Shown: positions 1-64,000 of the stretch, in pieces | How positions within the stretch are numbered: position 1 is the stretch's first letter | Layout: each line of letters begins with the position of its first letter | Assembly: GCA_965249135.1 (NCBI GenBank) | Contig: OZ252220.1 | Location: forward strand, 1,376,001 to 1,440,000 | Length of the DNA stretch: 64,000 bases | Direction of reading: 5' to 3' | Source: Alphaproteobacteria bacterium | GTDB taxonomy: Bacteria; Pseudomonadota; Alphaproteobacteria; GCA-2746255 | The notes under the pieces: generated by a model | What the model was told of the DNA's origin: nothing | Seen by the model: the letters and a program-made list of their open reading frames with translations, nothing else | Databases searched by the model: none | Program-made: the position numbers and the translations under genes

Positions 1-84
1 CTTGCCCAGCCGACACAAGCGGAAAAGGTAAGCGCCTAGAGTCGGCGTCTTCGAAGCGAGCCAAGTCAAAGACAGGAAAATGCC

Positions 85-633
85 ATGCCCCTCCCGCCCA
101 CGGCGCCTAGAAAACGGATTCACACCCGAAAAATCGAAATTCACGGCTTCGAACGTGAGGACGGTCTTTGGGAGATCGATGCCCACCTGAAGGATACGAA
201 AAGCTACGACTTTCCGAATCAGTTCCGGGGCACGATCCAGGCGGGCGAGCCGGTCCACAACATGTTCCTTCGCATGACGGTGAACGACGCCCTTATCATT
301 CAGGAGGTCCAGGCGATCTCCGAGGGCACGCCGTTTGCGATTTGTCCCGAGGCCACTGCGGCTTACGAACGGCTGAAGGGGCTTCGCATCGCCGCGGGCT
401 GGGGCCGGCAATTAAAGGAGCGGATCGGCGGGACGAAGGGGTGCACGCACCTCTCGGCCCTTCTCAACGAAGCGGCAACGGTCGCCTTCCAGACGATCTT
501 CCCAATCCGCCATCGGGGAAAGCCGAGCGAGCAGGCGGGCGCGAAGCCGGAACTCCTAAACAGCTGTTACGCGCTGGCCTTCGAACGCGACGTCGTCAAA
601 GCGCATTGGCCCGATTTCTATACCGGTTCGTGA
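85..633 (+). CDS. DUF2889 family protein
   Basis: 182-aa ORF with R-x-DGLWEIDAHLKDTK, GEPVHNM, ICP and GCTHL motifs that I recognise from DUF2889; purine-rich RBS upstream. Confidence 0.8.
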   Translation: MPLPPTAPRKRIHTRKIEIHGFEREDGLWEIDAHLKDTKSYDFPNQFRGTIQAGEPVHNMFLRMTVNDALIIQEVQAISEGTPFAICPEATAAYERLKGLRIAAGWGRQLKERIGGTKGCTHLSALLNEAATVAFQTIFPIRHRGKPSEQAGAKPELLNSCYALAFERDVVKAHWPDFYTGS

Positions 634-946
634 GGCGCAAATTCCTGCCCAACGCCCTTGGACGGTACCCTGGAAAGGCCTGAACCGCCTCCGGCGATCT
701 ATGACCGGCATTCGCATGGCCGTCTTCCGTCGCCGCAACCCGGAAATAGATGACGATGAAGGCCCGAAGGGCCGCCGTCAGGGTCGATTCGTGCCGCCGT
801 GCATCCACTTCGGTGCAGACCTGATGCACCGTCCTTCCTTCCCGGCGACGGATCTCCTCGAGCGCCTCCCACATGCTGGGCTCGAGCCGCATGCTCGTCC
901 GATGGCCGGCAACCGTGACATTCCGATTAACCAAGGTGCTTACCAT
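596..946 (-). CDS. Ribbon-helix-helix (RHH_4-type) DNA-binding protein
   Basis: RNVTVAGHRTSMRLEPSMWEAL...LTAALR motif; ATG at 946 preceded by AAGGAG; 3' end overlaps the DUF2889 gene. Confidence 0.8.
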   Translation of the reverse strand: MVSTLVNRNVTVAGHRTSMRLEPSMWEALEEIRRREGRTVHQVCTEVDARRHESTLTAALRAFIVIYFRVAATEDGHANAGHRSPEAVQAFPGYRPRALGRNLRLTNRYRNRANAL

Positions 947-1060
947 TCGCCAACTCCTTGCGCGCGTTTCCTTCAGGTACACAACTTTCGGTTGCCTATC
1001 TACGACCGAACGCCACAAGTAAATGGCGTAACGATCTGTACTATAACAATCGTTAATTGT

Positions 1061-1075
1061 ATAAGAAAACGTTAA
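1061..1075. promoter_or_regulatory. Near-consensus CtrA-type box in an AT-rich promoter region
   Basis: ATAA-GAAAACG-TTAA, one mismatch to TTAA-N7-TTAA, within the AT-rich 1020-1090 interval upstream of the RHH gene. Confidence 0.35.
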
Positions 1076-1109
1076 TACACCATATAAGAGTATGTCGCCG
1101 GTTTGAGGG

Positions 1110-1394
1110 CTAGGCTGGCCGATCTTCGTCGGGGGTAAGCGCCTTCAGGCTGAGGGCGTGAAGGGAGGCGGCAAATTCCTCGGTAAGGGCTTGATTAATA
1201 AGGCGTTGCCGGTCGAGGCGGGAGAGACCCTCGAAGGCGATGGCGACGATCTCGACCCGGAAATGGGTCTCGCCCTCGGGCCGGCTTTCCGCATGGCCGG
1301 CGTGACGGGCAGATTCGTCGATAATCTCGAGGCGGAGCGGGTGAAAGACCGCCGTGAGTTTCGCATCGATCCGTTCGCGCATGGAGGCGTTCAT
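1110..1394 (-). CDS. bolA: BolA family protein
   Basis: DESARHAGH, GETHFRV, FEGLSRLDRQR, LHALSL motifs. Confidence 0.92.
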   Translation of the reverse strand: MNASMRERIDAKLTAVFHPLRLEIIDESARHAGHAESRPEGETHFRVEIVAIAFEGLSRLDRQRLINQALTEEFAASLHALSLKALTPDEDRPA

Positions 1395-1519
1395 AAGGGG
1401 TTTTCCTTAGTTTTCTGCCCTTTCCCTTCGCTACCGCGCAGGCGCCCACCCGTCAAGTGGGCGCGCTCCGCACGGGCGCCGTGCTTGCCAGGCGCTGGCG
1501 AACCCTCCATATTTTCTGG

Positions 1520-2080
1520 ATGAGAGGACGGAAGAAATCCCAGGTTTCTGCGCCTTCGATGTCGGAGCGGCTCGGGGTGCGGGGCTGCGACCAGGAGGAC
1601 TGCCTAGCGGACGGGCTGTATCCGGCGCCGCGTTCCCGGGAGAGTCTCAATCACTATTACTGGTTCTGTCTCGACCATGTGCGCGCCTACAACCGGGCCT
1701 GGAATTACTATGCCGGCATGACGGAACGGGAAGTCGAAAGCCTGGTCCGTTCGGACACCGTCTGGCAGCGCCCATCCTGGCCCTTGGGAAGCCGGCTTGC
1801 CTACCGTTTCACGAAGGGAGGCGGAATCGACGACCATTTCGGTTTCTTCGGGACGGAAGGAAGGACCGAACGCACGTCCCGGCCCGGTCCGGAGACGGAA
1901 GAGGAAAAGGCCTTCCGGGTGCTGGAGCTGACGCCGCCTGCGACGGTGGAAAAGATCAAGGCGTGCTACAAATCCCTTGTAAAACGCCATCACCCAGATA
2001 CTCATGGAGGCGACAAAACGAGCGAGGATCGGCTGAAGGAAATCAATCTCGCCTATCAGATGTTGATGAACGCGCAATAG
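1520..2080 (+). CDS. C-terminal J-domain protein (alphaproteobacterial, cobS-linked)
   Basis: N-terminal [13 protein letters not shown] motif; C-terminal J domain [14 protein letters not shown]; ATG 1520 chosen over the upstream start. Confidence 0.88.
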
Positions 2081-2124
2081 TTCGTGAAGCGAACGCAGTG
2101 TTACCGAGTGAAGGAGCGCCCAAT

Positions 2125-3132
2125 TTGACGGCATCGACGGATGTGTCCAACGCATCACTGACTCATTCCTCCCGGGTACCGGACATCCAGGTCTCGGTGC
2201 GGCAGATCTTCGGCCTCGATACGGACATGGAGGTTCCGGCCTTCAGTACGCCGGAAGAGCACGTGCCGGAAATTGACGAGGCCTACCGCTTCGATTCGGA
2301 TACGACCCTTGCCATTCTCGCCGGCTTCGCCTTCAACCGCCGGGTGATGATCCAGGGCTACCACGGCACCGGCAAGTCGACGCATATCGAACAGGTGGCG
2401 GCGCGTCTCAACTGGCCCTGCGTCCGGGTTAACCTCGATAGCCACGTCAGCCGCATCGATCTGATCGGCAAGGACGCCATCGTCATCCGCGATGGCAAGC
2501 AGATAACGGAATTCCGCGAAGGCATGCTGCCGTGGGCCCTGCAGAATCCGATCGCCCTTGTCTTCGATGAGTACGACGCCGGCCGCCCGGACGTCATGTT
2601 CGTCATTCAACGGGTCCTCGAGGTCGAGGGAAAGATGACGCTGCTGGACCAGAGCAAGGTCATTCATCCGCATCCCGCCTTCCGGTTGTTCTCGACGACG
2701 AACACCGTCGGGCTTGGCGATACGACCGGCCTCTATCACGGCACCCAGCAGATCAATCAGGGCCAGATGGACCGCTGGAACATCGTGGCGACGCTGAACT
2801 ACCTGGCGCCCGAGGCCGAGGAAGAGATCGTGCTGGCGAAGGTCCCAGCTTACGACAACGAAGCGGGCCGCAAGCAGGTCAAGGCCATGGTCTCCGTGGC
2901 GAATCTGACCCGCGCCGGTTTCGTCAACGGCGACATTTCGACGGTCATGTCGCCCCGGACCGTGATTACCTGGGCCGAAAACGCAAAAATTTTCGGTGAC
3001 CTCGCCTTCGCCTTCGAGGTCACGTTCGTCAACAAGTGCGACGAGCTCGAACGCGTCAACGTTGCCGAATACTACCAGCGTTGCTTCGGCGAGGAGCTGA
3101 AAAGGGGACCGCAGGGACCGACCCTCAACTAA
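2125..3132 (+). CDS. cobS: Cobaltochelatase subunit CobS (MoxR-like AAA+ ATPase)
   Basis: Walker [10 protein letters not shown], Walker [27 protein letters not shown]; TTG at 2125 after AAGGAG. Confidence 0.93.
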
Positions 3133-3138
3133 TTCCTT

Positions 3139-5055
3139 ATGAACGACGAGCTTAATCTGGTTGAAATCTTCCGCCGTGCCGTCGGAGCGGCGATGCGGGC
3201 GATTTCCGAAAAGGACGAGATTACCGTCCAGTTCACGTCGGGCCCCTCGGCGATGGAGGGGAACACGGCGCGCCTGCCCCTGCCGTCCCGGGATCTGCGC
3301 CCGTGGGAAGTCGCCAAGATCCGCGGCCAGTCGGATGCGCTCGCGCTCAAGCTTCGCCACCACAACGAAAAGGTCCATCGCCGCCTGGCGCCGCAGCTGG
3401 GCGAGGCGCGCACCGTCTTCGATGCCCTCGAACAGGCCCGCATCGAGGCGCTGGGCGCTAACCGGATGAGGGGCGTCGCACGGAATCTGGCCGCCGCGTT
3501 AGAGGACTACTGCCTGAGCCGCGGCTTCCCCGGTATCGAAAGGCGCGAACAAGCCCCCTTGGCCGACGCCGTGCGCTTCCTGGCCCGCGAGCATTTCACC
3601 GGCGAGCCGACCCCGGAATCCGGCCAGAAGATGGTGGATTTCTGGCGTTCGACGATCGAGTCGAAGGCCGGCGCGGACCTCATGGGACTTTCGAAATACC
3701 TCTACAACCAAGCGGTTTTCGCCAAGAAGTCGCGCCGCATTCTTAGCGATCTTGGCCTCATCGATGAGCCGGGCGAGGAAGAAGACGAAGGCTACGGCGA
3801 GGAAGAGCAAGCGAACCGGCTCGTCGAGCAATCCCTTGCCGAGCCCGACGAGGAAAGCGAGATGCAGGAGGATTTCCGCCATGTCTTAAGCGAACAGGAC
3901 GAAGGCGACGGCGAGGGTGCGAGCGAGGAGGCAATGGGCGATGCCATCGACGAGGAATCCGAGAGCGACATGCGCCTCGGCGACGCGGACGACACGGTCG
4001 GCGAACCGGGCCGGCCGAAGCCGCCGAAGGATGGCGCGCATCCGGACGCGCTGCCCTACCGTCCCTATACGGCGGAATTCGACGAAACGGTGGCCGCCGA
4101 CAGCTTGTGCGATCCGGACGAGAAGGCGCATCTCCGCGGCCAGCTCGACCAGAAGCTCGCCCAATTGAAGGACGGCGTGACGACGCAGCTCGCCAACCGC
4201 CTGCAGCGGCTTTTGCAGGCAAAACAGACCCGTTCCTGGGAATTCGATCTGGAGGAAGGGATCCTCGATTCGTCACGGCTGGCCCGGATGATCGTCAACC
4301 CGACCTACGCGATTTCCTTCAAGCAGGAAACGGAGGCGCCATTCCGCGACACGATCGTCTCGTTGCTCATCGACAATTCCGGTTCGATGCGCGGCCGTCC
4401 CATTACCGTCGCCGCGATGAGCGCCGAGGTGCTTTCCCGTACGCTCGAGCGCTGCGGCGTGAAGACGGAGGTTTTAGGGTTTACCACCCGCGCCTGGAAG
4501 GGCGGCAAATCCCGCGAGAAGTGGATCGCCGAGAACAGTCCGGCGAACCCGGGACGGCTCAACGATCTCTTGCACATCATCTACAAATCCGCCGAGGAGC
4601 CGTGGCGCCGCGCACGCAACAATTTCGGGATCATGCTGAAGGAGGGGCTGCTGAAGGAGAACATCGATGGCGAGGGGCTTCTCTGGGCCCATCAGCGCCT
4701 GCTGGCCCGGCCCGAGCAGCGCCGCATCCTGATGGTGATCTCGGACGGCGCGCCGGTCGACGACTCGACGCTGACCCACAACTCCGGCAACTGCCTGGAA
4801 CGGCACTTACGAGAGGCCATCGATTGGATCGAGATGCGATCGGACGTGCAATTGCTTGCCATCGGGATCGCCCATGACGTCACCCGCTATTACCGGCGCG
4901 CCGTGACGATCTTCGATGCCGCCCAGCTCGGCGGAACGATGGTGGAGAAACTGGCCGAACTCTTCGAGGACGTGCCCAACTACCGCCCGGTTCGCCGGCG
5001 CGCTTTACGCGCGCGCTTGGGCGAGCGGATGCGCGAGCGCCGGTTGCGGCTTTAA
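3139..5055 (+). CDS. cobT: Cobaltochelatase subunit CobT (acidic linker + vWA domain)
   Basis: Acidic linker, [34 protein letters not shown]; directly follows cobS. Confidence 0.93.
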
Positions 5056-5100
5056 TCGATTTTCTTAAAAGACAGAGCCCCGCGAGGGGCGTTCCCGCAC

Positions 5101-5400
5101 CTAGCCGGCGGGGCCGGCGGGCGCTTGCGCCTTCTTGACCTGACGCTTGAGGCGGCGCACTTGCGGAGCAAGCTCCCCATCCGCCGTCTTCAGCAGATAG
5201 GCATCGAGGCCGCCCGAGTGTTCGATCGTGCGGATCGCACTAGCCGAGAGCTTGAGCCGGACCGACCTTCCCAAGGCCTCGCTTAGGATCGAAGCCATCT
5301 GGACGTTCGGCAGAAAGCGCCGGCGGGTCCGATTGTTCGCCTTGCTCACATTGTTGCCGCTCTGCGGCCGCTTGCCGGTGACGGTGCAACGTCGTGCCAT
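5101..5400 (-). CDS. rpmB: 50S ribosomal protein L28
   Basis: MARRCTVTGK..SGNNVSKANNRTRRRFLPN. Confidence 0.96.
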   Translation of the reverse strand: MARRCTVTGKRPQSGNNVSKANNRTRRRFLPNVQMASILSEALGRSVRLKLSASAIRTIEHSGGLDAYLLKTADGELAPQVRRLKRQVKKAQAPAGPAG

Positions 5401-5503
5401 GGGATTTCCCTAACGATCAAAGGCCCTTCAAGGACCGAGCGTTCTATAGGGGATGGGGGGCCCGGCCGTCAAGGTCATAGCTCAGGCGGCCCTCGTTTTG
5501 GGC

Positions 5504-7654
5504 TTAAGCCGCCTTGCGCAATTGGCGGACCAGCTTTAGGACCTCCTCGGCGGCGGCCAGGATGCTGGTGCCGGGGCCGAAGATCGCGCCGACGCCGGCC
5601 TTGCGGAGAAAGTCGTGATCCTTCTCCGGGACGACGCCGCCTACGACGACGAGGATCTCCCGGTTGCCGAGGCTTCTCAATTGTTCGATCAGCATCGGCA
5701 CGAGGGTCTTATGGCCGGCGGCCTGGGAGGAAACGCCGACGACGTGGACGTCGTTTTCGACGGCGATGCGGGCCGCCTCGTCGGGCGTCAGGAACATCGG
5801 CCCGATGTCGACCTCGAAGCCGAGATCGGCGAAGCCGGTCGCAATCACCTTCGCGCCGCGGTCGTGGCCGTCCTGCCCCATCTTCGCAACCAGCATGCGC
5901 GGGCGTCTTCCACCTTCGGCCGCGAATTTCTCGACCTCGGCGCGGACCTTCATGAAATCCGCTTCGCCCTGATAGGCCGCGCCATAGACGCCGGTGACGC
6001 TTCGCGTGGCAGCCTGATGCCGGGAGAAGACCTTCTCAAGTGATAAGGAAATCTCGCCGACGGTGGCGCGCGCACGTACCGCCTCGATGGCAAGCGTGAG
6101 CAGATTTGCATTCCCCGCCGCACCTTCTTCGAGGGCTTGAAGGGCGGCCTTGCACGCAGTCGCGTCCCGGGTTTTACGAATCTTCTCAAGGCGGGCTATC
6201 TGGTGGGCGCGCACGGTTGTGTTGTCGATGTCGAGGATATCGAAACTTTCTTCCGCCCCATCCGGCGTATACCGGTTGACGCCGACGATCGCCTCCTCGC
6301 CGCGGTCGATCCGTGCCTGGCGGCGGGTCGCGGCCTCTTCGATCGCAAGCTTCGGCATGCCGGCGACGACCGCCTTCGTCATGCCGCCCAGCGCTTCGAC
6401 CTCGTCGATGAGTTGGGTCGCGGCGGTGGCGACGCTAGCCGTCAGGCTTTCGACGTAGTAGCTGCCGCCCAAGGGATCGACGACATGGGGAATGCCGGTC
6501 TCTTCGGCCAGAATGAGTTGGGTGTTGCGGGCGATGCGGGCGGAAAAGGGGGTCGGAAGCGCGATCGCCTCGTCCAGCGCGTTCGTGTGCAGCGATTGCG
6601 TGCCGCCGAGGACTGCGGCCATCGCTTCGATCGTCGTGCGAATCACATTGTTGTAAGGATCCTGTTCCGTGAGGCTGACGCCGGAGGTCTGGCAGTGGGT
6701 GCGCAACGCCAGGCTCATCGGATTCTTCGGATTGAACTCGCCCATGAGCTTGGCCCACAGCTGGCGGCCGGCGCGCATCTTCGCGATTTCCATGAAAAAG
6801 TTCATGCCGATCCCCCAGAAGAAGGAAAGGCGCGGCGCGAAATCGTCGATGTCCAGCCCCTTCGAAAGGGCGGCGCGCACATATTCGAGGCCGTCCGCCA
6901 GCGTGAAGGCGAGTTCTTGGACCGCCGTCGCACCCGCCTCCAGCATGTGGTAGCCGGAGATCGAGATCGAATTGAATCGCGGCATGTGCAGGGCCGTGTA
7001 TTCGATGACGTCCGCCACGATCCGCATGCTCGGTTCCGGCGGATAGATATAGGTGTTGCGGACCATGAACTCTTTCAGGATGTCGTTCTGAATGGTCCCG
7101 GAAAGGTCTGCCTGCTTCACGCCCTGTTCCTCGGCGGCGACGATATAGCCGGCGAGCACGGGAAGGACGGCACCGTTCATCGTCATCGATACGCTCATCT
7201 TGTCGAGCGGAATGCCGTCGAAGAGACGCTTCATGTCTTCGACCGAATCGATCGCCACGCCCGCCTTGCCGACGTCGCCTACGACGCGTGGATGGTCCGA
7301 GTCGTAGCCGCGGTGGGTGGCGAGATCGAAGGCGACGGAAAGCCCCATCTGGCCGGCCGCCAGATTCTTACGGTAGAAGGCGTTCGATTCCTCGGCGGTC
7401 GAAAAGCCGGCATACTGGCGGATCGTCCACGGCCGGTTCGCGTACATCGTCGCCCGCGGTCCGCGCACATAGGGAGGAAAGCCCGGCAGCGAGTCGAGAT
7501 GCTCGATCGCAGCCAAGTCGTCCGCCGTATAGAGCGCCTTGACCGCGATCCCCTCCGGGGTCATCCAGGTCAAGGCTTCCTTGGGCTTGCCTTTCCGTTC
7601 CTTCTCGGCAAGCTTCTCCCACTCGCCAAGCGCCTTCTTGGGGGGTTTCGCCAT
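5504..7654 (-). CDS. scpA: Methylmalonyl-CoA mutase (B12-dependent)
   Basis: [28 protein letters not shown] and B12-binding [10 protein letters not shown] motifs. Confidence 0.96.
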
Positions 7655-7692
7655 CACCCAAATCTCTTCGTCTCAACAGCAGAACCAGTCTA

Positions 7693-7760
7693 CGCCGGGC
7701 GGGGACGGCGGGCTAGAGGGGGCGCCGGGCGGGGACGGCGGGCTAGAGGGGGCGCCGGGC
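7693..7760. repeat. 30-bp perfect tandem duplication spanning the recR stop codon
   Basis: CGCCGGGCGGGGACGGCGGGCTAGAGGGGG at 7693-7722 and 7723-7752, plus 8 bp of a third copy. Confidence 0.95.
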
Positions 7761-8336
7761 CTTCAGCGCCGTTTGCAGCGTGCCGTCGTCGAGGTAATCC
7801 AGCTCGCCCCCCACCGGCACACCATGGGCAAGACGCGAGACGGTGACCCGGCGACCCTTTAGCCGGTCGCACACATAGTGGGCGGTGGTCTGGCCATCGA
7901 CGGTCGCGTTCATCGCCAGGATCACTTCGTTCAGCTCCGGTGCTGCGGCGCGCTCGACAAGCGCGGCGATCTTTAAGTCCTCCGGGCCGACACCATCAAG
8001 CGCCGACAGCACGCCGCCCAGCACGTGGTAGAGGCCTCGAAAGACCTGGGCCCGCTCGAGCGCCCAAAGATCGGCGACGTCTTCGACGACGCAGAGAATG
8101 GAACGGTCGCGTTTCGGGCCTGTGCAAATGCCGCACGGATCGGCAAGGTCGAGATTGCCGCAAATCGAGCATTCGCAAACCTTCTCCGATGCATCCTCGA
8201 GCGCCTGCATGAGGGGCTCTAAAAGCTTCTCACGGTGGCGCAGCAGATCGAGCGCGACCCGGCGTGCCGAACGCGGGCCTAGACCGGGCAATCGCCCCAA
8301 CAACTTGACGAGGTGATCGATTGCGGACCCGGGCAT
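7743..8336 (-). CDS. recR: Recombination mediator RecR
   Basis: Hh[13 protein letters not shown]4 zinc finger, Toprim domain, GGELDYLD. Confidence 0.96.
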
Positions 8337-8345
8337 CCCAGACAA

Positions 8346-8669
8346 TCAGAACGGAAGGTTCATACCCGGCGGCAATTCAAGGCCGCCGGCGATTTCGGAC
8401 ATGCGTTTTGAGATTTCGGCTTCTGCCTTCGCCTTGCCGTCGTTGGCGGCGGCAACCAGCAGGTCTTCGAGGATCTCGGCTTCTTCCGGCTTCATGAGCG
8501 AGGGATCGATCTTCACCCGACGCAGCGCTCCCTTCAGGTTCATCGTGATCGTCACCATGCCGCCGCCCGCGTAACCTTCGACCTCGACCGTTTCGAATTC
8601 TTTTTGCGCCGCCTCCATTTTCGCCTGCATTTCCTGGGCGGTTTTCATCATCTTGCTGAGGTTCGTCAT
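8346..8669 (-). CDS. ybaB: YbaB/EbfC nucleoid-associated protein
   Basis: AGGGMV, IDPSL, EILEDLLVAA; lies between dnaX and recR. Confidence 0.93.
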   Translation of the reverse strand: MTNLSKMMKTAQEMQAKMEAAQKEFETVEVEGYAGGGMVTITMNLKGALRRVKIDPSLMKPEEAEILEDLLVAAANDGKAKAEAEISKRMSEIAGGLELPPGMNLPF

Positions 8670-10423
8670 GCCGGGTCGTCCTCGTTTCCTTCCGGCGATG
8701 GCGCGGCATCAGAAACGCCTTCCTTCACCGGGTGGATGGCTTCGATCGTCGCCCTCGGAAAGGCCGCCTTCACGGCGCGGACAAGCGGGTGTTTTAGCGC
8801 TTCTTCGCGTTTGTGTTGCTCTTGCGCGTCGGCCTGTTCGCGCAAGGTGGGCGCGCCTTCCTTGTTGGAGACGCTTAGGATCCATCGCTCACCGGTCCAT
8901 TCCGAAAGCAGCTCAGCCAGACGATTGGCGAGATTCGTCGGCGCATGGGCGCCGGCATTGAACTCGATTCGTCCGGGCTCGAAATGCACGAGGCGCACAT
9001 TGTTCACGAGGTGGGCATGGAGGAGCGGCTCGCGGCGGTCCTGGAAAAGCTGGACGGCATCCAGGAAACTCATCGGCATCGGATGGGCGCTAGCAGCCCT
9101 TGGCGCCGGTTCCGGTTCGGTGGCGAGCTGGGTGGCAAGCCGGCCGCCCGCTTCCGTCGAAGGGGCGGTGCTCCGCGTCGTCGCCGGCGCGCGCTCGCGG
9201 GTCCGCGTTGCGGGCGCGCTGGGGTTGCGGGCGGGTGCGGCCTCGCTTACGCCTTTCTCGGTCAGCGTCTTCACCAGGGCGGCCGGGTCCGGCAGGTCGG
9301 AGGCATAGGCGAGCCGGATCAGGATCATCTCCGCCGCCTGCAGGGGCGAGGCCGCTAGCCTTGCCTCCTCGACGCCCTTCAGCAGCATCTGCCAGACGCG
9401 CGCCAGCTCAGGCAAGGTGAGCTTTGCTGCCATCGCCGCGCCGCGGGTGCGTTCCGCCTCCGGCACCCCGAAGCTTTCCGCCGTTTTCGGCACGACCTTG
9501 ATGCGGGTCAACCAGTGGGTCAGCTCCAGCAGATCCTGGAGCAGGACGAGCGGATCGGCGCCGGCGGCATAGGCCTGGTCCAATTCGTCGAGCGCACCGG
9601 CGATGTCGCCTGCCATCACCGCATCGAAGATGTCGAAGATCCGAAGACGCTCGGCAAGGCCCAGCATCTCGCGCACCATCTCGGCCGTCACTTCTTCCTT
9701 GCCGAAGACGATCGCCTGATCGAGCAGCGAAAGCCCGTCGCGCACGGAGCCGTCCGCGGCGCGGGCAATCAACTGCAGGGCCTGCTCCTCGACCTTCATA
9801 CTTTCTTTTTCCGCAATCGCCGCGAAGTGTTCCGTCAGGCGTTCCGCGTCCACCCGGCGAAGATCGAATCGCTGACAACGGGAGAGCACCGTGACTGGAA
9901 CCTTTCGGGTCTCCGTCGTCGCGAAGATAAACGTCACATGGGGCGGCGGTTCCTCCAGCGTTTTCAGAAGCGCATTGAAGGCCTGCGTCGACAGCATGTG
10001 CACTTCGTCGATGATGTAGACCTTCGTGCGCGCCATGACCGGGCGGTAGCGCACGCTATCCAGAAGCTCACGGATGTTTTCGACGCCGGTGCGGGAGGCT
10101 GCGTCCATCTCCAGGACGTCGACATGGTTGCCCTCGACGATGGCCTGGCAATGCTCGCATTGGCCGCAAGGCGTTTCCGTCACGCCGCCCTTGCCGTCGG
10201 GGCCGATGCAGTTCAAGGCGCGGGCAAGGATGCGGGCGGTCGTCGTCTTGCCCACCCCGCGCACCCCGGTCAGCACGAAGGCATGGGCCAGACGCCCGCA
10301 CCGGATGGCGTTGGTGAGCGTCTTCACCATCGTTTCCTGACCGATCAGGCCTTCGAACGATTCGGGCCGGTATTTCCGGGCAAGGACGCGATAAGAAGAA
10401 GGTGTGGCGTTTGGATCCGACAT
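8666..10423 (-). CDS. dnaX: DNA polymerase III subunit gamma/tau
   Basis: YRVLARKYRP, GVRGVGKTT, IIDEVHML, SRCQRF; ATG at 10423 lies downstream of ffs. Confidence 0.96.
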   Translation of the reverse strand: MSDPNATPSSYRVLARKYRPESFEGLIGQETMVKTLTNAIRCGRLAHAFVLTGVRGVGKTTTARILARALNCIGPDGKGGVTETPCGQCEHCQAIVEGNHVDVLEMDAASRTGVENIRELLDSVRYRPVMARTKVYIIDEVHMLSTQAFNALLKTLEEPPPHVTFIFATTETRKVPVTVLSRCQRFDLRRVDAERLTEHFAAIAEKESMKVEEQALQLIARAADGSVRDGLSLLDQAIVFGKEEVTAEMVREMLGLAERLRIFDIFDAVMAGDIAGALDELDQAYAAGADPLVLLQDLLELTHWLTRIKVVPKTAESFGVPEAERTRGAAMAAKLTLPELARVWQMLLKGVEEARLAASPLQAAEMILIRLAYASDLPDPAALVKTLTEKGVSEAAPARNPSAPATRTRERAPATTRSTAPSTEAGGRLATQLATEPEPAPRAASAHPMPMSFLDAVQLFQDRREPLLHAHLVNNVRLVHFEPGRIEFNAGAHAPTNLANRLAELLSEWTGERWILSVSNKEGAPTLREQADAQEQHKREEALKHPLVRAVKAAFPRATIEAIHPVKEGVSDAAPSPEGNEDDPA

Positions 10424-10456
10424 CGACGCAAAGAAAAGAAAAGTGAAAAATTCGGG

Positions 10457-10555
10457 TGGGAGACCGGACAAACGACCCGGACCAAAACTCGTTACGGCTG
10501 CTTCCTTCCGGACCTGACCGGGTTGGCGAGCGGTCCGTCCGCCAGCCGACCTCCC
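10457..10555 (-). ncRNA. ffs: Signal recognition particle 4.5S RNA
   Basis: Minus strand contains the conserved domain IV GGTCAGGTCCGGAAGGAAGCAGCC within a long hairpin closed by GGGAG...CTCCC; typical position upstream of dnaX. Confidence 0.95.
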
Positions 10556-10677
10556 AGCCGCACTATATCAGCTTTCCGGCCCTTCCACCCCTCTCCTTCC
10601 AGCCTTCGCACCCTGGCGAAGCGGATTTGGAAGACCTTGGGTTTACAAGATGTTTTTCCGTGTGCGAGGTTCGCCGA

Positions 10678-11589
10678 ATGACGGGTCCAAACCTCTACGC
10701 CGGAAGTGCGATCGATCGCGCCGCCCACCGGAGGCGCGACAAGGACTGGATCGAAGCGCAATTCCTGCGTGAGGACTCGCGCATCCTGCCGGTGTGGCGA
10801 AACGAAAGCCTGATCCACCTGGCGGAACCGCCGGCCGCCGGCCTCGTTTCGCACAAAACGGTTTTGGCGAGGATGGAGAAGGAGACGGTCGCAGCCTTTC
10901 TCGGTCTTTTCGAAGCCGTGCCTTACTTTGCCGTCGACGTCTCCCATCTCGACGATCCGGCCGGGTTTGCGGCGGCGGCCGATGCGCGTTTTGCGGACCT
11001 TCGGGAGCTTGGCCCCCTGCTCGGGCATGCGGAAGCCGGTCTTCTCGCCTATGCCAGGGGCCTCGTTTACTGGCACCGACGCCACGGTTACTGCGGTGCT
11101 TGCGGCAGCCGGACAGAAAGCGCGGAGGCCGGCCACATGCGCCGTTGTCTGGATGGGACTTGCGGGGCGGAGCATTTCCCGCGGACGGACCCGGCCGTCA
11201 TCACGCTGGTGACGAAGGGGGATACCTGCCTGCTCGGCCGCCAGGCGAGCTGGCCGAAGGGCATGTATTTGACGCTTGCCGGTTTCGTGGAGCCGGGCGA
11301 GAGCCTGGAGGACGCCGTCGCCCGCGAGGTCCTCGAGGAAACCGGCGTTCAAGTCTTTCGCATCCGCTACGTCTCCTCGCAGCCCTGGCCGTTTCCAGCC
11401 TCGCTGATGATCGGTTTCCGGGCGGAAGCGGAAGAAGGATCGGCCATCGCGCCGCGCATCGACGAACTCGAAGACGTGCAATGGTTTACGCGCGCCGAAC
11501 TCAAGGATCGAAAACGGATTAACGTTCGCCTTCCCTATCGGGGTGCGATCGCGCGCGGCATGATCGAGGGCTGGATCAAAGAAGTTTAA
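10678..11589 (+). CDS. nudC: NAD(+) diphosphatase NudC
   Basis: Zn ribbon CGACG..C, FPRTDPAVI, Nudix box GFVEPGESLEDAVAREVLEETG, SQPWPFP. Confidence 0.94.
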   Translation: MTGPNLYAGSAIDRAAHRRRDKDWIEAQFLREDSRILPVWRNESLIHLAEPPAAGLVSHKTVLARMEKETVAAFLGLFEAVPYFAVDVSHLDDPAGFAAAADARFADLRELGPLLGHAEAGLLAYARGLVYWHRRHGYCGACGSRTESAEAGHMRRCLDGTCGAEHFPRTDPAVITLVTKGDTCLLGRQASWPKGMYLTLAGFVEPGESLEDAVAREVLEETGVQVFRIRYVSSQPWPFPASLMIGFRAEAEEGSAIAPRIDELEDVQWFTRAELKDRKRINVRLPYRGAIARGMIEGWIKEV

Positions 11590-11593
11590 GCGT

Positions 11594-12454
11594 TCAGTTC
11601 TCGGAACGAAACGGATCCGCCGGATAGACGCCGAGGAGCTTCACCTCGCGTGAAATAAACCCAAGCTCTTCGAAGGCAAGCTGTACGTTTTTCTGTTCCG
11701 GGTGGCCCTCGATTTCCGCATAGAACTGGGTCGAGGTGAACGTGCCGTCGACCATGTAGCTCTCGAGTTTCGACATGTTCACCCCGTTCGTCGCAAAGCC
11801 ACCGAGCGCCTTGTAAAGCGCCGCCGGCACGTTGCGGACGGAAAAGATGAAGCTGGTGATGACGGTGCCCTGGCCAGGGTCCGGGTTCGCCGGCTCCTTC
11901 GCCAGAAGGACGAAGCGGGTCGTGTTGTGTTCGGCGTCTTCGAGATCGCGCCTCAGCACGTCGAGCCCGTAAATTTCCGCCGCCAACTCGGAAGCGATCG
12001 CCGCAGCACTTGCATCGCCCGCTTTCGCCACCTCTGCCGCCGCTGCCGCCGTGTCCGCGGTCACGATCGGAGTGAGCCCAAGTAAGCGGATCATTCCCCG
12101 ACATTGGGAAAGCGCCTGCACGTGGCTATAGACGCGTTTCAATCCGGAAAGCGTGGCACCTTTTGGCGCCAGCAGGCAGTGACGCACCCGCTGGAAGTAT
12201 TCGCCGACGATGTGAAGCGTCGAGTGGGGAAAGAGCAGGTGAATGTCCGCGACCCGGCCGACCAGCGAATTCTCGATCGGCAGCATGGCGAATCTTGCCT
12301 TTCCTTCCTCGACCGCGGCGAAGGCGTCTTCGAAGGAGGGGCAGGCAAGCGGCGCCATCTCCGGATGCGCCGTCCGGCAGGCCACATCCGAATAGGCCCC
12401 TTCGGCGCCTTGAAAGGCGATCGTCTTCGATGGGTCGGTGGTGGGTTCGCTCAT
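11594..12454 (-). CDS. pheA: Prephenate dehydratase
   Basis: AFQGAEGAYS, PIENS, NTTRF, ACT domain NMSKLES. Confidence 0.93.
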   Translation of the reverse strand: MSEPTTDPSKTIAFQGAEGAYSDVACRTAHPEMAPLACPSFEDAFAAVEEGKARFAMLPIENSLVGRVADIHLLFPHSTLHIVGEYFQRVRHCLLAPKGATLSGLKRVYSHVQALSQCRGMIRLLGLTPIVTADTAAAAAEVAKAGDASAAAIASELAAEIYGLDVLRRDLEDAEHNTTRFVLLAKEPANPDPGQGTVITSFIFSVRNVPAALYKALGGFATNGVNMSKLESYMVDGTFTSTQFYAEIEGHPEQKNVQLAFEELGFISREVKLLGVYPADPFRSEN

Positions 12455-12493
12455 CCTCGGCCCCGGCCTTAATAAGGTTCGAACGTCGGCAGG

Positions 12494-13249
12494 TCAGCCG
12501 TCTTTGCCCAACCCAAACAATTCTATGGCCCGGACAAGGTCTTGGTGAGTATCGACACCGAGCGGAACCGTGTCAACGAGCGCCACGTCGATCCGCATGC
12601 CGGTTTCCAGCGCACGCAGTTGTTCGAGCCCCTCTTTAAGTTCCGAGGAGGTTTGGGGGAGAGACACGAAGCGCTCAAGCGCTGCACGGCGAAACGCATA
12701 AAGGCCGATGTGATGGTAGGAAGGCCCATTCGCGCCCGGCACGGGACTTCGTGAGAAGGATAAGGCGCGGCCAAGGTGCGCGCCTGCTTCGATCTCGATG
12801 GCCACCTTCACGACATGGGGATCTTTGAGCTCTTCTTCGCCTTCGATTTTAACCGCAAGCGTCGCGATATCGACGGCGGGATCTTTGAGCGGGCCAAGGG
12901 CGGCCTTGATCGCCATTGGACTTATGAAGGGAAGATCGCCCTGCAGATTGACGACGACGTCGTGCGCGCCTTCTGGATCGATGGCCGAGACCGCCTCGAA
13001 GATGCGATCCGAGCCGCTGGCATGGTCGGCCCGCGTCAGGATCCAGCGTCCGCCTGCCGCCTCAACGGCCTTGCCGATCGTTTCGTCCTCGCAGGCCACA
13101 AGGACGGGACCGATACCCGCCTCCTCGGCCCGCCTTAAGACGTGGACGACCATCGGTTCGCCTTTGATGTCGGCAAGCGGCTTTCCAGGAAACCGCTTCG
13201 AGGCAAGCCGGACGGGAATCACGACGATCGGATTTTGAACCTTCGTCAT
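12494..13249 (-). CDS. kdsB: 3-deoxy-manno-octulosonate cytidylyltransferase
   Basis: RLASKRFPGKPL, SGSDR, NLQGD, HIGLYAF, EGLEQLRAL. Confidence 0.95.
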   Translation of the reverse strand: MTKVQNPIVVIPVRLASKRFPGKPLADIKGEPMVVHVLRRAEEAGIGPVLVACEDETIGKAVEAAGGRWILTRADHASGSDRIFEAVSAIDPEGAHDVVVNLQGDLPFISPMAIKAALGPLKDPAVDIATLAVKIEGEEELKDPHVVKVAIEIEAGAHLGRALSFSRSPVPGANGPSYHHIGLYAFRRAALERFVSLPQTSSELKEGLEQLRALETGMRIDVALVDTVPLGVDTHQDLVRAIELFGLGKDG

Positions 13250-13392
13250 CTTAAAAACCTGTATAGCGCGGGGGGGTCAACTGCGTCACTCGGATTTCCG
13301 ATGCGATGCCTTTGGAAAGGTGCAGGAATAGACGCCGGAAGGCGGGTGCGTTAGTCTGACCAATCGGCCAATCGCCCCAGGAGAAGGAACGC

Positions 13393-13929
13393 ATGCGTCC
13401 ATCGCACTTTTTGAAAATCCTTGGCGTGGTCGTGCTTACCGCCGCCCTGGCTGCGGCCTGCGACGAGGCCGGAAAAGAGGCCGAAGACGCGGCCGTGGGG
13501 CCGGCGGACGAGATCGAATCCATGCTGCAGGCCTTCGAAAAAGACGTGGAAAAGCAAGCGGCCGCTGCGGCGAAGAAGGCGCAAGAAGTGGAAGCGGTGG
13601 CAAAGGGCGCGGTGTTGGCGGGCGATGCCACCGCCGGTCGAAAGGTCTTCAAGAAATGCGCGGTCTGCCACACGGCCGAAAAGGGGGGCAAGCACAAGGT
13701 GGGGCCGAATCTTTGGAACGTCGTCGATCGCAAGAAGGCCTCGGCCGAGGGCTTTTCCTATTCGACCGCCATGAAAGAGGCGGGCGGCAATTGGACGGAA
13801 ACGGACCTCGATCAGTACCTCACCTCACCGAAAAAGTTCTTGCCTGGAAACCGGATGGCCTTTGCCGGCGTACGCAAGGCGAAAGATCGGGCCAATCTGA
13901 TCGCCTATCTGAAGTCGCTCGCAGACTAG
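13393..13929 (+). CDS. Membrane/lipid-anchored class I cytochrome c (cytochrome c2/CycM-like)
   Basis: CAVCH heme motif, GPNL, PGNRMAF axial Met; N-terminal signal ending LAAAC and Ala/Lys linker. Confidence 0.9.
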   Translation: MRPSHFLKILGVVVLTAALAAACDEAGKEAEDAAVGPADEIESMLQAFEKDVEKQAAAAAKKAQEVEAVAKGAVLAGDATAGRKVFKKCAVCHTAEKGGKHKVGPNLWNVVDRKKASAEGFSYSTAMKEAGGNWTETDLDQYLTSPKKFLPGNRMAFAGVRKAKDRANLIAYLKSLAD

Positions 13930-13939
13930 GGGGAAACGC

Positions 13940-14734
13940 TTGGCGGACCCCTCCCCGGAGGAACTGCGGACCTTTGCGGAAGCGCTTGCCGAGGTAAGCG
14001 GCGAGGTGCTCCGTCGCTATTACCGCACGCCCGTGGACGTCGACCAGAAGCCGGACCAAAGCCCGGTGACGATCGCCGATCGGGAAACCGAGTCAATTTT
14101 ACGCGAACGCATCGAGGCGGCCTTCCCGGCCCATGGCATCCTCGGCGAAGAGTTCGGCGCCATCCGCGAAGAGGCCCGTTACGTCTGGGTCCTCGATCCC
14201 ATCGACGGGACGAAGGCGTTTATCACCGGCAAGCCGCTGTTCGGCACGCTGATTGGCCTATTGAGGGATAACGCGCCGTTCCTGGGGCTGATCGATCAAC
14301 CAATCTTGAACGAACGTTGGGTCGGCATGCGGGGCCAAGAGACCCTATTCAACGGGAAGCCTGCGAAGACGCGGGCCTGCCCGAACGTCGGTCTTGCCGC
14401 CATGTATTCGACGGCGCCCGGCATGTTCGAAGGCGATGATGCGGAGGCCTATGGGCGGCTCAAGAAGCGCGTGCGTTACCCGCTGTTCGGAACGGATTGT
14501 TATGGCTATGGGCTCTTGGCGCTCGGCTTTGCGGATCTGGTGGTGGAGGCGAAGTTGAAGAACCATGATTTCTGCCCGATCGTTCCCATCGTCGAAGGGG
14601 CGGGCGGGCGCATGACGGACTGGCAGGGAAGGCCGCTTGGTCCAGACTCCGACGGCCGCGTCCTTGCCGCCGGCGATGCGACCCTTTATGAGGCGGCCCT
14701 AGCCATCCTCCAGGGGCGCGAAGTGACCAAGTAA
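13940..14734 (+). CDS. hisN: Histidinol-phosphatase, inositol monophosphatase family
   Basis: SPVTIADRE, GEE, WVLDPIDGTKAFITG motifs. Confidence 0.85.
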   Translation: MADPSPEELRTFAEALAEVSGEVLRRYYRTPVDVDQKPDQSPVTIADRETESILRERIEAAFPAHGILGEEFGAIREEARYVWVLDPIDGTKAFITGKPLFGTLIGLLRDNAPFLGLIDQPILNERWVGMRGQETLFNGKPAKTRACPNVGLAAMYSTAPGMFEGDDAEAYGRLKKRVRYPLFGTDCYGYGLLALGFADLVVEAKLKNHDFCPIVPIVEGAGGRMTDWQGRPLGPDSDGRVLAAGDATLYEAALAILQGREVTK

Positions 14735-14737
14735 GAG

Positions 14738-16615
14738 ATGGTGAGCATCCTTGAAATCCGCAGCGCACGCGTAAGTTCTTTACTTTACGCTTTCGCATTC
14801 CTGCTGCTTTGCCTCGTGCCCGGAACGGCAGAAGCGGAAAGCAAGTTTGAGGGTCTCCGCCACGGACTTTCGATGTTCGGCGATCTCAAATACGGGCCCG
14901 GTTTCGAACACTTCGATTACGTGAACCCAAACGCGCCGAAAGGGGGCGAAGTGAAACTCGCCGCGATCGGCAGCTTCGACAGCCTCAACCCGAACGTGCT
15001 GAAGGGGATCCCGGCGGCAAGCCTTGGACTGACGCGCGACACGCTGCTTAAAAGTTCGGACGACGAGGCCTTCGCCGAATACGGACTGATCGCCGAAAGC
15101 GTTGAGATCGCACCGGATCGCAGCGCCGTCACCTTCATGCTCAGAAGCCAAGCCCGTTGGCATGACCAAAGCCCGATCACGGCAGACGACGTCATTTTCT
15201 CGCTCACCGCACTGAAGGAGAAAGGGCATCCGACCTACCGCGCCTATTACGCGGACGTGCTGGGCGCAGAGAAGGTGGGCGAGCGCAAGGTGCGGTTTCG
15301 TTTTCGCGACGGCAACAACCGCGAGCTTCCGCTGATCCTGGGCCAGATGCCGATCGTCTCGAAGGCTTACTATTCGAAGGTCGATTTCGAAAAGACGTCG
15401 CTGGAGCCACCTTTGGCCAGCGGGCCCTACCGAATCGAAGCCGTCGATCCCGGCCGTTCGATCACCTATGTGCGCGTCAAGGATTACTGGGGAAAGGACT
15501 TGGCCGTAAACCGGGGAAAATATAATTTCGACCGGATCCGCCTCGATTATTACCGGGACACCGTGGTTGCGGTCGAGGCCTTCAAGGCCGGCGAATACGA
15601 CCTGCGTCGGGAGAACGTCTCGAAGAACTGGGCGACCGCCTACGACTTCCCGGCCCTTGCCGCGGGTTACGTGAACAAGGTGGAGATTGCCCACGAAATC
15701 CCGACCGGCATGCAGTGCTTCGCCTTCAACACGCGCCGGCCCATCTTCAAGGACCCCCGCGTGCGTCAGGCGTTGACCTATGCCTTCGACTTCGACTGGA
15801 CGAACCGAAGCCTTTTCTACGGCGCCTATACACGTACCCGGAGCTATTTCTCGAATTCCGAGCTTGCCTCGCGCGGCCTGCCCTCGGCAGACGAGTTGAA
15901 GCTGCTCGAGCCTTTCCGCGGGCAGATTCCGCAAGCCGTCTTCACGAAGGAATACGTGCCGCCTGCCACGGACGGAACCGGTAACATCCGGGCTAACTTA
16001 CGCGCCGCCTTCGGTCTTTTAGAAGCGGCAGGCTGGGTCGTGCGCGATCAAGTCCTGGTCAATGCCGGGACAGGCGTGCCCCTTACCTTCGAGGTCATGC
16101 TGGTGGACCCCTCCTTCGAGCGGGTCGTGCTGCCCTATGTGCGAAACCTAAAGCGGCTTGGCATCGACGTGCGGGTGCGCACCGTCGATCCCTCTCAGTA
16201 TCAAAACCGGTTCAACGACTTCGATTTCGACATGACGGTCGCCTCCTTCGGACAATCGCTTTCACCCGGCAACGAACAGCGTGATTTCTGGTCGAGCCGG
16301 TCGGCGGAGATCCCGGGCAGCCGCAACCTCATCGGGATCCGTGACCCGGTCGTGGATTCGCTTATCGAAAGTCTCATCAACGCGCCGGATCGTGGCGGCC
16401 TGATCGCCCGGACCCGGGCGCTGGATCGCGTCCTTCTGTGGGGTCACTACGTCGTGCCCCATTGGCACATCCGCCACTTCCGGGTGATCTACTGGAACCG
16501 CTTCGGCCGGCCGGAGCACCCGCCGAAATACGCGCTCGGTTTCAACGACTGGTGGATCGCGCCTGAGAAGGACGCGGCACTTCGCTCTTACCGCAACCAG
16601 CCCGCCAAGCCTTAA
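14738..16615 (+). CDS. yejA: YejA-like peptide ABC transporter substrate-binding protein
   Basis: HGLSMFGDLKY, HFDYVNPNAPKGG, SLSPGNEQR; first gene of a four-gene ABC operon. Confidence 0.88.
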   Translation: MVSILEIRSARVSSLLYAFAFLLLCLVPGTAEAESKFEGLRHGLSMFGDLKYGPGFEHFDYVNPNAPKGGEVKLAAIGSFDSLNPNVLKGIPAASLGLTRDTLLKSSDDEAFAEYGLIAESVEIAPDRSAVTFMLRSQARWHDQSPITADDVIFSLTALKEKGHPTYRAYYADVLGAEKVGERKVRFRFRDGNNRELPLILGQMPIVSKAYYSKVDFEKTSLEPPLASGPYRIEAVDPGRSITYVRVKDYWGKDLAVNRGKYNFDRIRLDYYRDTVVAVEAFKAGEYDLRRENVSKNWATAYDFPALAAGYVNKVEIAHEIPTGMQCFAFNTRRPIFKDPRVRQALTYAFDFDWTNRSLFYGAYTRTRSYFSNSELASRGLPSADELKLLEPFRGQIPQAVFTKEYVPPATDGTGNIRANLRAAFGLLEAAGWVVRDQVLVNAGTGVPLTFEVMLVDPSFERVVLPYVRNLKRLGIDVRVRTVDPSQYQNRFNDFDFDMTVASFGQSLSPGNEQRDFWSSRSAEIPGSRNLIGIRDPVVDSLIESLINAPDRGGLIARTRALDRVLLWGHYVVPHWHIRHFRVIYWNRFGRPEHPPKYALGFNDWWIAPEKDAALRSYRNQPAKP

Positions 16616-16630
16616 GACCTAAAAAACGCC

Positions 16631-17746
16631 ATGCTCGCCTACATCCTGCGACGGCTTCTCCTGATCATCCCGACGCTTTTCGGGATCATGGTCGTCAACT
16701 TCATCGTCGTGCAGGTCGCCCCCGGCGGCCCCGTCGAGCGCTTGATCGCGCAAATCCAGGGCATCGACGTAGGCGCAACGGCCCGGATCGCCGGCACGTC
16801 CACCGGCGAAGCGCCGATCCGCGAATCGGCGAAGACGCGGGCCACGACAGAAAGCGCAACCAGCAAGTATCGCGGCGCCCAAGGATTGGACCCGGAGTTC
16901 GTCAAGCACATCGAGAAGCTTTACGGCTTCGACAAGCCCGCCCATGAGCGTTTCTTCGTCATGATGAAGGGGTACTTACGCTTCGACTTCGGCGAAAGTT
17001 ACTTCCGCAACCGTTCCGTCGTCGATCTTGTGTTCGACAAGATGCCGGTCTCCATTTCGCTAGGCCTCTGGACGACGCTTTTGGTCTATCTGATCTCCAT
17101 CCCCTTGGGCGTCGCAAAAGCAGTCCGGGACGGCTCCCCGTTCGATGTGTGGACGAGTTCCGTCGTCATCGTCGGCTATGCGATTCCAAGCTTCCTGTTT
17201 GCGATTCTGCTGATCGTGCTGCTAGCGGGCGGCAGCTTCGTGGATATCTTTCCCCTGCGTGGCCTTACCTCCGAGAACTGGCACGAACTCGACTGGCCGG
17301 CGCGCATTCTGGATTACTTCTGGCACATCGCGTTGCCGGTGCTGGCCATGGTCATCGGCGGCTTCGCGGGCCTTACCATGCTCACCAAGAATTCTTTCCT
17401 CGAGGAAATCAACAAGCAATACGTCGTGACCGCGCGGGCGAAGGGACTGACGAAGCACCGCGTACTTTATGGTCACGTCTTTCGGAACGCGATGCTGATC
17501 GTGATCGCGGGATTCCCGAGCGCGTTCATCGGCGTCCTCTTTACGGGCGCGTTGCTGATTGAGGTCATCTTCTCGCTCGATGGCCTCGGCCTGCTCGGAT
17601 TCGAGGCAGCCATCAACCGCGACTACCCGGTGATGTTCGCCACCCTCTACTTCTTCACGCTGATCGGATTGCTGATGAATCTGCTCGGCGATCTCATGTA
17701 TGTCGTCGTCGATCCCCGCATCGACTTCGATACGCGCGAGGTATGA
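16631..17746 (+). CDS. yejB: YejB-like ABC transporter permease
   Basis: [29 protein letters not shown] loop, DPRI. Confidence 0.92.
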
Positions 17747-18798
17747 GCAGGATGGAAGACCGGTTCTTCGGCATTCGCATCACGCCACTCACACGCCGAC
17801 GGCTTCACAATTTCCGCGCGAACCGGCGCGGTTTCTGGTCGTTGTGGATCTTTCTTGCGCTTTTCTTCGCGAGCCTGTTCGCGGAGATCGTCGCGAACGA
17901 CCGGCCGCTCGTCGTCTACTACGACGAAGGGATCTATTTCCCGGTGTTCGAGCGTTACACCGAAACCGCCTTCGGCGGCGAGTTCGAGACCGAGGCCGAC
18001 TACCGGGACCCCTATGTCATCGGCCTGATCGACGCGAAGGGCTGGTTTGTCTGGCCGCTCATCGAATACGGGCCGAGGACGATCAACTACGAGCTACCCC
18101 AGCCGGCGCCGGCGCCGCCGTCGCCTGAGAACTGGCTCGGCACGGACGACCAAGGCCGGGACGTCGTGGCCCGCATCGTCTATGGGTTTCGGATTTCCGT
18201 CCTGTTCGGGCTTGCGCTCACGCTGTTCAGTTCGATCGTCGGCGTCGCGGCCGGTGCCGTCCAAGGCTATTTCGGCGGCTGGACGGACCTACTCTCCCAG
18301 CGCTTCATCGAGATCTGGGGGGGGCTTCCGGTGCTGTTCCTGCTGATCATTCTCTCGAGCGTGGTTGAGCCGAACTTCTGGTGGCTGCTCGGCATCATGC
18401 TGCTGTTCAGCTGGATGACACTGGTCGGTGTCGTGCGCGCGGAGTTTCTCCGGGCCAGGAACTTCGACTACGTGCGTGCCGCGCGCGCCCTTGGGGTCAG
18501 GAACCTGACGATCATGTTCCGCCACGTGCTTCCCAACGCCATGGTCGCGACGCTTACCTTCCTTCCTTTTATCCTGAGCGGGTCGATCACGACGCTCACA
18601 TCGCTCGACTTCTTAGGCTTCGGTCTGCCGCCGGGATCTGCATCGCTTGGTGAGTTGCTCGCCCAAGGCAAGGCGAACCTGCAGGCGCCCTGGCTTGGAA
18701 TCGGTGGCTTCCTCGTGCTCGCCCTCATGCTGACGCTGCTGATCTTCGTCGGCGAAGCGGTGCGGGATGCCTTCGATCCAAGGAAGACCCGGCCATGA
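17743..18798 (+). CDS. yejE: YejE-like ABC transporter permease
   Basis: [28 protein letters not shown]; ATGA overlap with yejB. Confidence 0.92.
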
Positions 18799-20399
18799 TC
18801 CCCTTCGTCGAAATCAAAAACCTGTCCGTCGTCTTCGGCCATGGTGCGAAGGCGGTGGAAGCCGTGCGCGAGGTCTCGCTTACGATTCACAAGGGCGAGA
18901 CGTTGGCGCTGGTCGGCGAAAGCGGGTCCGGCAAATCCGTGACCGCGCTTTCGATCCTGCAGCTTCTTCCCACCCCTTATGCGCGCCACCCGAAAGGCAG
19001 CATCCGTATCGAAGGGCGCGAAGTGATCGGCGCACCGCATGGTGAACTTCAACGCTTGCGCGGCGGGCGCATCGCCATGATCTTCCAGGAGCCGATGACG
19101 TCCCTAAATCCGCTGCACACCATCCGCAAGCAGATCGGCGAGACGCTGGCGCTCCACAAGGGGCTTGCGAACAAGGCGGCGGAGGCGCGCACGCTCGAGC
19201 TGCTTCGCCTCGTCCAGCTCAAGGATCCGGAAAGCCGTCTCGACGCCTACCCGCACCAGCTTTCCGGCGGCGAGCGTCAGCGCATCATGATCGCGATGGC
19301 GCTGGCCAACGAGCCGGACCTTTTGATCGCCGACGAGCCGACGACGGCGCTCGACGTCACGATCCAGGCACAAATATTGAAGCTTCTGAAAGAGTTGAAG
19401 GAAAAGCTCGGCATGGCGATGCTGCTGATCACCCACGATTTGGGGATCGTACGCAAGATGGCGGACCGCATTGCCGTCATGCATGAAGGCCGGATCGTCG
19501 AGACGGAAGCAACCGAGCGGCTCTTCGAGGCGCCCAAGCATGCCTACACGAAGATGCTGCTGGCGGCGGAACCAAGTGGCAAGCCTAATCATCCCGATCC
19601 GTCCGCGCCTGTCGTCATGACCGGCGAGGGGGTACGCGTCTGGTTCCCGATCAAGAAGGGGCTACTCAGACGCACCGTCAATTACGTAAAGGCGGTGGAC
19701 GGCATTTCCGTTTCCGTTCGCGCCGGCCACACGCTTGGCATCGTCGGCGAAAGCGGGTCCGGCAAGACGACGCTGGCGCTTGCACTCCTCCGCCTGCAGA
19801 AAAGCGAAGGGAAGATCCAACTCGACGGCCGCGATTTGAAGCGGCTTCGCCAAAACGAACTGCAGCCGCTTCGAAAGGAAATGCAGATCGTCTTCCAGGA
19901 TCCCTTCTCGAGCCTAAGCCCGCGCATGTCGATCGGGCAGATCATCGAGGAAGGGCTTCGCGTCCATAAACTCGGCGGCATCCCGGAAGAGCGGGTCGCA
20001 CTCATCGAAGCCGCCCTTCGCGAGGTCGGGCTCGACCCGGAAACGCGGCACCGCTATCCCCATGAGTTCTCCGGCGGCCAGCGCCAGCGGGTGGCGATCG
20101 CCCGGGCCATCGTGCTGAAGCCGAAACTCTTGGTGCTCGACGAGCCAACGTCCGCGCTCGACCGTTCCGTCCAGGCGCAGATCGTCGATCTGCTGCGCGA
20201 CCTCCAAGCCCGCCACGGGCTCGCCTATATTTTCATCAGCCATGACTTAAAAGTCGTCCGCGCGCTTGCCGACGAAGTCATCGTGCTGAAGGACGGCCAT
20301 TTGATCGAGGCGGGACCGGCGGAACGGATCTTCGCCCAGCCAAGCGACGCCTATACCCGGGCGCTCATCAAGGCGGCCTTCGAGTTGGAGGCGGCTTGA
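18795..20399 (+). CDS. yejF: YejF-like double ABC ATPase
   Basis: Two GESGSGK Walker A motifs, two YPH(Q/E)xSGG signatures, two DEPT Walker B motifs. Confidence 0.9.
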   Translation: MIPFVEIKNLSVVFGHGAKAVEAVREVSLTIHKGETLALVGESGSGKSVTALSILQLLPTPYARHPKGSIRIEGREVIGAPHGELQRLRGGRIAMIFQEPMTSLNPLHTIRKQIGETLALHKGLANKAAEARTLELLRLVQLKDPESRLDAYPHQLSGGERQRIMIAMALANEPDLLIADEPTTALDVTIQAQILKLLKELKEKLGMAMLLITHDLGIVRKMADRIAVMHEGRIVETEATERLFEAPKHAYTKMLLAAEPSGKPNHPDPSAPVVMTGEGVRVWFPIKKGLLRRTVNYVKAVDGISVSVRAGHTLGIVGESGSGKTTLALALLRLQKSEGKIQLDGRDLKRLRQNELQPLRKEMQIVFQDPFSSLSPRMSIGQIIEEGLRVHKLGGIPEERVALIEAALREVGLDPETRHRYPHEFSGGQRQRVAIARAIVLKPKLLVLDEPTSALDRSVQAQIVDLLRDLQARHGLAYIFISHDLKVVRALADEVIVLKDGHLIEAGPAERIFAQPSDAYTRALIKAAFELEAA

Positions 20400-20449
20400 A
20401 ACCCGATCCCGTCATTGCCTAAGGGGGCAGGCGACCCTATAAGGCCCCG

Positions 20450-22252
20450 ATGACGGAACTCAAATTCATCCGAAATTTCGCGATCATCGCCCATATCGAC
20501 CACGGGAAATCGACGCTGGCCGACCGCCTGATCCAGCTTTGCGGCGGCTTGACGAAGCGCGAGTTGCGCGAGCAGGTCCTAGATACGATGGAGCTCGAAC
20601 GCGAACGCGGCATCACCATCAAGGCCCATTCCGTGCGCCTCAACTACCAGGCAGACGACGGCAATGTTTACGAGCTTAACCTCATGGACACGCCCGGCCA
20701 CGTCGACTTCGCCTATGAGGTGAGCCGGTCGCTGGCGGCATGCGAAGGGTCGCTTCTCATCGTCGATGCGAGCCAGGGGGTGGAGGCCCAGACGCTGGCC
20801 AACGTCTATCAGGCGATCGAGAACGACCACGAGATCGTGCCCATGCTGAACAAGATCGACCTCGTGGCCGCTGAGCCGGAGCGGGTGAAGGGCCAGTTGA
20901 AGAACGTGATCGGCCTCGATCCGGAAGGTGCGCTTCTGGCCTCGGCGAAGACCGGCGAGGGCGTGAAAGAAGTGCTGGAGGCGCTCATCCACCGCCTGCC
21001 GGCGCCAAAGGGCGAATTCAAGGCGCTGCTTCGCGCCCTTCTCGTCGACAGCTGGTACGACGCCTATCTCGGCGTCGTCATCCTGGTCCGCATCCTCGAT
21101 GGCGAGCTGAAACGGGGCCAGAAGATTCGCATGATGGCGACGGATGCGAGCTATACGATCGATCGCGTCGGCGTCTATACGCCGAAACAGGAGACGGTTG
21201 AAGCGCTTGGTCCCGGCGAGATTGGTTTTTTCACCGCCAGCATCAAGGCGGTGGCGGATTGCCGCATCGGCGATACGATCACCGACGCGGAACGGCCCGC
21301 GCTTACGCCGCTGCCCGGCTTCAAGCCGAGCGTGCCGGTCGTCTTCTGCGGCCTCTTTCCGATGGATGCGGCCGATTTCGGCCAGCTTCGGGAGAGCTTA
21401 GGCAAGCTTGGCCTGAACGATGCGAGCTTCGTCTATGAGGCGGAGACCTCGGCCGCCCTTGGCTTCGGTTTCCGCTGCGGCTTTTTGGGCCTGCTGCACA
21501 TGGAGATCATCACCGAGCGGCTCGAGCGTGAGTTCAACCTCGATTTGATTACGACGACGCCTTCCGTCATTTACCGTGTTCATCTCAACGATGGCGAAGT
21601 GAAGGAGCTTCACAACCCGGCCGATCTGCCGGATCCGGTGAGGATCACCAAGATCGAGGAGCCCTGGATCAAGACGACGATCTTGGTTCCCGACGATTAT
21701 CTTGGCGCAGTCCTGCAATTGTGTACGGAACGACGCGGCGTGCAGATCGAGCTCACTTACGCAGGCAACCGCGCGATGGTCGTCTATCGGCTGCCCTTGA
21801 ACGAGATCGTCTACGACTTCTACGACCGGCTGAAGAGCGTCTCGCGCGGCTATGCGAGTTTCGATTACGTGATGGACGGCTACAAGGAAGGGGAGCTCGT
21901 GAAGCTGATCATCCTCGTGAATGGTGAGCTGGTCGACGCGCTGGCGATGATCGTCCACCGGGGCCACGCGGAGGCCCGCGGGCGGGCCATGTGCAAGCGC
22001 TTAAAGACGCTGATCCCAAGACAGTTGTTCAAGGTGGCGTTGCAGGCGGCGATCGGCGGCAAGGTCATCGCGCGCGAAACGGTGAGCGCACTGAGGAAGG
22101 ACGTCACCGCGAAATGCTATGGCGGCGACGTGACGCGCAAACGGAAGCTGCTTGAGAAACAGAAGAAGGGGAAGAAGAAGATGCGCGAGTTCGGCAATGT
22201 GGAGATCCCGAAGCGCGCCTTCCTCGAGGCCTTGAAGGCCGGCGAGGATTGA
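20450..22252 (+). CDS. lepA: Elongation factor 4
   Basis: [43 protein letters not shown]. Confidence 0.97.
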
Positions 22253-22256
22253 AGCT

Positions 22257-22559
22257 TTAAGCCCGCCTTAGGAACCAGGCGAGCAAGCCGCCGATCACGC
22301 CGAAGACGAGCCAGGCCGGCTGCAACAGGACGGGCGTCGCGCCGTATTCCCAGATGGTCGGGTGGAGGTAGCGCTGGACGGAAGCCTGAAGCGCATTCAG
22401 GCTTCCAGTATCCAGGCGAAACCAAAGCTCACCAAGGGCAAGCGAGGCGAAGGCCTCGCCCTGGATCCAAGGTTGGAGCGCGCCGCCGAAGGCAAGCAGC
22501 GCCAGCACGAGGAACACCCAACCCAGATAGCGACCGGCTTTTCGAATGCGTCGAAGCAA
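22257..22559 (-). CDS. Small membrane protein of unknown function
   Basis: TTG at 22559 after AAAGGA; about 100 aa with two hydrophobic segments and LGELW...SLNALQASVQRY. Confidence 0.65.
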   Translation of the reverse strand: MLRRIRKAGRYLGWVFLVLALLAFGGALQPWIQGEAFASLALGELWFRLDTGSLNALQASVQRYLHPTIWEYGATPVLLQPAWLVFGVIGGLLAWFLRRA

Positions 22560-22572
22560 TTTATCTCTTCCT

Positions 22573-22596
22573 TTGTCCGGGCCCTTGTCCGGGCCC
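22573..22596. repeat. 12-bp perfect tandem duplication
   Basis: TTGTCCGGGCCC twice, between the membrane-protein start and tRNA-Ser. Confidence 0.9.
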
Positions 22597-22681
22597 GCCT
22601 TGCTTTTCGATTTTAAGACTTCTAGCGGCTTCGCGCACCCCCTTGCGCGCCTATAGGCGATTGCGCAATGGTGGCGGCCCG

Positions 22682-22773
22682 GGAGGGGTGGCCGAGCGGT
22701 TGAAGGCGCGCGCCTGGAAAGTGCGTATAGGGTCAACGCCCTATCGTGGGTTCGAATCCCACCCCCTCCGCCA
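22682..22773 (+). tRNA. tRNA-Ser(GGA)
   Basis: Acceptor stem GGAGGGG/CCCCTCC, anticodon arm CGCGC-CTGGAAA-GTGCG, long variable arm, GTTCGAATC T loop, encoded CCA. Confidence 0.97.
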
Positions 22774-22801
22774 ACTCGTCTTTATTTATGGATTTGCCTT
22801 G

Positions 22802-23185
22802 TCAGGCGTTTGCCTGTGCCTCGACGATATCGCCTTTCAAGCTCGAGACAAACGCAGCAATGTCGTCGCATTCCTGCTGGGGGATTTGCAACGCCTTCAT
22901 GGTGACACCGGCATGTTCAAGGAATATGGACCAATCCCTTTCACTGATTTTCATGCCTTCATGGGATGTCTTCATGTCCCGGCCGGTGTAGTACATCGGC
23001 CCACCGGCGTTTGCGCATAAATAATCGATCAGCAGTTGCCTCTCTCTCGCAATGCCATCGTCTCCTCGATTCTGCCAGAAACGGCCCAATTGAGAATCGC
23101 CTTGTAAACGTGGCAGCAAATCATTGGCAAAAGCGGTAATACCCGCGTAACCGCCAAGACGCTCATAAAGTGATTTCTGATCCAT
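22802..23185 (-). CDS. Group I truncated hemoglobin
   Basis: SLYERLGG, GGPMYYTGRDMKTSHEGMKI; visibly more AT-rich than flanking genes. Confidence 0.9.
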   Translation of the reverse strand: MDQKSLYERLGGYAGITAFANDLLPRLQGDSQLGRFWQNRGDDGIARERQLLIDYLCANAGGPMYYTGRDMKTSHEGMKISERDWSIFLEHAGVTMKALQIPQQECDDIAAFVSSLKGDIVEAQANA

Positions 23186-23354
23186 CAAAATTCTTCTCTT
23201 TCGTGTAAAAGATGCCCAACTGCATACGCGAAGCAACGTTCGCCGAACGTAGTGCGAATGCGTTAATTTTTTAAAACCAAGACCCTTTGGAGTACCGCCG
23301 ACCCCGTCTGCTGTGAACTTGTCTGGGTTCGTCTTCAATAATACTGGCCGTTCA

Positions 23355-23600
23355 ATGGCTTGTTTCGTCTATATCCTGGGAAGCGACGGCAAGGGCGGGT
23401 ATCGCACCTATGTGGGTTGGACCACGGATCCGGTGCGCCGGATTGGCGAGCACAATTCAGGCAAGGGCGCGCGCTCGACGCGAGGACGCAAGTGGGTTCT
23501 TCTTTATGCCGAGCGGTATGCTACGCGCGGGGAAGCCATGCGTCGAGAGTGGCATCTTAAACGGGATCGCCGGTTCAGGAAGTCGCTTTCCAAGCCGTAA
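23355..23600 (+). CDS. Stand-alone GIY-YIG nuclease family protein
   Basis: FVYIL...TYVGWTTDPVRRIGEHNSGKGARSTRGR...EAMRRE. Confidence 0.9.
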   Translation: MACFVYILGSDGKGGYRTYVGWTTDPVRRIGEHNSGKGARSTRGRKWVLLYAERYATRGEAMRREWHLKRDRRFRKSLSKP

Positions 23601-23682
23601 TTGATCCGGCACCCGGGGAAAAGGCTACCGACATAAGTGAGAAGACACGCGCAGTAAAATCCATGGTGAAGGGGAAGCAACA

Positions 23683-24003
23683 ATGTTTATAGCCATGAAC
23701 AGATTCTCCATCGTGAAGGGCGAAGAGATGGCGTTTGGGCGCATGTGGGCCGAACGGGACAGTCATCTTCACGCGGTTCCCGGCTTCGTCGAGTTTCACC
23801 TCCTCCGAGGCCCAGAGGAAGCGGATCACACGCTCTATGTTTCCCATTCAATTTGGGAGACGGCAGATCACTTTGAGGCCTGGACAAGGTCCGAAGCTTT
23901 TCGTAAAGCACATGCCCATGCAGGCGGCGGAAAAGCTCTGTATTTAGGCCCACCAAGGTTCGAGGAGTTTGAGGCCGTGCAGATCATCTCCAGTGAGACC
24001 TAG
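23683..24003 (+). CDS. ABM-family monooxygenase, IsdG/HmuQ-like heme-degrading enzyme
   Basis: MFIAMNRF...VPGFVEFHLL...FEAWTRSEAFRKAH with Asn/Trp/His at IsdG-like positions. Confidence 0.82.
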   Translation: MFIAMNRFSIVKGEEMAFGRMWAERDSHLHAVPGFVEFHLLRGPEEADHTLYVSHSIWETADHFEAWTRSEAFRKAHAHAGGGKALYLGPPRFEEFEAVQIISSET

Positions 24004-24065
24004 CTCCAGACCTTCGCGGCGGCTCGCGTCACAAGCCGGACCGGGTGGTCTGACTTCGGGAGAAT

Positions 24066-24791
24066 CTAGAAGAGGTACCTGACCGCGATCGGGTAGCCCT
24101 TGTGCTCGGGGTGCGCGTAGTGGCTGGCGTGCAGCATCGTGAGATTATCGATGAGCGAGATCTCGCCCACGCCTTCCGGCGCGCGCCAGCCCAGCTCGAC
24201 CATCACCTCGCCGAACAGCGGGTCGATGTCCTGGTCCTCGAACAGCTGATATAGCGGCCTGAACTTGTGTTCGCCGTGGCCCTCCTTGACCGCCTGGAGA
24301 TAGGCGGCGGCGTTGGCGAGTACCAGCGTCGAGGAGCTGCGCGGCTGGCACTGCACCGGATCGAAGGGGTCGCGCCAGAACAGCGAGATGCCGTCATCCT
24401 GGGTGTGGCCGCGGTCGATGTGGAAACTCAAGGACGGGAACACATTGCGCTGGCTGCTCGCGCGCTCGCGGTCGGGCAGGTAAGCGTTGCTGAGCGTCAA
24501 TGGGCCGAAGCAATGGAGCAGCGCGCGCAGGCCCTCGTCCAAGCGCCGCCCGTCGTCGTGGACCGCGAGTTCGACGGGCGTCTCGAACGCGATCGACAGT
24601 CCGAAGTGGCGAAACGGGAAGTCCACGTCGAGCATACTCAGGCGCCGGCCATAGTGCCGCTCGATGCGCGCGCCGTAATCGGGGATCACGATCCGTGCGG
24701 TGTAGGCGGTGGCGTTCATGCGCCCCTCGACGGGCGTGCGCGGGTCCCGCTGCAAGGCGGCGAGGGCGGTGGGGCTGAGACCAAGCGCCAT
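24066..24791 (-). CDS. Hypothetical protein, possible divergent TauD/CAS-like Fe(II)/2-oxoglutarate oxygenase
   Basis: 241 aa; LSFHID (HxD) and W..PEGVGEISLIDNLTMLHAS...R resemble TauD-family iron-binding motifs. Confidence 0.55.
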   Translation of the reverse strand: MALGLSPTALAALQRDPRTPVEGRMNATAYTARIVIPDYGARIERHYGRRLSMLDVDFPFRHFGLSIAFETPVELAVHDDGRRLDEGLRALLHCFGPLTLSNAYLPDRERASSQRNVFPSLSFHIDRGHTQDDGISLFWRDPFDPVQCQPRSSSTLVLANAAAYLQAVKEGHGEHKFRPLYQLFEDQDIDPLFGEVMVELGWRAPEGVGEISLIDNLTMLHASHYAHPEHKGYPIAVRYLF

Positions 24792-25376
24792 CTAGCGCAC
24801 CATGCGCGAAAGCTTTCGCACCTTGGTGAACACCACATCGCGCAGGTGTTCGGCGACCGTGTCGACGTCGCGCTGCAGGACAGGCAACAAGGGGCACTCG
24901 CGGTCGAGGTTGGGCTCCAGCGAAAAAGTCGTGTCCGCGTTGTCGTCGTCGGAGAAGGTCAGCACCACGCGCCAGGGAACGCTCAGCTTCTCGGCCAGGT
25001 AAAGCTCCTTGACCGCATCGGCGAGCACGCGCAGGTGCACCACCGATTCGCAATAGAACCAGACCCGCGGGATCTTCCACAGCTTGCCGTCGGAACCGTT
25101 GTGACCCCCGCAGGACCAGCAGGGGTGGAAGGCCTCGAGCCGCTTCAGCTCGTAAACCAGGGGCGCGATGACGCTTTCCAGGGGATGGTTCTCCGGGTCG
25201 CTGGATATCATCCGGGGGATATCGGGGCAGTGGCGCGAGCAATGCTCCGGGCTCGCGTGCGGACAGTTGGGGGAGCAGACCGGCTCGTCCCTTGAGTCGC
25301 TGCGCAGAATCTCGCAAAGCTCCTCGCGAATCTGGTCGGCGCAGATGCCGCCGTCCTTGCGTCGCTTAATTCTCAT
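24792..25376 (-). CDS. Cys-rich hypothetical protein (CWSCxGH motif)
   Basis: 194 aa from ATG 25376; C-x3-C-x7-C-x3-C cluster and PCWSCGGH; its TAG abuts the next ATG. Confidence 0.75.
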   Translation of the reverse strand: MRIKRRKDGGICADQIREELCEILRSDSRDEPVCSPNCPHASPEHCSRHCPDIPRMISSDPENHPLESVIAPLVYELKRLEAFHPCWSCGGHNGSDGKLWKIPRVWFYCESVVHLRVLADAVKELYLAEKLSVPWRVVLTFSDDDNADTTFSLEPNLDRECPLLPVLQRDVDTVAEHLRDVVFTKVRKLSRMVR

Positions 25377-25466
25377 CGCTGCCCACCCGAATGCCTGCAG
25401 AGCCAAACCCCGAGGCGTGCCCGTCGCGGTAGCAGGTCAAGGATAAGCCAGGATGATTATGTCGCG

Positions 25467-25490
25467 GTTAACAGGGCATAGTTAACAGGG
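25467..25490. promoter_or_regulatory. GTTAACAGGG direct repeat overlapping a possible minus-strand promoter
   Basis: GTTAACAGGG at 25467-25476 and 25481-25490; minus strand reads TTAACT-N18-CATAAT. Confidence 0.4.
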
Positions 25491-25505
25491 ATGGAGGTAG
25501 GAACC

Positions 25506-26294
25506 TCAACCCTCCGCCCAGCGGGCGATGATCGCCTGCAGTGCGTTGAGCCCATCGGTGAGCGCGGCCGGGCCCGGCTGCAGGATGATGGAGGACTTGA
25601 TCTCGTGAAGCTCGCTGGCTTTGATCGCCGGCACACGATCGAAGCCGGGCCGGGCGCGCACCTTTTCGGGTACGAAGCGTTTCCCGCACCACGAACCGAT
25701 GACGATGTCCGGCGCACGGGCGATAACCTCCTCGTGGGTGACGAAGCGGTCCTTCGCAGCCTTGCCGCCCGCACGTTCGGCGAAGATGTCTTCGCCGCCC
25801 GCAATCGCGATCAGTTCGGACACCCAGCCGATGGCGCTGATCAGGGGCTCGTTCCATTCCTCGAAGAAGACCTTCGGATGCTTGGGGAGTCGGGCGGCGC
25901 GCTTACGCGCATCATTGAGCCCGGCATTTAGTCTTGCGATCAACCGTTCCGCACGCTCCCCTGCCCCGATCAACATCCCCAAGGTCTCGATCATGCGTAA
26001 GATTCCGTCGAGGTCACGCTGGTTGAAGGCATGCACCTCGATACCGCGGCGGACCAAATCGGCGACGATGTCGGCCTGGAGGTCGGAGAAGGTGAGCACG
26101 AGATCGGGCCCAAGTTCGAGAATCTTCTCGATCTTCGCCGAGGTAAAGGCGCTTACCTTCGGCTTGTCACGACGCGCCTGGGGCGGGCGCACCGTGTAGC
26201 CGCTGATGCCGACGATGCGGTCCTCCTCGCCAAGCAGGTAGAGCGTTTCCACGGTCTCTTCCGTGAGGCAGACGATCCGTTCCGGCGTGCGCAT
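25506..26294 (-). CDS. BtuF-like cobalamin/helical-backbone binding protein without signal peptide
   Basis: PERIVCLTEETVETLYLLG, PDLVL, FEEWNEP, SWCGK, ILQPGPA. Confidence 0.85.
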   Translation of the reverse strand: MRTPERIVCLTEETVETLYLLGEEDRIVGISGYTVRPPQARRDKPKVSAFTSAKIEKILELGPDLVLTFSDLQADIVADLVRRGIEVHAFNQRDLDGILRMIETLGMLIGAGERAERLIARLNAGLNDARKRAARLPKHPKVFFEEWNEPLISAIGWVSELIAIAGGEDIFAERAGGKAAKDRFVTHEEVIARAPDIVIGSWCGKRFVPEKVRARPGFDRVPAIKASELHEIKSSIILQPGPAALTDGLNALQAIIARWAEG

Positions 26295-26481
26295 GAAAGC
26301 ATTCTAATGGGAAGCCGCGCGGGCGCGAAAGCGCCTAGAATCAACCGAAATTCAAGTTTTTGAAAGCGATGTGGCCGATCCTGCTCGGTCAATGCTAGGG
26401 TCGGTAAGTCTTGGTTTTGAATCCAGATGAGGACAAAAACCACCCATATCAAGGGTGGAATCATCCACTTAGGGGGAAGCT

Positions 26482-26880
26482 ATGAAAGAAGCAAAAGTTT
26501 TGAGCGTGGCTATGTCTGCCTGTTTATTGGCAGGCTGTGCTTCGGTCATTTCGGGCTCGACGGATACGATCACGGTAAATTCCAATCCACCGGGCGCCGT
26601 GTGCAATCTGAGCCAGAACAACCGAAACATCGGGCAAGTCATGACGCCGGGAGGGATTTCGGTGGAGAAGACGAAGCACGACATCCAGGTAACGTGCAAG
26701 AAGGATGGCTACCAAACGGCTACCGGATACCTGGATTCGGAAATCGAAGGTTCGACATGGGGAAACATCATCCTGGGTGGCGGGGTCGGCTGGGTGATCG
26801 ATTCGGCATCCGGTTCCGATAACGATTATCCCGATTACATCACGGTCACCCTCGTACCCATTCAAGCATCTGCACAATAG
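26482..26880 (+). CDS. Lipoprotein with PEGA-like domain
   Basis: Lipobox LAGC, ITVNSNPPGAVC, GNIILGGGVGWVIDSASG; GGGGAAG RBS. Confidence 0.8.
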   Translation: MKEAKVLSVAMSACLLAGCASVISGSTDTITVNSNPPGAVCNLSQNNRNIGQVMTPGGISVEKTKHDIQVTCKKDGYQTATGYLDSEIEGSTWGNIILGGGVGWVIDSASGSDNDYPDYITVTLVPIQASAQ

Positions 26881-26903
26881 AATCCTGGTTCAAGGAAGAA
26901 GAC

Positions 26904-27353
26904 GTGGTTGAGCCGAACGACAAGGACATGCCGGACGACGATGAGGGCGTGCTGAATATCAGCCCGGAGAAGGTCTGCTACATCATCATCAAGGCCCGCG
27001 AGTTCGACGTGAAGGTCGCACCGGCAGGCCTGGACACCGGGGACAACCCGACCGACGACAAGAACATCGAAATCCTCGAGGACTATGCGGACGATCCCAC
27101 CTTTCAGGAACTGGTGAGCGCGCTCGAACTCCTGAACGAGGACGAGAGCATCGAGTTGCTGGCGTTGATGTGGCTGGGACGCGAGGACTATACGGCGGAG
27201 GACTGGCCGGAGATGCTCGAAGAGGCGCGCAACGCCCATGACGAAAAGATCGTCGCCTATCTGGTCGGCACGCCGCTCTTGGGCGACCACCTCGAGGAAG
27301 GGCTCTCCCAGCTCGGTTATTCCTGCGAGGAATACGAGATCGACCGGCTTTAA
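26904..27353 (+). CDS. DUF3775 family protein
   Basis: KVCYIIIKAREFDVK, ELLALMWLGR, YLVGTPLLGDHLEEGL. Confidence 0.82.
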   Translation: MVEPNDKDMPDDDEGVLNISPEKVCYIIIKAREFDVKVAPAGLDTGDNPTDDKNIEILEDYADDPTFQELVSALELLNEDESIELLALMWLGREDYTAEDWPEMLEEARNAHDEKIVAYLVGTPLLGDHLEEGLSQLGYSCEEYEIDRL

Positions 27354-27368
27354 GGGCGAACCATCGCA

Positions 27369-28604
27369 ATGGCCGTCGAGCCAACACTGAAGCGCAGCCT
27401 GACGCTGCCGATGATCACGCTTTATGGGCTCGGCACCACCGTCGGCGCCGGCATCTACGTGCTGATCGGCAAGGTGGCGGGCATGGCGGGCCTTTATGCG
27501 CCGATCGCCTTCCTCGTCGCCTCGCTGATGGCCGCCTTCACCGCCTTTTCCTTTGCCGAGCTGGCGGGGCGCCTTCCCACCAGCGCCGGCGAGGCGGTCT
27601 ACGTCCATGCCGGCACCGGCCTTCGGAGCCTTGCCACGCTGGTCGGCCTGCTCGTGATTACGGCCGGGACCGTTTCCAGCGGTGCGATCGTTCATGGCTT
27701 CGTCGGCTATTTCCATGAATTCATCGCCGCACCCGACTGGCTGATCATCGTTGCCGTCGTGCTCGTACTGGGCGCGATCGCCGGTTGGGGGATCACCGAA
27801 TCGGTTCTTGTCGCCTGCCTCATCACGCTGGTCGAGATCGGCGGGCTTCTTGCCATCATCGGCGGCGGCTTCGATCGGTTCCCGGAGGTGGTCGCGCGCT
27901 TGCCGGAGTTTCTGCCGCCCATCGAAGCGCACGCGTGGCTTGGCATCCTGTTCGGTGCGGTGCTCGCCTTCTATGCCTTCATCGGGTTCGAGGACATGGT
28001 GAACGTCGCCGAAGAGGTGAAGAACGTTCGCCGCAACCTGCCGCTTGCGATCCTGATCACGCTCGGCATCACGACGCTGCTTTACATCCTCGTGAGTGTG
28101 CTTGCCGTCGTGGCGCTGCCGGTGGCTGAGCTTGCCGCAAGCGATGCGCCGCTGGCCCGTCTGTTCGAAGCGACGACGGGTGCTTCCTCGGCGGCCATCA
28201 GCTTCATTGCGATTGTTGCCATGCTGAACGGCGCGCTCATCCAGATCATCATGGCCGCCCGCGTGCTTTACGGGTTGAGCGCCCGGGGCTGGCTGCCGGC
28301 CGGCTTAAGCCGCGTGCACGGCTTCACTCGCACGCCGCTTTTCGCCACGGCGCTGGTGACGGCGCTCCTTATGGCGCTGGCGCTCTGGCTCCCCTTGACG
28401 ACCCTTGCCGAGACGACCTCGGTCGTGACGCTCACCATCTTTGCGCTTGTGAATTTCTCGCTGCTTCGGATCAAACGAAAGGGGCCGGCGCCCGCCGGCA
28501 TCCGCACGGTGCCGGCCTGGGTGCCGTTGTTAGGCTTTCTGGTAAGTGCCGGCTTCGTGCTTTTCCGCCTCACCGGCGGCTTCGGCGCGGTAGGTCTGTT
28601 CTAA
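27369..28604 (+). CDS. APC-family amino acid permease
   Basis: YGLGTTVGAGIY, AGEAVY, FYAFIGFE; multiple hydrophobic helices. Confidence 0.92.
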   Translation: MAVEPTLKRSLTLPMITLYGLGTTVGAGIYVLIGKVAGMAGLYAPIAFLVASLMAAFTAFSFAELAGRLPTSAGEAVYVHAGTGLRSLATLVGLLVITAGTVSSGAIVHGFVGYFHEFIAAPDWLIIVAVVLVLGAIAGWGITESVLVACLITLVEIGGLLAIIGGGFDRFPEVVARLPEFLPPIEAHAWLGILFGAVLAFYAFIGFEDMVNVAEEVKNVRRNLPLAILITLGITTLLYILVSVLAVVALPVAELAASDAPLARLFEATTGASSAAISFIAIVAMLNGALIQIIMAARVLYGLSARGWLPAGLSRVHGFTRTPLFATALVTALLMALALWLPLTTLAETTSVVTLTIFALVNFSLLRIKRKGPAPAGIRTVPAWVPLLGFLVSAGFVLFRLTGGFGAVGLF

Positions 28605-29806
28605 GAAGCAGCGGGGATACGCACGCACCCTTCGGCATGCAGCCGTTCGATCGCGTCCTCATCGAGCCCGATTTCCTCGAGCACCGCGCGGCCGTGCGCG
28701 CCCAAGGCCGGCGCCTGCATGGCGCTGTCCTCGTCCGTGAACGGTTTCGCACCCATCACATGGGGAAGCGGCAGGCGGCCCATGCCGGGTTGTGTCCCCC
28801 AAGCAAACAGCCCACTTGCGGCCACTTGCGGATCGGCGAGGAAGGCCTCAAAATCGTTCACCGGCGCATGGAGCACGTCGGCCGCCGCCAGCGCCGCGGT
28901 CCATTCGGCGGTCAGCTTCTCAATAAAGCGCGCTTCGAGCAGTGGCAACAGCTCGGCCTCGTTCGCCAGGCGGCCATCGGCGCTTGAGAAGCGGGGGTCT
29001 CTCGCGAGCGCCTCCCGTCCGATCGCCTTACAGAGCCTTGCAAACTGACCGTCTTCCAGCGCCACGACGGCAAGCAGGCCATCTTCCGTGGCCACGATGG
29101 CGCGGGGCACGGCGAGCTTTCCGGGCGGCTTGCCGCCCGTGGCCACGTGTTCGGCGAGGCCACCCGCCTGAAGCCAGGCCGCCGTCTCGAGCAGGCTTGT
29201 TCGAAGGTGGCGGCCCCGGCCGGTCTTCTCACGCACGAAGAGCGCCATCGCGATCGCCTGAAAGAGATTGAGCGCCGCCGCCAGGTCGACGATCGGGATC
29301 GGCATCTTGTGGGGCACACCGTCGGGGCCGCGATTGAGATTTAAGATCCCACTCACCGCTTGGACGATCGAGTCGGTCGCAGCCCGGTCCCGATAGGGGC
29401 CTTCCTCTCCGAAACCGGTCAAGGAGACATAAATGAGTCCGGGATTTAGGGATTTGAGCGCCGGATCTCCCAGCCCAAGGCGATCCATGATGCCCGGGCG
29501 GAAGTTCTGGATCAGCACGTCGGCGCGCGCGGCGAGCTTCTCTAAAATCCCACGCGCGTCTTGGCTGCGAAGGTCGAGGGCCAGGCTTCGCTTGCCCCGG
29601 TTGCCGGCGACGAAGGTGGCGCTTTGCCCTTCGAAGGCCTGGCCAAGGCGGCGCGACCAGTCGCCTTTTGCGTCCTCGACCTTGACGACGTCCGCCCCGT
29701 AGGCAGCAAGCAGTCCGCTGGCGCCGGGTGCGGCGATGCCCTGGGCGAGCTCGACCACGCGTATGCCGGCAAACGGAAAATCCGGATCGAAATCTTTTTC
29801 CGCCAC
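28601..29806 (-). CDS. CaiB/BaiF family III CoA-transferase
   Basis: GADVVKVE, NRGKRSLALDL, QNFRPG, LTGFGEEGP; GTG 29806 after AAAGGAGG. Confidence 0.9.
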   Translation of the reverse strand: MAEKDFDPDFPFAGIRVVELAQGIAAPGASGLLAAYGADVVKVEDAKGDWSRRLGQAFEGQSATFVAGNRGKRSLALDLRSQDARGILEKLAARADVLIQNFRPGIMDRLGLGDPALKSLNPGLIYVSLTGFGEEGPYRDRAATDSIVQAVSGILNLNRGPDGVPHKMPIPIVDLAAALNLFQAIAMALFVREKTGRGRHLRTSLLETAAWLQAGGLAEHVATGGKPPGKLAVPRAIVATEDGLLAVVALEDGQFARLCKAIGREALARDPRFSSADGRLANEAELLPLLEARFIEKLTAEWTAALAAADVLHAPVNDFEAFLADPQVAASGLFAWGTQPGMGRLPLPHVMGAKPFTDEDSAMQAPALGAHGRAVLEEIGLDEDAIERLHAEGCVRIPAAS

Positions 29807-29944
29807 GCTGTCTTCGCCTCCCTTTCGTTTGTTCATCGGCAAACTAGCATATTCGCAAAGCCCCATTTCGGCGGCACGCCTTGTTCGGGCGTGTGCTTTG
29901 TGGTGGAATAAGTTACGCAACCGAAACGACCGCATCGTTTTCCT

Positions 29945-30295
29945 ATGGCGATCGAATTCGAGCCCGTCTCGGCGCTGCATTTCTGGCGGGAGACGATCGT
30001 CCAAAGCCTCAAGAAGGAGGCGCCGGATCTGACGACCCGGCAGATGGCGATCCTGCTCACCATCTATCTGACGCCGCCGCCCCACACGGTGCGGGGGATT
30101 GCCAAATCCTTGAACATTTCGAAACCAGCGGTGACCCGGGCGCTCGATCGGCTGGGCCGCCTCGAGCTGGCGCGGCGCAAGCGGGACGAGGCCGACCGGC
30201 GGAACGTGCTGGTCCAGCGCACGGTCAAGGGATCCGTCTATTTAAGCGAGTTTGCGGATGCGATCCTTGAGGCCGCCGGCAAAAGGCGGTCCTAG
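29945..30295 (+). CDS. MarR-family winged-helix regulator
   Basis: DLTTRQMAILL, ISKPAVTRALDRL, DEADRRNV. Confidence 0.88.
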   Translation: MAIEFEPVSALHFWRETIVQSLKKEAPDLTTRQMAILLTIYLTPPPHTVRGIAKSLNISKPAVTRALDRLGRLELARRKRDEADRRNVLVQRTVKGSVYLSEFADAILEAAGKRRS

Positions 30296-30301
30296 GGCCT
30301 T

Positions 30302-30333
30302 AAAAAACCCCGCTCATTGGCGGGGTTTCTTTT
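30302..30333. terminator. Bidirectional intrinsic terminator between the MarR gene and trxA
   Basis: AAACCCCGC-TCATTG-GCGGGGTTT hairpin with A/T tracts on both sides, between convergent genes. Confidence 0.85.
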
Positions 30334-30357
30334 AAGCTTCTTCGGGCGAGCCTTGGT

Positions 30358-30678
30358 TCAAAGGATCGATTCGATCCATTCCTCGATTTTGCCTTTCGCC
30401 ATGGCGCCGACGCGCATGCCGGCAACCTCGCCGTCCTTGAACAGCATGAGGGTCGGAATCCCCCGGACCCCATAGCGCGTTGGTATTTGCGGATTGCTGT
30501 CGATGTCGACTTTGGCGATCGATACGCGGTCGTCCATCTCTTGAGCGATTTCTTCCAAGATCGGTGCGATCTGTTTACAGGGTCCGCACCACTCGGCCCA
30601 AAAATCGACAAGCACCGGACCGCCGGCCTGAAGGACGTCCTTGTCGAAGGACGCATCCGTCACATGGGCGATATTCAT
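30358..30678 (-). CDS. trxA: Thioredoxin
   Basis: VDFWAEWCGPCK, GIPTL. Confidence 0.97.
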   Translation of the reverse strand: MNIAHVTDASFDKDVLQAGGPVLVDFWAEWCGPCKQIAPILEEIAQEMDDRVSIAKVDIDSNPQIPTRYGVRGIPTLMLFKDGEVAGMRVGAMAKGKIEEWIESIL

Positions 30679-30734
30679 TCCTTCATCCCGCGTGGTTTCG
30701 GCTGGCTAGAATCTAGGTAGTGCCAGATAGAGCG

Positions 30735-33700
30735 TCAAGGCGCGTAAGGACGAAGAAATTCCTCCTTTAATGGCATGAGGTTAGGGCCGTCCGTCCACAA
30801 CAACGCCGCGCGCGTTTCCCGCTCCGGAAAAATCTTCGAAAGTAGACTCATATATGCCGCCATCTGCCGAAGGTACATTTCCGGCGTCGCTTCCGGTGTG
30901 GCGGGTGGTTCGCGCTGCGTTTTGTAATCGACCACAAGAACCGTTTCTTCCGTGACAAGGAGTCGATCCACCTGACCGGCGATCGCCTGGCCGTTGATTT
31001 CGCCGATGATCGGCACCTCCGCACGACTGCCCGGACCAAAAAGAGGCGCGAAAGCCCCGGTCTCGAGAATGGCGAGCACTTCCTTCGCCATCGCTTGCTG
31101 GTCGTCTTGCTTCAAGGCGTGACGCTTCTCGGAGAGGTAGCTCCGACAGGCGCTCGGGCGCTCAGGCACTGCGAGTTCGGGCAGGAACTGAAGCAGGCGA
31201 TGAACGATCCGGCCGCGATGGAAGCGCTGGCCTAAGTCCTCGCCCACGGGTGAGCGGACGGCGGGCGCGCTCCCTTCCAATTTCGATGGCGTAAGCATGC
31301 GGGACGTAAGAGGCTCCGGCGGCGCCGGATGGCAAGCCCATGCCGGCAGGCCACCAACTTCGGAGACGATGGCTTCGGCGCCTCCTCCCTTGCCGGCATC
31401 TGCCTTTTGGTCTTCCTCGAACCGCAACCCCTCGCCGCCAATGGCAAGCGGGACCGGACGCATGCGCTTTTCCAGCCCCTTGGCGATGAGGTCGTACCAG
31501 CAGCCCGGCTGCCGCGGCTCCCATCCGGCGACGTAGAGACGGTCTTCGGCACGCGTCAGCGCCACGTATAAAAGACGCCGGTATTCCTGATCGCGTAGCA
31601 TGCGCTGCGCCTCGCGCGCGGCGCATGCCACCTTTTCCTCATGGGCGCGGCGCGGTACCCAGAGCGCAGCGGCAGGCGCGTCCTTCGCGCCGAGCCAGAA
31701 AAGCGGCGCATCTCTTTTCCCGGGCATCCGGCAGGTGTCGGGCAGGAAGACGATCGGCGCTTCCAATCCTTTCGCGCCATGGACCGTCATGACGCGCACC
31801 TCATCACGGTCCTGTTCGAGGTCGCGTTTTATTTCCGCTTCGCCAGCCGCAATCCAATGGAGGAAGCCTTCCATCGCGGGCGCATGCACTTTTTCGTAAG
31901 AAAGGGCGAGATTCAAGAATTCGTCGATCGGGTCGTTCACCTCGCGCCCAAGGCGGCTGATCAGATGCTCGCGTCCGCGCCCCGGACCCAAGAGCGAGGC
32001 GTAGAACTCGAAAGGTGGGACGTAATCCGCCTTTGCCAGATTCGCCGCAAGCATCGCATGGGCGACGGAAAAATCCTCGCGTTCCCCATGCCGAGCGGAC
32101 AACGCGTCCCAAAGCGACCCTTCGCGTTCATGGGCGAGATCGAAAAGCGCCGTCTCGTCCAGACCGACGAGCGGGCTTTTTAAAACGCTCGCCAAGGTCA
32201 AGTCGTCCTCCGGCAGAAGAACGAAACGGCCGAACGCGATCAGATCGCGCACGGCAAGGTAATTCGTCAGCACCAGGCGATCCGTGCCGGCCACCGGAAT
32301 ATTCTGGGCTTTCAACTCGCGTACGAGTTCCTCAAAGAAACGCTCGCGCCTGCGCACCAAGACGAGCACGTCGCCGGGACGGATCGCACGGTTGCGGGAA
32401 GGAAGCGTTTCCTTCGTATCCAGCCATTTGCGGATTTGGATCGCGATCTTTCTGGCAAGCCGTTTTTCCGGTGCGTTCGTGGGCTCTTGTTTGAGCGGCA
32501 GCGTCCAGGGCGTGACGGTGGCCTTCTTGCCCTCGGCTTCCGTGGGCCAGATTTCGACTAGACCGGCCTGGCCCGTGCGTGCGGGGTCATGTTCGATTTT
32601 TTCCCCTTCCAGGGAAACGCCATCGCGCGCCTCGCTTGTGCGAAAGATCGCATCGACCGCCTTCAGGATCACGGGCGCGGAACGAAAGGAAAGTTCGAGC
32701 GGCACGTCCCGCCATCTTTCGGCCGCCGCCTGCACGCGGGCCGCAAAATGATCGCGCATCTCTCCGAAAGAGCGTGGATCGGCGCGCTGAAAACTGAAGA
32801 TCGATTGCTTGACGTCGCCGACCGCAAAGACGGTGCGGTGCGCCTCTCTGGCGCCGGCGCCGGTGAAGAATTCCGACGCCAGGCTGGCAATCACCCGCCA
32901 CTGGTCGGGATTCGTATCCTGCGCCTCGTCCACCAGGATGTGATCGATGCCGCCATCGAGCTTGAAAAGCACCCAGGGCGCAATTCCCTCGCGTTCCAAA
33001 AGGCGCCGCGCTTCTAAAATGAGGTCGTCGTAATCGAGAAGGGCGGCCTTCCGTTTCAAGGCGTCGTAAGCCTCGAGAAGGGCGCGGCCGAGATGCAGGA
33101 GGGCGGCGGTTGCCGCGACCAGGATCGTTGCGTTCCGTTTTTCTCGTACGATTTCGAGACGGTCGGCCTCTACCGCCAGGATGTCTGCCGCGCCCGGGCA
33201 GCGTTTCAACGTTTCGACGGTGACGAGCTTTTTGAACCGTTTCCCTGCGCCGCCTTCCGTAAAGAAGGCGCCGAGATAGGCATCGAAGGTCGCGACCCGT
33301 TTATCCGGCGTCGTGAGCCAGGCTTGGATCGTCTCGCCATGCGCACGATCGGTCTTGCCACCTTCGCACAAAGCCGCGGCGACGGCACGCAGCGCCTTGC
33401 CGTCGAAGGCCGTCTTCTTCGCGGCCTTTTCCAGAATCATCGCTTCGTCTTCGTCCGGCTTGAGGCCCAAACGCTCGCGCGCCGCCGCCGCCATGCCATC
33501 GGGCCCGCCATGGCGGAGTAGGCCGCGGCGAAGCTTTCCCTGCTCCTTGAGTAGCGCGTCCAGCACCTCTTTAAACGTCCTTTCGGCCACATTGGCGGTC
33601 ACGGTTTCAAGGGCACGGGTAAGTTCCGAATCCTTCCCTTCGCTCGCCTGCCAGAAAACGTCCTCACGCGCATCGCACAGCAATTCGGCGGCGGTGCGTT

Positions 33701-34139
33701 CGTCCATCACGGTAAAGTGCGGCACCACCCTTGCCTCCACCGGAAACCGCGCCAGGAGGGACTCGCAAAAGCTGTGGATCGTTTGAATCTTCAAGCCCCC
33801 CGGCACGTCGAGGGTCCTGGTAAAAAGCCGCCGCGCTTCGTCCAGGTCTTCCGCCGCCGCCGGCGTGCCGCGCAAGCGAAGCAACGTCTTGGCAAGCCGA
33901 CCATCCTCCATGCGCGCCCATTTCCCCAGTTCCTCGTAAAGGCGGGTCGCCATCTCGGCGGCGGCCGCCTTCGTGAAGGTGAGACAGAGAATGCGCGAAG
34001 GAGCGGTTCCGTCGAGGAGAAGGCGCAGCACGCGATCCGTCAACACGCGGGTCTTGCCGGTGCCGGCGTTCGCACGCACCCAGACGGAAATTTCCGGGTT
34101 TGCCGCCGTCAGCTGGTTCGTCGTTTTCGTTTCCGTCAC
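30735..34139 (-). CDS. addA: Double-strand break repair helicase/nuclease AddA
   Basis: ANAGTGKT, DEAQD, TVHGAKGLE, C-terminal nuclease VDRL...VDYKT; GTGA overlap with addB. Confidence 0.95.
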   Translation of the reverse strand: MTETKTTNQLTAANPEISVWVRANAGTGKTRVLTDRVLRLLLDGTAPSRILCLTFTKAAAAEMATRLYEELGKWARMEDGRLAKTLLRLRGTPAAAEDLDEARRLFTRTLDVPGGLKIQTIHSFCESLLARFPVEARVVPHFTVMDERTAAELLCDAREDVFWQASEGKDSELTRALETVTANVAERTFKEVLDALLKEQGKLRRGLLRHGGPDGMAAAARERLGLKPDEDEAMILEKAAKKTAFDGKALRAVAAALCEGGKTDRAHGETIQAWLTTPDKRVATFDAYLGAFFTEGGAGKRFKKLVTVETLKRCPGAADILAVEADRLEIVREKRNATILVAATAALLHLGRALLEAYDALKRKAALLDYDDLILEARRLLEREGIAPWVLFKLDGGIDHILVDEAQDTNPDQWRVIASLASEFFTGAGAREAHRTVFAVGDVKQSIFSFQRADPRSFGEMRDHFAARVQAAAERWRDVPLELSFRSAPVILKAVDAIFRTSEARDGVSLEGEKIEHDPARTGQAGLVEIWPTEAEGKKATVTPWTLPLKQEPTNAPEKRLARKIAIQIRKWLDTKETLPSRNRAIRPGDVLVLVRRRERFFEELVRELKAQNIPVAGTDRLVLTNYLAVRDLIAFGRFVLLPEDDLTLASVLKSPLVGLDETALFDLAHEREGSLWDALSARHGEREDFSVAHAMLAANLAKADYVPPFEFYASLLGPGRGREHLISRLGREVNDPIDEFLNLALSYEKVHAPAMEGFLHWIAAGEAEIKRDLEQDRDEVRVMTVHGAKGLEAPIVFLPDTCRMPGKRDAPLFWLGAKDAPAAALWVPRRAHEEKVACAAREAQRMLRDQEYRRLLYVALTRAEDRLYVAGWEPRQPGCWYDLIAKGLEKRMRPVPLAIGGEGLRFEEDQKADAGKGGGAEAIVSEVGGLPAWACHPAPPEPLTSRMLTPSKLEGSAPAVRSPVGEDLGQRFHRGRIVHRLLQFLPELAVPERPSACRSYLSEKRHALKQDDQQAMAKEVLAILETGAFAPLFGPGSRAEVPIIGEINGQAIAGQVDRLLVTEETVLVVDYKTQREPPATPEATPEMYLRQMAAYMSLLSKIFPERETRAALLWTDGPNLMPLKEEFLRPYAP

Positions 34140-37096
34140 GAGGCGTCCTCCTCGCGCAAATCCGTCCATTCCTGCACCCGGGCCAGATGTTCGTAGGCGC
34201 TGTAGGCGGGTGCCGCGTCGGGCCGGGGTTCGGAAAGGTAGGGGACATCCGGATCCTCGAAGGCGTCGATTAGACGCCGCAGCCCCTCTCTGGCTTCGGC
34301 CACCAGCGCATCCGGGTCTTTCGACGCGCGAACCATGCCCGGTGGTGCGCCGCCGCTCAGTTGGAAATAAAGCAGCTTGCGGACCGTTTCCCCGGATACG
34401 CCCTTAAACCCGCCCGCCTCGGCGATCACGGCTTCCAGAGCAAGCTGCGGGGAAAGCCCCGCCTTCATGTCCTCAACTTTCGGCAACGCGCCGGTCTTGT
34501 AATCGATGATCGAAAGCCCGCCATCGACGATGCGATCGATCCGATCCGCCGCAGCACTCAAGGTAAAGTCGCCGCCGGGGCTTGCGAGGGTGAACACCCC
34601 GTTTGCTTCCGTTTCCGAACCAAGGATGCGTTCGCAGCGGTGGCGTTCCATGTCGACAAACCAATCGGCAATGCGCACGAAGCGCGGCCACCAGAAGGCG
34701 GCAACGCCCGGATAGGAAAGCGCAGCACCGAATTCCTTCCGCCCGATTTTCAAAAGTCTTTCGAGCGCATCCTTCGGCAGGCCGTCCGGATAGGCGCGCA
34801 CGAAACGGTCGAGGGCGGCATGGATGAACCGGCCGCGATCCGCAGCACCCGGGTCCGCGTCGATCGGATCGAGCGGCTTAAGCTTCAAGACGTGGCGGGC
34901 GTAGATCGCGTAAGGGTCCCGCATCCAGGTCTCAATGGCCGTCACGGACAATTGACGCGGCCGCGCAGTCAAGGAAGGTCTCGGTTCCGGTGGAGAGATA
35001 GGGTGAATCGCGGACGGTTGATGGAGAAATTCACGCCAACGCAACAGGTCCTTCGCCTCGACCGTATCGCCGGAACCGGCGATGCTTTCCATGCGAAGCA
35101 GCCAGCGCGACGGCACCGTCGGTGTGCCGTCGACGCGGCTTGCGCGCGTGAGTACGACGCGCGGGGCGGCTAAGCTTTGCGCAAAATCATGGGCGGAAAG
35201 GCCGATGCGGCGTTCCGGCAATGGCAGCCCGAACGCGGTGCGCATCGGACGGCTCATCCAGGGATCGGGTTGCGTCTCCGGCGGCCAGGTGCCTTCGTTG
35301 AGGCCGCCGAGGATCATGAGGTCCGCATGCTGCAGACGCGCCTCAAGGGGACCCAGGATGCTGATGCGCGGATGCTGGCCCAGATGGGGACGAACGACGT
35401 GGCCTGAGAGAAGGGATTCGAAAAGGGCGCCATAGGCGGCCGGGTGGACCTGCGGAAAGCCGCGCGCCGCCTGACGAAGATCGGCGATGAAGTCGGCCAG
35501 CGCCTCGCCGGCCTCGTCGGCCCAAAGGCGCCGGCCGGCCGTATCCTCGGGCGTCGCGGCGAGCGCTTCCGAAAAAGCGACATGGAGATCGAGAAGATCC
35601 GTGAGACGCGCGGAGCGCCGCGCCATCGCGCTCGCAAACGCCTTCGCCGCCGCCTCGGTTTCCAAGAGCCACGCCTCAAGCGCATCCGTTTCTTTTTGTT
35701 TGGCGCCTTTCAACGCCCGCTTCAGACCTTCAAAACCGGGCGCCGGGCGGGGTCCCCGGAGGATCGCGCGTTCGAGCCGGCGAGTTAATGTACAAAACCG
35801 GGCTGGGTTCAACCCGCCGGCCGCAAGCGGGTGTTTGAAACAAGCCAGCAGCGCCACCGGCGCCATCTTTTCCATCATCAGCCGCACGGTAAGGCGCAGG
35901 AAGGTGCCGGGCGGGGTGGCGTCAAGGGGTGTGCCGCCCGAATCGTCCACCTCGATCTCCCACCGGCGAAGTTCGGCGGCAACCCGGCGTGCAAGCTTGC
36001 GGTCCGGCGTCACGAGGGCGGCGCGGACGTCCGTCTCCTCAAGGGCGCGGCGAAGAAGAAGTGCGATGGCGCCTGCCTCTTCCGTCGGGTCCTGGCATTC
36101 GACACGCAGCACGTCTTTAAGCGCCGCGGTGAAATTGGATTTCAAGCGATGCCAGTGATGCGTCGTTTCGGCGGGCCGCATGAGTTCGGAGATGAGTTCG
36201 GCGCGCGCCGGAGGGCTTTCCGATGCGCCGTGGCCCGGCCAATCGCGAACGTGTTTGCGTGCGATGCCGAGCCCATCGAGCAACTGCTTCAGACCGAACT
36301 GGGGATGGGTGAAGTCCATCGCCTCCCAACTTTCCGCGTCCATGTGGCGATCGAGGCTGGGCAGGATCAGCCGGCCCCGCGGCAGGTTGGCGATGACTTT
36401 TAAAAGATCGGTCGTCGCCGGGATGCTGCCGGTCGAGCCGGCGGCGAGGATTGGCGTTTTCGGCGGGACGCGTTGCCAAGCCGCCGCCTGCGCCTCGAGC
36501 AGGCGGTTGCGGCGGGCAGCGGGATCGATGCAGCCTTCCTCGGCCAGGATCGCCGGCCAATGTTCGGTCAGGATCTGCAGGAAGGCGAGCGTCTCCTGCC
36601 AGTGGGCTGCGCAATCTTCCGGCACCAAGGCGGCTAGGCCTTCGAAGGAAAGGCGCTCGGTTTCGACCCGATCGAGAAAACGGGCAAGCTCCGCCGCCAG
36701 GTAGGCGGCCTGATCCGGACTGGGCGGGCTTGCGCCGGACCGCAGGTTTAAGCCCTTGTGAAGAATGAGCTCGCTCAAAAGCAGGCGGCGCCGGAGTTCC
36801 GGGATGGCCGGCGGAAGCTTCGCTTCACTTTCCGGGAAGATGCCCTCGTAAAACTGCAGCTCTTCTTCATCCACGTCGCCGATCGGCGTCATGATGGGAA
36901 GCAGCGTTGGTTTGCCTCCGTTCAAGCGAAGGAAGGCTTCGCGAAGCGAGCGCACGGCACGGCGTGTCGGCAACAGGATGCGGGCGTCGGAAAGGGCGAA
37001 GGGTTCATCGCCGACCTCGTCCAGAAGACCGGCGGCAAGCGCATCGACGAAAGCCGTGCCCGACGGGATCGTGAAGACGTGGGGCCGCTCGGTCAT
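34136..37096 (-). CDS. addB: Double-strand break repair protein AddB
   Basis: LLPTRRA, AGSTGSIPAT, LNEGTWP, RDPYAIYA, ADRID...IIDYKTG. Confidence 0.95.
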   Translation of the reverse strand: MTERPHVFTIPSGTAFVDALAAGLLDEVGDEPFALSDARILLPTRRAVRSLREAFLRLNGGKPTLLPIMTPIGDVDEEELQFYEGIFPESEAKLPPAIPELRRRLLLSELILHKGLNLRSGASPPSPDQAAYLAAELARFLDRVETERLSFEGLAALVPEDCAAHWQETLAFLQILTEHWPAILAEEGCIDPAARRNRLLEAQAAAWQRVPPKTPILAAGSTGSIPATTDLLKVIANLPRGRLILPSLDRHMDAESWEAMDFTHPQFGLKQLLDGLGIARKHVRDWPGHGASESPPARAELISELMRPAETTHHWHRLKSNFTAALKDVLRVECQDPTEEAGAIALLLRRALEETDVRAALVTPDRKLARRVAAELRRWEIEVDDSGGTPLDATPPGTFLRLTVRLMMEKMAPVALLACFKHPLAAGGLNPARFCTLTRRLERAILRGPRPAPGFEGLKRALKGAKQKETDALEAWLLETEAAAKAFASAMARRSARLTDLLDLHVAFSEALAATPEDTAGRRLWADEAGEALADFIADLRQAARGFPQVHPAAYGALFESLLSGHVVRPHLGQHPRISILGPLEARLQHADLMILGGLNEGTWPPETQPDPWMSRPMRTAFGLPLPERRIGLSAHDFAQSLAAPRVVLTRASRVDGTPTVPSRWLLRMESIAGSGDTVEAKDLLRWREFLHQPSAIHPISPPEPRPSLTARPRQLSVTAIETWMRDPYAIYARHVLKLKPLDPIDADPGAADRGRFIHAALDRFVRAYPDGLPKDALERLLKIGRKEFGAALSYPGVAAFWWPRFVRIADWFVDMERHRCERILGSETEANGVFTLASPGGDFTLSAAADRIDRIVDGGLSIIDYKTGALPKVEDMKAGLSPQLALEAVIAEAGGFKGVSGETVRKLLYFQLSGGAPPGMVRASKDPDALVAEAREGLRRLIDAFEDPDVPYLSEPRPDAAPAYSAYEHLARVQEWTDLREEDAS

Positions 37097-37815
37097 GCGG
37101 GATTTTCCTGAAACCTCGCTTCGGCCAGCTCCAAACCCTCCATCGTGCCGATGTGATACCAGGCCCCTTCATGGGCGAGCCCGAAAAGGCGCCCCGTGGA
37201 AAGGGCCCGGTCATAGAGGAGGTTGAGGGAAAAGCGCCCCTTCGGGCTTGCCGCGAAGAGCCTTGGGTGGAGCAGTTGAATGCCGGTGAAAACGAAGGGC
37301 GCGGTGGCCGGGCGCTTGCGTTCGAGATGGCCGGTTTCATCCATTTCGAAATCGCCCTTGCCATCGTAGCCGGAGGCGCGTGCGAGGGGGTGAACGAGAA
37401 GCAGCCCATCCATCGTCGCATCGTCCCATGCCTGGGCGAGCCTTGAAAGGGCGGGGCGCCCTGCGTCCTGCCAAAGCACGTCGCCATTCACGACGAAGAA
37501 GGGTTCGTTTTCAAAATGCGAAAGCGCATTCAGAAGACCGCCGCCGGTTTCCAAAAGTTCCGCTTCCTCGGAATAGAGGATCCGAACGTCGTCACGTTCG
37601 TTTAAGTGTTCGTGGATCTTCTCACCCAGATAGTGCAGGTTCACGACGACGTCTTCGATACCGGCTTCCATCAAACGATCCAGCGTGCGATCGAGAAGCG
37701 TGCGTCCTGCAATCGCAAGAAGCGGCTTGGGCGAGGTATCGGAAAAGGGTTTCAGCCGCCGCCCCCTTCCTGCCGCCAGCACCATGGCGCGCCTTGGTTT
37801 CGCCGGTACCGTCAT
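37093..37815 (-). CDS. murU: Nucleotidyltransferase, MurU-like
   Basis: AMVLAAGRG..PKPLL, LETGGG, VNGD; follows an AmgK-like gene. Confidence 0.8.
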   Translation of the reverse strand: MTVPAKPRRAMVLAAGRGRRLKPFSDTSPKPLLAIAGRTLLDRTLDRLMEAGIEDVVVNLHYLGEKIHEHLNERDDVRILYSEEAELLETGGGLLNALSHFENEPFFVVNGDVLWQDAGRPALSRLAQAWDDATMDGLLLVHPLARASGYDGKGDFEMDETGHLERKRPATAPFVFTGIQLLHPRLFAASPKGRFSLNLLYDRALSTGRLFGLAHEGAWYHIGTMEGLELAEARFQENPA

Positions 37816-38825
37816 GGGGCCAAGGCCTTCGGCGGTGCCTTGCGAAGCAAAGCCGGGACGTTCGCATCCAGCCACGCGGCCAGCGGCCCAAGTGCCGGTT
37901 CCATCACATTCGCTTCGAGAAGCCGCCACACGCGGGGGAGATGGGCAAGGTAGACCGGCTTTTCGTCCCGCCGGAAGAGACGCGTGAAGATGCCAATCAC
38001 CTTGCAATGCCGTTGCGCACCCAGGATGGCAATGGACCGGGCGAAGGCTTTCACGTCCAGATCGGGGAAGTGGGCGAGGTAACGCTGCTTCATGCGTTCG
38101 ACAAGATCGGGTGCAAGATCGCGCCGTGCGTCTTCGAGAAGCGAGACGACGTCGTAGGTGACCGGCCCGCGGACTGCGTCTTGGAAATCGAGTAGCCCGC
38201 AGGCACGTATACCTTCGCGTTCGGGCACCAGCAGAAGATTATCCACGTGGTAGTCGCGAAGGACGAGGGTTTCCGGAACCTCGCGCGCGCGTTCAAGCAG
38301 CGGCGGCCAAAGGGCGGCAAAAGTCTCGCGCACGGCATCCTTCGTCGCCTCGCCGGTCACCGTTGGCAGGAACCAATCCGTAAGCAGCAGGGCCTCGTCG
38401 AGAAAGCGCGCGTCCGTATAGGCCGGAAGATCCGAAGGTGCCGCCGTCTCAAGGGGGCGGGTATGCAGATCGACGAGAAGATCGATCGCCAATTCGTAAA
38501 GGGGCTCCTCCCTGTCACCTTGGCTAAGCACCTGAGTATAGGTCGCCTCGCCCAAGTCTTCGAGAAGAAGAAAACCGGCTTTCTCATCGGCGGCGAAAAT
38601 TTCCGGCGCGCTATAACCAAGCCCACGCAGATGGCGGGTCATCCGGAGGAACGGCTGAATGTCCTCGTGTTCCGGCGGCGCATCCATGAGCACGAAGTGC
38701 CTTTCCTTGTCCTTCACACGGGAATAGCGACGAAAGGAGGCGTCGCCTACAAGGGGCGTCACCATGGCCGCGCCCAATCCTTGCGCCTCAAGAAAGGCGT
38801 GCGTGCGTTCGGCCCGCTCAGGCAT
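37812..38825 (-). CDS. amgK: Aminoglycoside-phosphotransferase-family kinase, AmgK-like
   Basis: GDASFRRY, LMDAPP, LEDLG, RDYHVDNL, LDFQDA. Confidence 0.82.
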   Translation of the reverse strand: MPERAERTHAFLEAQGLGAAMVTPLVGDASFRRYSRVKDKERHFVLMDAPPEHEDIQPFLRMTRHLRGLGYSAPEIFAADEKAGFLLLEDLGEATYTQVLSQGDREEPLYELAIDLLVDLHTRPLETAAPSDLPAYTDARFLDEALLLTDWFLPTVTGEATKDAVRETFAALWPPLLERAREVPETLVLRDYHVDNLLLVPEREGIRACGLLDFQDAVRGPVTYDVVSLLEDARRDLAPDLVERMKQRYLAHFPDLDVKAFARSIAILGAQRHCKVIGIFTRLFRRDEKPVYLAHLPRVWRLLEANVMEPALGPLAAWLDANVPALLRKAPPKALAP

Positions 38826-39327
38826 CGGCTTTGATGGAAGACCGAAGGGCTTCCATGCGTTCCGCCCAGCTTCCGTGGCCCATCAGGATGACATGGCGCG
38901 CATGCTCATTCGCGGCGCCTTGCGTCAACATGAGGTCGAGGCGGTCCTTGGGCAGCCAGCGCCCGAGGCGACCTGGCCATTCGATGAGGGAAACCCCTTC
39001 CGCGAAGGCGTCCTCGATGCCAAGCTCGAGCGCATCTTCGGGCTTGGCAAGCCGATAAAGATCGAAATGCCAAATGGGCAGGCCCGCCACGTCATAGACT
39101 TGCGCAAGGGTGAAGGTAGGTGACGGCACGTCTTCCGTCGCCTGGCCCTCGCGAGCATGAATGAAGGCGCGGGCAAAGGTCGTCTTGCCGGCGCCAAGCT
39201 CGCCGCCAAGCCCGATCACGTCGCCGCGTCGAACCAGGCCGGCGACGGTGCGGGCGAGCGCTTGGGTCGCCGCAAGGTCGGCGAGTTCCAGCTCCAGCAT
39301 TCGGCTTTGGGGACCCTTCTCGGCCAT
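38818..39327 (-). CDS. tsaE: tRNA threonylcarbamoyladenosine biosynthesis ATPase TsaE
   Basis: GELGAGKTT, VPSPTFTL, HFDLYRL, IEWP. Confidence 0.95.
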   Translation of the reverse strand: MAEKGPQSRMLELELADLAATQALARTVAGLVRRGDVIGLGGELGAGKTTFARAFIHAREGQATEDVPSPTFTLAQVYDVAGLPIWHFDLYRLAKPEDALELGIEDAFAEGVSLIEWPGRLGRWLPKDRLDLMLTQGAANEHARHVILMGHGSWAERMEALRSSIKADA

Positions 39328-39390
39328 TCGTCCGTTTGTAGCGGTGGTGCTCCCCGCCCGCAACCGGCGGCTGGCAAACGGCGGGAGACG

Positions 39391-41904
39391 TCAGGTGCCG
39401 GTCTTCATGGACGGGCCGCCGGGCAGGGCCTCCGCGGGCGAGGGCGGCGCTTCCTCGCCATCGCGGCTTAAGTCCGTCGCATGGTATGGCAGGCAGCAAC
39501 GAACGGTCGTCCCTTTGCCGGGTGCCGACGTAAGCTCGACCCTGCCGCCGTGCAATTCGACAAACTTCTTCACCAGCGGCAAGCCGAGGCCCGAGCCGCG
39601 CCCCTTGCTGGAACTGCCGCGTTCGAATCTTTCGAAGATCCGCTCCTGTTCTTCCAGCGGGATGCCGACGCCCGTATCCATCACTTCCAGAACGAGATCT
39701 TCGTTCTCCTTGCGGGCCGAAAGCGAGATGGTGCCGCCCGAGGTACTGAAATTGATCGCATTGTTCAGAAGCTTGAAGAGAACTTGCTTCAGACGTTGCT
39801 TGTCGGCACGAATCGCCGGCGGGTTGCCTTGAAAGTCCATCACGACGATTAGATTCTTTTCGTTCGCTTTTTCGCGAACAAGCCGAAGTACTTCTTCCAT
39901 CAACGTGCGAATGGGGACCTCTTCTTGTTGGATCGCCATCTGGCCGACCTCGATCACCGCCAAGTCGAGGATGTCGTTGATGAGCGACAGCAGCACCTGG
40001 GAAGAATCAAGGATGCCTTCCACGTAGCCCGCCTGTTGGGTGGTGAGACTGCCGAAATAGCCCTGCTCGAGTAGCTGGGAAAAACCGATAATCGTGTTAA
40101 GCGGCGTACGAAGTTCGTAGGAAACGTGGGCAACGAATTCGGACATCAGCTTATCCGCTGCCTCCAGCGCCTCGTTCCGCTCCCTGAGTGCGCGTTCGAC
40201 CCGGGTGCTGTCCGTCACGTCGACATAGCGCCATAAGACCCCGCCATCCGGAAGCGGCAGGCTTGCGTAATCCACCGTCGTACCATCCTGGCGGTCGAAG
40301 CGGCCATGTTTCGGGACCCGTTCGCAGGTGCCGGCGACAATTTTCGCCCGCAACGCCTGCCAATCCTTCGTGATGGCGAAACGCTCGGACGTTTCGACGA
40401 GTTCGGAGACGTGGGGCTCGCCTTCGAGTTCGATCGGAGAGAACCCCCAGATCCGCGCGTAGGCCGGGTTGCTGAGCTTCAGCCGCCCGTCGCTTCCGAA
40501 CACGGCGACCCCTTCATAGAGATTGTCGAGCGATTGCTGCTGGACCTTGATCAGCGTGTTGTACGAGCGCTCAAGCGCCAGCTTGTCCGTCACGTCCTCG
40601 TAGGTGCAGAGCAGCCCCCCGAAGGGATGGGGCGAGACGGTCGAGCGCAGCGTCGTGCCGTCCGGCAGGTGCAAAAGTTCCTCGACCGGATCGATGAGCG
40701 AGGTGAAGCGCGCAAGCTGCTCGCCCTTGTAAGCGGGGAAGTCGACGGTTTCCGGCAGACGCCTTCTGGAGCGAAGCGCTTCCAGCACTTCGCCCTGCAT
40801 CGGCTCCATCGCCAGCCAATCCTCACTCAACCGCCAGAGGCTGGCAAAGGCCTGGTTGAAGAATTTGAGCCGGGTGTCCGGTCCGTAGATCGCGATCGCG
40901 GTGGCTAGCCCTTCCAGCACCTTCGACTGGGCATCGATGTGACGGCTAAGTTCGTCCTGGACGCGCTCGACCTCCGTGAAGTCGAGCGAGTAACCGACCA
41001 TACCTTCCCCGTCGACAATCGGAATCTCGGTGACTTCGAGAAGACGCCGGAGGCCCTCGATAACGAAGTAATGGCTTTCCGATTGCGCGGAGCCGGCGCG
41101 CCAGGCGCGCTTTGCCACTGCCAACCCCTGATCGGCGATGACACCCTCGGCGAATTCCTGTTTCCGTTCGATCGCCTCCTCGGGACGCATGCCGACGACG
41201 GAAGCATAGGCCCAGTTGCAGAAGGTAAGGGCCAGGTCCTTGCTCCGTTGCCAAACCGGAAATGGAAGCTGATCGAGGAGAAACCGAAGCTGGTTCCGGT
41301 CTTCAAGAAGCTTCGCATTGCGCCCGACAACCTTCTTGGCGCGGGCTTCGGCTTCCGTGACGTCGTCGAAGCGGACCAGCGCGCCGAGCATCGTGCCATC
41401 CGCGTCCATAACCTCCCGGCCGCGCACCTTCAGCGCCCGGCCACCGACCGCCGTCACCTCGAAGGCGAAATCGCCGCCGGCATCGCGAAGGGTCGCAACC
41501 CCGGCGCGAAGCCGCTTCGCCGAGGCGGCGTCGAGCTCGGCGAGCGCGTCGGCGAAGCTGGGCGTGGCACCGGCCGACAGCGGCAGAAGGGAGGAAAAAT
41601 CCCCAAAGGCCGTTTCTTCTTCCGACTCATGCCGCCAGAAGAAGAGGGCGCCGGAGGTCGTGCTGAGAAGGTTACGCAGCTCTTCCGCCTCGGCTTCCGT
41701 CTCGTTTACGCGTGCCTCCAGGCGCTTAAGCTTTCGCCGGGCCGGGCGGGCGAAGAAGAGGAAGGCAAGCCCAAAGCCAAGACCGAGGATTGCAAGCGCC
41801 TGCAGCAATGGGTCGACAGGGGGAAATCCATCAAGAGAAAGTCGATCAAGCGGCAGCCGATCGAGGGAAAGCCACTCAGGAGGCAGCCGATCGAGGGAAG
41901 GCAT
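39391..41904 (-). CDS. divL: DivL-like PAS-domain pseudo-histidine kinase
   Basis: N-terminal TM, several PAS domains, H-box with Tyr replacing His (VSYELRTPL), HATPase; ahcY-divL-tsaE synteny; start codon uncertain. Confidence 0.85.
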   Translation of the reverse strand: MPSLDRLPPEWLSLDRLPLDRLSLDGFPPVDPLLQALAILGLGFGLAFLFFARPARRKLKRLEARVNETEAEAEELRNLLSTTSGALFFWRHESEEETAFGDFSSLLPLSAGATPSFADALAELDAASAKRLRAGVATLRDAGGDFAFEVTAVGGRALKVRGREVMDADGTMLGALVRFDDVTEAEARAKKVVGRNAKLLEDRNQLRFLLDQLPFPVWQRSKDLALTFCNWAYASVVGMRPEEAIERKQEFAEGVIADQGLAVAKRAWRAGSAQSESHYFVIEGLRRLLEVTEIPIVDGEGMVGYSLDFTEVERVQDELSRHIDAQSKVLEGLATAIAIYGPDTRLKFFNQAFASLWRLSEDWLAMEPMQGEVLEALRSRRRLPETVDFPAYKGEQLARFTSLIDPVEELLHLPDGTTLRSTVSPHPFGGLLCTYEDVTDKLALERSYNTLIKVQQQSLDNLYEGVAVFGSDGRLKLSNPAYARIWGFSPIELEGEPHVSELVETSERFAITKDWQALRAKIVAGTCERVPKHGRFDRQDGTTVDYASLPLPDGGVLWRYVDVTDSTRVERALRERNEALEAADKLMSEFVAHVSYELRTPLNTIIGFSQLLEQGYFGSLTTQQAGYVEGILDSSQVLLSLINDILDLAVIEVGQMAIQQEEVPIRTLMEEVLRLVREKANEKNLIVVMDFQGNPPAIRADKQRLKQVLFKLLNNAINFSTSGGTISLSARKENEDLVLEVMDTGVGIPLEEQERIFERFERGSSSKGRGSGLGLPLVKKFVELHGGRVELTSAPGKGTTVRCCLPYHATDLSRDGEEAPPSPAEALPGGPSMKTGT

Positions 41905-41984
41905 ATCCAAGACGTCTTCAAGCCCCACCAACGGCACCGTCGCGAAGGCGGCGCCGGGCGACGTGCCGACGGAAGGCCGACGAC

Positions 41985-42011
41985 TTATCCCCGTTTTCCA
42001 CGTTTTCCACA
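41985..42011. promoter_or_regulatory. Three head-to-tail DnaA-box-like 9-mers upstream of divL
   Basis: TTATCCCCG, TTTTCCACG, TTTTCCACA; the last matches TTWTNCACA exactly. Confidence 0.55.
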
Positions 42012-42094
42012 CGGCCGGAAGTTTAGGCGCGAAACAAGACGTGAACAAGCCCGCGAAGGGCTTGGACGTGTCCGTTTCGGCCGGTTTCCATCCC

Positions 42095-43393
<1,299 letters not shown>

Positions 43394-43518
43394 TCCGATT
43401 AAGTTCAACCTATCCGATTGTTTCCAGGAACTCTCGGCCAAGCTTGGCCGCCTGTCCCGGAAAGGGGGTCTCGACTTAGCAGAATTTTCAAGCCCCAATC
43501 AAGGGGGTGAACACTTTT

Positions 43519-43560
43519 GTGTGTGTCCTGGTGTGTGTGTCCTGGTGTGTGTGTCCTGGT
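43519..43560. repeat. 14-bp perfect triple tandem repeat
   Basis: GTGTGTGTCCTGGT x3 (ACCAGGACACACAC on the transcribed strand) between HPr and ahcY. Confidence 0.95.
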
Positions 43561-43569
43561 ATACGCGTC

Positions 43570-43863
43570 CTAGTCTTCCTCGAACCGGTCGCGGACGAGC
43601 GTGCACAGAAACTCCAAGGCACGCTTTGCCTCCCGGCCTTTGGCGCGGATCTCGATCAACGTGCCCTGGCTTGCGGCAAGGGTCAAAAGCCCCATGATCG
43701 AAAGCCCGGATACGACGATCCCCCGCCTTGCGACAATCACCTCCGAATCGAAGCTTGCGGCGCAGCGGACAAACTTTGCCGCCGCCCTGGCATGCAATCC
43801 GCGTTTGTTTCGGATCTTGACCCGCCGGCGCAGAGACTTGCCTCTTCTTTTCCTCTGCGCCAT
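43570..43863 (-). CDS. HPr/NPr family phosphocarrier
   Basis: NKRGLHARAAAKFV and SIMGLLTL motifs. Confidence 0.93.
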   Translation of the reverse strand: MAQRKRRGKSLRRRVKIRNKRGLHARAAAKFVRCAASFDSEVIVARRGIVVSGLSIMGLLTLAASQGTLIEIRAKGREAKRALEFLCTLVRDRFEED

Positions 43864-43876
43864 GGGCGGCATCCTG

Positions 43877-44299
43877 TCACGCCTTCGCCTTCGTTTTCGC
43901 CTCTTCGGCGAGCAACTGCGAGGCAACGTTGATGTATTTGCGCCCCGCTTCCCGGGCGGCCGCCACCGCGGTTACGACATCGTCCTTGTCACGCCTGCTC
44001 GCAAGTTTGATCAGCATCGGCAAATTCAATCCGGCCACGACCTCGATCTTCGTACGCTCCATGATCGAGATCGCCAGATTTGACGGCGTACCGCCAAACA
44101 TGTCCGTCAAAATGACGACGCCATCTCCGGCATCTACGCTGGAAACTCCTTTCAGAATTTCCTTACGACGCTTTTCCATATCGTCATCCGGGTCGATACA
44201 AACGGTCCGGATTTGTTGCTGAGGTCCGACAATATGCTCAAGCGCTTTGACGAATTCGTCCGCCAAATGCCCATGCGTTACGAGTACGAGTCCGATCAT
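43877..44299 (-). CDS. manX: PTS EIIA, mannose type
   Basis: MIGLVLVTHG, LTDMFGGTPSN, GLNLPML. Confidence 0.9.
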   Translation of the reverse strand: MIGLVLVTHGHLADEFVKALEHIVGPQQQIRTVCIDPDDDMEKRRKEILKGVSSVDAGDGVVILTDMFGGTPSNLAISIMERTKIEVVAGLNLPMLIKLASRRDKDDVVTAVAAAREAGRKYINVASQLLAEEAKTKAKA

Positions 44300-44308
44300 C
44301 GAAGCCTC

Positions 44309-45193
44309 TTAAGAAGAACTTTCGGACAAACCGCCAAGATCCCGATGCCGAAGTGACACGCGCTTGCCCTGGCCTTCCAGCCAGTTACGAAGTTTTTCGG
44401 CAATGAAAACGGAGCGGTGTTTACCGCCCGTGCACCCAATCGCAATTGTGAGGTAGCTCTTCCCCTCTTCTTCAAAACGGGGAAGTAGTAAACCGAGCAT
44501 CTTCGTCAAGCTGTCGAAGAAGGAATCGAATCCAGGATCCGCCGAAATGTATTCGCCGACCTCCTTATCACGGCCGTTGAGCGGCTGCAACGCCGGGACA
44601 TAGTGCGGATTTTTGAGAAAGCGGACATCGAAAACGAGATCCGCTTCGCGGGGAAGGCCGTTCGCATAGGCAAAGGAGGTGACGAACAGCAGTGTTTCCG
44701 CTGCTTCTTCGCCGCCAAACGTCTCTTTCAGCAGATTGCGAAATTCCCAAGGCGAAAGCTTCGTCGTATTGAAGACAAAGTCCGCGCGTTCCCAGATGGC
44801 AGCAAGCAATTGACGCTCGTGGGCAATTCCGTCGAGCACCGGGCGTTCGCCCCCGACCGGATGGCGCCGGCGCGTTTCCTTATAACGGCGCACCAACGCC
44901 TCGTCCTCGCAGTCCAGAAAAAGAATCTGGAGAGTGAGGCCCTTGAACTCGCTCAAGGGTTTGATTTCTTCCAGGACGTTCTCGACATCGAAATCCCGCG
45001 TGCGAACGTCGATCCCCACTGCCAACGGGCGGGCGAAGCTCTCCGGTGAGTCAAGGAGTCGCCGAAGAAAGGAGAGCGGCAGGTTGTCGATCGCCTCGAA
45101 ACCGAAATCCTCGAGCGCATGCAGCGCCGTCGTGCGTCCCGCCCCGGAAAGTCCGGTCACCAACAGCACCCGTCGTGACGAAGACGAAGCCAT
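44309..45193 (-). CDS. rapZ: RapZ family P-loop protein
   Basis: TGLSGAG, IDNLP, TRRRHP, DVRFLKNPHY, GCTGGKHRSV. Confidence 0.94.
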   Translation of the reverse strand: MASSSSRRVLLVTGLSGAGRTTALHALEDFGFEAIDNLPLSFLRRLLDSPESFARPLAVGIDVRTRDFDVENVLEEIKPLSEFKGLTLQILFLDCEDEALVRRYKETRRRHPVGGERPVLDGIAHERQLLAAIWERADFVFNTTKLSPWEFRNLLKETFGGEEAAETLLFVTSFAYANGLPREADLVFDVRFLKNPHYVPALQPLNGRDKEVGEYISADPGFDSFFDSLTKMLGLLLPRFEEEGKSYLTIAIGCTGGKHRSVFIAEKLRNWLEGQGKRVSLRHRDLGGLSESSS

Positions 45194-45209
45194 GCTCACT
45201 GCGGCCCTT

Positions 45210-45641
45210 TCAGGCGGCGTAGCCCCCATCCCAGTTTGCCATCATCGCATGGCGGAGCTTCGCCACCGCCGATGCCTCGAAGGGGGCCAGGAAAATCCGC
45301 GGAAGCGTGACGCCGAGATAGGTGCAATGGGCCGCCTTCGGGCTGCGTACGAGGTTTTCAGGCAAAACGAGATCGACGACGAGCACGAGCGGCGCTGCGG
45401 ACGCCGCCGCCACCTGCACGATGCCGATCCCGCGAATCTCGAGAAGACCGGCGATCGGCGGCGGTGACGAGGCAGTGAGCCTTCCCTTCCGCATGGCGAG
45501 GCAGGTCTGGTCATCCGCAATCAGCCCGGCCCCGGCCTCGACCAGGCGCAAGGCCAAATCGGACTTGCCGCTGCCAGACGGCCCGCGTAAGAGAAGGGCC
45601 GCCTGTTTCCAGGCGACCGAGGTGCCGTGGACTTGGATCAT
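45210..45641 (-). CDS. hprK: Short alphaproteobacterial HPr kinase/phosphorylase
   Basis: HGT, GPSGSGKSDLAL, IADD, GLLEIRGIGI. Confidence 0.9.
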   Translation of the reverse strand: MIQVHGTSVAWKQAALLLRGPSGSGKSDLALRLVEAGAGLIADDQTCLAMRKGRLTASSPPPIAGLLEIRGIGIVQVAAASAAPLVLVVDLVLPENLVRSPKAAHCTYLGVTLPRIFLAPFEASAVAKLRHAMMANWDGGYAA

Positions 45642-45683
45642 GCCGGCCAACCCAAAAGCCTTGTCTTCGCGTTCCCCTTAAAT

Positions 45684-46136
45684 TCAGGGACCGCTGGCGT
45701 CCAGCGCCTTGATGGGAACCTGAAGCGACCACTCGGGCGATTTTTCAAATTTCAGCACGATCGTGAGCATGCTGCCCTCGGTCAAGGGCTTCGTCAGGTC
45801 GATCAGCATGAGATGGAGGCCACCGGGCGCAAGCGTCACCGCATCCCGCTTGGGGATGGGAATGGTGTCCAATGCATTCATCTTCATGACATCGCCGTCC
45901 TTCTCGGTGTCATGTAAGGCGACGCTGGCGGCCTCGTACGTCCTCACACCAACCAGTTTGTCGTGGCCGGCGCCGGTGTTCTTAAGGTGAAAATAGACGG
46001 CCGCCGTGGTGGCGCCTTTGGCGGTTGCCGGCGCCCAGGCACCCGAGACCGTAACCCTCGGGTCGCCTTTTTCTTCGCAGGCTACAATAGTGAGCAGGAT
46101 CACGAAGCAAGCAAAGACAAAATAGGGTTTGGCCAT
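45684..46136 (-). CDS. Copper chaperone PCu(A)C, probable lipoprotein
   Basis: Lipobox IVAC; LHDT...MKM...LAPGGLHLML (H-x-M...HxM copper motif). Confidence 0.88.
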   Translation of the reverse strand: MAKPYFVFACFVILLTIVACEEKGDPRVTVSGAWAPATAKGATTAAVYFHLKNTGAGHDKLVGVRTYEAASVALHDTEKDGDVMKMNALDTIPIPKRDAVTLAPGGLHLMLIDLTKPLTEGSMLTIVLKFEKSPEWSLQVPIKALDASGP

Positions 46137-46421
46137 CGACAGGGCTCCTTTTAAGCAGGAAGACGAAAAAAGCACATCCAACGGTGAATTCAGGGCTCCA
46201 TCTAGCCACGATCTGGCCCCGGAAGGAAGCCCGCTTGAAGGTGGCAAAAAAATCCTCCGGCGTCGACCCTAAAAGCCGCAGAAAAGCTGGGGTCCATGCC
46301 CCGCCACCCGATTGATTTGAAGGCCCGCTTCCGGCATGATAGGCACCTCGAAAAGAGGGGCCGGCGGGGACGCAAAGGCCCCCGAAGCCTCGAAAAACAC
46401 TGGCCCAAACGGGGAACAGCG

Positions 46422-48029
46422 TTGCAGCAAACCGGACCTGTGCAAAGCGACCATGGACTTAAGCACCATGGCATCCAGAACGTGACCGCCGTTCACTGGA
46501 ATTACGCAACCCCGACCCTATACGAAGAAGCGATCAGGCGCGGCGAAGGCGTGCTCGCCTTCGGTGGGACGCTGATCTCCCATACCGGGGTCCACACGGG
46601 TCGCTCGCCGAGCGACAAGTTCTTCACGAAAGAGCCCGGGTCGGATGGAAACATCGACTGGGGCAAGGTCAACCGGCCCATCGACCAAGCGCAATGCGAG
46701 GCGCTTCACAAGCGCATGCTCGCCTATTTCGAAGGCCAGGAGTTGTTCGTTCAGGACTGCTACGCCGGCACGGATCCGGCCTTCCAGTTGCACGTCCGCG
46801 TGGTGACGGAGACGGCCTGGCACAGCCTTTTCGCCCGTAACATGTTCATCCAGCCCACCGGCGACGAGCTTCGCAACTTCGTTCCCCAATTCACCATCCT
46901 GCACGCGCCGAACTTCCAGGCGGTACCCGACATCGACGGGACGAATTCGGAAGTCTTCATCATCGTCGATTTTTCGAAGCAGATGATTCTGATCGGCGGC
47001 ACGAGCTATGCCGGTGAAATCAAGAAATCCGTCTTTAGCATCCTGAACTACCTGTTGCCGGAACGTGGCGTGCTGCCGATGCACTGCTCGGCGAATATCG
47101 GGCCCGAAGGCGATACGGCGGTCTTCTTCGGCCTGTCCGGCACCGGCAAGACGACCCTTTCGGCAGACGCGAAGCGCACCCTTATCGGCGACGACGAGCA
47201 TGGCTGGGGCGACAACGGCGTCTTCAACTTCGAGGGCGGCTGCTATGCGAAGGTGATCCGCCTGAGCCCGACGGCAGAGCCGGAAATCTTCGCCACGACC
47301 CGGCGTTTCGGCACCATCCTGGAGAACGTCATCTTCGATGAAGGAACCCGCACGCTCGACCTGGATGACGCGACGCTCACCGAAAACACGCGCGCCTCCT
47401 ATCCGATCAACTTCATCCCGAACGCCAGCGAGGAAGGGGTCGGAGGCCATCCGAAGACGATCATCATGTTGACGGCGGACGCCTTCGGCGTGCTGCCGCC
47501 GATCAGTCACCTTTCACCGGAACAGGCGATGTACCACTTCCTTTCCGGCTATACGGCGCGCATCGCCGACACCGAGAAGGGCCTAGGCGCGGAGCCCCAG
47601 GCGACTTTCTCGACCTGTTTCGGCGCGCCTTTCATGCCGCGCCATCCAACCGTCTATGCGAAGCTGCTGCGCGACAAGATCGCCAAGCACAAGGTGAATT
47701 GCTGGCTCGTGAACACGGGCTGGAGCGGCGGCTCTTACGGCGTCGGCGAGCGCATGAAGATCGGCCACACCCGCGCCATGGTCCATGCCGCGCTTGACGG
47801 CCAGCTCAATGACGTCGCCCTACACAAGGACCCGAATTTCGGTCTCCACATTCCAAAGAACTGCCCGAACGTGCCGGACGAGGTGTTGAACCCCCGGCAC
47901 ACCTGGCAGGACAAGCAAGCTTACGACTCCGCGGCCCGGGACTTAACGCAACGGTTCGAAAAAAACTTCAAGCAGTTCGAAAGCCACGTCGACGAAAAGG
48001 TGAAAGCAGTTTCGATCCGCGCGGCTTAA
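46422..48029 (+). CDS. pckA: Phosphoenolpyruvate carboxykinase (ATP)
   Basis: TGRSP, YAGEIKK, GLSGTGKTTLS, GDDEHGW, NFEGGCYAK; probable TTG start at 46422. Confidence 0.96.
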   Translation: MQQTGPVQSDHGLKHHGIQNVTAVHWNYATPTLYEEAIRRGEGVLAFGGTLISHTGVHTGRSPSDKFFTKEPGSDGNIDWGKVNRPIDQAQCEALHKRMLAYFEGQELFVQDCYAGTDPAFQLHVRVVTETAWHSLFARNMFIQPTGDELRNFVPQFTILHAPNFQAVPDIDGTNSEVFIIVDFSKQMILIGGTSYAGEIKKSVFSILNYLLPERGVLPMHCSANIGPEGDTAVFFGLSGTGKTTLSADAKRTLIGDDEHGWGDNGVFNFEGGCYAKVIRLSPTAEPEIFATTRRFGTILENVIFDEGTRTLDLDDATLTENTRASYPINFIPNASEEGVGGHPKTIIMLTADAFGVLPPISHLSPEQAMYHFLSGYTARIADTEKGLGAEPQATFSTCFGAPFMPRHPTVYAKLLRDKIAKHKVNCWLVNTGWSGGSYGVGERMKIGHTRAMVHAALDGQLNDVALHKDPNFGLHIPKNCPNVPDEVLNPRHTWQDKQAYDSAARDLTQRFEKNFKQFESHVDEKVKAVSIRAA

Positions 48030-48068
48030 GAACGACCCTTCAGGTCTTCGGGGAGGAGACAGAAGGCA

Positions 48069-48098
48069 AGCCGGCCCCCAAGGGGGGCCGGCTTTTTT
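48069..48098. terminator. Intrinsic terminator between pckA and polA
   Basis: AAGCCGGCCCCC-AAG-GGGGGCCGGCTT hairpin followed by a T run. Confidence 0.88.
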
Positions 48099-50871
48099 AG
48101 TGCGCGTCCGCCCAGTTGGCGGCGGCGTTCGTTTCCACGACGATCGGCACGGAAAGGGCAAGTTTGGGCGCGGTTGCTCTTTCCATCACCCGGGTGACGA
48201 GGGCGGCCGTCGCCTCGACTTCCGCGCTTGGCACCTCGAAGACGAGTTCGTCATGGACCTGCAACAGCATGCGGGCCGCAAGCTTCGCATCTATCAAGGC
48301 TTCCGGCATGCGGATCATCGCGCGCTTGATGATGTCGGCAGCCGTGCCCTGAAGGGGCGCGTTGATGGCGGCGCGCTCGGAGAAGTTCCGCCGCGCCGGG
48401 TTCTTGTCCTTGATGCCGGGCACGAAGCAACGCCGTCCGAATAAGGTCGTGACGAAACCATGGTTCCGGGCGAACACCTTCGTCGCCTCCATGTAGTCGC
48501 GGATGCCGGGGTAGCGTTCGAAATAGGCCTCGATATAGGCCGCAGCCTCCTTTTGCGGAATGCCGAGCTGGCGGGCAAGGCCGAACGGGCTGATCCCGTA
48601 GATGATCCCGAAATTGATCGCCTTCGCCTGGCGGCGGACCATCGGGTCCATGCCCTTGATCGGCACCCCGAAGACCTGGGAGGCGGTCAGCGCATGAATG
48701 TCGACGCCTTCGTGGAAGGCCTCGCGGAGCGTCTCGATCTCAGCCATCTCGGCGAGGAGGCGCAGTTCGATCTGCGAATAGTCGGCGGAAAGCAGCTTCA
48801 TGCCCTTCTCGGCCACGAAGGCCTTGCGGATCTTGCGGCCCTCTTCCGTGCGAACCGGAATGTTCTGGAGGTTCGGATCCGAAGAGGCGAGCCTTCCCGT
48901 CGAGGTCGCCGCCATCGCATAGGACGTATGGACGCGACCCGTCTCCGGGTGGATCTGTTCGGTCAACGCATCCGTATAGGTGCTTTTCAGTTTCGCGATC
49001 TGCCGCCAGTCGAGGACGAGGGCGGGAAGCGCGTGGCCCTCGGCCGCCAGACCTTCGAGCACGTCCGCCCCGGTGCCGTAAGCTCCGGTCTTTCCCTTCC
49101 TGCCACCTTCAAGGCTCATCTCGTCGAAAAGAACCTCGCCAAGCTGTTTCGGCGAGGCGATGTTGAAGGGATGACCCGCGGATTTGTGGATCTTCGTTGC
49201 CAACCCATCCAAGCGCTCCGCGAATTCCGCACTTAGTTTCCGAAGCTGCGTCTTGTCGACGCGGATGCCGGTGCGTTCCATCTCGACCAGAACCGGAACC
49301 AGCGGGCGTTCGAGCGTTTCATAGACCGCCGTCACGTGGGCTTCCGCGAGCCTCGGCTTCAAGAGCCGATGCAGCCTGCCGGTGACGTCGGCGTCTTCGG
49401 CCGCATATTCGCAAGCCTTCTCAAGCGGCACTTCATCGAAGCGGATCTGCTTTTTCCCGCTTCCCGCCACCTCCTTGAACGTAATCGTCTCGATACCGAG
49501 ATGGAGGCGGGCCAACTCGTCCATGCCGTGGCCGTGCAAACCGCCCTCGAGCGCATAGGAAATCAGCATCGTGTCGTCGAAGGGGCTGATCCGAATGTCA
49601 TAGCGCGCCATCACGACCATGTCGTATTTCAGATGCTGGCCGACTTTCAGCACGCTTTCGTCCTCGAGAAGCGGCTTTATGAGCTTGAGCGCCTTTGGAA
49701 AGTCGATCTGGGAAGGCGTCTTGACCGCCCCAACGTCGCGCTCACCGTCGAGGTCGAGCGTCTCTGCCGGAAGGCTGCGGTGAGCCAACGGCACATAACA
49801 GGCCTCGCCCCCGTTAACGGAAAGCGAAAAGCCGACGAGTTCGGCCTGGGTCGCATCGAGACCCGTCGTCTCCGTATCGAAGGCGACGACGCCCGCCTCG
49901 TGGGCCGCCGCGACCCAGGCTTCGAGCCGGTCCAGGCTTTGCACGAGTTCGTAGGCGTGATCCCCGGCTTCCTTGGGTGCCGCGACACCCGGCACGGCGC
50001 CCGGCTTGAGGCGGCTTATCTGACGCGTGACCAGGCGTTTAAAGCCCTGTTCTTCTAGGAATCTCAACAGCTTTTCCGGATCCGGCGGCTTCACCTTGAA
50101 GGCGGCAAGCGCTACCGGGACTTTGACGTCGCGCTTCAACGTGACGAGCTCGCGCGAGATGCGGGCAAGGTCTGCGTTTTCCTTCAGGCGTTCGCGCCGC
50201 TTAGGCTGCTTGATGTCGTCTGCGTGGGCCAGCAGGTTTTCGAGGTCTCCGTATTCCCGGACCAGCTCGGCGGCCGTTTTTATGCCGATCCCCGGCACGC
50301 CCGGCACGTTGTCCGTCGAATCGCCCGCCAGCGCCTGCACCTCGATCACTTGGTCGGGCCCGACGCCGAACTTTTCCTCCACTTCTTTTCGTCCGATCGT
50401 GCGGTTCCGCATCGAATCGAACATCGTGACCTTCTCATTCACGAGTTGCATGAGGTCCTTGTCGGAGGAAACGATCGTGACTTCCGCCCCTTCGTCCGCG
50501 GCAAGGCGCGCATAGGTCGCGATCAAATCGTCCGCCTCATAGCCTTTCAACTCGACCGCCGGAAGATCGAAGGCTTCCGTCGCCTCGCGAATCAACGCGA
50601 ATTGGGGGATGAGGTCTTCCGGCGTCTCAGGGCGGTTTGCCTTGTAGTCTGGATAGATGTCGTTGCGAAAAGTGACCCGGTCCGTATCGAAGATGACGGC
50701 GATGTGGTCGGCGTCGGTGTCGTCGACTAACTTCATCAGCATCTGGGTGAAGCCGAAGACGGCGCCGACGGGCGTTCCGTCCGGACGGGTGAAGGACGGC
50801 AGCGCATGATAGGCGCGGAATATGAATCCGGAACCATCGACCAGGAAAACGTGCTTGGGAGCCTTGCTCAA
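48097..50871 (-). CDS. polA: DNA polymerase I
   Basis: 5'-3' exonuclease (LVDGS, YKANR), 3'-5' exonuclease (FDTETT), polymerase motifs DYSQIELR, KAINFGIIYG, QVHDEL. Confidence 0.97.
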   Translation of the reverse strand: MSKAPKHVFLVDGSGFIFRAYHALPSFTRPDGTPVGAVFGFTQMLMKLVDDTDADHIAVIFDTDRVTFRNDIYPDYKANRPETPEDLIPQFALIREATEAFDLPAVELKGYEADDLIATYARLAADEGAEVTIVSSDKDLMQLVNEKVTMFDSMRNRTIGRKEVEEKFGVGPDQVIEVQALAGDSTDNVPGVPGIGIKTAAELVREYGDLENLLAHADDIKQPKRRERLKENADLARISRELVTLKRDVKVPVALAAFKVKPPDPEKLLRFLEEQGFKRLVTRQISRLKPGAVPGVAAPKEAGDHAYELVQSLDRLEAWVAAAHEAGVVAFDTETTGLDATQAELVGFSLSVNGGEACYVPLAHRSLPAETLDLDGERDVGAVKTPSQIDFPKALKLIKPLLEDESVLKVGQHLKYDMVVMARYDIRISPFDDTMLISYALEGGLHGHGMDELARLHLGIETITFKEVAGSGKKQIRFDEVPLEKACEYAAEDADVTGRLHRLLKPRLAEAHVTAVYETLERPLVPVLVEMERTGIRVDKTQLRKLSAEFAERLDGLATKIHKSAGHPFNIASPKQLGEVLFDEMSLEGGRKGKTGAYGTGADVLEGLAAEGHALPALVLDWRQIAKLKSTYTDALTEQIHPETGRVHTSYAMAATSTGRLASSDPNLQNIPVRTEEGRKIRKAFVAEKGMKLLSADYSQIELRLLAEMAEIETLREAFHEGVDIHALTASQVFGVPIKGMDPMVRRQAKAINFGIIYGISPFGLARQLGIPQKEAAAYIEAYFERYPGIRDYMEATKVFARNHGFVTTLFGRRCFVPGIKDKNPARRNFSERAAINAPLQGTAADIIKRAMIRMPEALIDAKLAARMLLQVHDELVFEVPSAEVEATAALVTRVMERATAPKLALSVPIVVETNAAANWADAH

Positions 50872-50889
50872 GACTTCGTGCTTTCCGAT

Positions 50890-51048
50890 CTAACCCTTCG
50901 GTTTCAGAACGTAATGGCGCGAGCAATAGGGACAGACGACCTCGCCCCGGTCTTCCATGTCGAGAAAAACGCGGGGGTGTCCCGCCGCCCCACCGCCGCC
51001 GTCGCACGCCACGACGAGTTCGTCAGCCTCAATGGTTTCGTCTTCCAT
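50890..51048 (-). CDS. zf-CHCC zinc-finger protein (NDUFS6-like)
   Basis: 52 aa, VACDGGGGAAGHPRVFL...CPYCS; C-terminus of the 50890..52128 track ORF with its own ATG and AGGA RBS. Confidence 0.88.
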   Translation of the reverse strand: MEDETIEADELVVACDGGGGAAGHPRVFLDMEDRGEVVCPYCSRHYVLKPKG

Positions 51049-51062
51049 CTTCCTGCTCTTCT

Positions 51063-51104
51063 CTTGATCCCGTGGCCTTGATCCCATGGCCTTGATCCCG
51101 TAGG
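51063..51104. repeat. 14-bp imperfect triple direct repeat in a divergent intergenic region
   Basis: CTTGATCCCGTGGC, CTTGATCCCATGGC, CTTGATCCCGTAGG. Confidence 0.9.
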
Positions 51105-51162
51105 CGTTTCGACGGATGATACCGATTGGAAGCCGACAATCAACTACCAGCCCAATCGACGC

Positions 51163-52167
51163 ATGCGGATGGACACACCGACCGAAGGAACGGCGGCACC
51201 CAGGCTTACCGAAAACGCCATAGAAATCCGCGGCCTCAAGAAAGTCTACGGCGGCAACGGGCGCAAGGGCGGGGTGCTGGCGCTCGAGAATTTCGACCTC
51301 GCGATCCCGCGCGGCGCCTTCTTCGGTCTGCTGGGCCCGAACGGAGCCGGAAAATCGACGCTGATCAACATCCTGGCCGGGCTCGCCGTGAAGACGGCCG
51401 GCCAGGTGACGGTGTGGGGCTTTGACCTCGACCGGGAGCCGCGATTCGTGCGTGCCTCGATCGGCGCCGTGCCCCAGGAGCTCAACATCGATCCTTTCTT
51501 CACGCCGCGGGAGGCGCTGGAGGTCCAGGCCGGATTCTACGGCATGCCTAGGTCTGAGCGGCGGACGGACGAAATCTTGCGCGCGCTCCATCTGGCGGAC
51601 AAGGCGGATGCGTATGCGCGCGGTCTTTCCGGTGGCATGCGTAGGCGCCTTTTGATCGCGAAGGCGATGGTGCATTCGCCACCCATCCTGGTCCTCGACG
51701 AGCCGTCGGCGGGCATCGACGTCGAGCTTCGCCAGCAGCTCTGGGACCTGATCCGCGAATTGAACGCCAAGGGCACGACGGTGCTGTTGACCACCCACTA
51801 TTTGGAAGAAGCCGAACAGCTTTGCGATCAGATCGCCATCATCCATGAGGGCCGGCTCGTCGCCTGCGACAGGACCGAAGCGTTGCTTCGCCGGATAGAC
51901 AAGCGGGAAATCGCCATCATCGTGGCCGAGGATCTTACCCGGGTGCCGGACGCGCTGAACCGGTTCCGTGTCACCCTTCGTCCGCCGCGCTCTCTCTTCT
52001 TCGGTTTCCGCACGAGCGAGACCGGCATCGTCGAGATCCTGGAAAGCGTGCGCAAGGCGGGACTCACGGTCACCGACCTTTCGACGAAGGAAGGCGATTT
52101 GCAGGACCTTTTCCTGCAGCTCACGCAAAGTTCCAAAGGAAAGAGCGAAGAGGCGGAGGCCGGGTGA
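51163..52167 (+). CDS. ABC-2 type transporter ATP-binding protein (YadG-like)
   Basis: GPNGAGKST, LSGGMRRR, LDEPSAG, LTTHYLEEAE. Confidence 0.92.
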   Translation: MRMDTPTEGTAAPRLTENAIEIRGLKKVYGGNGRKGGVLALENFDLAIPRGAFFGLLGPNGAGKSTLINILAGLAVKTAGQVTVWGFDLDREPRFVRASIGAVPQELNIDPFFTPREALEVQAGFYGMPRSERRTDEILRALHLADKADAYARGLSGGMRRRLLIAKAMVHSPPILVLDEPSAGIDVELRQQLWDLIRELNAKGTTVLLTTHYLEEAEQLCDQIAIIHEGRLVACDRTEALLRRIDKREIAIIVAEDLTRVPDALNRFRVTLRPPRSLFFGFRTSETGIVEILESVRKAGLTVTDLSTKEGDLQDLFLQLTQSSKGKSEEAEAG

Positions 52168-53153
52168 TGCGAAGGCGCACCCTCGCCATCCTGATCTTGC
52201 TGGCTGCGGCCTGCGCGCCGCTGGTGAAAAGCGCCGGGCCCGAACGGGTCGAACCTCAGCTGCTCGCCGAGGCCGTGCGCATGGCGGACGGCGTCGAGCT
52301 CAGGCTCGCCCGCTTCTTCCCCGAAGAAGGCGAGCCACGGGCGATCTTGCTGGCGCTGCATGGCTACAACGACTACCGGAACGCCTTCGCCGATCCGGCG
52401 GTGCATCTGAACGAAGCGGGAATCGCGATCTATGCCTATGACCAGCGAGGATTCGGCGGGAGCCCAAGCCGCGGCTTCTGGCCAGGCACGCGCGCATTGA
52501 CGGAAGACCTAAGAACCGCAGCCGCACTTGTTCGTAACGCACATCCCAAGACGCCGCTTTACTTGCTCGGGAATTCCATGGGCGGCGCCGTGCTGCTCAT
52601 CGCCATGGCCGAATCCCCCATCGATGCAGACGGCATCATTCTTGCCGCACCCGCCGTGCGCTCGCGCGATACGATGTTCTTCTTCACGCCGGTGAGCCTT
52701 TGGATCGCCGCCCACACGATCCCCTGGGTGAAACTCACCGGCCGCGACCTCGACATCCGCCCCTCTGACAATGTCGCGATGCTGAAGAAACTGGGCCGAG
52801 ATCCCCATATCCTGAAGGAAAGCCGGATCGACGCGCTCTATGGGCTCGTCAATCTGATGGACGCGGCACTGGCGGCGACGCCCCGGGTCCAGGCGCCGGC
52901 CCTTCTTCTTTATGGAAAGAAGGACAAATTGATCCCGAACGACGTCTTTCGGGCGATGCTGGAGAGGCTGCCCAGCCCAAGGCCGGAGGATTTAAAGATC
53001 GCCATCTATGGGGAAGGCTTCCACATGCTCTTACGCGACCTTAAGGCTGCGATCGTGCTCGAAGACGTCGTCGCCTGGATCAAGGATCGGGAGACAGCGC
53101 TTCCTTCCGGCGCGGAAGGCACCGTCACGGCCTGGATCGAGAACGGCGAATGA
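52167..53153 (+). CDS. Alpha/beta hydrolase (lysophospholipase-like), probable lipoprotein
   Basis: LAAAC lipobox, HGYND, DQRGFG, GNSMGG nucleophile elbow, HML. Confidence 0.88.
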   Translation: MRRRTLAILILLAAACAPLVKSAGPERVEPQLLAEAVRMADGVELRLARFFPEEGEPRAILLALHGYNDYRNAFADPAVHLNEAGIAIYAYDQRGFGGSPSRGFWPGTRALTEDLRTAAALVRNAHPKTPLYLLGNSMGGAVLLIAMAESPIDADGIILAAPAVRSRDTMFFFTPVSLWIAAHTIPWVKLTGRDLDIRPSDNVAMLKKLGRDPHILKESRIDALYGLVNLMDAALAATPRVQAPALLLYGKKDKLIPNDVFRAMLERLPSPRPEDLKIAIYGEGFHMLLRDLKAAIVLEDVVAWIKDRETALPSGAEGTVTAWIENGE

Positions 53154-53192
53154 GGTAGGGTTTTCGCCGGTCTTAAAGCAGCGAGGCCTTAA

Positions 53193-53269
<77 letters not shown>

Positions 53270-53302
53270 GCGCTTCAAGCTTAAACGCTACTCTTTACGT
53301 CT

Positions 53303-53896
53303 TTACTCAAACCGGCCGCACTCGCGCGCGCCCTCGCCCCAGAAGTCTGTGCACTGGGCCTTCGTCATCTCGCCCTTGCCCTTGATCTTCGCGATCACGT
53401 AAGCCGCGACGCGGGCGATGTCGGGCTCGCGGAGACGCTTCGCCGGCTTCGGCGGCCTGTCTGGCCCAAGCTCGTCCCACGTCATCCCGAAGCAGTCGTA
53501 GCCCTTGTAGGCCTTGCGGTGAAAGGCCGGCATGCCGGTGCCGGGCCGGCCGCAGGCGACGACCTCAACGATCTGATCAACGTCGAGGATGGTCTCGCGG
53601 AGCGAGGGCGCCGCACCGCCGTAGCTGCCGCCGCCGCCGCCATGCCATTTGTGGCAGCCGACGCAGTTCGCCTGTCTGTAGACATGCTTGCCGCGGGCAA
53701 GTTCATCCGGGCCTTCGCCCTCGATCTTCGGCGCACGACCCACGGCAGGTCCCGCCGCCAGCTGTTCCGCCGTCTCAATCGGTGTGGCTTCGTGCGAATT
53801 TGCCGGCTCCAGCTTGCCGCCGAGCCAAAGCGCCAACAGCATGCCGCAGGCCAGCAACACGGCAATCAGCGAAGGGACGAAGGTCTTCGGGTTCAT
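53303..53896 (-). CDS. Monoheme cytochrome c, probable partner of the PQQ dehydrogenase
   Basis: CVGCH, GTGMPAF axial Met, four further Cys in the mature region; N-terminal hydrophobic segment. Confidence 0.85.
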   Translation of the reverse strand: MNPKTFVPSLIAVLLACGMLLALWLGGKLEPANSHEATPIETAEQLAAGPAVGRAPKIEGEGPDELARGKHVYRQANCVGCHKWHGGGGGSYGGAAPSLRETILDVDQIVEVVACGRPGTGMPAFHRKAYKGYDCFGMTWDELGPDRPPKPAKRLREPDIARVAAYVIAKIKGKGEMTKAQCTDFWGEGARECGRFE

Positions 53897-53990
53897 GGCA
53901 GGGCTAGCATACCACGCGCGAGAAAGGGTAAGGGGATACCCCGCCAGTCCCGGCGGAGCACCTTATCCTCCCTAAACTTCGATGGTTTTC

Positions 53991-55778
53991 TTAAGGCAGC
54001 GCGAAGATGAAGAGCATCGCGCCGGGCTTCACCTTCTCGAGCCCTTTCGTTCCGCTGATGAACCACTTCGGCCAGGAGCCACCGAGACCCACGGTAAGCG
54101 CCACATATTGCTTGCCATCGATCGCGTAGGTGACGGGCGGCGCGTTGATGCCGGCGCCCGTCTCGAACCGCCAGAGCTCGTCCAAGGACTTCCCGTCAAG
54201 CGCCACGAAGGCCCCTTCCGGATAGCCGACGAAGACGAGGTCGCCTGCCGTCGCCAGCACGCCGCCCAGCATCGGATAGGTAGTTTCCTCTTTGGCGGTG
54301 ACCTTGCCCGTCGTAACGTCGACCGCCGTCACGCTGCCGGTGATCGCGCTGGGTTGTTTCGGCCCGCCGCCGGTGAACCATTCCCGATGCTTATGGTCGC
54401 CCGGATTGACGACCGTGAGATCGAGCTGGTTGCAGCTTTCGATGACCGGGATGTAGACGACTTTACGTTCCGGGTTGTAGGCCATCGGTGGCCAGTTCTT
54501 GCCGCCCATGTTGCCGGGGCAGGGATTGCCCGTCTTGTTCTCGCGGGTCGCCGCCGAGCCGGGCTCGTAAGGTTGCACGTCCTTCTCGGGATCGTAGGAG
54601 AGTGGCCGGCCCGTCTTCGGATCGAGCCCCTTCGTCCAGTTCAGTTTCTTCACGAACTGGGTTGCCCAGAGGAAGGCCCCGCTCACACGGTCGAGCGCAT
54701 AGACGTAGCCGTTGCGGTCCGCATGGAGGGCCATCTTCTTGTCGTCAATATCGACGAGGATGTGTTCGGAGGTCGCGTCGTAGTCGAAGGGATCGTTCGG
54801 CGTGTACTGGAAGTGCCACTTGATCTCGCCGGTTGAGGCGTCCAGTGCGAGTGCGCTGGCCGAGTAGAGGTTGTCGCCGGGGCGGTAGGCGTTGTCCCAA
54901 TCCGGGCCCGGATTGCCGGTCCCCCAGTAGATGAGGTCGAGGTCCGCATCGTAAGTGCCGGTGACCCAGGTCGATCCGCCGCCCGTCTTCCAGGCCTCGT
55001 GGTCGTCCTTCCAGGTCTCGTGGCCCGGCTCGCCGGGGGCGGGGATCGTGTAGGTGCGCCAGACTTCCTCGCCGGTCAGCAGATCCGTCGCCGCCAGCCA
55101 GCCACGGATCCCGTACTCGCCGCCGGCAATTCCGGTAATCGCCAGGTTCTTGACGATCAAGGGCGCCGCCGTGATCGTCTCGGACTTGTCGGGATCGGCA
55201 ACCTTGCGCTCCCAGATCAGCTCGCCCGTCTTCTTGTCGAGAACCAGCAACCGCCCGTCGAGGACGTGGGAGACGACCTTATTATTCCACAGGGCGATGC
55301 CCCGGTTGTTGACGCCGCAGCAGGTGACGTTGCCGGCCCAGTCGCGGTCGATCTCGGGATCGTATTCCCAGACGAGGCGGGGGATCCCATCCCGCACATC
55401 GAATTTGTAGACGGTGCCCCAGCCATCGGGGATGTATAGGTAGCCATCCTCGACGATCGGGGTCGCCTCATAGCCCGCGAAGGGCCAGATGCCACCCGCC
55501 TGGATGCCACCCAACGCTATCGTGCCGGTGACCTGCAGTTCCTTGACGTTCTTGCGGTTGATCGCGTCGAGGCGCGAGAAGCGGTGGGCCTCGTAATTGC
55601 CGTGATGGGTGATCCAGTTTTCCGGCTCCTTGTAGGTATTCATGAGCCGTTCGTTCGTCACCTGGGCGACCGCACCCTCCATTTCACCGCTCTCGATGAA
55701 GAGCGCAAGCGCCAGCAAGGCGGCGCCTATAACGGCCACGATCCAAGGCCAGTTTTTCGTGCTTGTCTCGGACGTCAT
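53991..55778 (-). CDS. PQQ-dependent dehydrogenase, methanol/ethanol family, candidate lanthanide-dependent
   Basis: Vicinal CCGVNNRG, GGEYGIRG, WGTGNP, TPNDPFDYD, CPG..GGKNW; ATG 55778 after GGGGGAC. Confidence 0.9.
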   Translation of the reverse strand: MTSETSTKNWPWIVAVIGAALLALALFIESGEMEGAVAQVTNERLMNTYKEPENWITHHGNYEAHRFSRLDAINRKNVKELQVTGTIALGGIQAGGIWPFAGYEATPIVEDGYLYIPDGWGTVYKFDVRDGIPRLVWEYDPEIDRDWAGNVTCCGVNNRGIALWNNKVVSHVLDGRLLVLDKKTGELIWERKVADPDKSETITAAPLIVKNLAITGIAGGEYGIRGWLAATDLLTGEEVWRTYTIPAPGEPGHETWKDDHEAWKTGGGSTWVTGTYDADLDLIYWGTGNPGPDWDNAYRPGDNLYSASALALDASTGEIKWHFQYTPNDPFDYDATSEHILVDIDDKKMALHADRNGYVYALDRVSGAFLWATQFVKKLNWTKGLDPKTGRPLSYDPEKDVQPYEPGSAATRENKTGNPCPGNMGGKNWPPMAYNPERKVVYIPVIESCNQLDLTVVNPGDHKHREWFTGGGPKQPSAITGSVTAVDVTTGKVTAKEETTYPMLGGVLATAGDLVFVGYPEGAFVALDGKSLDELWRFETGAGINAPPVTYAIDGKQYVALTVGLGGSWPKWFISGTKGLEKVKPGAMLFIFALP

Positions 55779-56060
55779 GGATGTCCCCCCGCCTTCGTTC
55801 GATTTTTTCCGGCCCAAACGGCCGGGCCTGATTTCTTCCATGATGCCGCCTTCTCGGTAGGCTGCCAAGCCCCCTTTTAGCCTGCGGGCCCACGGCGAAA
55901 ACTGCCGGTTTTTAAGGCCATGCGCGCCCTTCCGGCGCCCATTTTTCGGTTGAAGAAGGCGGGGCGGCTGGCCCACACTCCCCTTCTTCCGCGCGTCGAG
56001 ACGGCGCGCGGAAGAAAAAGCGAGCGGCCTTAAGCGAGAAGCCTTATAGCTGAGAAAGCG

Positions 56061-57860
56061 ATGAACCGCCAGCAACGCCGAAAGCAGACCCACGCGTCCC
56101 GGCGAAAGGGAAATCCTTCTCGCAGCGACGGTTTCTCGGATCAACGGCTGGACGACGGGCTTCGCCTGCATCAGCGCGGCGAGTTCGAACGGGCCGAAGC
56201 GATTTACAGGAACGTCCTGCGCCAGCAGCCGGACCATCCAGAGGCACTGCACCTGTTGGGTGTCCTTCTTCATCAAAGAGGCGCCGGCGAGGAGGCGGTT
56301 GCCACCATCGAGCGGGCGCTCGAGAAGGACCCGCAATCGGCGGACGCCACTTACAACCTTGCCGATATCCTGCTCGCCCAAGGCAAGACGGCGGAGGCCG
56401 TCCAACGCTTCCGGCATGCGCTGACACTTCGTCCCGACTTCCCGGAAGCGGCCATCAGCTTAGGCATTGCCCTTCGCAGCCATGGCGAGATGGACCAGGC
56501 TCTTGCCCAGCTTCGCGAGGCGGCGGAGAACTACCCGGATTTCGCGGAGGCCCACTACAATCTCGGCGACACGCTGCGCATCCAAAACGAACTCGGCGAG
56601 GCGAAGGCGGCGTTCGAAAAGGCGCTCGACGTCCGCGCCGATTTCGCGGAAGCCGAGAACAACCTGGCGAGCATCCTGCGCACCGAAGGGGACATCGAGG
56701 GCGCCGCCCGACACATCGAGAACGCCCTTCGGATCAATCCGGATTTTGCCGAGGCCCACAACAACCTCGGCAATATCCGAAAAGCAAAGGGGGTGCTTGA
56801 AGAGGCGATCCCGCATTTCGAAGAGGCCATCCGGCTTCGTCCCGATTTCGCCGAGGCCCACTACAATCTGGGCAACACCTATCTGGCGACGGGCCGGATC
56901 GCGGAAGCAACCCAAGCTTTTAAGAAGGCGCTCGCGCTCAATCCGGATTTCGAGAACGCGCGCGCCAGTCTTTCCGAAGCCCAGCAGCGGCAGGTGCCGC
57001 GCTGGCACTTCGCCATGATGAACGACCGCGCCCGCAACGATGCTTACGACCAGGCGATCCGTGAGGCCATCTCGGAAGATCGGACGGTGCTGGATATCGG
57101 GTCCGGTGCCGGTTTGCTTTCGATGATGGCGGCGTGCGCCGGAGCGAAGCACGTCACTGCCTGCGAGACCGTCGCCCCGATCGCCGAAATGGCCGGCCGC
57201 ATCATCAAGGAAAACGGTCTTTCCGAACGCGTGACGGTCGTGGCGAAGCATTCCTACAATTTGAAGATCGGGGACGACCTTCCCGAGCGGGCCGACGTGA
57301 TGGTGACGGAACTTCTGAACGCCGGTTTTCTCGGCGAGGGAATCCTGCAGGTCATTCAGCATGCGCGAGCGAATCTTTTGAAGCCCGATGCAACGATCAT
57401 CCCGCAGGGTGGCACCGTTTATGCGGCGTTGATCGAGAGCGAGCGCCTCGTCGAAGAGGACCGCGTGAGCGAGGCGGCCGGTTTCGACGTCCGGCCCTTC
57501 AACGAATTTGCGAACGCCGAATATTTGACGAAGCGTCTGAATGCCTACCCGCACCAATTTCTTTCCGAGTCGGTGGAAGTCTTCTCCTTCGACTTCCTGG
57601 GCAAGCCCGCGAAACCGGAGACGAAGGCAATCCCGATCACCGCCACGGCAAGCGGCACCTGCCATGGGATTGTCCTGTGGTTTCGCTTAGAACTGACGGA
57701 CGCGATTTTCATCGAGACGAAGCCACGCGAGGCGGACACCCATTGGCGCCAAGCGATCTATCTCGAGGAAACGCCGCGCAAGCTGCAAACGGGCGAAGGC
57801 TGCCGGCTGCTGGCAAGCCACGATTGCCGTTACATTTCATTGAAACTGGCCGCCGACTGA
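56061..57860 (+). CDS. TPR-repeat protein fused to a PRMT-type SAM-dependent methyltransferase
   Basis: About eight TPRs (AEAHYNLG type), then RWHFAMMNDRARN, VLDIGSGAGLLSM, double-E loop VTELLNAGFLGEG, THW loop DTHWRQ. Confidence 0.85.
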   Translation: MNRQQRRKQTHASRRKGNPSRSDGFSDQRLDDGLRLHQRGEFERAEAIYRNVLRQQPDHPEALHLLGVLLHQRGAGEEAVATIERALEKDPQSADATYNLADILLAQGKTAEAVQRFRHALTLRPDFPEAAISLGIALRSHGEMDQALAQLREAAENYPDFAEAHYNLGDTLRIQNELGEAKAAFEKALDVRADFAEAENNLASILRTEGDIEGAARHIENALRINPDFAEAHNNLGNIRKAKGVLEEAIPHFEEAIRLRPDFAEAHYNLGNTYLATGRIAEATQAFKKALALNPDFENARASLSEAQQRQVPRWHFAMMNDRARNDAYDQAIREAISEDRTVLDIGSGAGLLSMMAACAGAKHVTACETVAPIAEMAGRIIKENGLSERVTVVAKHSYNLKIGDDLPERADVMVTELLNAGFLGEGILQVIQHARANLLKPDATIIPQGGTVYAALIESERLVEEDRVSEAAGFDVRPFNEFANAEYLTKRLNAYPHQFLSESVEVFSFDFLGKPAKPETKAIPITATASGTCHGIVLWFRLELTDAIFIETKPREADTHWRQAIYLEETPRKLQTGEGCRLLASHDCRYISLKLAAD

Positions 57861-57924
57861 CCGGTTTGGACGGCCGATCTCGCGAAAGCATTGGGCACGC
57901 AAAAGCATTGGGAGAGGTTAAGAC

Positions 57925-59157
57925 ATGGCAAGCCGGCCTGAAAAAATCGTCTTCGAAGGCGCCCATGGATTGAAGCTTGCGGCGCGGCTCGACCGTCCGA
58001 AGGGCCCTCCCAAGGCCTATGCGCTTTTCGCCCATTGCTTCACCTGCACGAAAGACATCTTCGCCGCCTCGCACATCGCAAGCGCGCTTGCCGAAAGCGG
58101 AATTGCCGTGCTGCGCTTCGATTTCACCGGCTTAGGCAGCAGCGAAGGCGAGTTCAAAAACACGAATTTCACGTCGAACGTCGAGGATCTCGTGGCCGCC
58201 GCGGACTACCTTCGAGCTGAGCTCAAAGCACCGAAAATCCTGATCGGTCACAGCCTGGGCGGTGCGGCGGTGCTGGTCGCGGCAAGCCGCATCAAGGAAG
58301 CAATTGCCGTGGTAACCATCGGTGCGCCTTCCAGCCCCGACCATGTGAGCCACCTCTTCGAGGGCGGGCTCGACGCCATCGCCGAGCATGGCGAGGCCGA
58401 AGTGCGCATTGGCGGGCGGCCCTTCCGCATTCAGAAACATTTCCTGGAGGACATCGCTTCCCAGAACATGAGGGAAGCGATCGGGTCATTGAAACGGGCG
58501 CTGCTGGTTTTCCATTCGCCGGTCGACCAAACGGTCGGCATCGAGAACGCGCAGGAGATCTTCGTCGCGGCGAAACATCCGAAAAGTTTCATCTCGCTCG
58601 AGGATGCGGATCACCTGCTCGGCAAAAAGAAGGACGCGACCTACGTCGCCGAAACCCTTGCCGCCTGGGTGAAGCGCTATCTCGACGGGGAAAGGGAGGG
58701 CGAAACGGCGCCCAAGCTGGACGCGGCGGAGGGCACCGTGCTTGTCGCGGAGACGGGGACGGGCAAGTTTGCGAACGTCATTCAAACGGGCCTCCACCGC
58801 GTCGGCGCCGACGAGCCGGTCGCCTTTGGCGGCACGGATACGGGGCCGTCGCCCTATGACCTTCTGCTGGCGAGCCTCGGCGCCTGCACATCGATGACGC
58901 TTCGCATGTACGCGGACCGGAAGAAGTGGCCACTTGAGAAGGTGGCCGTCACGTTACGCCACCAGAAGATTCATGCAAAAGACTGTCGGGACTGCGAGAC
59001 GAAGGGGGGAAAGGTCGACGAGATCGAGCGCGAAATCGAAGTCGAAGGCCCGCTCGACGCCGAGCAGCGTGAAAGGCTGCTGGAAATCGCCGACAAATGC
59101 CCGGTCCATCGCACGCTCCATTCGGAGGTTCGCATCGTCTCGCGATTGAGCGAATAG
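57925..59157 (+). CDS. Bifunctional alpha/beta hydrolase-OsmC family protein
   Basis: FAHCFTC, GHSLGG, then OsmC ADEP..GG.DTGPSPYDLL..LGACT...KCPVHRTL. Confidence 0.92.
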   Translation: MASRPEKIVFEGAHGLKLAARLDRPKGPPKAYALFAHCFTCTKDIFAASHIASALAESGIAVLRFDFTGLGSSEGEFKNTNFTSNVEDLVAAADYLRAELKAPKILIGHSLGGAAVLVAASRIKEAIAVVTIGAPSSPDHVSHLFEGGLDAIAEHGEAEVRIGGRPFRIQKHFLEDIASQNMREAIGSLKRALLVFHSPVDQTVGIENAQEIFVAAKHPKSFISLEDADHLLGKKKDATYVAETLAAWVKRYLDGEREGETAPKLDAAEGTVLVAETGTGKFANVIQTGLHRVGADEPVAFGGTDTGPSPYDLLLASLGACTSMTLRMYADRKKWPLEKVAVTLRHQKIHAKDCRDCETKGGKVDEIEREIEVEGPLDAEQRERLLEIADKCPVHRTLHSEVRIVSRLSE

Positions 59158-59162
59158 TTCTT

Positions 59163-59993
59163 TCAGGCAATCTCGCGCAGAAGCCCGATGCCGGCTTCGC
59201 AGTCCACGTAACGAAGCCGGTAACACGCGCCGGCCTCCGCGATCTTCAGGAGGCGTTGCAGCTTCGTTTCCGCATCGATTCCTTGAGTGAAATACCGCCC
59301 CATGAGATCGCGAAGCACCTCGCTCTTGCCGATCGCCTCCATGCTGGCGGAGCCCGAGCTCATCCGATCGAGGAGCACGATGGCTAAAATGGGCGCCGCC
59401 TCGCCAAACTCGGCGATCTCGCCCGGCCTCAAGCCCACGAACCGTCCATAGTCGTTGCCGAGCACCTCGCGTTCACGCAGGAAGCCGCAAAACCCATCCG
59501 TTACGTTTTCGGGTAGCGGCAGACGAAGCCTGGGCGCTACGCCAAAGGAAAGGGCGCTTCCTTCGCTTTCGCGCACCGCCAGCACGTCGTCCGTGAAAAC
59601 GGCCGCACCCGCCGCCGCCCCGTGGACCGCCATCGTGCTCTTGCCGACCTTGCCGCTGGCCGGGAAGACGAGCAGCCCGCCCTCCCACCTCATGGCCGCG
59701 GCATGAATGCAAAGCAGCTCGGGATTGGCGGCGATGAAGGCGATATAGAGTTCGGCAAAGAAGCCCGCGACGGCTTCGTAATCGTCGATGTAGTCGTAAG
59801 GCGCGGAATCGAGCCCTTGGGATTCGACCCGGTAGCCCGTCCGCGTCCGCTCAAGCACGACGACCGGGTTGAGCGGATCGCCATCCCACGCCCCGTTCGG
59901 CCAGGTCGCGATCGGGGCGTGAAGGAAGGGCAGGAGGTGATCGCAGCCTGCGAAGGAAATCGGGGACGGGACCCCTTCGAAACGAAGCAGCAT
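59163..59993 (-). CDS. HPr-kinase-related P-loop kinase (not the PTS HprK)
   Basis: CIHAAA, Walker A variant ASGKVGKST, FTDD, plus PRLRLPLP. Confidence 0.75.
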   Translation of the reverse strand: MLLRFEGVPSPISFAGCDHLLPFLHAPIATWPNGAWDGDPLNPVVVLERTRTGYRVESQGLDSAPYDYIDDYEAVAGFFAELYIAFIAANPELLCIHAAAMRWEGGLLVFPASGKVGKSTMAVHGAAAGAAVFTDDVLAVRESEGSALSFGVAPRLRLPLPENVTDGFCGFLREREVLGNDYGRFVGLRPGEIAEFGEAAPILAIVLLDRMSSGSASMEAIGKSEVLRDLMGRYFTQGIDAETKLQRLLKIAEAGACYRLRYVDCEAGIGLLREIA

Positions 59994-60034
59994 GGGTTAG
60001 AAAGGCGGGCTTAAGCCGGCAACCGGAAGCGCGA

Positions 60035-60244
60035 TCAGGAAGGCCGGCTCGGCCGCGTCGGCCGGGTGGGCCGGGTGGGCCGCGTCGGACAGGACTTCCC
60101 CTTGCCGCAGGGCGAGGGCTTGATCTTCGCCATCGCGCTGCCGTCGAGATGAAGCAACACCGGCGCCGTGTAGACGACCGCCGCCCCGACGCCTAATCGG
60201 GCGAGTGCCTTGCGGCGATTGATTTCCTTGGTTTCCGATGCCAT
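60035..60244 (-). CDS. Small twin-arginine-leader peptide with (P-T/S-R)n tail, putative precursor peptide
   Basis: NRRKAL, hydrophobic core with YTAPVL, AMA site, CGKGKSC, PTRPTRPTRPTRPSRPS; repeat units use different synonymous codons. Confidence 0.75.
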   Translation of the reverse strand: MASETKEINRRKALARLGVGAAVVYTAPVLLHLDGSAMAKIKPSPCGKGKSCPTRPTRPTRPTRPSRPS

Positions 60245-60371
60245 CGCTTTTTACCCAATCCCGGTTACGTGGGGTCCGCCTGCCGATTCGCAACAAGTCT
60301 ACCCCCCATTTCTTTATATCCCATTTCCGCAGGCACGAAAAACGCCGTCCCCATTAACCATGTTTTTCCTT

Positions 60372-61529
60372 TTAATTCAAAGCCTCCTCAAGGATGTAGA
60401 TCAACTCGACCACCGGTTTCCCGAACTCGAGGCGCACGGTTTCCCGGCCCGCCTCGCGAAGGTGAAACCGTCCCTTCGCCAACGCCGGCAGGTAGTCCGG
60501 ATGATGGGCGTAACGGCCGGAAGGCTGAAGGGTGAACCCTTCGTCCTTCCCCTTCTCGAGCGAGAGCGCAAAAAGCCCCCCTGCACGCAATGCTTGGAAG
60601 GCAGCCGTCATAAGCGCTTCGAGATCGCCGAAATAGACCAGCGAATCGCAGGCGATCAGAAGGTCGTAAGCCGGCTCGGGCGCCCGCTCGAGGAAGGTAA
60701 GCGCGTCTTCCACATGGAGCGCGTCGTAAAGGCCACGCGCCTTGGCCCGTGAGATCATTTCCTGCGAAAGGTCCACCCCCGAAAGCGTGTTCGCCAGTTC
60801 CCGAAACGGAATGCCTGCGAGCCCCGTCCCGCAGCCGATGTCGAGAATGTCGAGGGGGCCCGAGTTTCGGTCGACGACGCGCCGGACGTATTCAAAGAGG
60901 ATTTCCGGCCCGCGGTAGTTCAGGCTTTTGCAAAGATGTTCGTCGAAGATTTCGGCGTAAACGTCAAAATAGTTCTACACATAGGCTGCCGGCGGGCGTG
61001 GCGGCATTTCTCCTTCTCCGAGTGCGGCGATCATGAAGCCCACCTCGACGTCATCCGGATCCAGCTCCTGGCAGCGGCGATAGCAACGTAGCGCTTCTGG
61101 CTTGCGGTTCAGGTGACTGAACGTTTCACCAAGCCGCCAATGGGCTTTTTCATAATTGGGCTTAAGCGCGATCGCGCGCTCGAAGAAGGGGGCGGCACGT
61201 TCATGCTGGCCTTCCATCGTCAGCGCCTTTCCGATCGCATAGGCGTTGCGTGCTTCGACCCTTGTGCGTCGATTATGAATCTCGGCCGCTTCGTCCTTGC
61301 TTCCTTGTTCCACCAGTAGGCTTTCCAGGGCTTCAAGGGCCGCCAGGTGGCGGGGCACGCGCGTAAGCAGGTGGCGGGGCACGCGCGTAAGAAGGTCCCG
61401 GTAGCCGGCGACGGCGTCGGCAAGACGGCCCGCTTGACGATGCTGCTCGGCAAGGTAATAAGCCTGCGCCTCGTCGGGTTCTGCCGCGTCCGACGGCCCC
61501 AAGGACTTACTCGACGCCTTCGGCGTCAT
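60372..61529 (-). pseudogene. TPR + class I SAM methyltransferase interrupted by one in-frame TAG
   Basis: Frame continues past TAG at 60975-60977: AAYV*NYFDVYAEIFDEHL...ILDIGCGTG...GVDLSQEM...SGRYAH. Confidence 0.8.
61344..61391. repeat. 24-bp in-frame tandem duplication
   Basis: CAGGTGGCGGGGCACGCGCGTAAG twice, giving LTRVPRHL twice in the protein. Confidence 0.93.
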
Positions 61530-61539
61530 TGCATTTCCC

Positions 61540-63027
61540 TTATTTTGCGATGCGGGTGATCGTCTCGCTGGTGCTGTAGCCGTCCATGATGTCGGCCAAC
61601 AGGATCTTGCCGCCGTAGCTCATCACGAAGTCGGCGCCGACCACTTCGTCCACCCGGTAATCCGCACCTTTTACCAGCACGTCCGGACGGATGGCCTTCA
61701 ACAGGCGAACCGGCGTGTCCTCCGTGAAGACGATGACGAGATCGACATCGGCGATGGAGGCAAGCACCGTTGCCCGTGCCATCTCGGCCTGTATGGGGCG
61801 GTCCGGACCTTTAAGGCGCGTGACAGACGCATCGCTGTTTAGACCGACAATCAGCCGGTCGCAGGCCGCCTTTGCCTGACGCAACAGCGCCACATGGCCA
61901 GGGTGGAGAAGATCGAAACAGCCATTCGTAAAACCGATGCGAAAGCCCTGCCGGCGCCAGCGCTCAATCGTTTCGTTTGCCTGCCCCAGCGAGACGATGC
62001 GATCCGCGCTCGCCAGAAGGTCGCGTTCATGGAGCGCCGCGATGAGATCCTCCGGGTGCACGACGGCGGTCCCCACCTTGCCGACGACGATGCCCGCCGC
62101 CACGTTCGCGAGATAGGCGGCATCCGAAAGAGAGGCCCCCGCCGCGAGCGCGGTGGCAAGGGTTGCGATGACCGTATCGCCGGCCCCGGAAACGTCAAAC
62201 ACTTCCCGCGCCTTCGCCTGCAGGTGTTCGGCTTTTCCTTCCTTCGTCACCAGCGTCATGCCGCGGGCGCTGCGCGTCACCAGGACACCGTTCACGCCTG
62301 CACTTTTCAAAAGCGTGCCGGCTGCCGCGACGATTTCCTCATCCGTTGCAACCGGCAACAGCGTCGCCTCGTGAAGCTCGCGCAGGTTGGGGCTAAGGAG
62401 CGTGGCGCCGCGGTAGCGTGAATAGTCGAAGCCCTTTGGGTCGACGAGGACGGGCACGCCTGCTTTCTCGGCGAGCGCCAGGATGCGTTCGGCAGTCTCA
62501 CCCGCAAGCACGCCCTTCCCATAGTCGGAGAGCAGAAGGACGCTTGCCGATGGAAGGGCTTCCTCGATGCCGTTCAGGAGCGTTGCCTGCGCGACGTCGC
62601 CGGGCAGGGCAGGCGTCTCCTGATCGGCGCGCAATAATTGCTGGCTTCCCGCGATGAAGCGGTTCTTGATCGTCGTCTGGCGGCCCGGTTCGATGAGGAC
62701 GCCGCCGTTGCCGGTGCCTTCTTTGCGGATCAGATCCCGTATCTCACTTCCCGCCACATCGTCGCCGACGAGGGCGAAGAAACGGACCTCGGCCTCATAC
62801 GCCAAGAGATTGCGAAGCACGTTTCCGGCGCCGCCAAGAACCGTCGCCTCCCGCTTGACATGGAGAACGGGAACCGGCGCTTCCGGCGAGACCCGCTCGA
62901 CATCGCCATAGACGAAGCGATCGAGCATGATGTCGCCGATGCAAATGACCTTGGCTCCGCGAAAGGCCTCGACCTTTGAGGTGAAAGCGGAAGGATTGCC
63001 GGCTGGGTTATCCGTTTCCTTGTTCAT
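61540..63027 (-). CDS. hldE: Bifunctional heptose 7-phosphate kinase/1-phosphate adenylyltransferase
   Basis: RVSPEAPVPV, SDYGKG, DVSGAGDT, then TNGCFDLLHPGH, KGADY. Confidence 0.95.
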   Translation of the reverse strand: MNKETDNPAGNPSAFTSKVEAFRGAKVICIGDIMLDRFVYGDVERVSPEAPVPVLHVKREATVLGGAGNVLRNLLAYEAEVRFFALVGDDVAGSEIRDLIRKEGTGNGGVLIEPGRQTTIKNRFIAGSQQLLRADQETPALPGDVAQATLLNGIEEALPSASVLLLSDYGKGVLAGETAERILALAEKAGVPVLVDPKGFDYSRYRGATLLSPNLRELHEATLLPVATDEEIVAAAGTLLKSAGVNGVLVTRSARGMTLVTKEGKAEHLQAKAREVFDVSGAGDTVIATLATALAAGASLSDAAYLANVAAGIVVGKVGTAVVHPEDLIAALHERDLLASADRIVSLGQANETIERWRRQGFRIGFTNGCFDLLHPGHVALLRQAKAACDRLIVGLNSDASVTRLKGPDRPIQAEMARATVLASIADVDLVIVFTEDTPVRLLKAIRPDVLVKGADYRVDEVVGADFVMSYGGKILLADIMDGYSTSETITRIAK

Positions 63028-63039
63028 CGGACCCACTTC

Positions 63040-63627
63040 CTAGACGAGACCGAGTTCCTGCTCAAGCGCCGAACACAGCATCTGGCCAAGCGTGATGTGC
63101 ATTTCCTGAATGCGCGCCGTCCGATCGGATGGCACGATCAGCAGCGGATCGGCGAGCCCTTTCAACTCGCCGCCATCTTTGCCCCCTAGCGCGGCGGCGG
63201 CGAGACCCATCTTCTGGGCCTGCTTCAGCGCCAACAGCACGTTCGGGCTGCGGCCGGACGTGCTGATCCCGATCGCCACGTCGCCGGCCTTGCCGAGCGC
63301 TTCCACCTGACGCGCAAAGAGCTGGTCGAAACCGAAATCGTTGCCGATCGCCGTCAGCGCGGAGGTATCCGTCGTCAGGGCGATCGCCGCGATCGCCTTG
63401 CGGTTCTTCGAGAAACGGACGGTCAATTCCGTCGCCAGGTGCTGGGCGTCGGAGGCGCTGCCGCCATTGCCGAAGAAAAGGAGCTTGCCTCCCTCGCGGA
63501 TCGTCATCGCCGACACCTCGAGGAGGCGACAGAAAGGCTCATAAAGCGCCTTCTCCGTCGCCGCGACGACGGTGGCATGTTCGGTAAACTCGGCCGCGAA
63601 GAATTCCTGAAGATTAAGTTTCGTCAT
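63040..63627 (-). CDS. gmhA: Phosphoheptose isomerase
   Basis: GNGGSASDAQH, IGNDFG, ISTSGRS, TARIQEMH; ATG 63627. Confidence 0.95.
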   Translation of the reverse strand: MTKLNLQEFFAAEFTEHATVVAATEKALYEPFCRLLEVSAMTIREGGKLLFFGNGGSASDAQHLATELTVRFSKNRKAIAAIALTTDTSALTAIGNDFGFDQLFARQVEALGKAGDVAIGISTSGRSPNVLLALKQAQKMGLAAAALGGKDGGELKGLADPLLIVPSDRTARIQEMHITLGQMLCSALEQELGLV

Positions 63628-63631
63628 GGGC

Positions 63632-64000
63632 TTAAGAACGCTTGCCTTTCGATCCCAAGAGCGAGCCCAGATAGTACCAGATAAAAAAGCTGTTCGTGAC
63701 CAGATAGCGTTTCCACAGATACCGTGGCTCGGTGGCCAACCAGAACAGCCACTCAAGGCCTGCCTTCTGCATCCAGACCGGCGCGCGGCGCACGGTGCCG
63801 GCGAAGAAGTTGAAGGCGGCGCCGACGCCTAGCTGGACGCCCTTCAGATGCGGTGCGTAGGCCGCCATCCAATACTCCTGCTTCGGGTAGCCAAGTCCGA
63901 CGAAGACGAGGCGGGCCCCCGAATCGTTGATCCGCGCCACCAGCTCGCCATCCATGGCGGGCTCGAGGGGAAGCAGCGGCGGCGATTCGATGCCGGCGAT
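63632..64000 (-). CDS. WecB/TagA/CpsF glycosyltransferase (5' end outside window)
   Basis: IAGIESPP...FVGLGYPKQE...GVGAAF...RAP...GLEWLFWLATEPR; frame is open to the window edge. Confidence 0.9.
   Translation of the reverse strand: MAGIESPPLLPLEPAMDGELVARINDSGARLVFVGLGYPKQEYWMAAYAPHLKGVQLGVGAAFNFFAGTVRRAPVWMQKAGLEWLFWLATEPRYLWKRYLVTNSFFIWYYLGSLLGSKGKRS

Follow-up and report, generated by a model that had tools for sequence, protein, structure and literature searches.

The best-matching described relatives of the gene reported here are two protein arginine methyltransferases (PRMTs) of eukaryotes. PRMT9, the type II enzyme of animals, has been solved from cattle (PDB 8rbk) and human (6pdm, 7rbq and 9ay9), and carries tetratricopeptide repeats (TPRs) directly N-terminal of its catalytic core. 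PRMT7, a type III enzyme, has been solved from mouse (4c4a and 6ogn), C. elegans (3wst) and T. brucei (4m36, 4m38 and 5eku). O-GlcNAc transferase (OGT), like other protein-modifying enzymes with fused TPRs, is also built with the repeats at the N-terminus serving a transferase at the C-terminus. Among bacterial enzymes, SznE/StzE is the sole characterised one that can be linked to the family, the link being gene neighbourhood. In streptozotocin biosynthesis of Streptomyces this arginine-guanidino methyltransferase (UniProt A0A411EW25) is the partner of SznF and methylates free L-arginine (PMC11705231). SznF itself is built of an HDO plus a cupin (PMC10849742).

Within the window, meaning the whole 64,000-nucleotide stretch of alphaproteobacterial DNA that was analysed, a 599-aa open reading frame with an ATG start codon combines a long TPR array with one PRMT-type module. 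Its features are as follows.

56061..57860, + strand: whole gene, encoding a 599-aa TPR and PRMT-type methyltransferase protein (from the ORF list and translation; stop codon included).
56061..56138, + strand: basic N-terminal tail, residues 1–26, with 8 Arg/Lys, 1 Asp/Glu and no hydrophobic stretch.
56139..56954, + strand: eight contiguous TPRs, each of exactly 34 residues, residues 27–298 (from reading of the register and Pfam).
56955..56999, + strand: capping helix and the junction that links the last TPR to the catalytic core, residues 299–313, aligned without gaps in 25 TPR-fused relatives and bovine PRMT9 (8rbk).
57000..57047, + strand: N-terminal helix motif RWHF-x-M-x-ND-x2-RN, RWHFAMMNDRARNDAY, residues 314–329, recognised by conservation and by the same motif in PRMT9 chains.
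57087..57125, + strand: SAM-binding motif I (VLDIGSGAG...), VLDIGSGAGLLSM, residues 343–355, aligning with motif I of PRMT7 and PRMT9.
57306..57341, + strand: double-E loop, TELLNAGFLGEG, residues 416–427 (E417 and E426), aligning with the corresponding loops of PRMT7 and PRMT9.
57402..57413, + strand: PQGG hinge joining the Rossmann domain to the barrel, residues 448–451, with P448 invariant in both alignments (A1 and A2).
57411..57806, + strand: PRMT beta-barrel, Pfam PRMT_C (PF22528), residues 451–582, 47.1 bits against a cut-off of 27.
57735..57755, + strand: THW loop DTHWRQA, residues 559–565 (T560, H561 and W562), aligning with the THW loops of PRMT7 and PRMT9.

The basic tail opens with MNRQQRR, a start conserved in ten aligned orthologues of 592–600 aa; that the tail serves automethylation or nucleic-acid binding is speculation. 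The TPRs that follow, put at about eight in the preliminary description, resolve into eight exact repeats ahead of the catalytic domain. TPR families of Pfam match the array with E-values of 1e-53 to 1e-27 (TPR_11, 1.1e-53; TPR_1, 1.6e-47), and among solved structures it is matched best by consensus TPR proteins and by the TPR superhelix of OGT (E 1.6e-75 over ~270 residues). From the last two repeats the chain aligns with bovine PRMT9 8rbk without a gap, through an NPDF turn and the capping helix, to the RWHF-x-M-x-ND motif. The succession of TPRs and this motif, noted earlier as a likeness to PRMT9, is therefore collinear in the two proteins across a gapless junction.

All of the motifs named in the preliminary description (the RWHF start, motif I, the double-E loop, PQGG and the THW loop) are present in the reading frame. 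Motif I and the two loops are, together with the C-terminal beta-barrel, the features by which the PRMT superfamily is recognised. In the first helix W315, H316, M319, D322 and R325 are invariant in 46/46 sequences of a TPR-fused group and 26/26 relatives linked to SznF-like genes (both groups are described below), and so are E417 and E426 of the double-E loop. Motif I fits the superfamily pattern VLD/E-x-G-x-G-x-G, and the acidic post-I residue, E369, is kept in at least 85% of both groups. W562 is invariant, and H561 is present in 33 of the 46 TPR-group sequences and all 26 of the SznF-linked ones. Over these 72 bacterial relatives, the five helix positions, both glutamates and W562 are invariant or near-invariant. 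As first described, the protein has a single PRMT module; it occupies residues 311–599, where the chain ends.

A phmmer search of the PDB with residues 305–599 returned 62 distinct sequences at E ≤ 0.001, the best 60 of which are all arginine methyltransferases. Mouse PRMT7 comes first (E 4.3e-52), followed by bovine PRMT9 (1.1e-46), human PRMT9 (4.8e-44), T. brucei PRMT7 (5e-35) and PRMT1 (~2e-22). Judged at the level of sequence, the motif set and the Pfam and phmmer matches are far above chance. The AlphaFold2 model of the catalytic half (mean pLDDT 92.7, pTM 0.88) predicts a Rossmann domain and a beta-barrel, with residues 451–582 strand-bearing throughout. Its top Foldseek match is T. brucei PRMT7 (4m38, E 8.5e-29, TM 0.85). 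Human and bovine PRMT9 score TM 0.84–0.87, and solved PRMTs overall 0.77–0.87 over ~300 columns. Neither PrmA nor a small-molecule methyltransferase lacking the barrel is the best structural match, and the Foldseek matches listed are all PRMTs. Sequence, the Pfam PRMT_C match and the predicted fold thus agree with the original assignment of the C-terminal half as a PRMT7/9-type module.

The model for PrmA, the ribosomal protein L11 methyltransferase, matches the protein with 32 bits at positions 154–258 of 296 only, and a whole-genome scan with this model gave the same positions for the window's match. Identity with PrmA was rejected because the match is confined to the generic Rossmann part of the model, without the N-terminal L11-binding domain. 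Several of the relatives carry the name PrmA at NCBI.

The gene is another member of an existing, uncharacterised bacterial family. At least 198 bacterial species representatives have relatives, as do 33 of 301 sampled genomes of the same class, so that the premise of rarity in bacteria does not hold. The nearest relatives are bacterial, at 40–97% identity; named eukaryotic proteins reach 31–39%. The family falls into two groups, one TPR-fused and including the window protein, the other stand-alone and adjoining SznF-like genes. The TPR fusion is found in 45 of 79 relatives from species-representative genomes, and Pfam agreed with the TPR labels for 45/45 proteins submitted (31 with and 14 without). 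On the tree, 4 changes suffice to explain the TPR label, a number as low as this being reached in 0/500 shuffles. The window's group consists of 50 rows, 46 of them TPR-fused; two of the other 4 are cut by contig ends. The branch separating this group has an SH-aLRT value of 82. The clade comprises several dozen genes in Proteobacteria, Cyanobacteria and Bacteroidota, and includes cultured carriers such as Pseudanabaena, Sphingobium sufflavum and Asaia. PRMT_C was found in 0/14 well-known control genomes, an absence that may explain the lack of attention to the family. Searches of the literature outside subscription journals turned up neither experimental work on a TPR-PRMT from bacteria nor any enzyme by which bacteria methylate protein arginine.

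The gene is present as one copy in a genome assembled as a single 2.12-Mb contig (98.75% complete, 0.01% contamination). Its GC content and that of its flanks lie at 0.60–0.63, so there is no compositional anomaly. Orthologues occur, intact, in 5/5 congeneric genomes with 76–82% identity in the catalytic half. Such retention in a small genome of 2.1 Mb would count, as far as conservation can tell, as an argument for selection on function. The reading frame is adjoined by genes for a PQQ dehydrogenase, a hydrolase-OsmC fusion and one protein of no assigned family. In four congeneric genomes the surroundings are kept, with cytochrome c and PQQ dehydrogenase genes on one side and HldE and GmhA-like genes on the other; conservation was found within the genus only. 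Pfam recognises nothing, even at E 5, in the 276-aa protein of a neighbouring gene (59163–59993, − strand), and the other PRMT loci contain no relative of it. Across 80 loci, no conserved neighbours that hint at a substrate were found, the recurrent ones of TPR-fused genes being generic histidine kinases and ABC ATPases only. Many of the recurrent neighbour clusters consist of shadow ORFs antisense to the PRMT gene. None of the 24 runs listed for expression holds RNA.

From its motifs and modelled fold, the window protein is very likely an arginine guanidino-N-methyltransferase, and a protein is a plausible substrate. Our preferred reading, held with moderate confidence, is that of a cytoplasmic SAM-dependent enzyme of PRMT fold that most likely acts on a protein or peptide arginine caught by its own TPRs. 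We infer the arginine acceptor, the protein or peptide substrate and dimerisation. In such a mechanism the Rossmann half would hold SAM through motif I (residues 343–355) and E369, E417 and E426 of the double-E loop would grip the substrate guanidinium, and H561 and W562 of the THW loop would close the pocket. A terminal nitrogen of the arginine would then receive the methyl group of SAM. Delivery of the substrate would fall to the eight-repeat superhelix, with the conserved capping helix providing a rigid connection to the core, as in PRMT9. TPRs can also act as scaffolds instead of capturing a substrate.

The chief competing explanation is that, like SznE/StzE, the window enzyme has free L-arginine as its substrate, or a small metabolite derived from arginine, and that its TPRs serve only as a scaffold or in regulation. 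We consider this unlikely, though it deserves the most weight among the alternatives. In 26 of 79 related loci (about a third) a stand-alone relative adjoins an SznF-like gene encoding a ~470-aa protein with Haem_oxygenas_2 and Cupin_2 domains, the architecture described for SznF, and ATP-grasp and MFS genes lie nearby. By inference from this neighbourhood, not from alignment, these stand-alone relatives are SznE/StzE-type enzymes that act on free L-arginine. The cores of both groups are 37–47% identical to the window's catalytic core (37–45% for stand-alone relatives next to SznF-like genes). The groups have all of the core catalytic residues in common, and on the tree an SznF-linked pair from Pyrinomonadaceae lies closest to the TPR group (SH-aLRT 91). 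However, no SznF-like gene adjoins the window gene, and a search of its genome with L019:6904-8322 as the query gave no SznF-like match. The SznF-linked group also has residues of its own (R314, C421, R452, F489, R492, E542 and G548), whose role is conjectural; the window protein keeps two of these seven, R314 and R492, and lacks C421, R452, F489, E542 and G548. Moreover, 0/26 of the SznF-linked genes have TPRs, and it is not obvious what an eight-repeat peptide-binding array would do for a free amino acid. Against PRMT7 and PRMT9 in the PDB, a profile of the TPR group scores 20–35 bits higher than one of the SznF-linked group, which is a hint and not a phylogeny.

The variability of H561 within the TPR group would also fit a PRMT fold put to other chemistry (on a peptide lysine, glutamine, histidine or N-terminus) or a catalytically silent scaffold. 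This appears improbable for the window protein, which retains both double-E glutamates, H561, W562, motif I and the WHF-M-D-R helix, all invariant or near-invariant in the family, and whose gene is intact in all five congeners. That PRMT7 and PRMT9 of animals are its nearest relatives of solved structure raises the question of a recent transfer from a eukaryote, or of contamination of the assembly. Such a source has almost no probability left: it is refuted by the synteny with four congeneric genomes and by the uniform composition, and the single, nearly complete contig and the closer identity to bacterial than to named eukaryotic proteins stand against it as well. 

The deeper relationship to PRMT9 is a separate matter. 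Inclusion of the TPRs and the junction raises the score against PRMT9 by ~27 bits (140.0 versus 112.7). Common descent of the fusion is suggested by this gain, and no more than suggested, because ~27 bits is roughly what two generic TPRs yield. A 109-row tree was built with four named eukaryotic rows (from an alga, a euglenid, an ant and a midge). The direction of transfer cannot be read from it because the deepest split is weak (support 61), as deep nodes are in general, two of the eukaryotic rows sit on long branches, and the four are scattered, with 4 changes needed. As a tentative and rather doubtful scenario, the TPR-fused group may consist of the long-sought bacterial protein arginine methyltransferases, and their fusion of TPRs, capping helix and RWHF core may have been invented once, in common with the N-terminal half of PRMT9. 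Gene transfer would then have carried the architecture between the PRMT7/9 lineage and the bacterial family, in the simplest case out of bacteria into an early eukaryote, with the SznE-type free-arginine enzymes as a side branch of the same radiation.

By itself the window gene is of modest value, being one further member that offers no clue to a substrate. The TPR-fused clade as a whole provides concrete candidates for bacterial protein arginine methylation. The family appears to use one scaffold for two chemistries, on free arginine and, putatively, on peptidyl arginine, and could reveal how PRMTs came to act on proteins and from where PRMT9 took its architecture.

In comparison with known systems, the window protein resembles PRMT9 in the placement of its TPRs, the gapless junction, the context of the double-E loop and the fold. 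It differs in having one module where PRMT9 has two in tandem, both of which align to the window's single region, and in having eight TPRs where PRMT9 has about three. PRMT9 also has a cysteine at the THW-loop position of H561, and identity in the Foldseek alignments is only 28–31%. PRMT7 is the best match in both sequence and structure, and the T. brucei enzyme, to judge from its 343-aa chain, has a single module like that of the window. However, PRMT7 of animals lacks TPRs and forms a pseudo-dimer of tandem modules, and it has another sequence in place of the RWHF start and acidic residues in the double-E loop where the window protein reads N-A-G. The similarity to OGT is one of design and not of family membership, the catalytic domains being unrelated. 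SznE/StzE apparently belongs to one bacterial family with the window gene, but its reported substrate is free L-arginine (PMC11705231), and the SznF-linked genes always have an SznF-type partner and never the TPR array, the reverse of what is seen in the window.

The reading frame at 56061-57860 (+) is intact, begins with ATG and comprises 599 codons. Its product consists of four consecutive portions:

Residues 1-26: basic tail, 8 Arg/Lys to 1 acidic residue, hydrophobic segment absent
Residues 27-298: TPR array, eight contiguous repeats of exactly 34 residues each
Residues 299-313: capping helix
Residues 314-599: PRMT module

The eight TPRs and all of the PRMT motifs listed in the preliminary description were found, the latter within residues 314-599. 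The array is matched by Pfam at E-values of 1e-53 to 1e-27, and among solved structures it is closest to consensus TPR proteins and to the O-GlcNAc transferase TPR superhelix. The basic tail is conserved, and because it lacks a hydrophobic segment the protein is probably cytoplasmic.

The C-terminal half had been read as a PRMT of the PRMT7/9 type, and on this phmmer, Pfam and the predicted fold agree. A phmmer search of all PDB chains with residues 305-599 (E <= 0.001) returned 62 distinct sequences, and all of the 60 listed are arginine methyltransferases. The top match is mouse PRMT7 (E 4.3e-52), followed by bovine (8rbk, E 1.1e-46) and human (E 4.8e-44) PRMT9, the PRMT7 proteins of T. brucei (E 5e-35) and C. 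elegans (E 2.1e-26), and PRMT1, PRMT6 and CARM1 (E about 1e-21 to 1e-22). The barrel is recognized as Pfam PRMT_C with 47.1 bits (cut-off 27). For residues 305-599, AlphaFold2 modelling from 22 aligned sequences gave a mean pLDDT of 92.7 and a pTM of 0.88. A best structural match to PrmA or to a methyltransferase without the barrel had been named as the outcome that would speak against this reading; among the Foldseek matches listed from the PDB, all are PRMTs, the first being T. brucei PRMT7 (4m38, E 8.5e-29, TM 0.85), then PRMT9 (TM 0.84-0.87) and mouse PRMT7 (0.79-0.81). The PrmA model itself matched only at generic Rossmann positions (154-258 of 296), and this identity was rejected. The protein is very probably an active arginine guanidino-N-methyltransferase with the PRMT fold, as predicted from these comparisons.

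Judged by genes, the view that PRMT-type enzymes are essentially eukaryotic is not borne out, as relatives are widespread in bacteria. A word-indexed search identified 226 relatives, including ten of 592-600 amino acids whose catalytic halves are 76-97% identical to that of the window's protein; the two named members of these ten are Alphaproteobacteria MAGs. An exhaustive search of 50%-identity representatives, eukaryotes included, matched 10,568 clusters at E <= 1e-3, 5,903 at <= 1e-10 and 962 at <= 1e-30. Scanning a single genome for each prokaryotic species with a pattern confirmed at least 198 relatives, and the 80 retained derive from Alpha-, Beta- and Gammaproteobacteria, Cyanobacteriota, Bacteroidota, Actinomycetota, Acidobacteriota, Myxococcota and Bdellovibrionota. 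When the window's class was sampled evenly, a match at E <= 1e-30 was obtained in 33 of 301 genomes (26 of 247 genera), a count that takes in the window's own genome and one unpublished genome (G045). PRMT_C was found in none of 14 well-known control genomes, including E. coli, B. subtilis and Caulobacter. Some relatives are named 'type II/III protein arginine methyltransferase' by JGI, and NCBI names are 'TPR protein' or 'L11 methyltransferase'. The window's protein is a new member of an already known bacterial family, and a full-text literature search found no study of its TPR-PRMT forms.

These relatives fall largely into two groups. At 45 of the 79 loci outside the window the gene is TPR-fused, as judged by BLAST to the window's TPRs; Pfam was concordant for all 45 proteins checked (31 with TPRs, 14 without). 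At 26 loci a TPR-free PRMT-like gene adjoins one for a protein of ~470 amino acids that combines a Haem_oxygenas_2 and a Cupin_2 domain; ATP-grasp (ligase) and MFS genes are often close by:

SznF-linked loci, first part: L005-L009, L011, L012, L014, L016, L019, L021, L023, L024
SznF-linked loci, second part: L027, L028, L032, L035, L038, L054, L060, L061, L066, L067, L070, L078, L079

The hosts are Actinomadura, Streptomyces, Streptosporangium, Corallococcus and Pyrinomonadaceae; those that are not actinomycetes include Pyrinomonadaceae (L007, L009) and Corallococcus terminator (L028). The remaining 8 loci belong to neither group, and 2 of them end at contig ends. The Haem_oxygenas_2 and Cupin_2 architecture is that of SznF, which carries out N-nitrosation in streptozotocin biosynthesis (PMC10849742); the substrate of SznF, N-omega-methyl-L-arginine, is made by the arginine-guanidino methyltransferase SznE/StzE (PMC11705231). 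The 26 loci may encode N-nitroso or related arginine-derived pathways, the assignment of their methyltransferases to the SznE type resting on gene neighbourhood rather than on the sequence of SznE. When all 80 catalytic domains are placed in a maximum-likelihood tree without dropping any row, the labels are strongly clustered (4 changes for TPR, 2 for SznF-linked; equally low in 0 of 500 shuffles). The window's sequence forms a pair (support 100) with that of a Rhodospirillaceae MAG within a group of 50 rows (SH-aLRT 82), 46 of which are TPR-fused.

The main rival reading is that the window's protein, like the SznE type, acts on free arginine. W315, H316, M319, D322, R325, motif I, E369, E417, E426 and W562 are common to both groups, and H561 is present in 33 of 46 TPR-fused and 26 of 26 SznF-linked sequences. 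Seven residues (R314, C421, R452, F489, R492, E542 and G548) are conserved solely in the SznF-linked group and may contact the carboxylate and amine of the free amino acid; of the seven, the window's protein has two (R314 and R492). A search of the window's genome with one SznF-like query (L019:6904-8322) gave no SznF-like match. Free arginine is an unlikely substrate by our estimate; the most likely one, at slightly better than even odds, is a protein or peptide that would be held by the TPR array.

The genome is a single contig of 2.12 Mb (98.75% complete) with one copy of the TPR-PRMT gene, whose GC content is that of its flanks. Orthologues occur in all five congeneric genomes (76-82% identity); in a first sample of other families a match at E <= 1e-10 is limited to 3 of 35 genomes. 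The surrounding features are:

53303-55778 (-): PQQ-dependent methanol/ethanol-family dehydrogenase (TIGR03075, 555 bits) and cytochrome c, divergent from the PRMT gene
57925-59157 (+): alpha/beta-hydrolase fused to an OsmC-like domain, 410 aa, beginning 64 bp downstream of the PRMT gene
59163-59993 (-): ORF of 276 aa, convergent to the PRMT locus
60372-61529 (-): second TPR-methyltransferase gene (TPR and Methyltransf_12)

The order cytochrome c, dehydrogenase, TPR-PRMT and 276-aa ORF is kept within the genus, with HldE and a GmhA-like gene farther along; synteny confined to a single genus is a poor guide to function. Beyond the genus, nothing but generic histidine kinases and ABC ATPases recurs near TPR-fused genes. 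Among four congeners compared, the hydrolase-OsmC gene is present in G001 and G002 but missing in G003 and G005, so it is not an obligate partner of the PRMT. The 276-aa ORF is kept beside the locus in four congeners; Pfam matches nothing in it even at E 5, and other PRMT loci lack a relative of it. It contains a P-loop-like SGKVGKS segment. The ORF listed at 53991-56417 is over-extended, the family match beginning at residue 251 and the likely start lying near residue 214. The second TPR-methyltransferase gene is one ORF of about 370 amino acids in congeners. The window copy, which also carries an 8-residue direct duplication near residue 47, is broken by an in-frame stop (60975-60977) where a congener has Gln. 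Contigs from two related-strain sequencing runs (X5, X7) have G rather than A at position 60977, restoring the Gln codon, and a third run (X1) reads as the window does.

Against animal PRMT7 and PRMT9, the profiles made from the bacterial groups reach about 296-330 bits; the corresponding scores are about 190-217 for T. brucei PRMT7 and about 145-157 for type I PRMTs, and the TPR-group profile scores 20-35 bits higher than the SznF-linked one. Four eukaryotic proteins with names (from Parachlorella, Eutreptiella, an ant, as PRMT7, and a midge) emerged when longer relatives were sought; in a tree that includes them these rows are scattered (4 changes), with two long branches and a support of 61 for the deepest split. 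Several long relatives (P0125, P0127, P0130 and P0020, 679-718 aa; P0267, P0268 and P0273-P0275, 795-879 aa; and P0270 from Parachlorella) carry two tandem PRMT modules, of which the second is well conserved; the first is weaker (in P0125, P0127, P0130 and P0020) or degenerate. Three of those checked have TPRs in front, with several TPR families in P0267 and P0268 and two in P0273. The metagenomic P0015 (886 aa) is a triple fusion of an N-terminal Methyltransf_24 domain, a long TPR array and a PRMT module 50% identical to that of the window. Unlike the other tandem relatives, two insect PRMT7-like rows and the PDB chains of PRMT7 and PRMT9 have the stronger match in the first module. Orthology of the window's protein with PRMT9 or PRMT7 is ruled out, since it has one module and not two. 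Bovine PRMT9 aligns with it without gaps from the last two TPRs through an NPDF turn, the capping helix and RWHF-x-M-x-ND to motif I, and the TPR-core junction is likewise free of gaps in 25 bacterial TPR-fused proteins. Including the TPRs and junction raises the bovine PRMT9 score from 112.7 to 140.0 bits; because this gain of about 27 bits is no more than two generic TPRs give, common descent of the TPR-core fusion in PRMT9 and in the window's protein is suggested rather than established.
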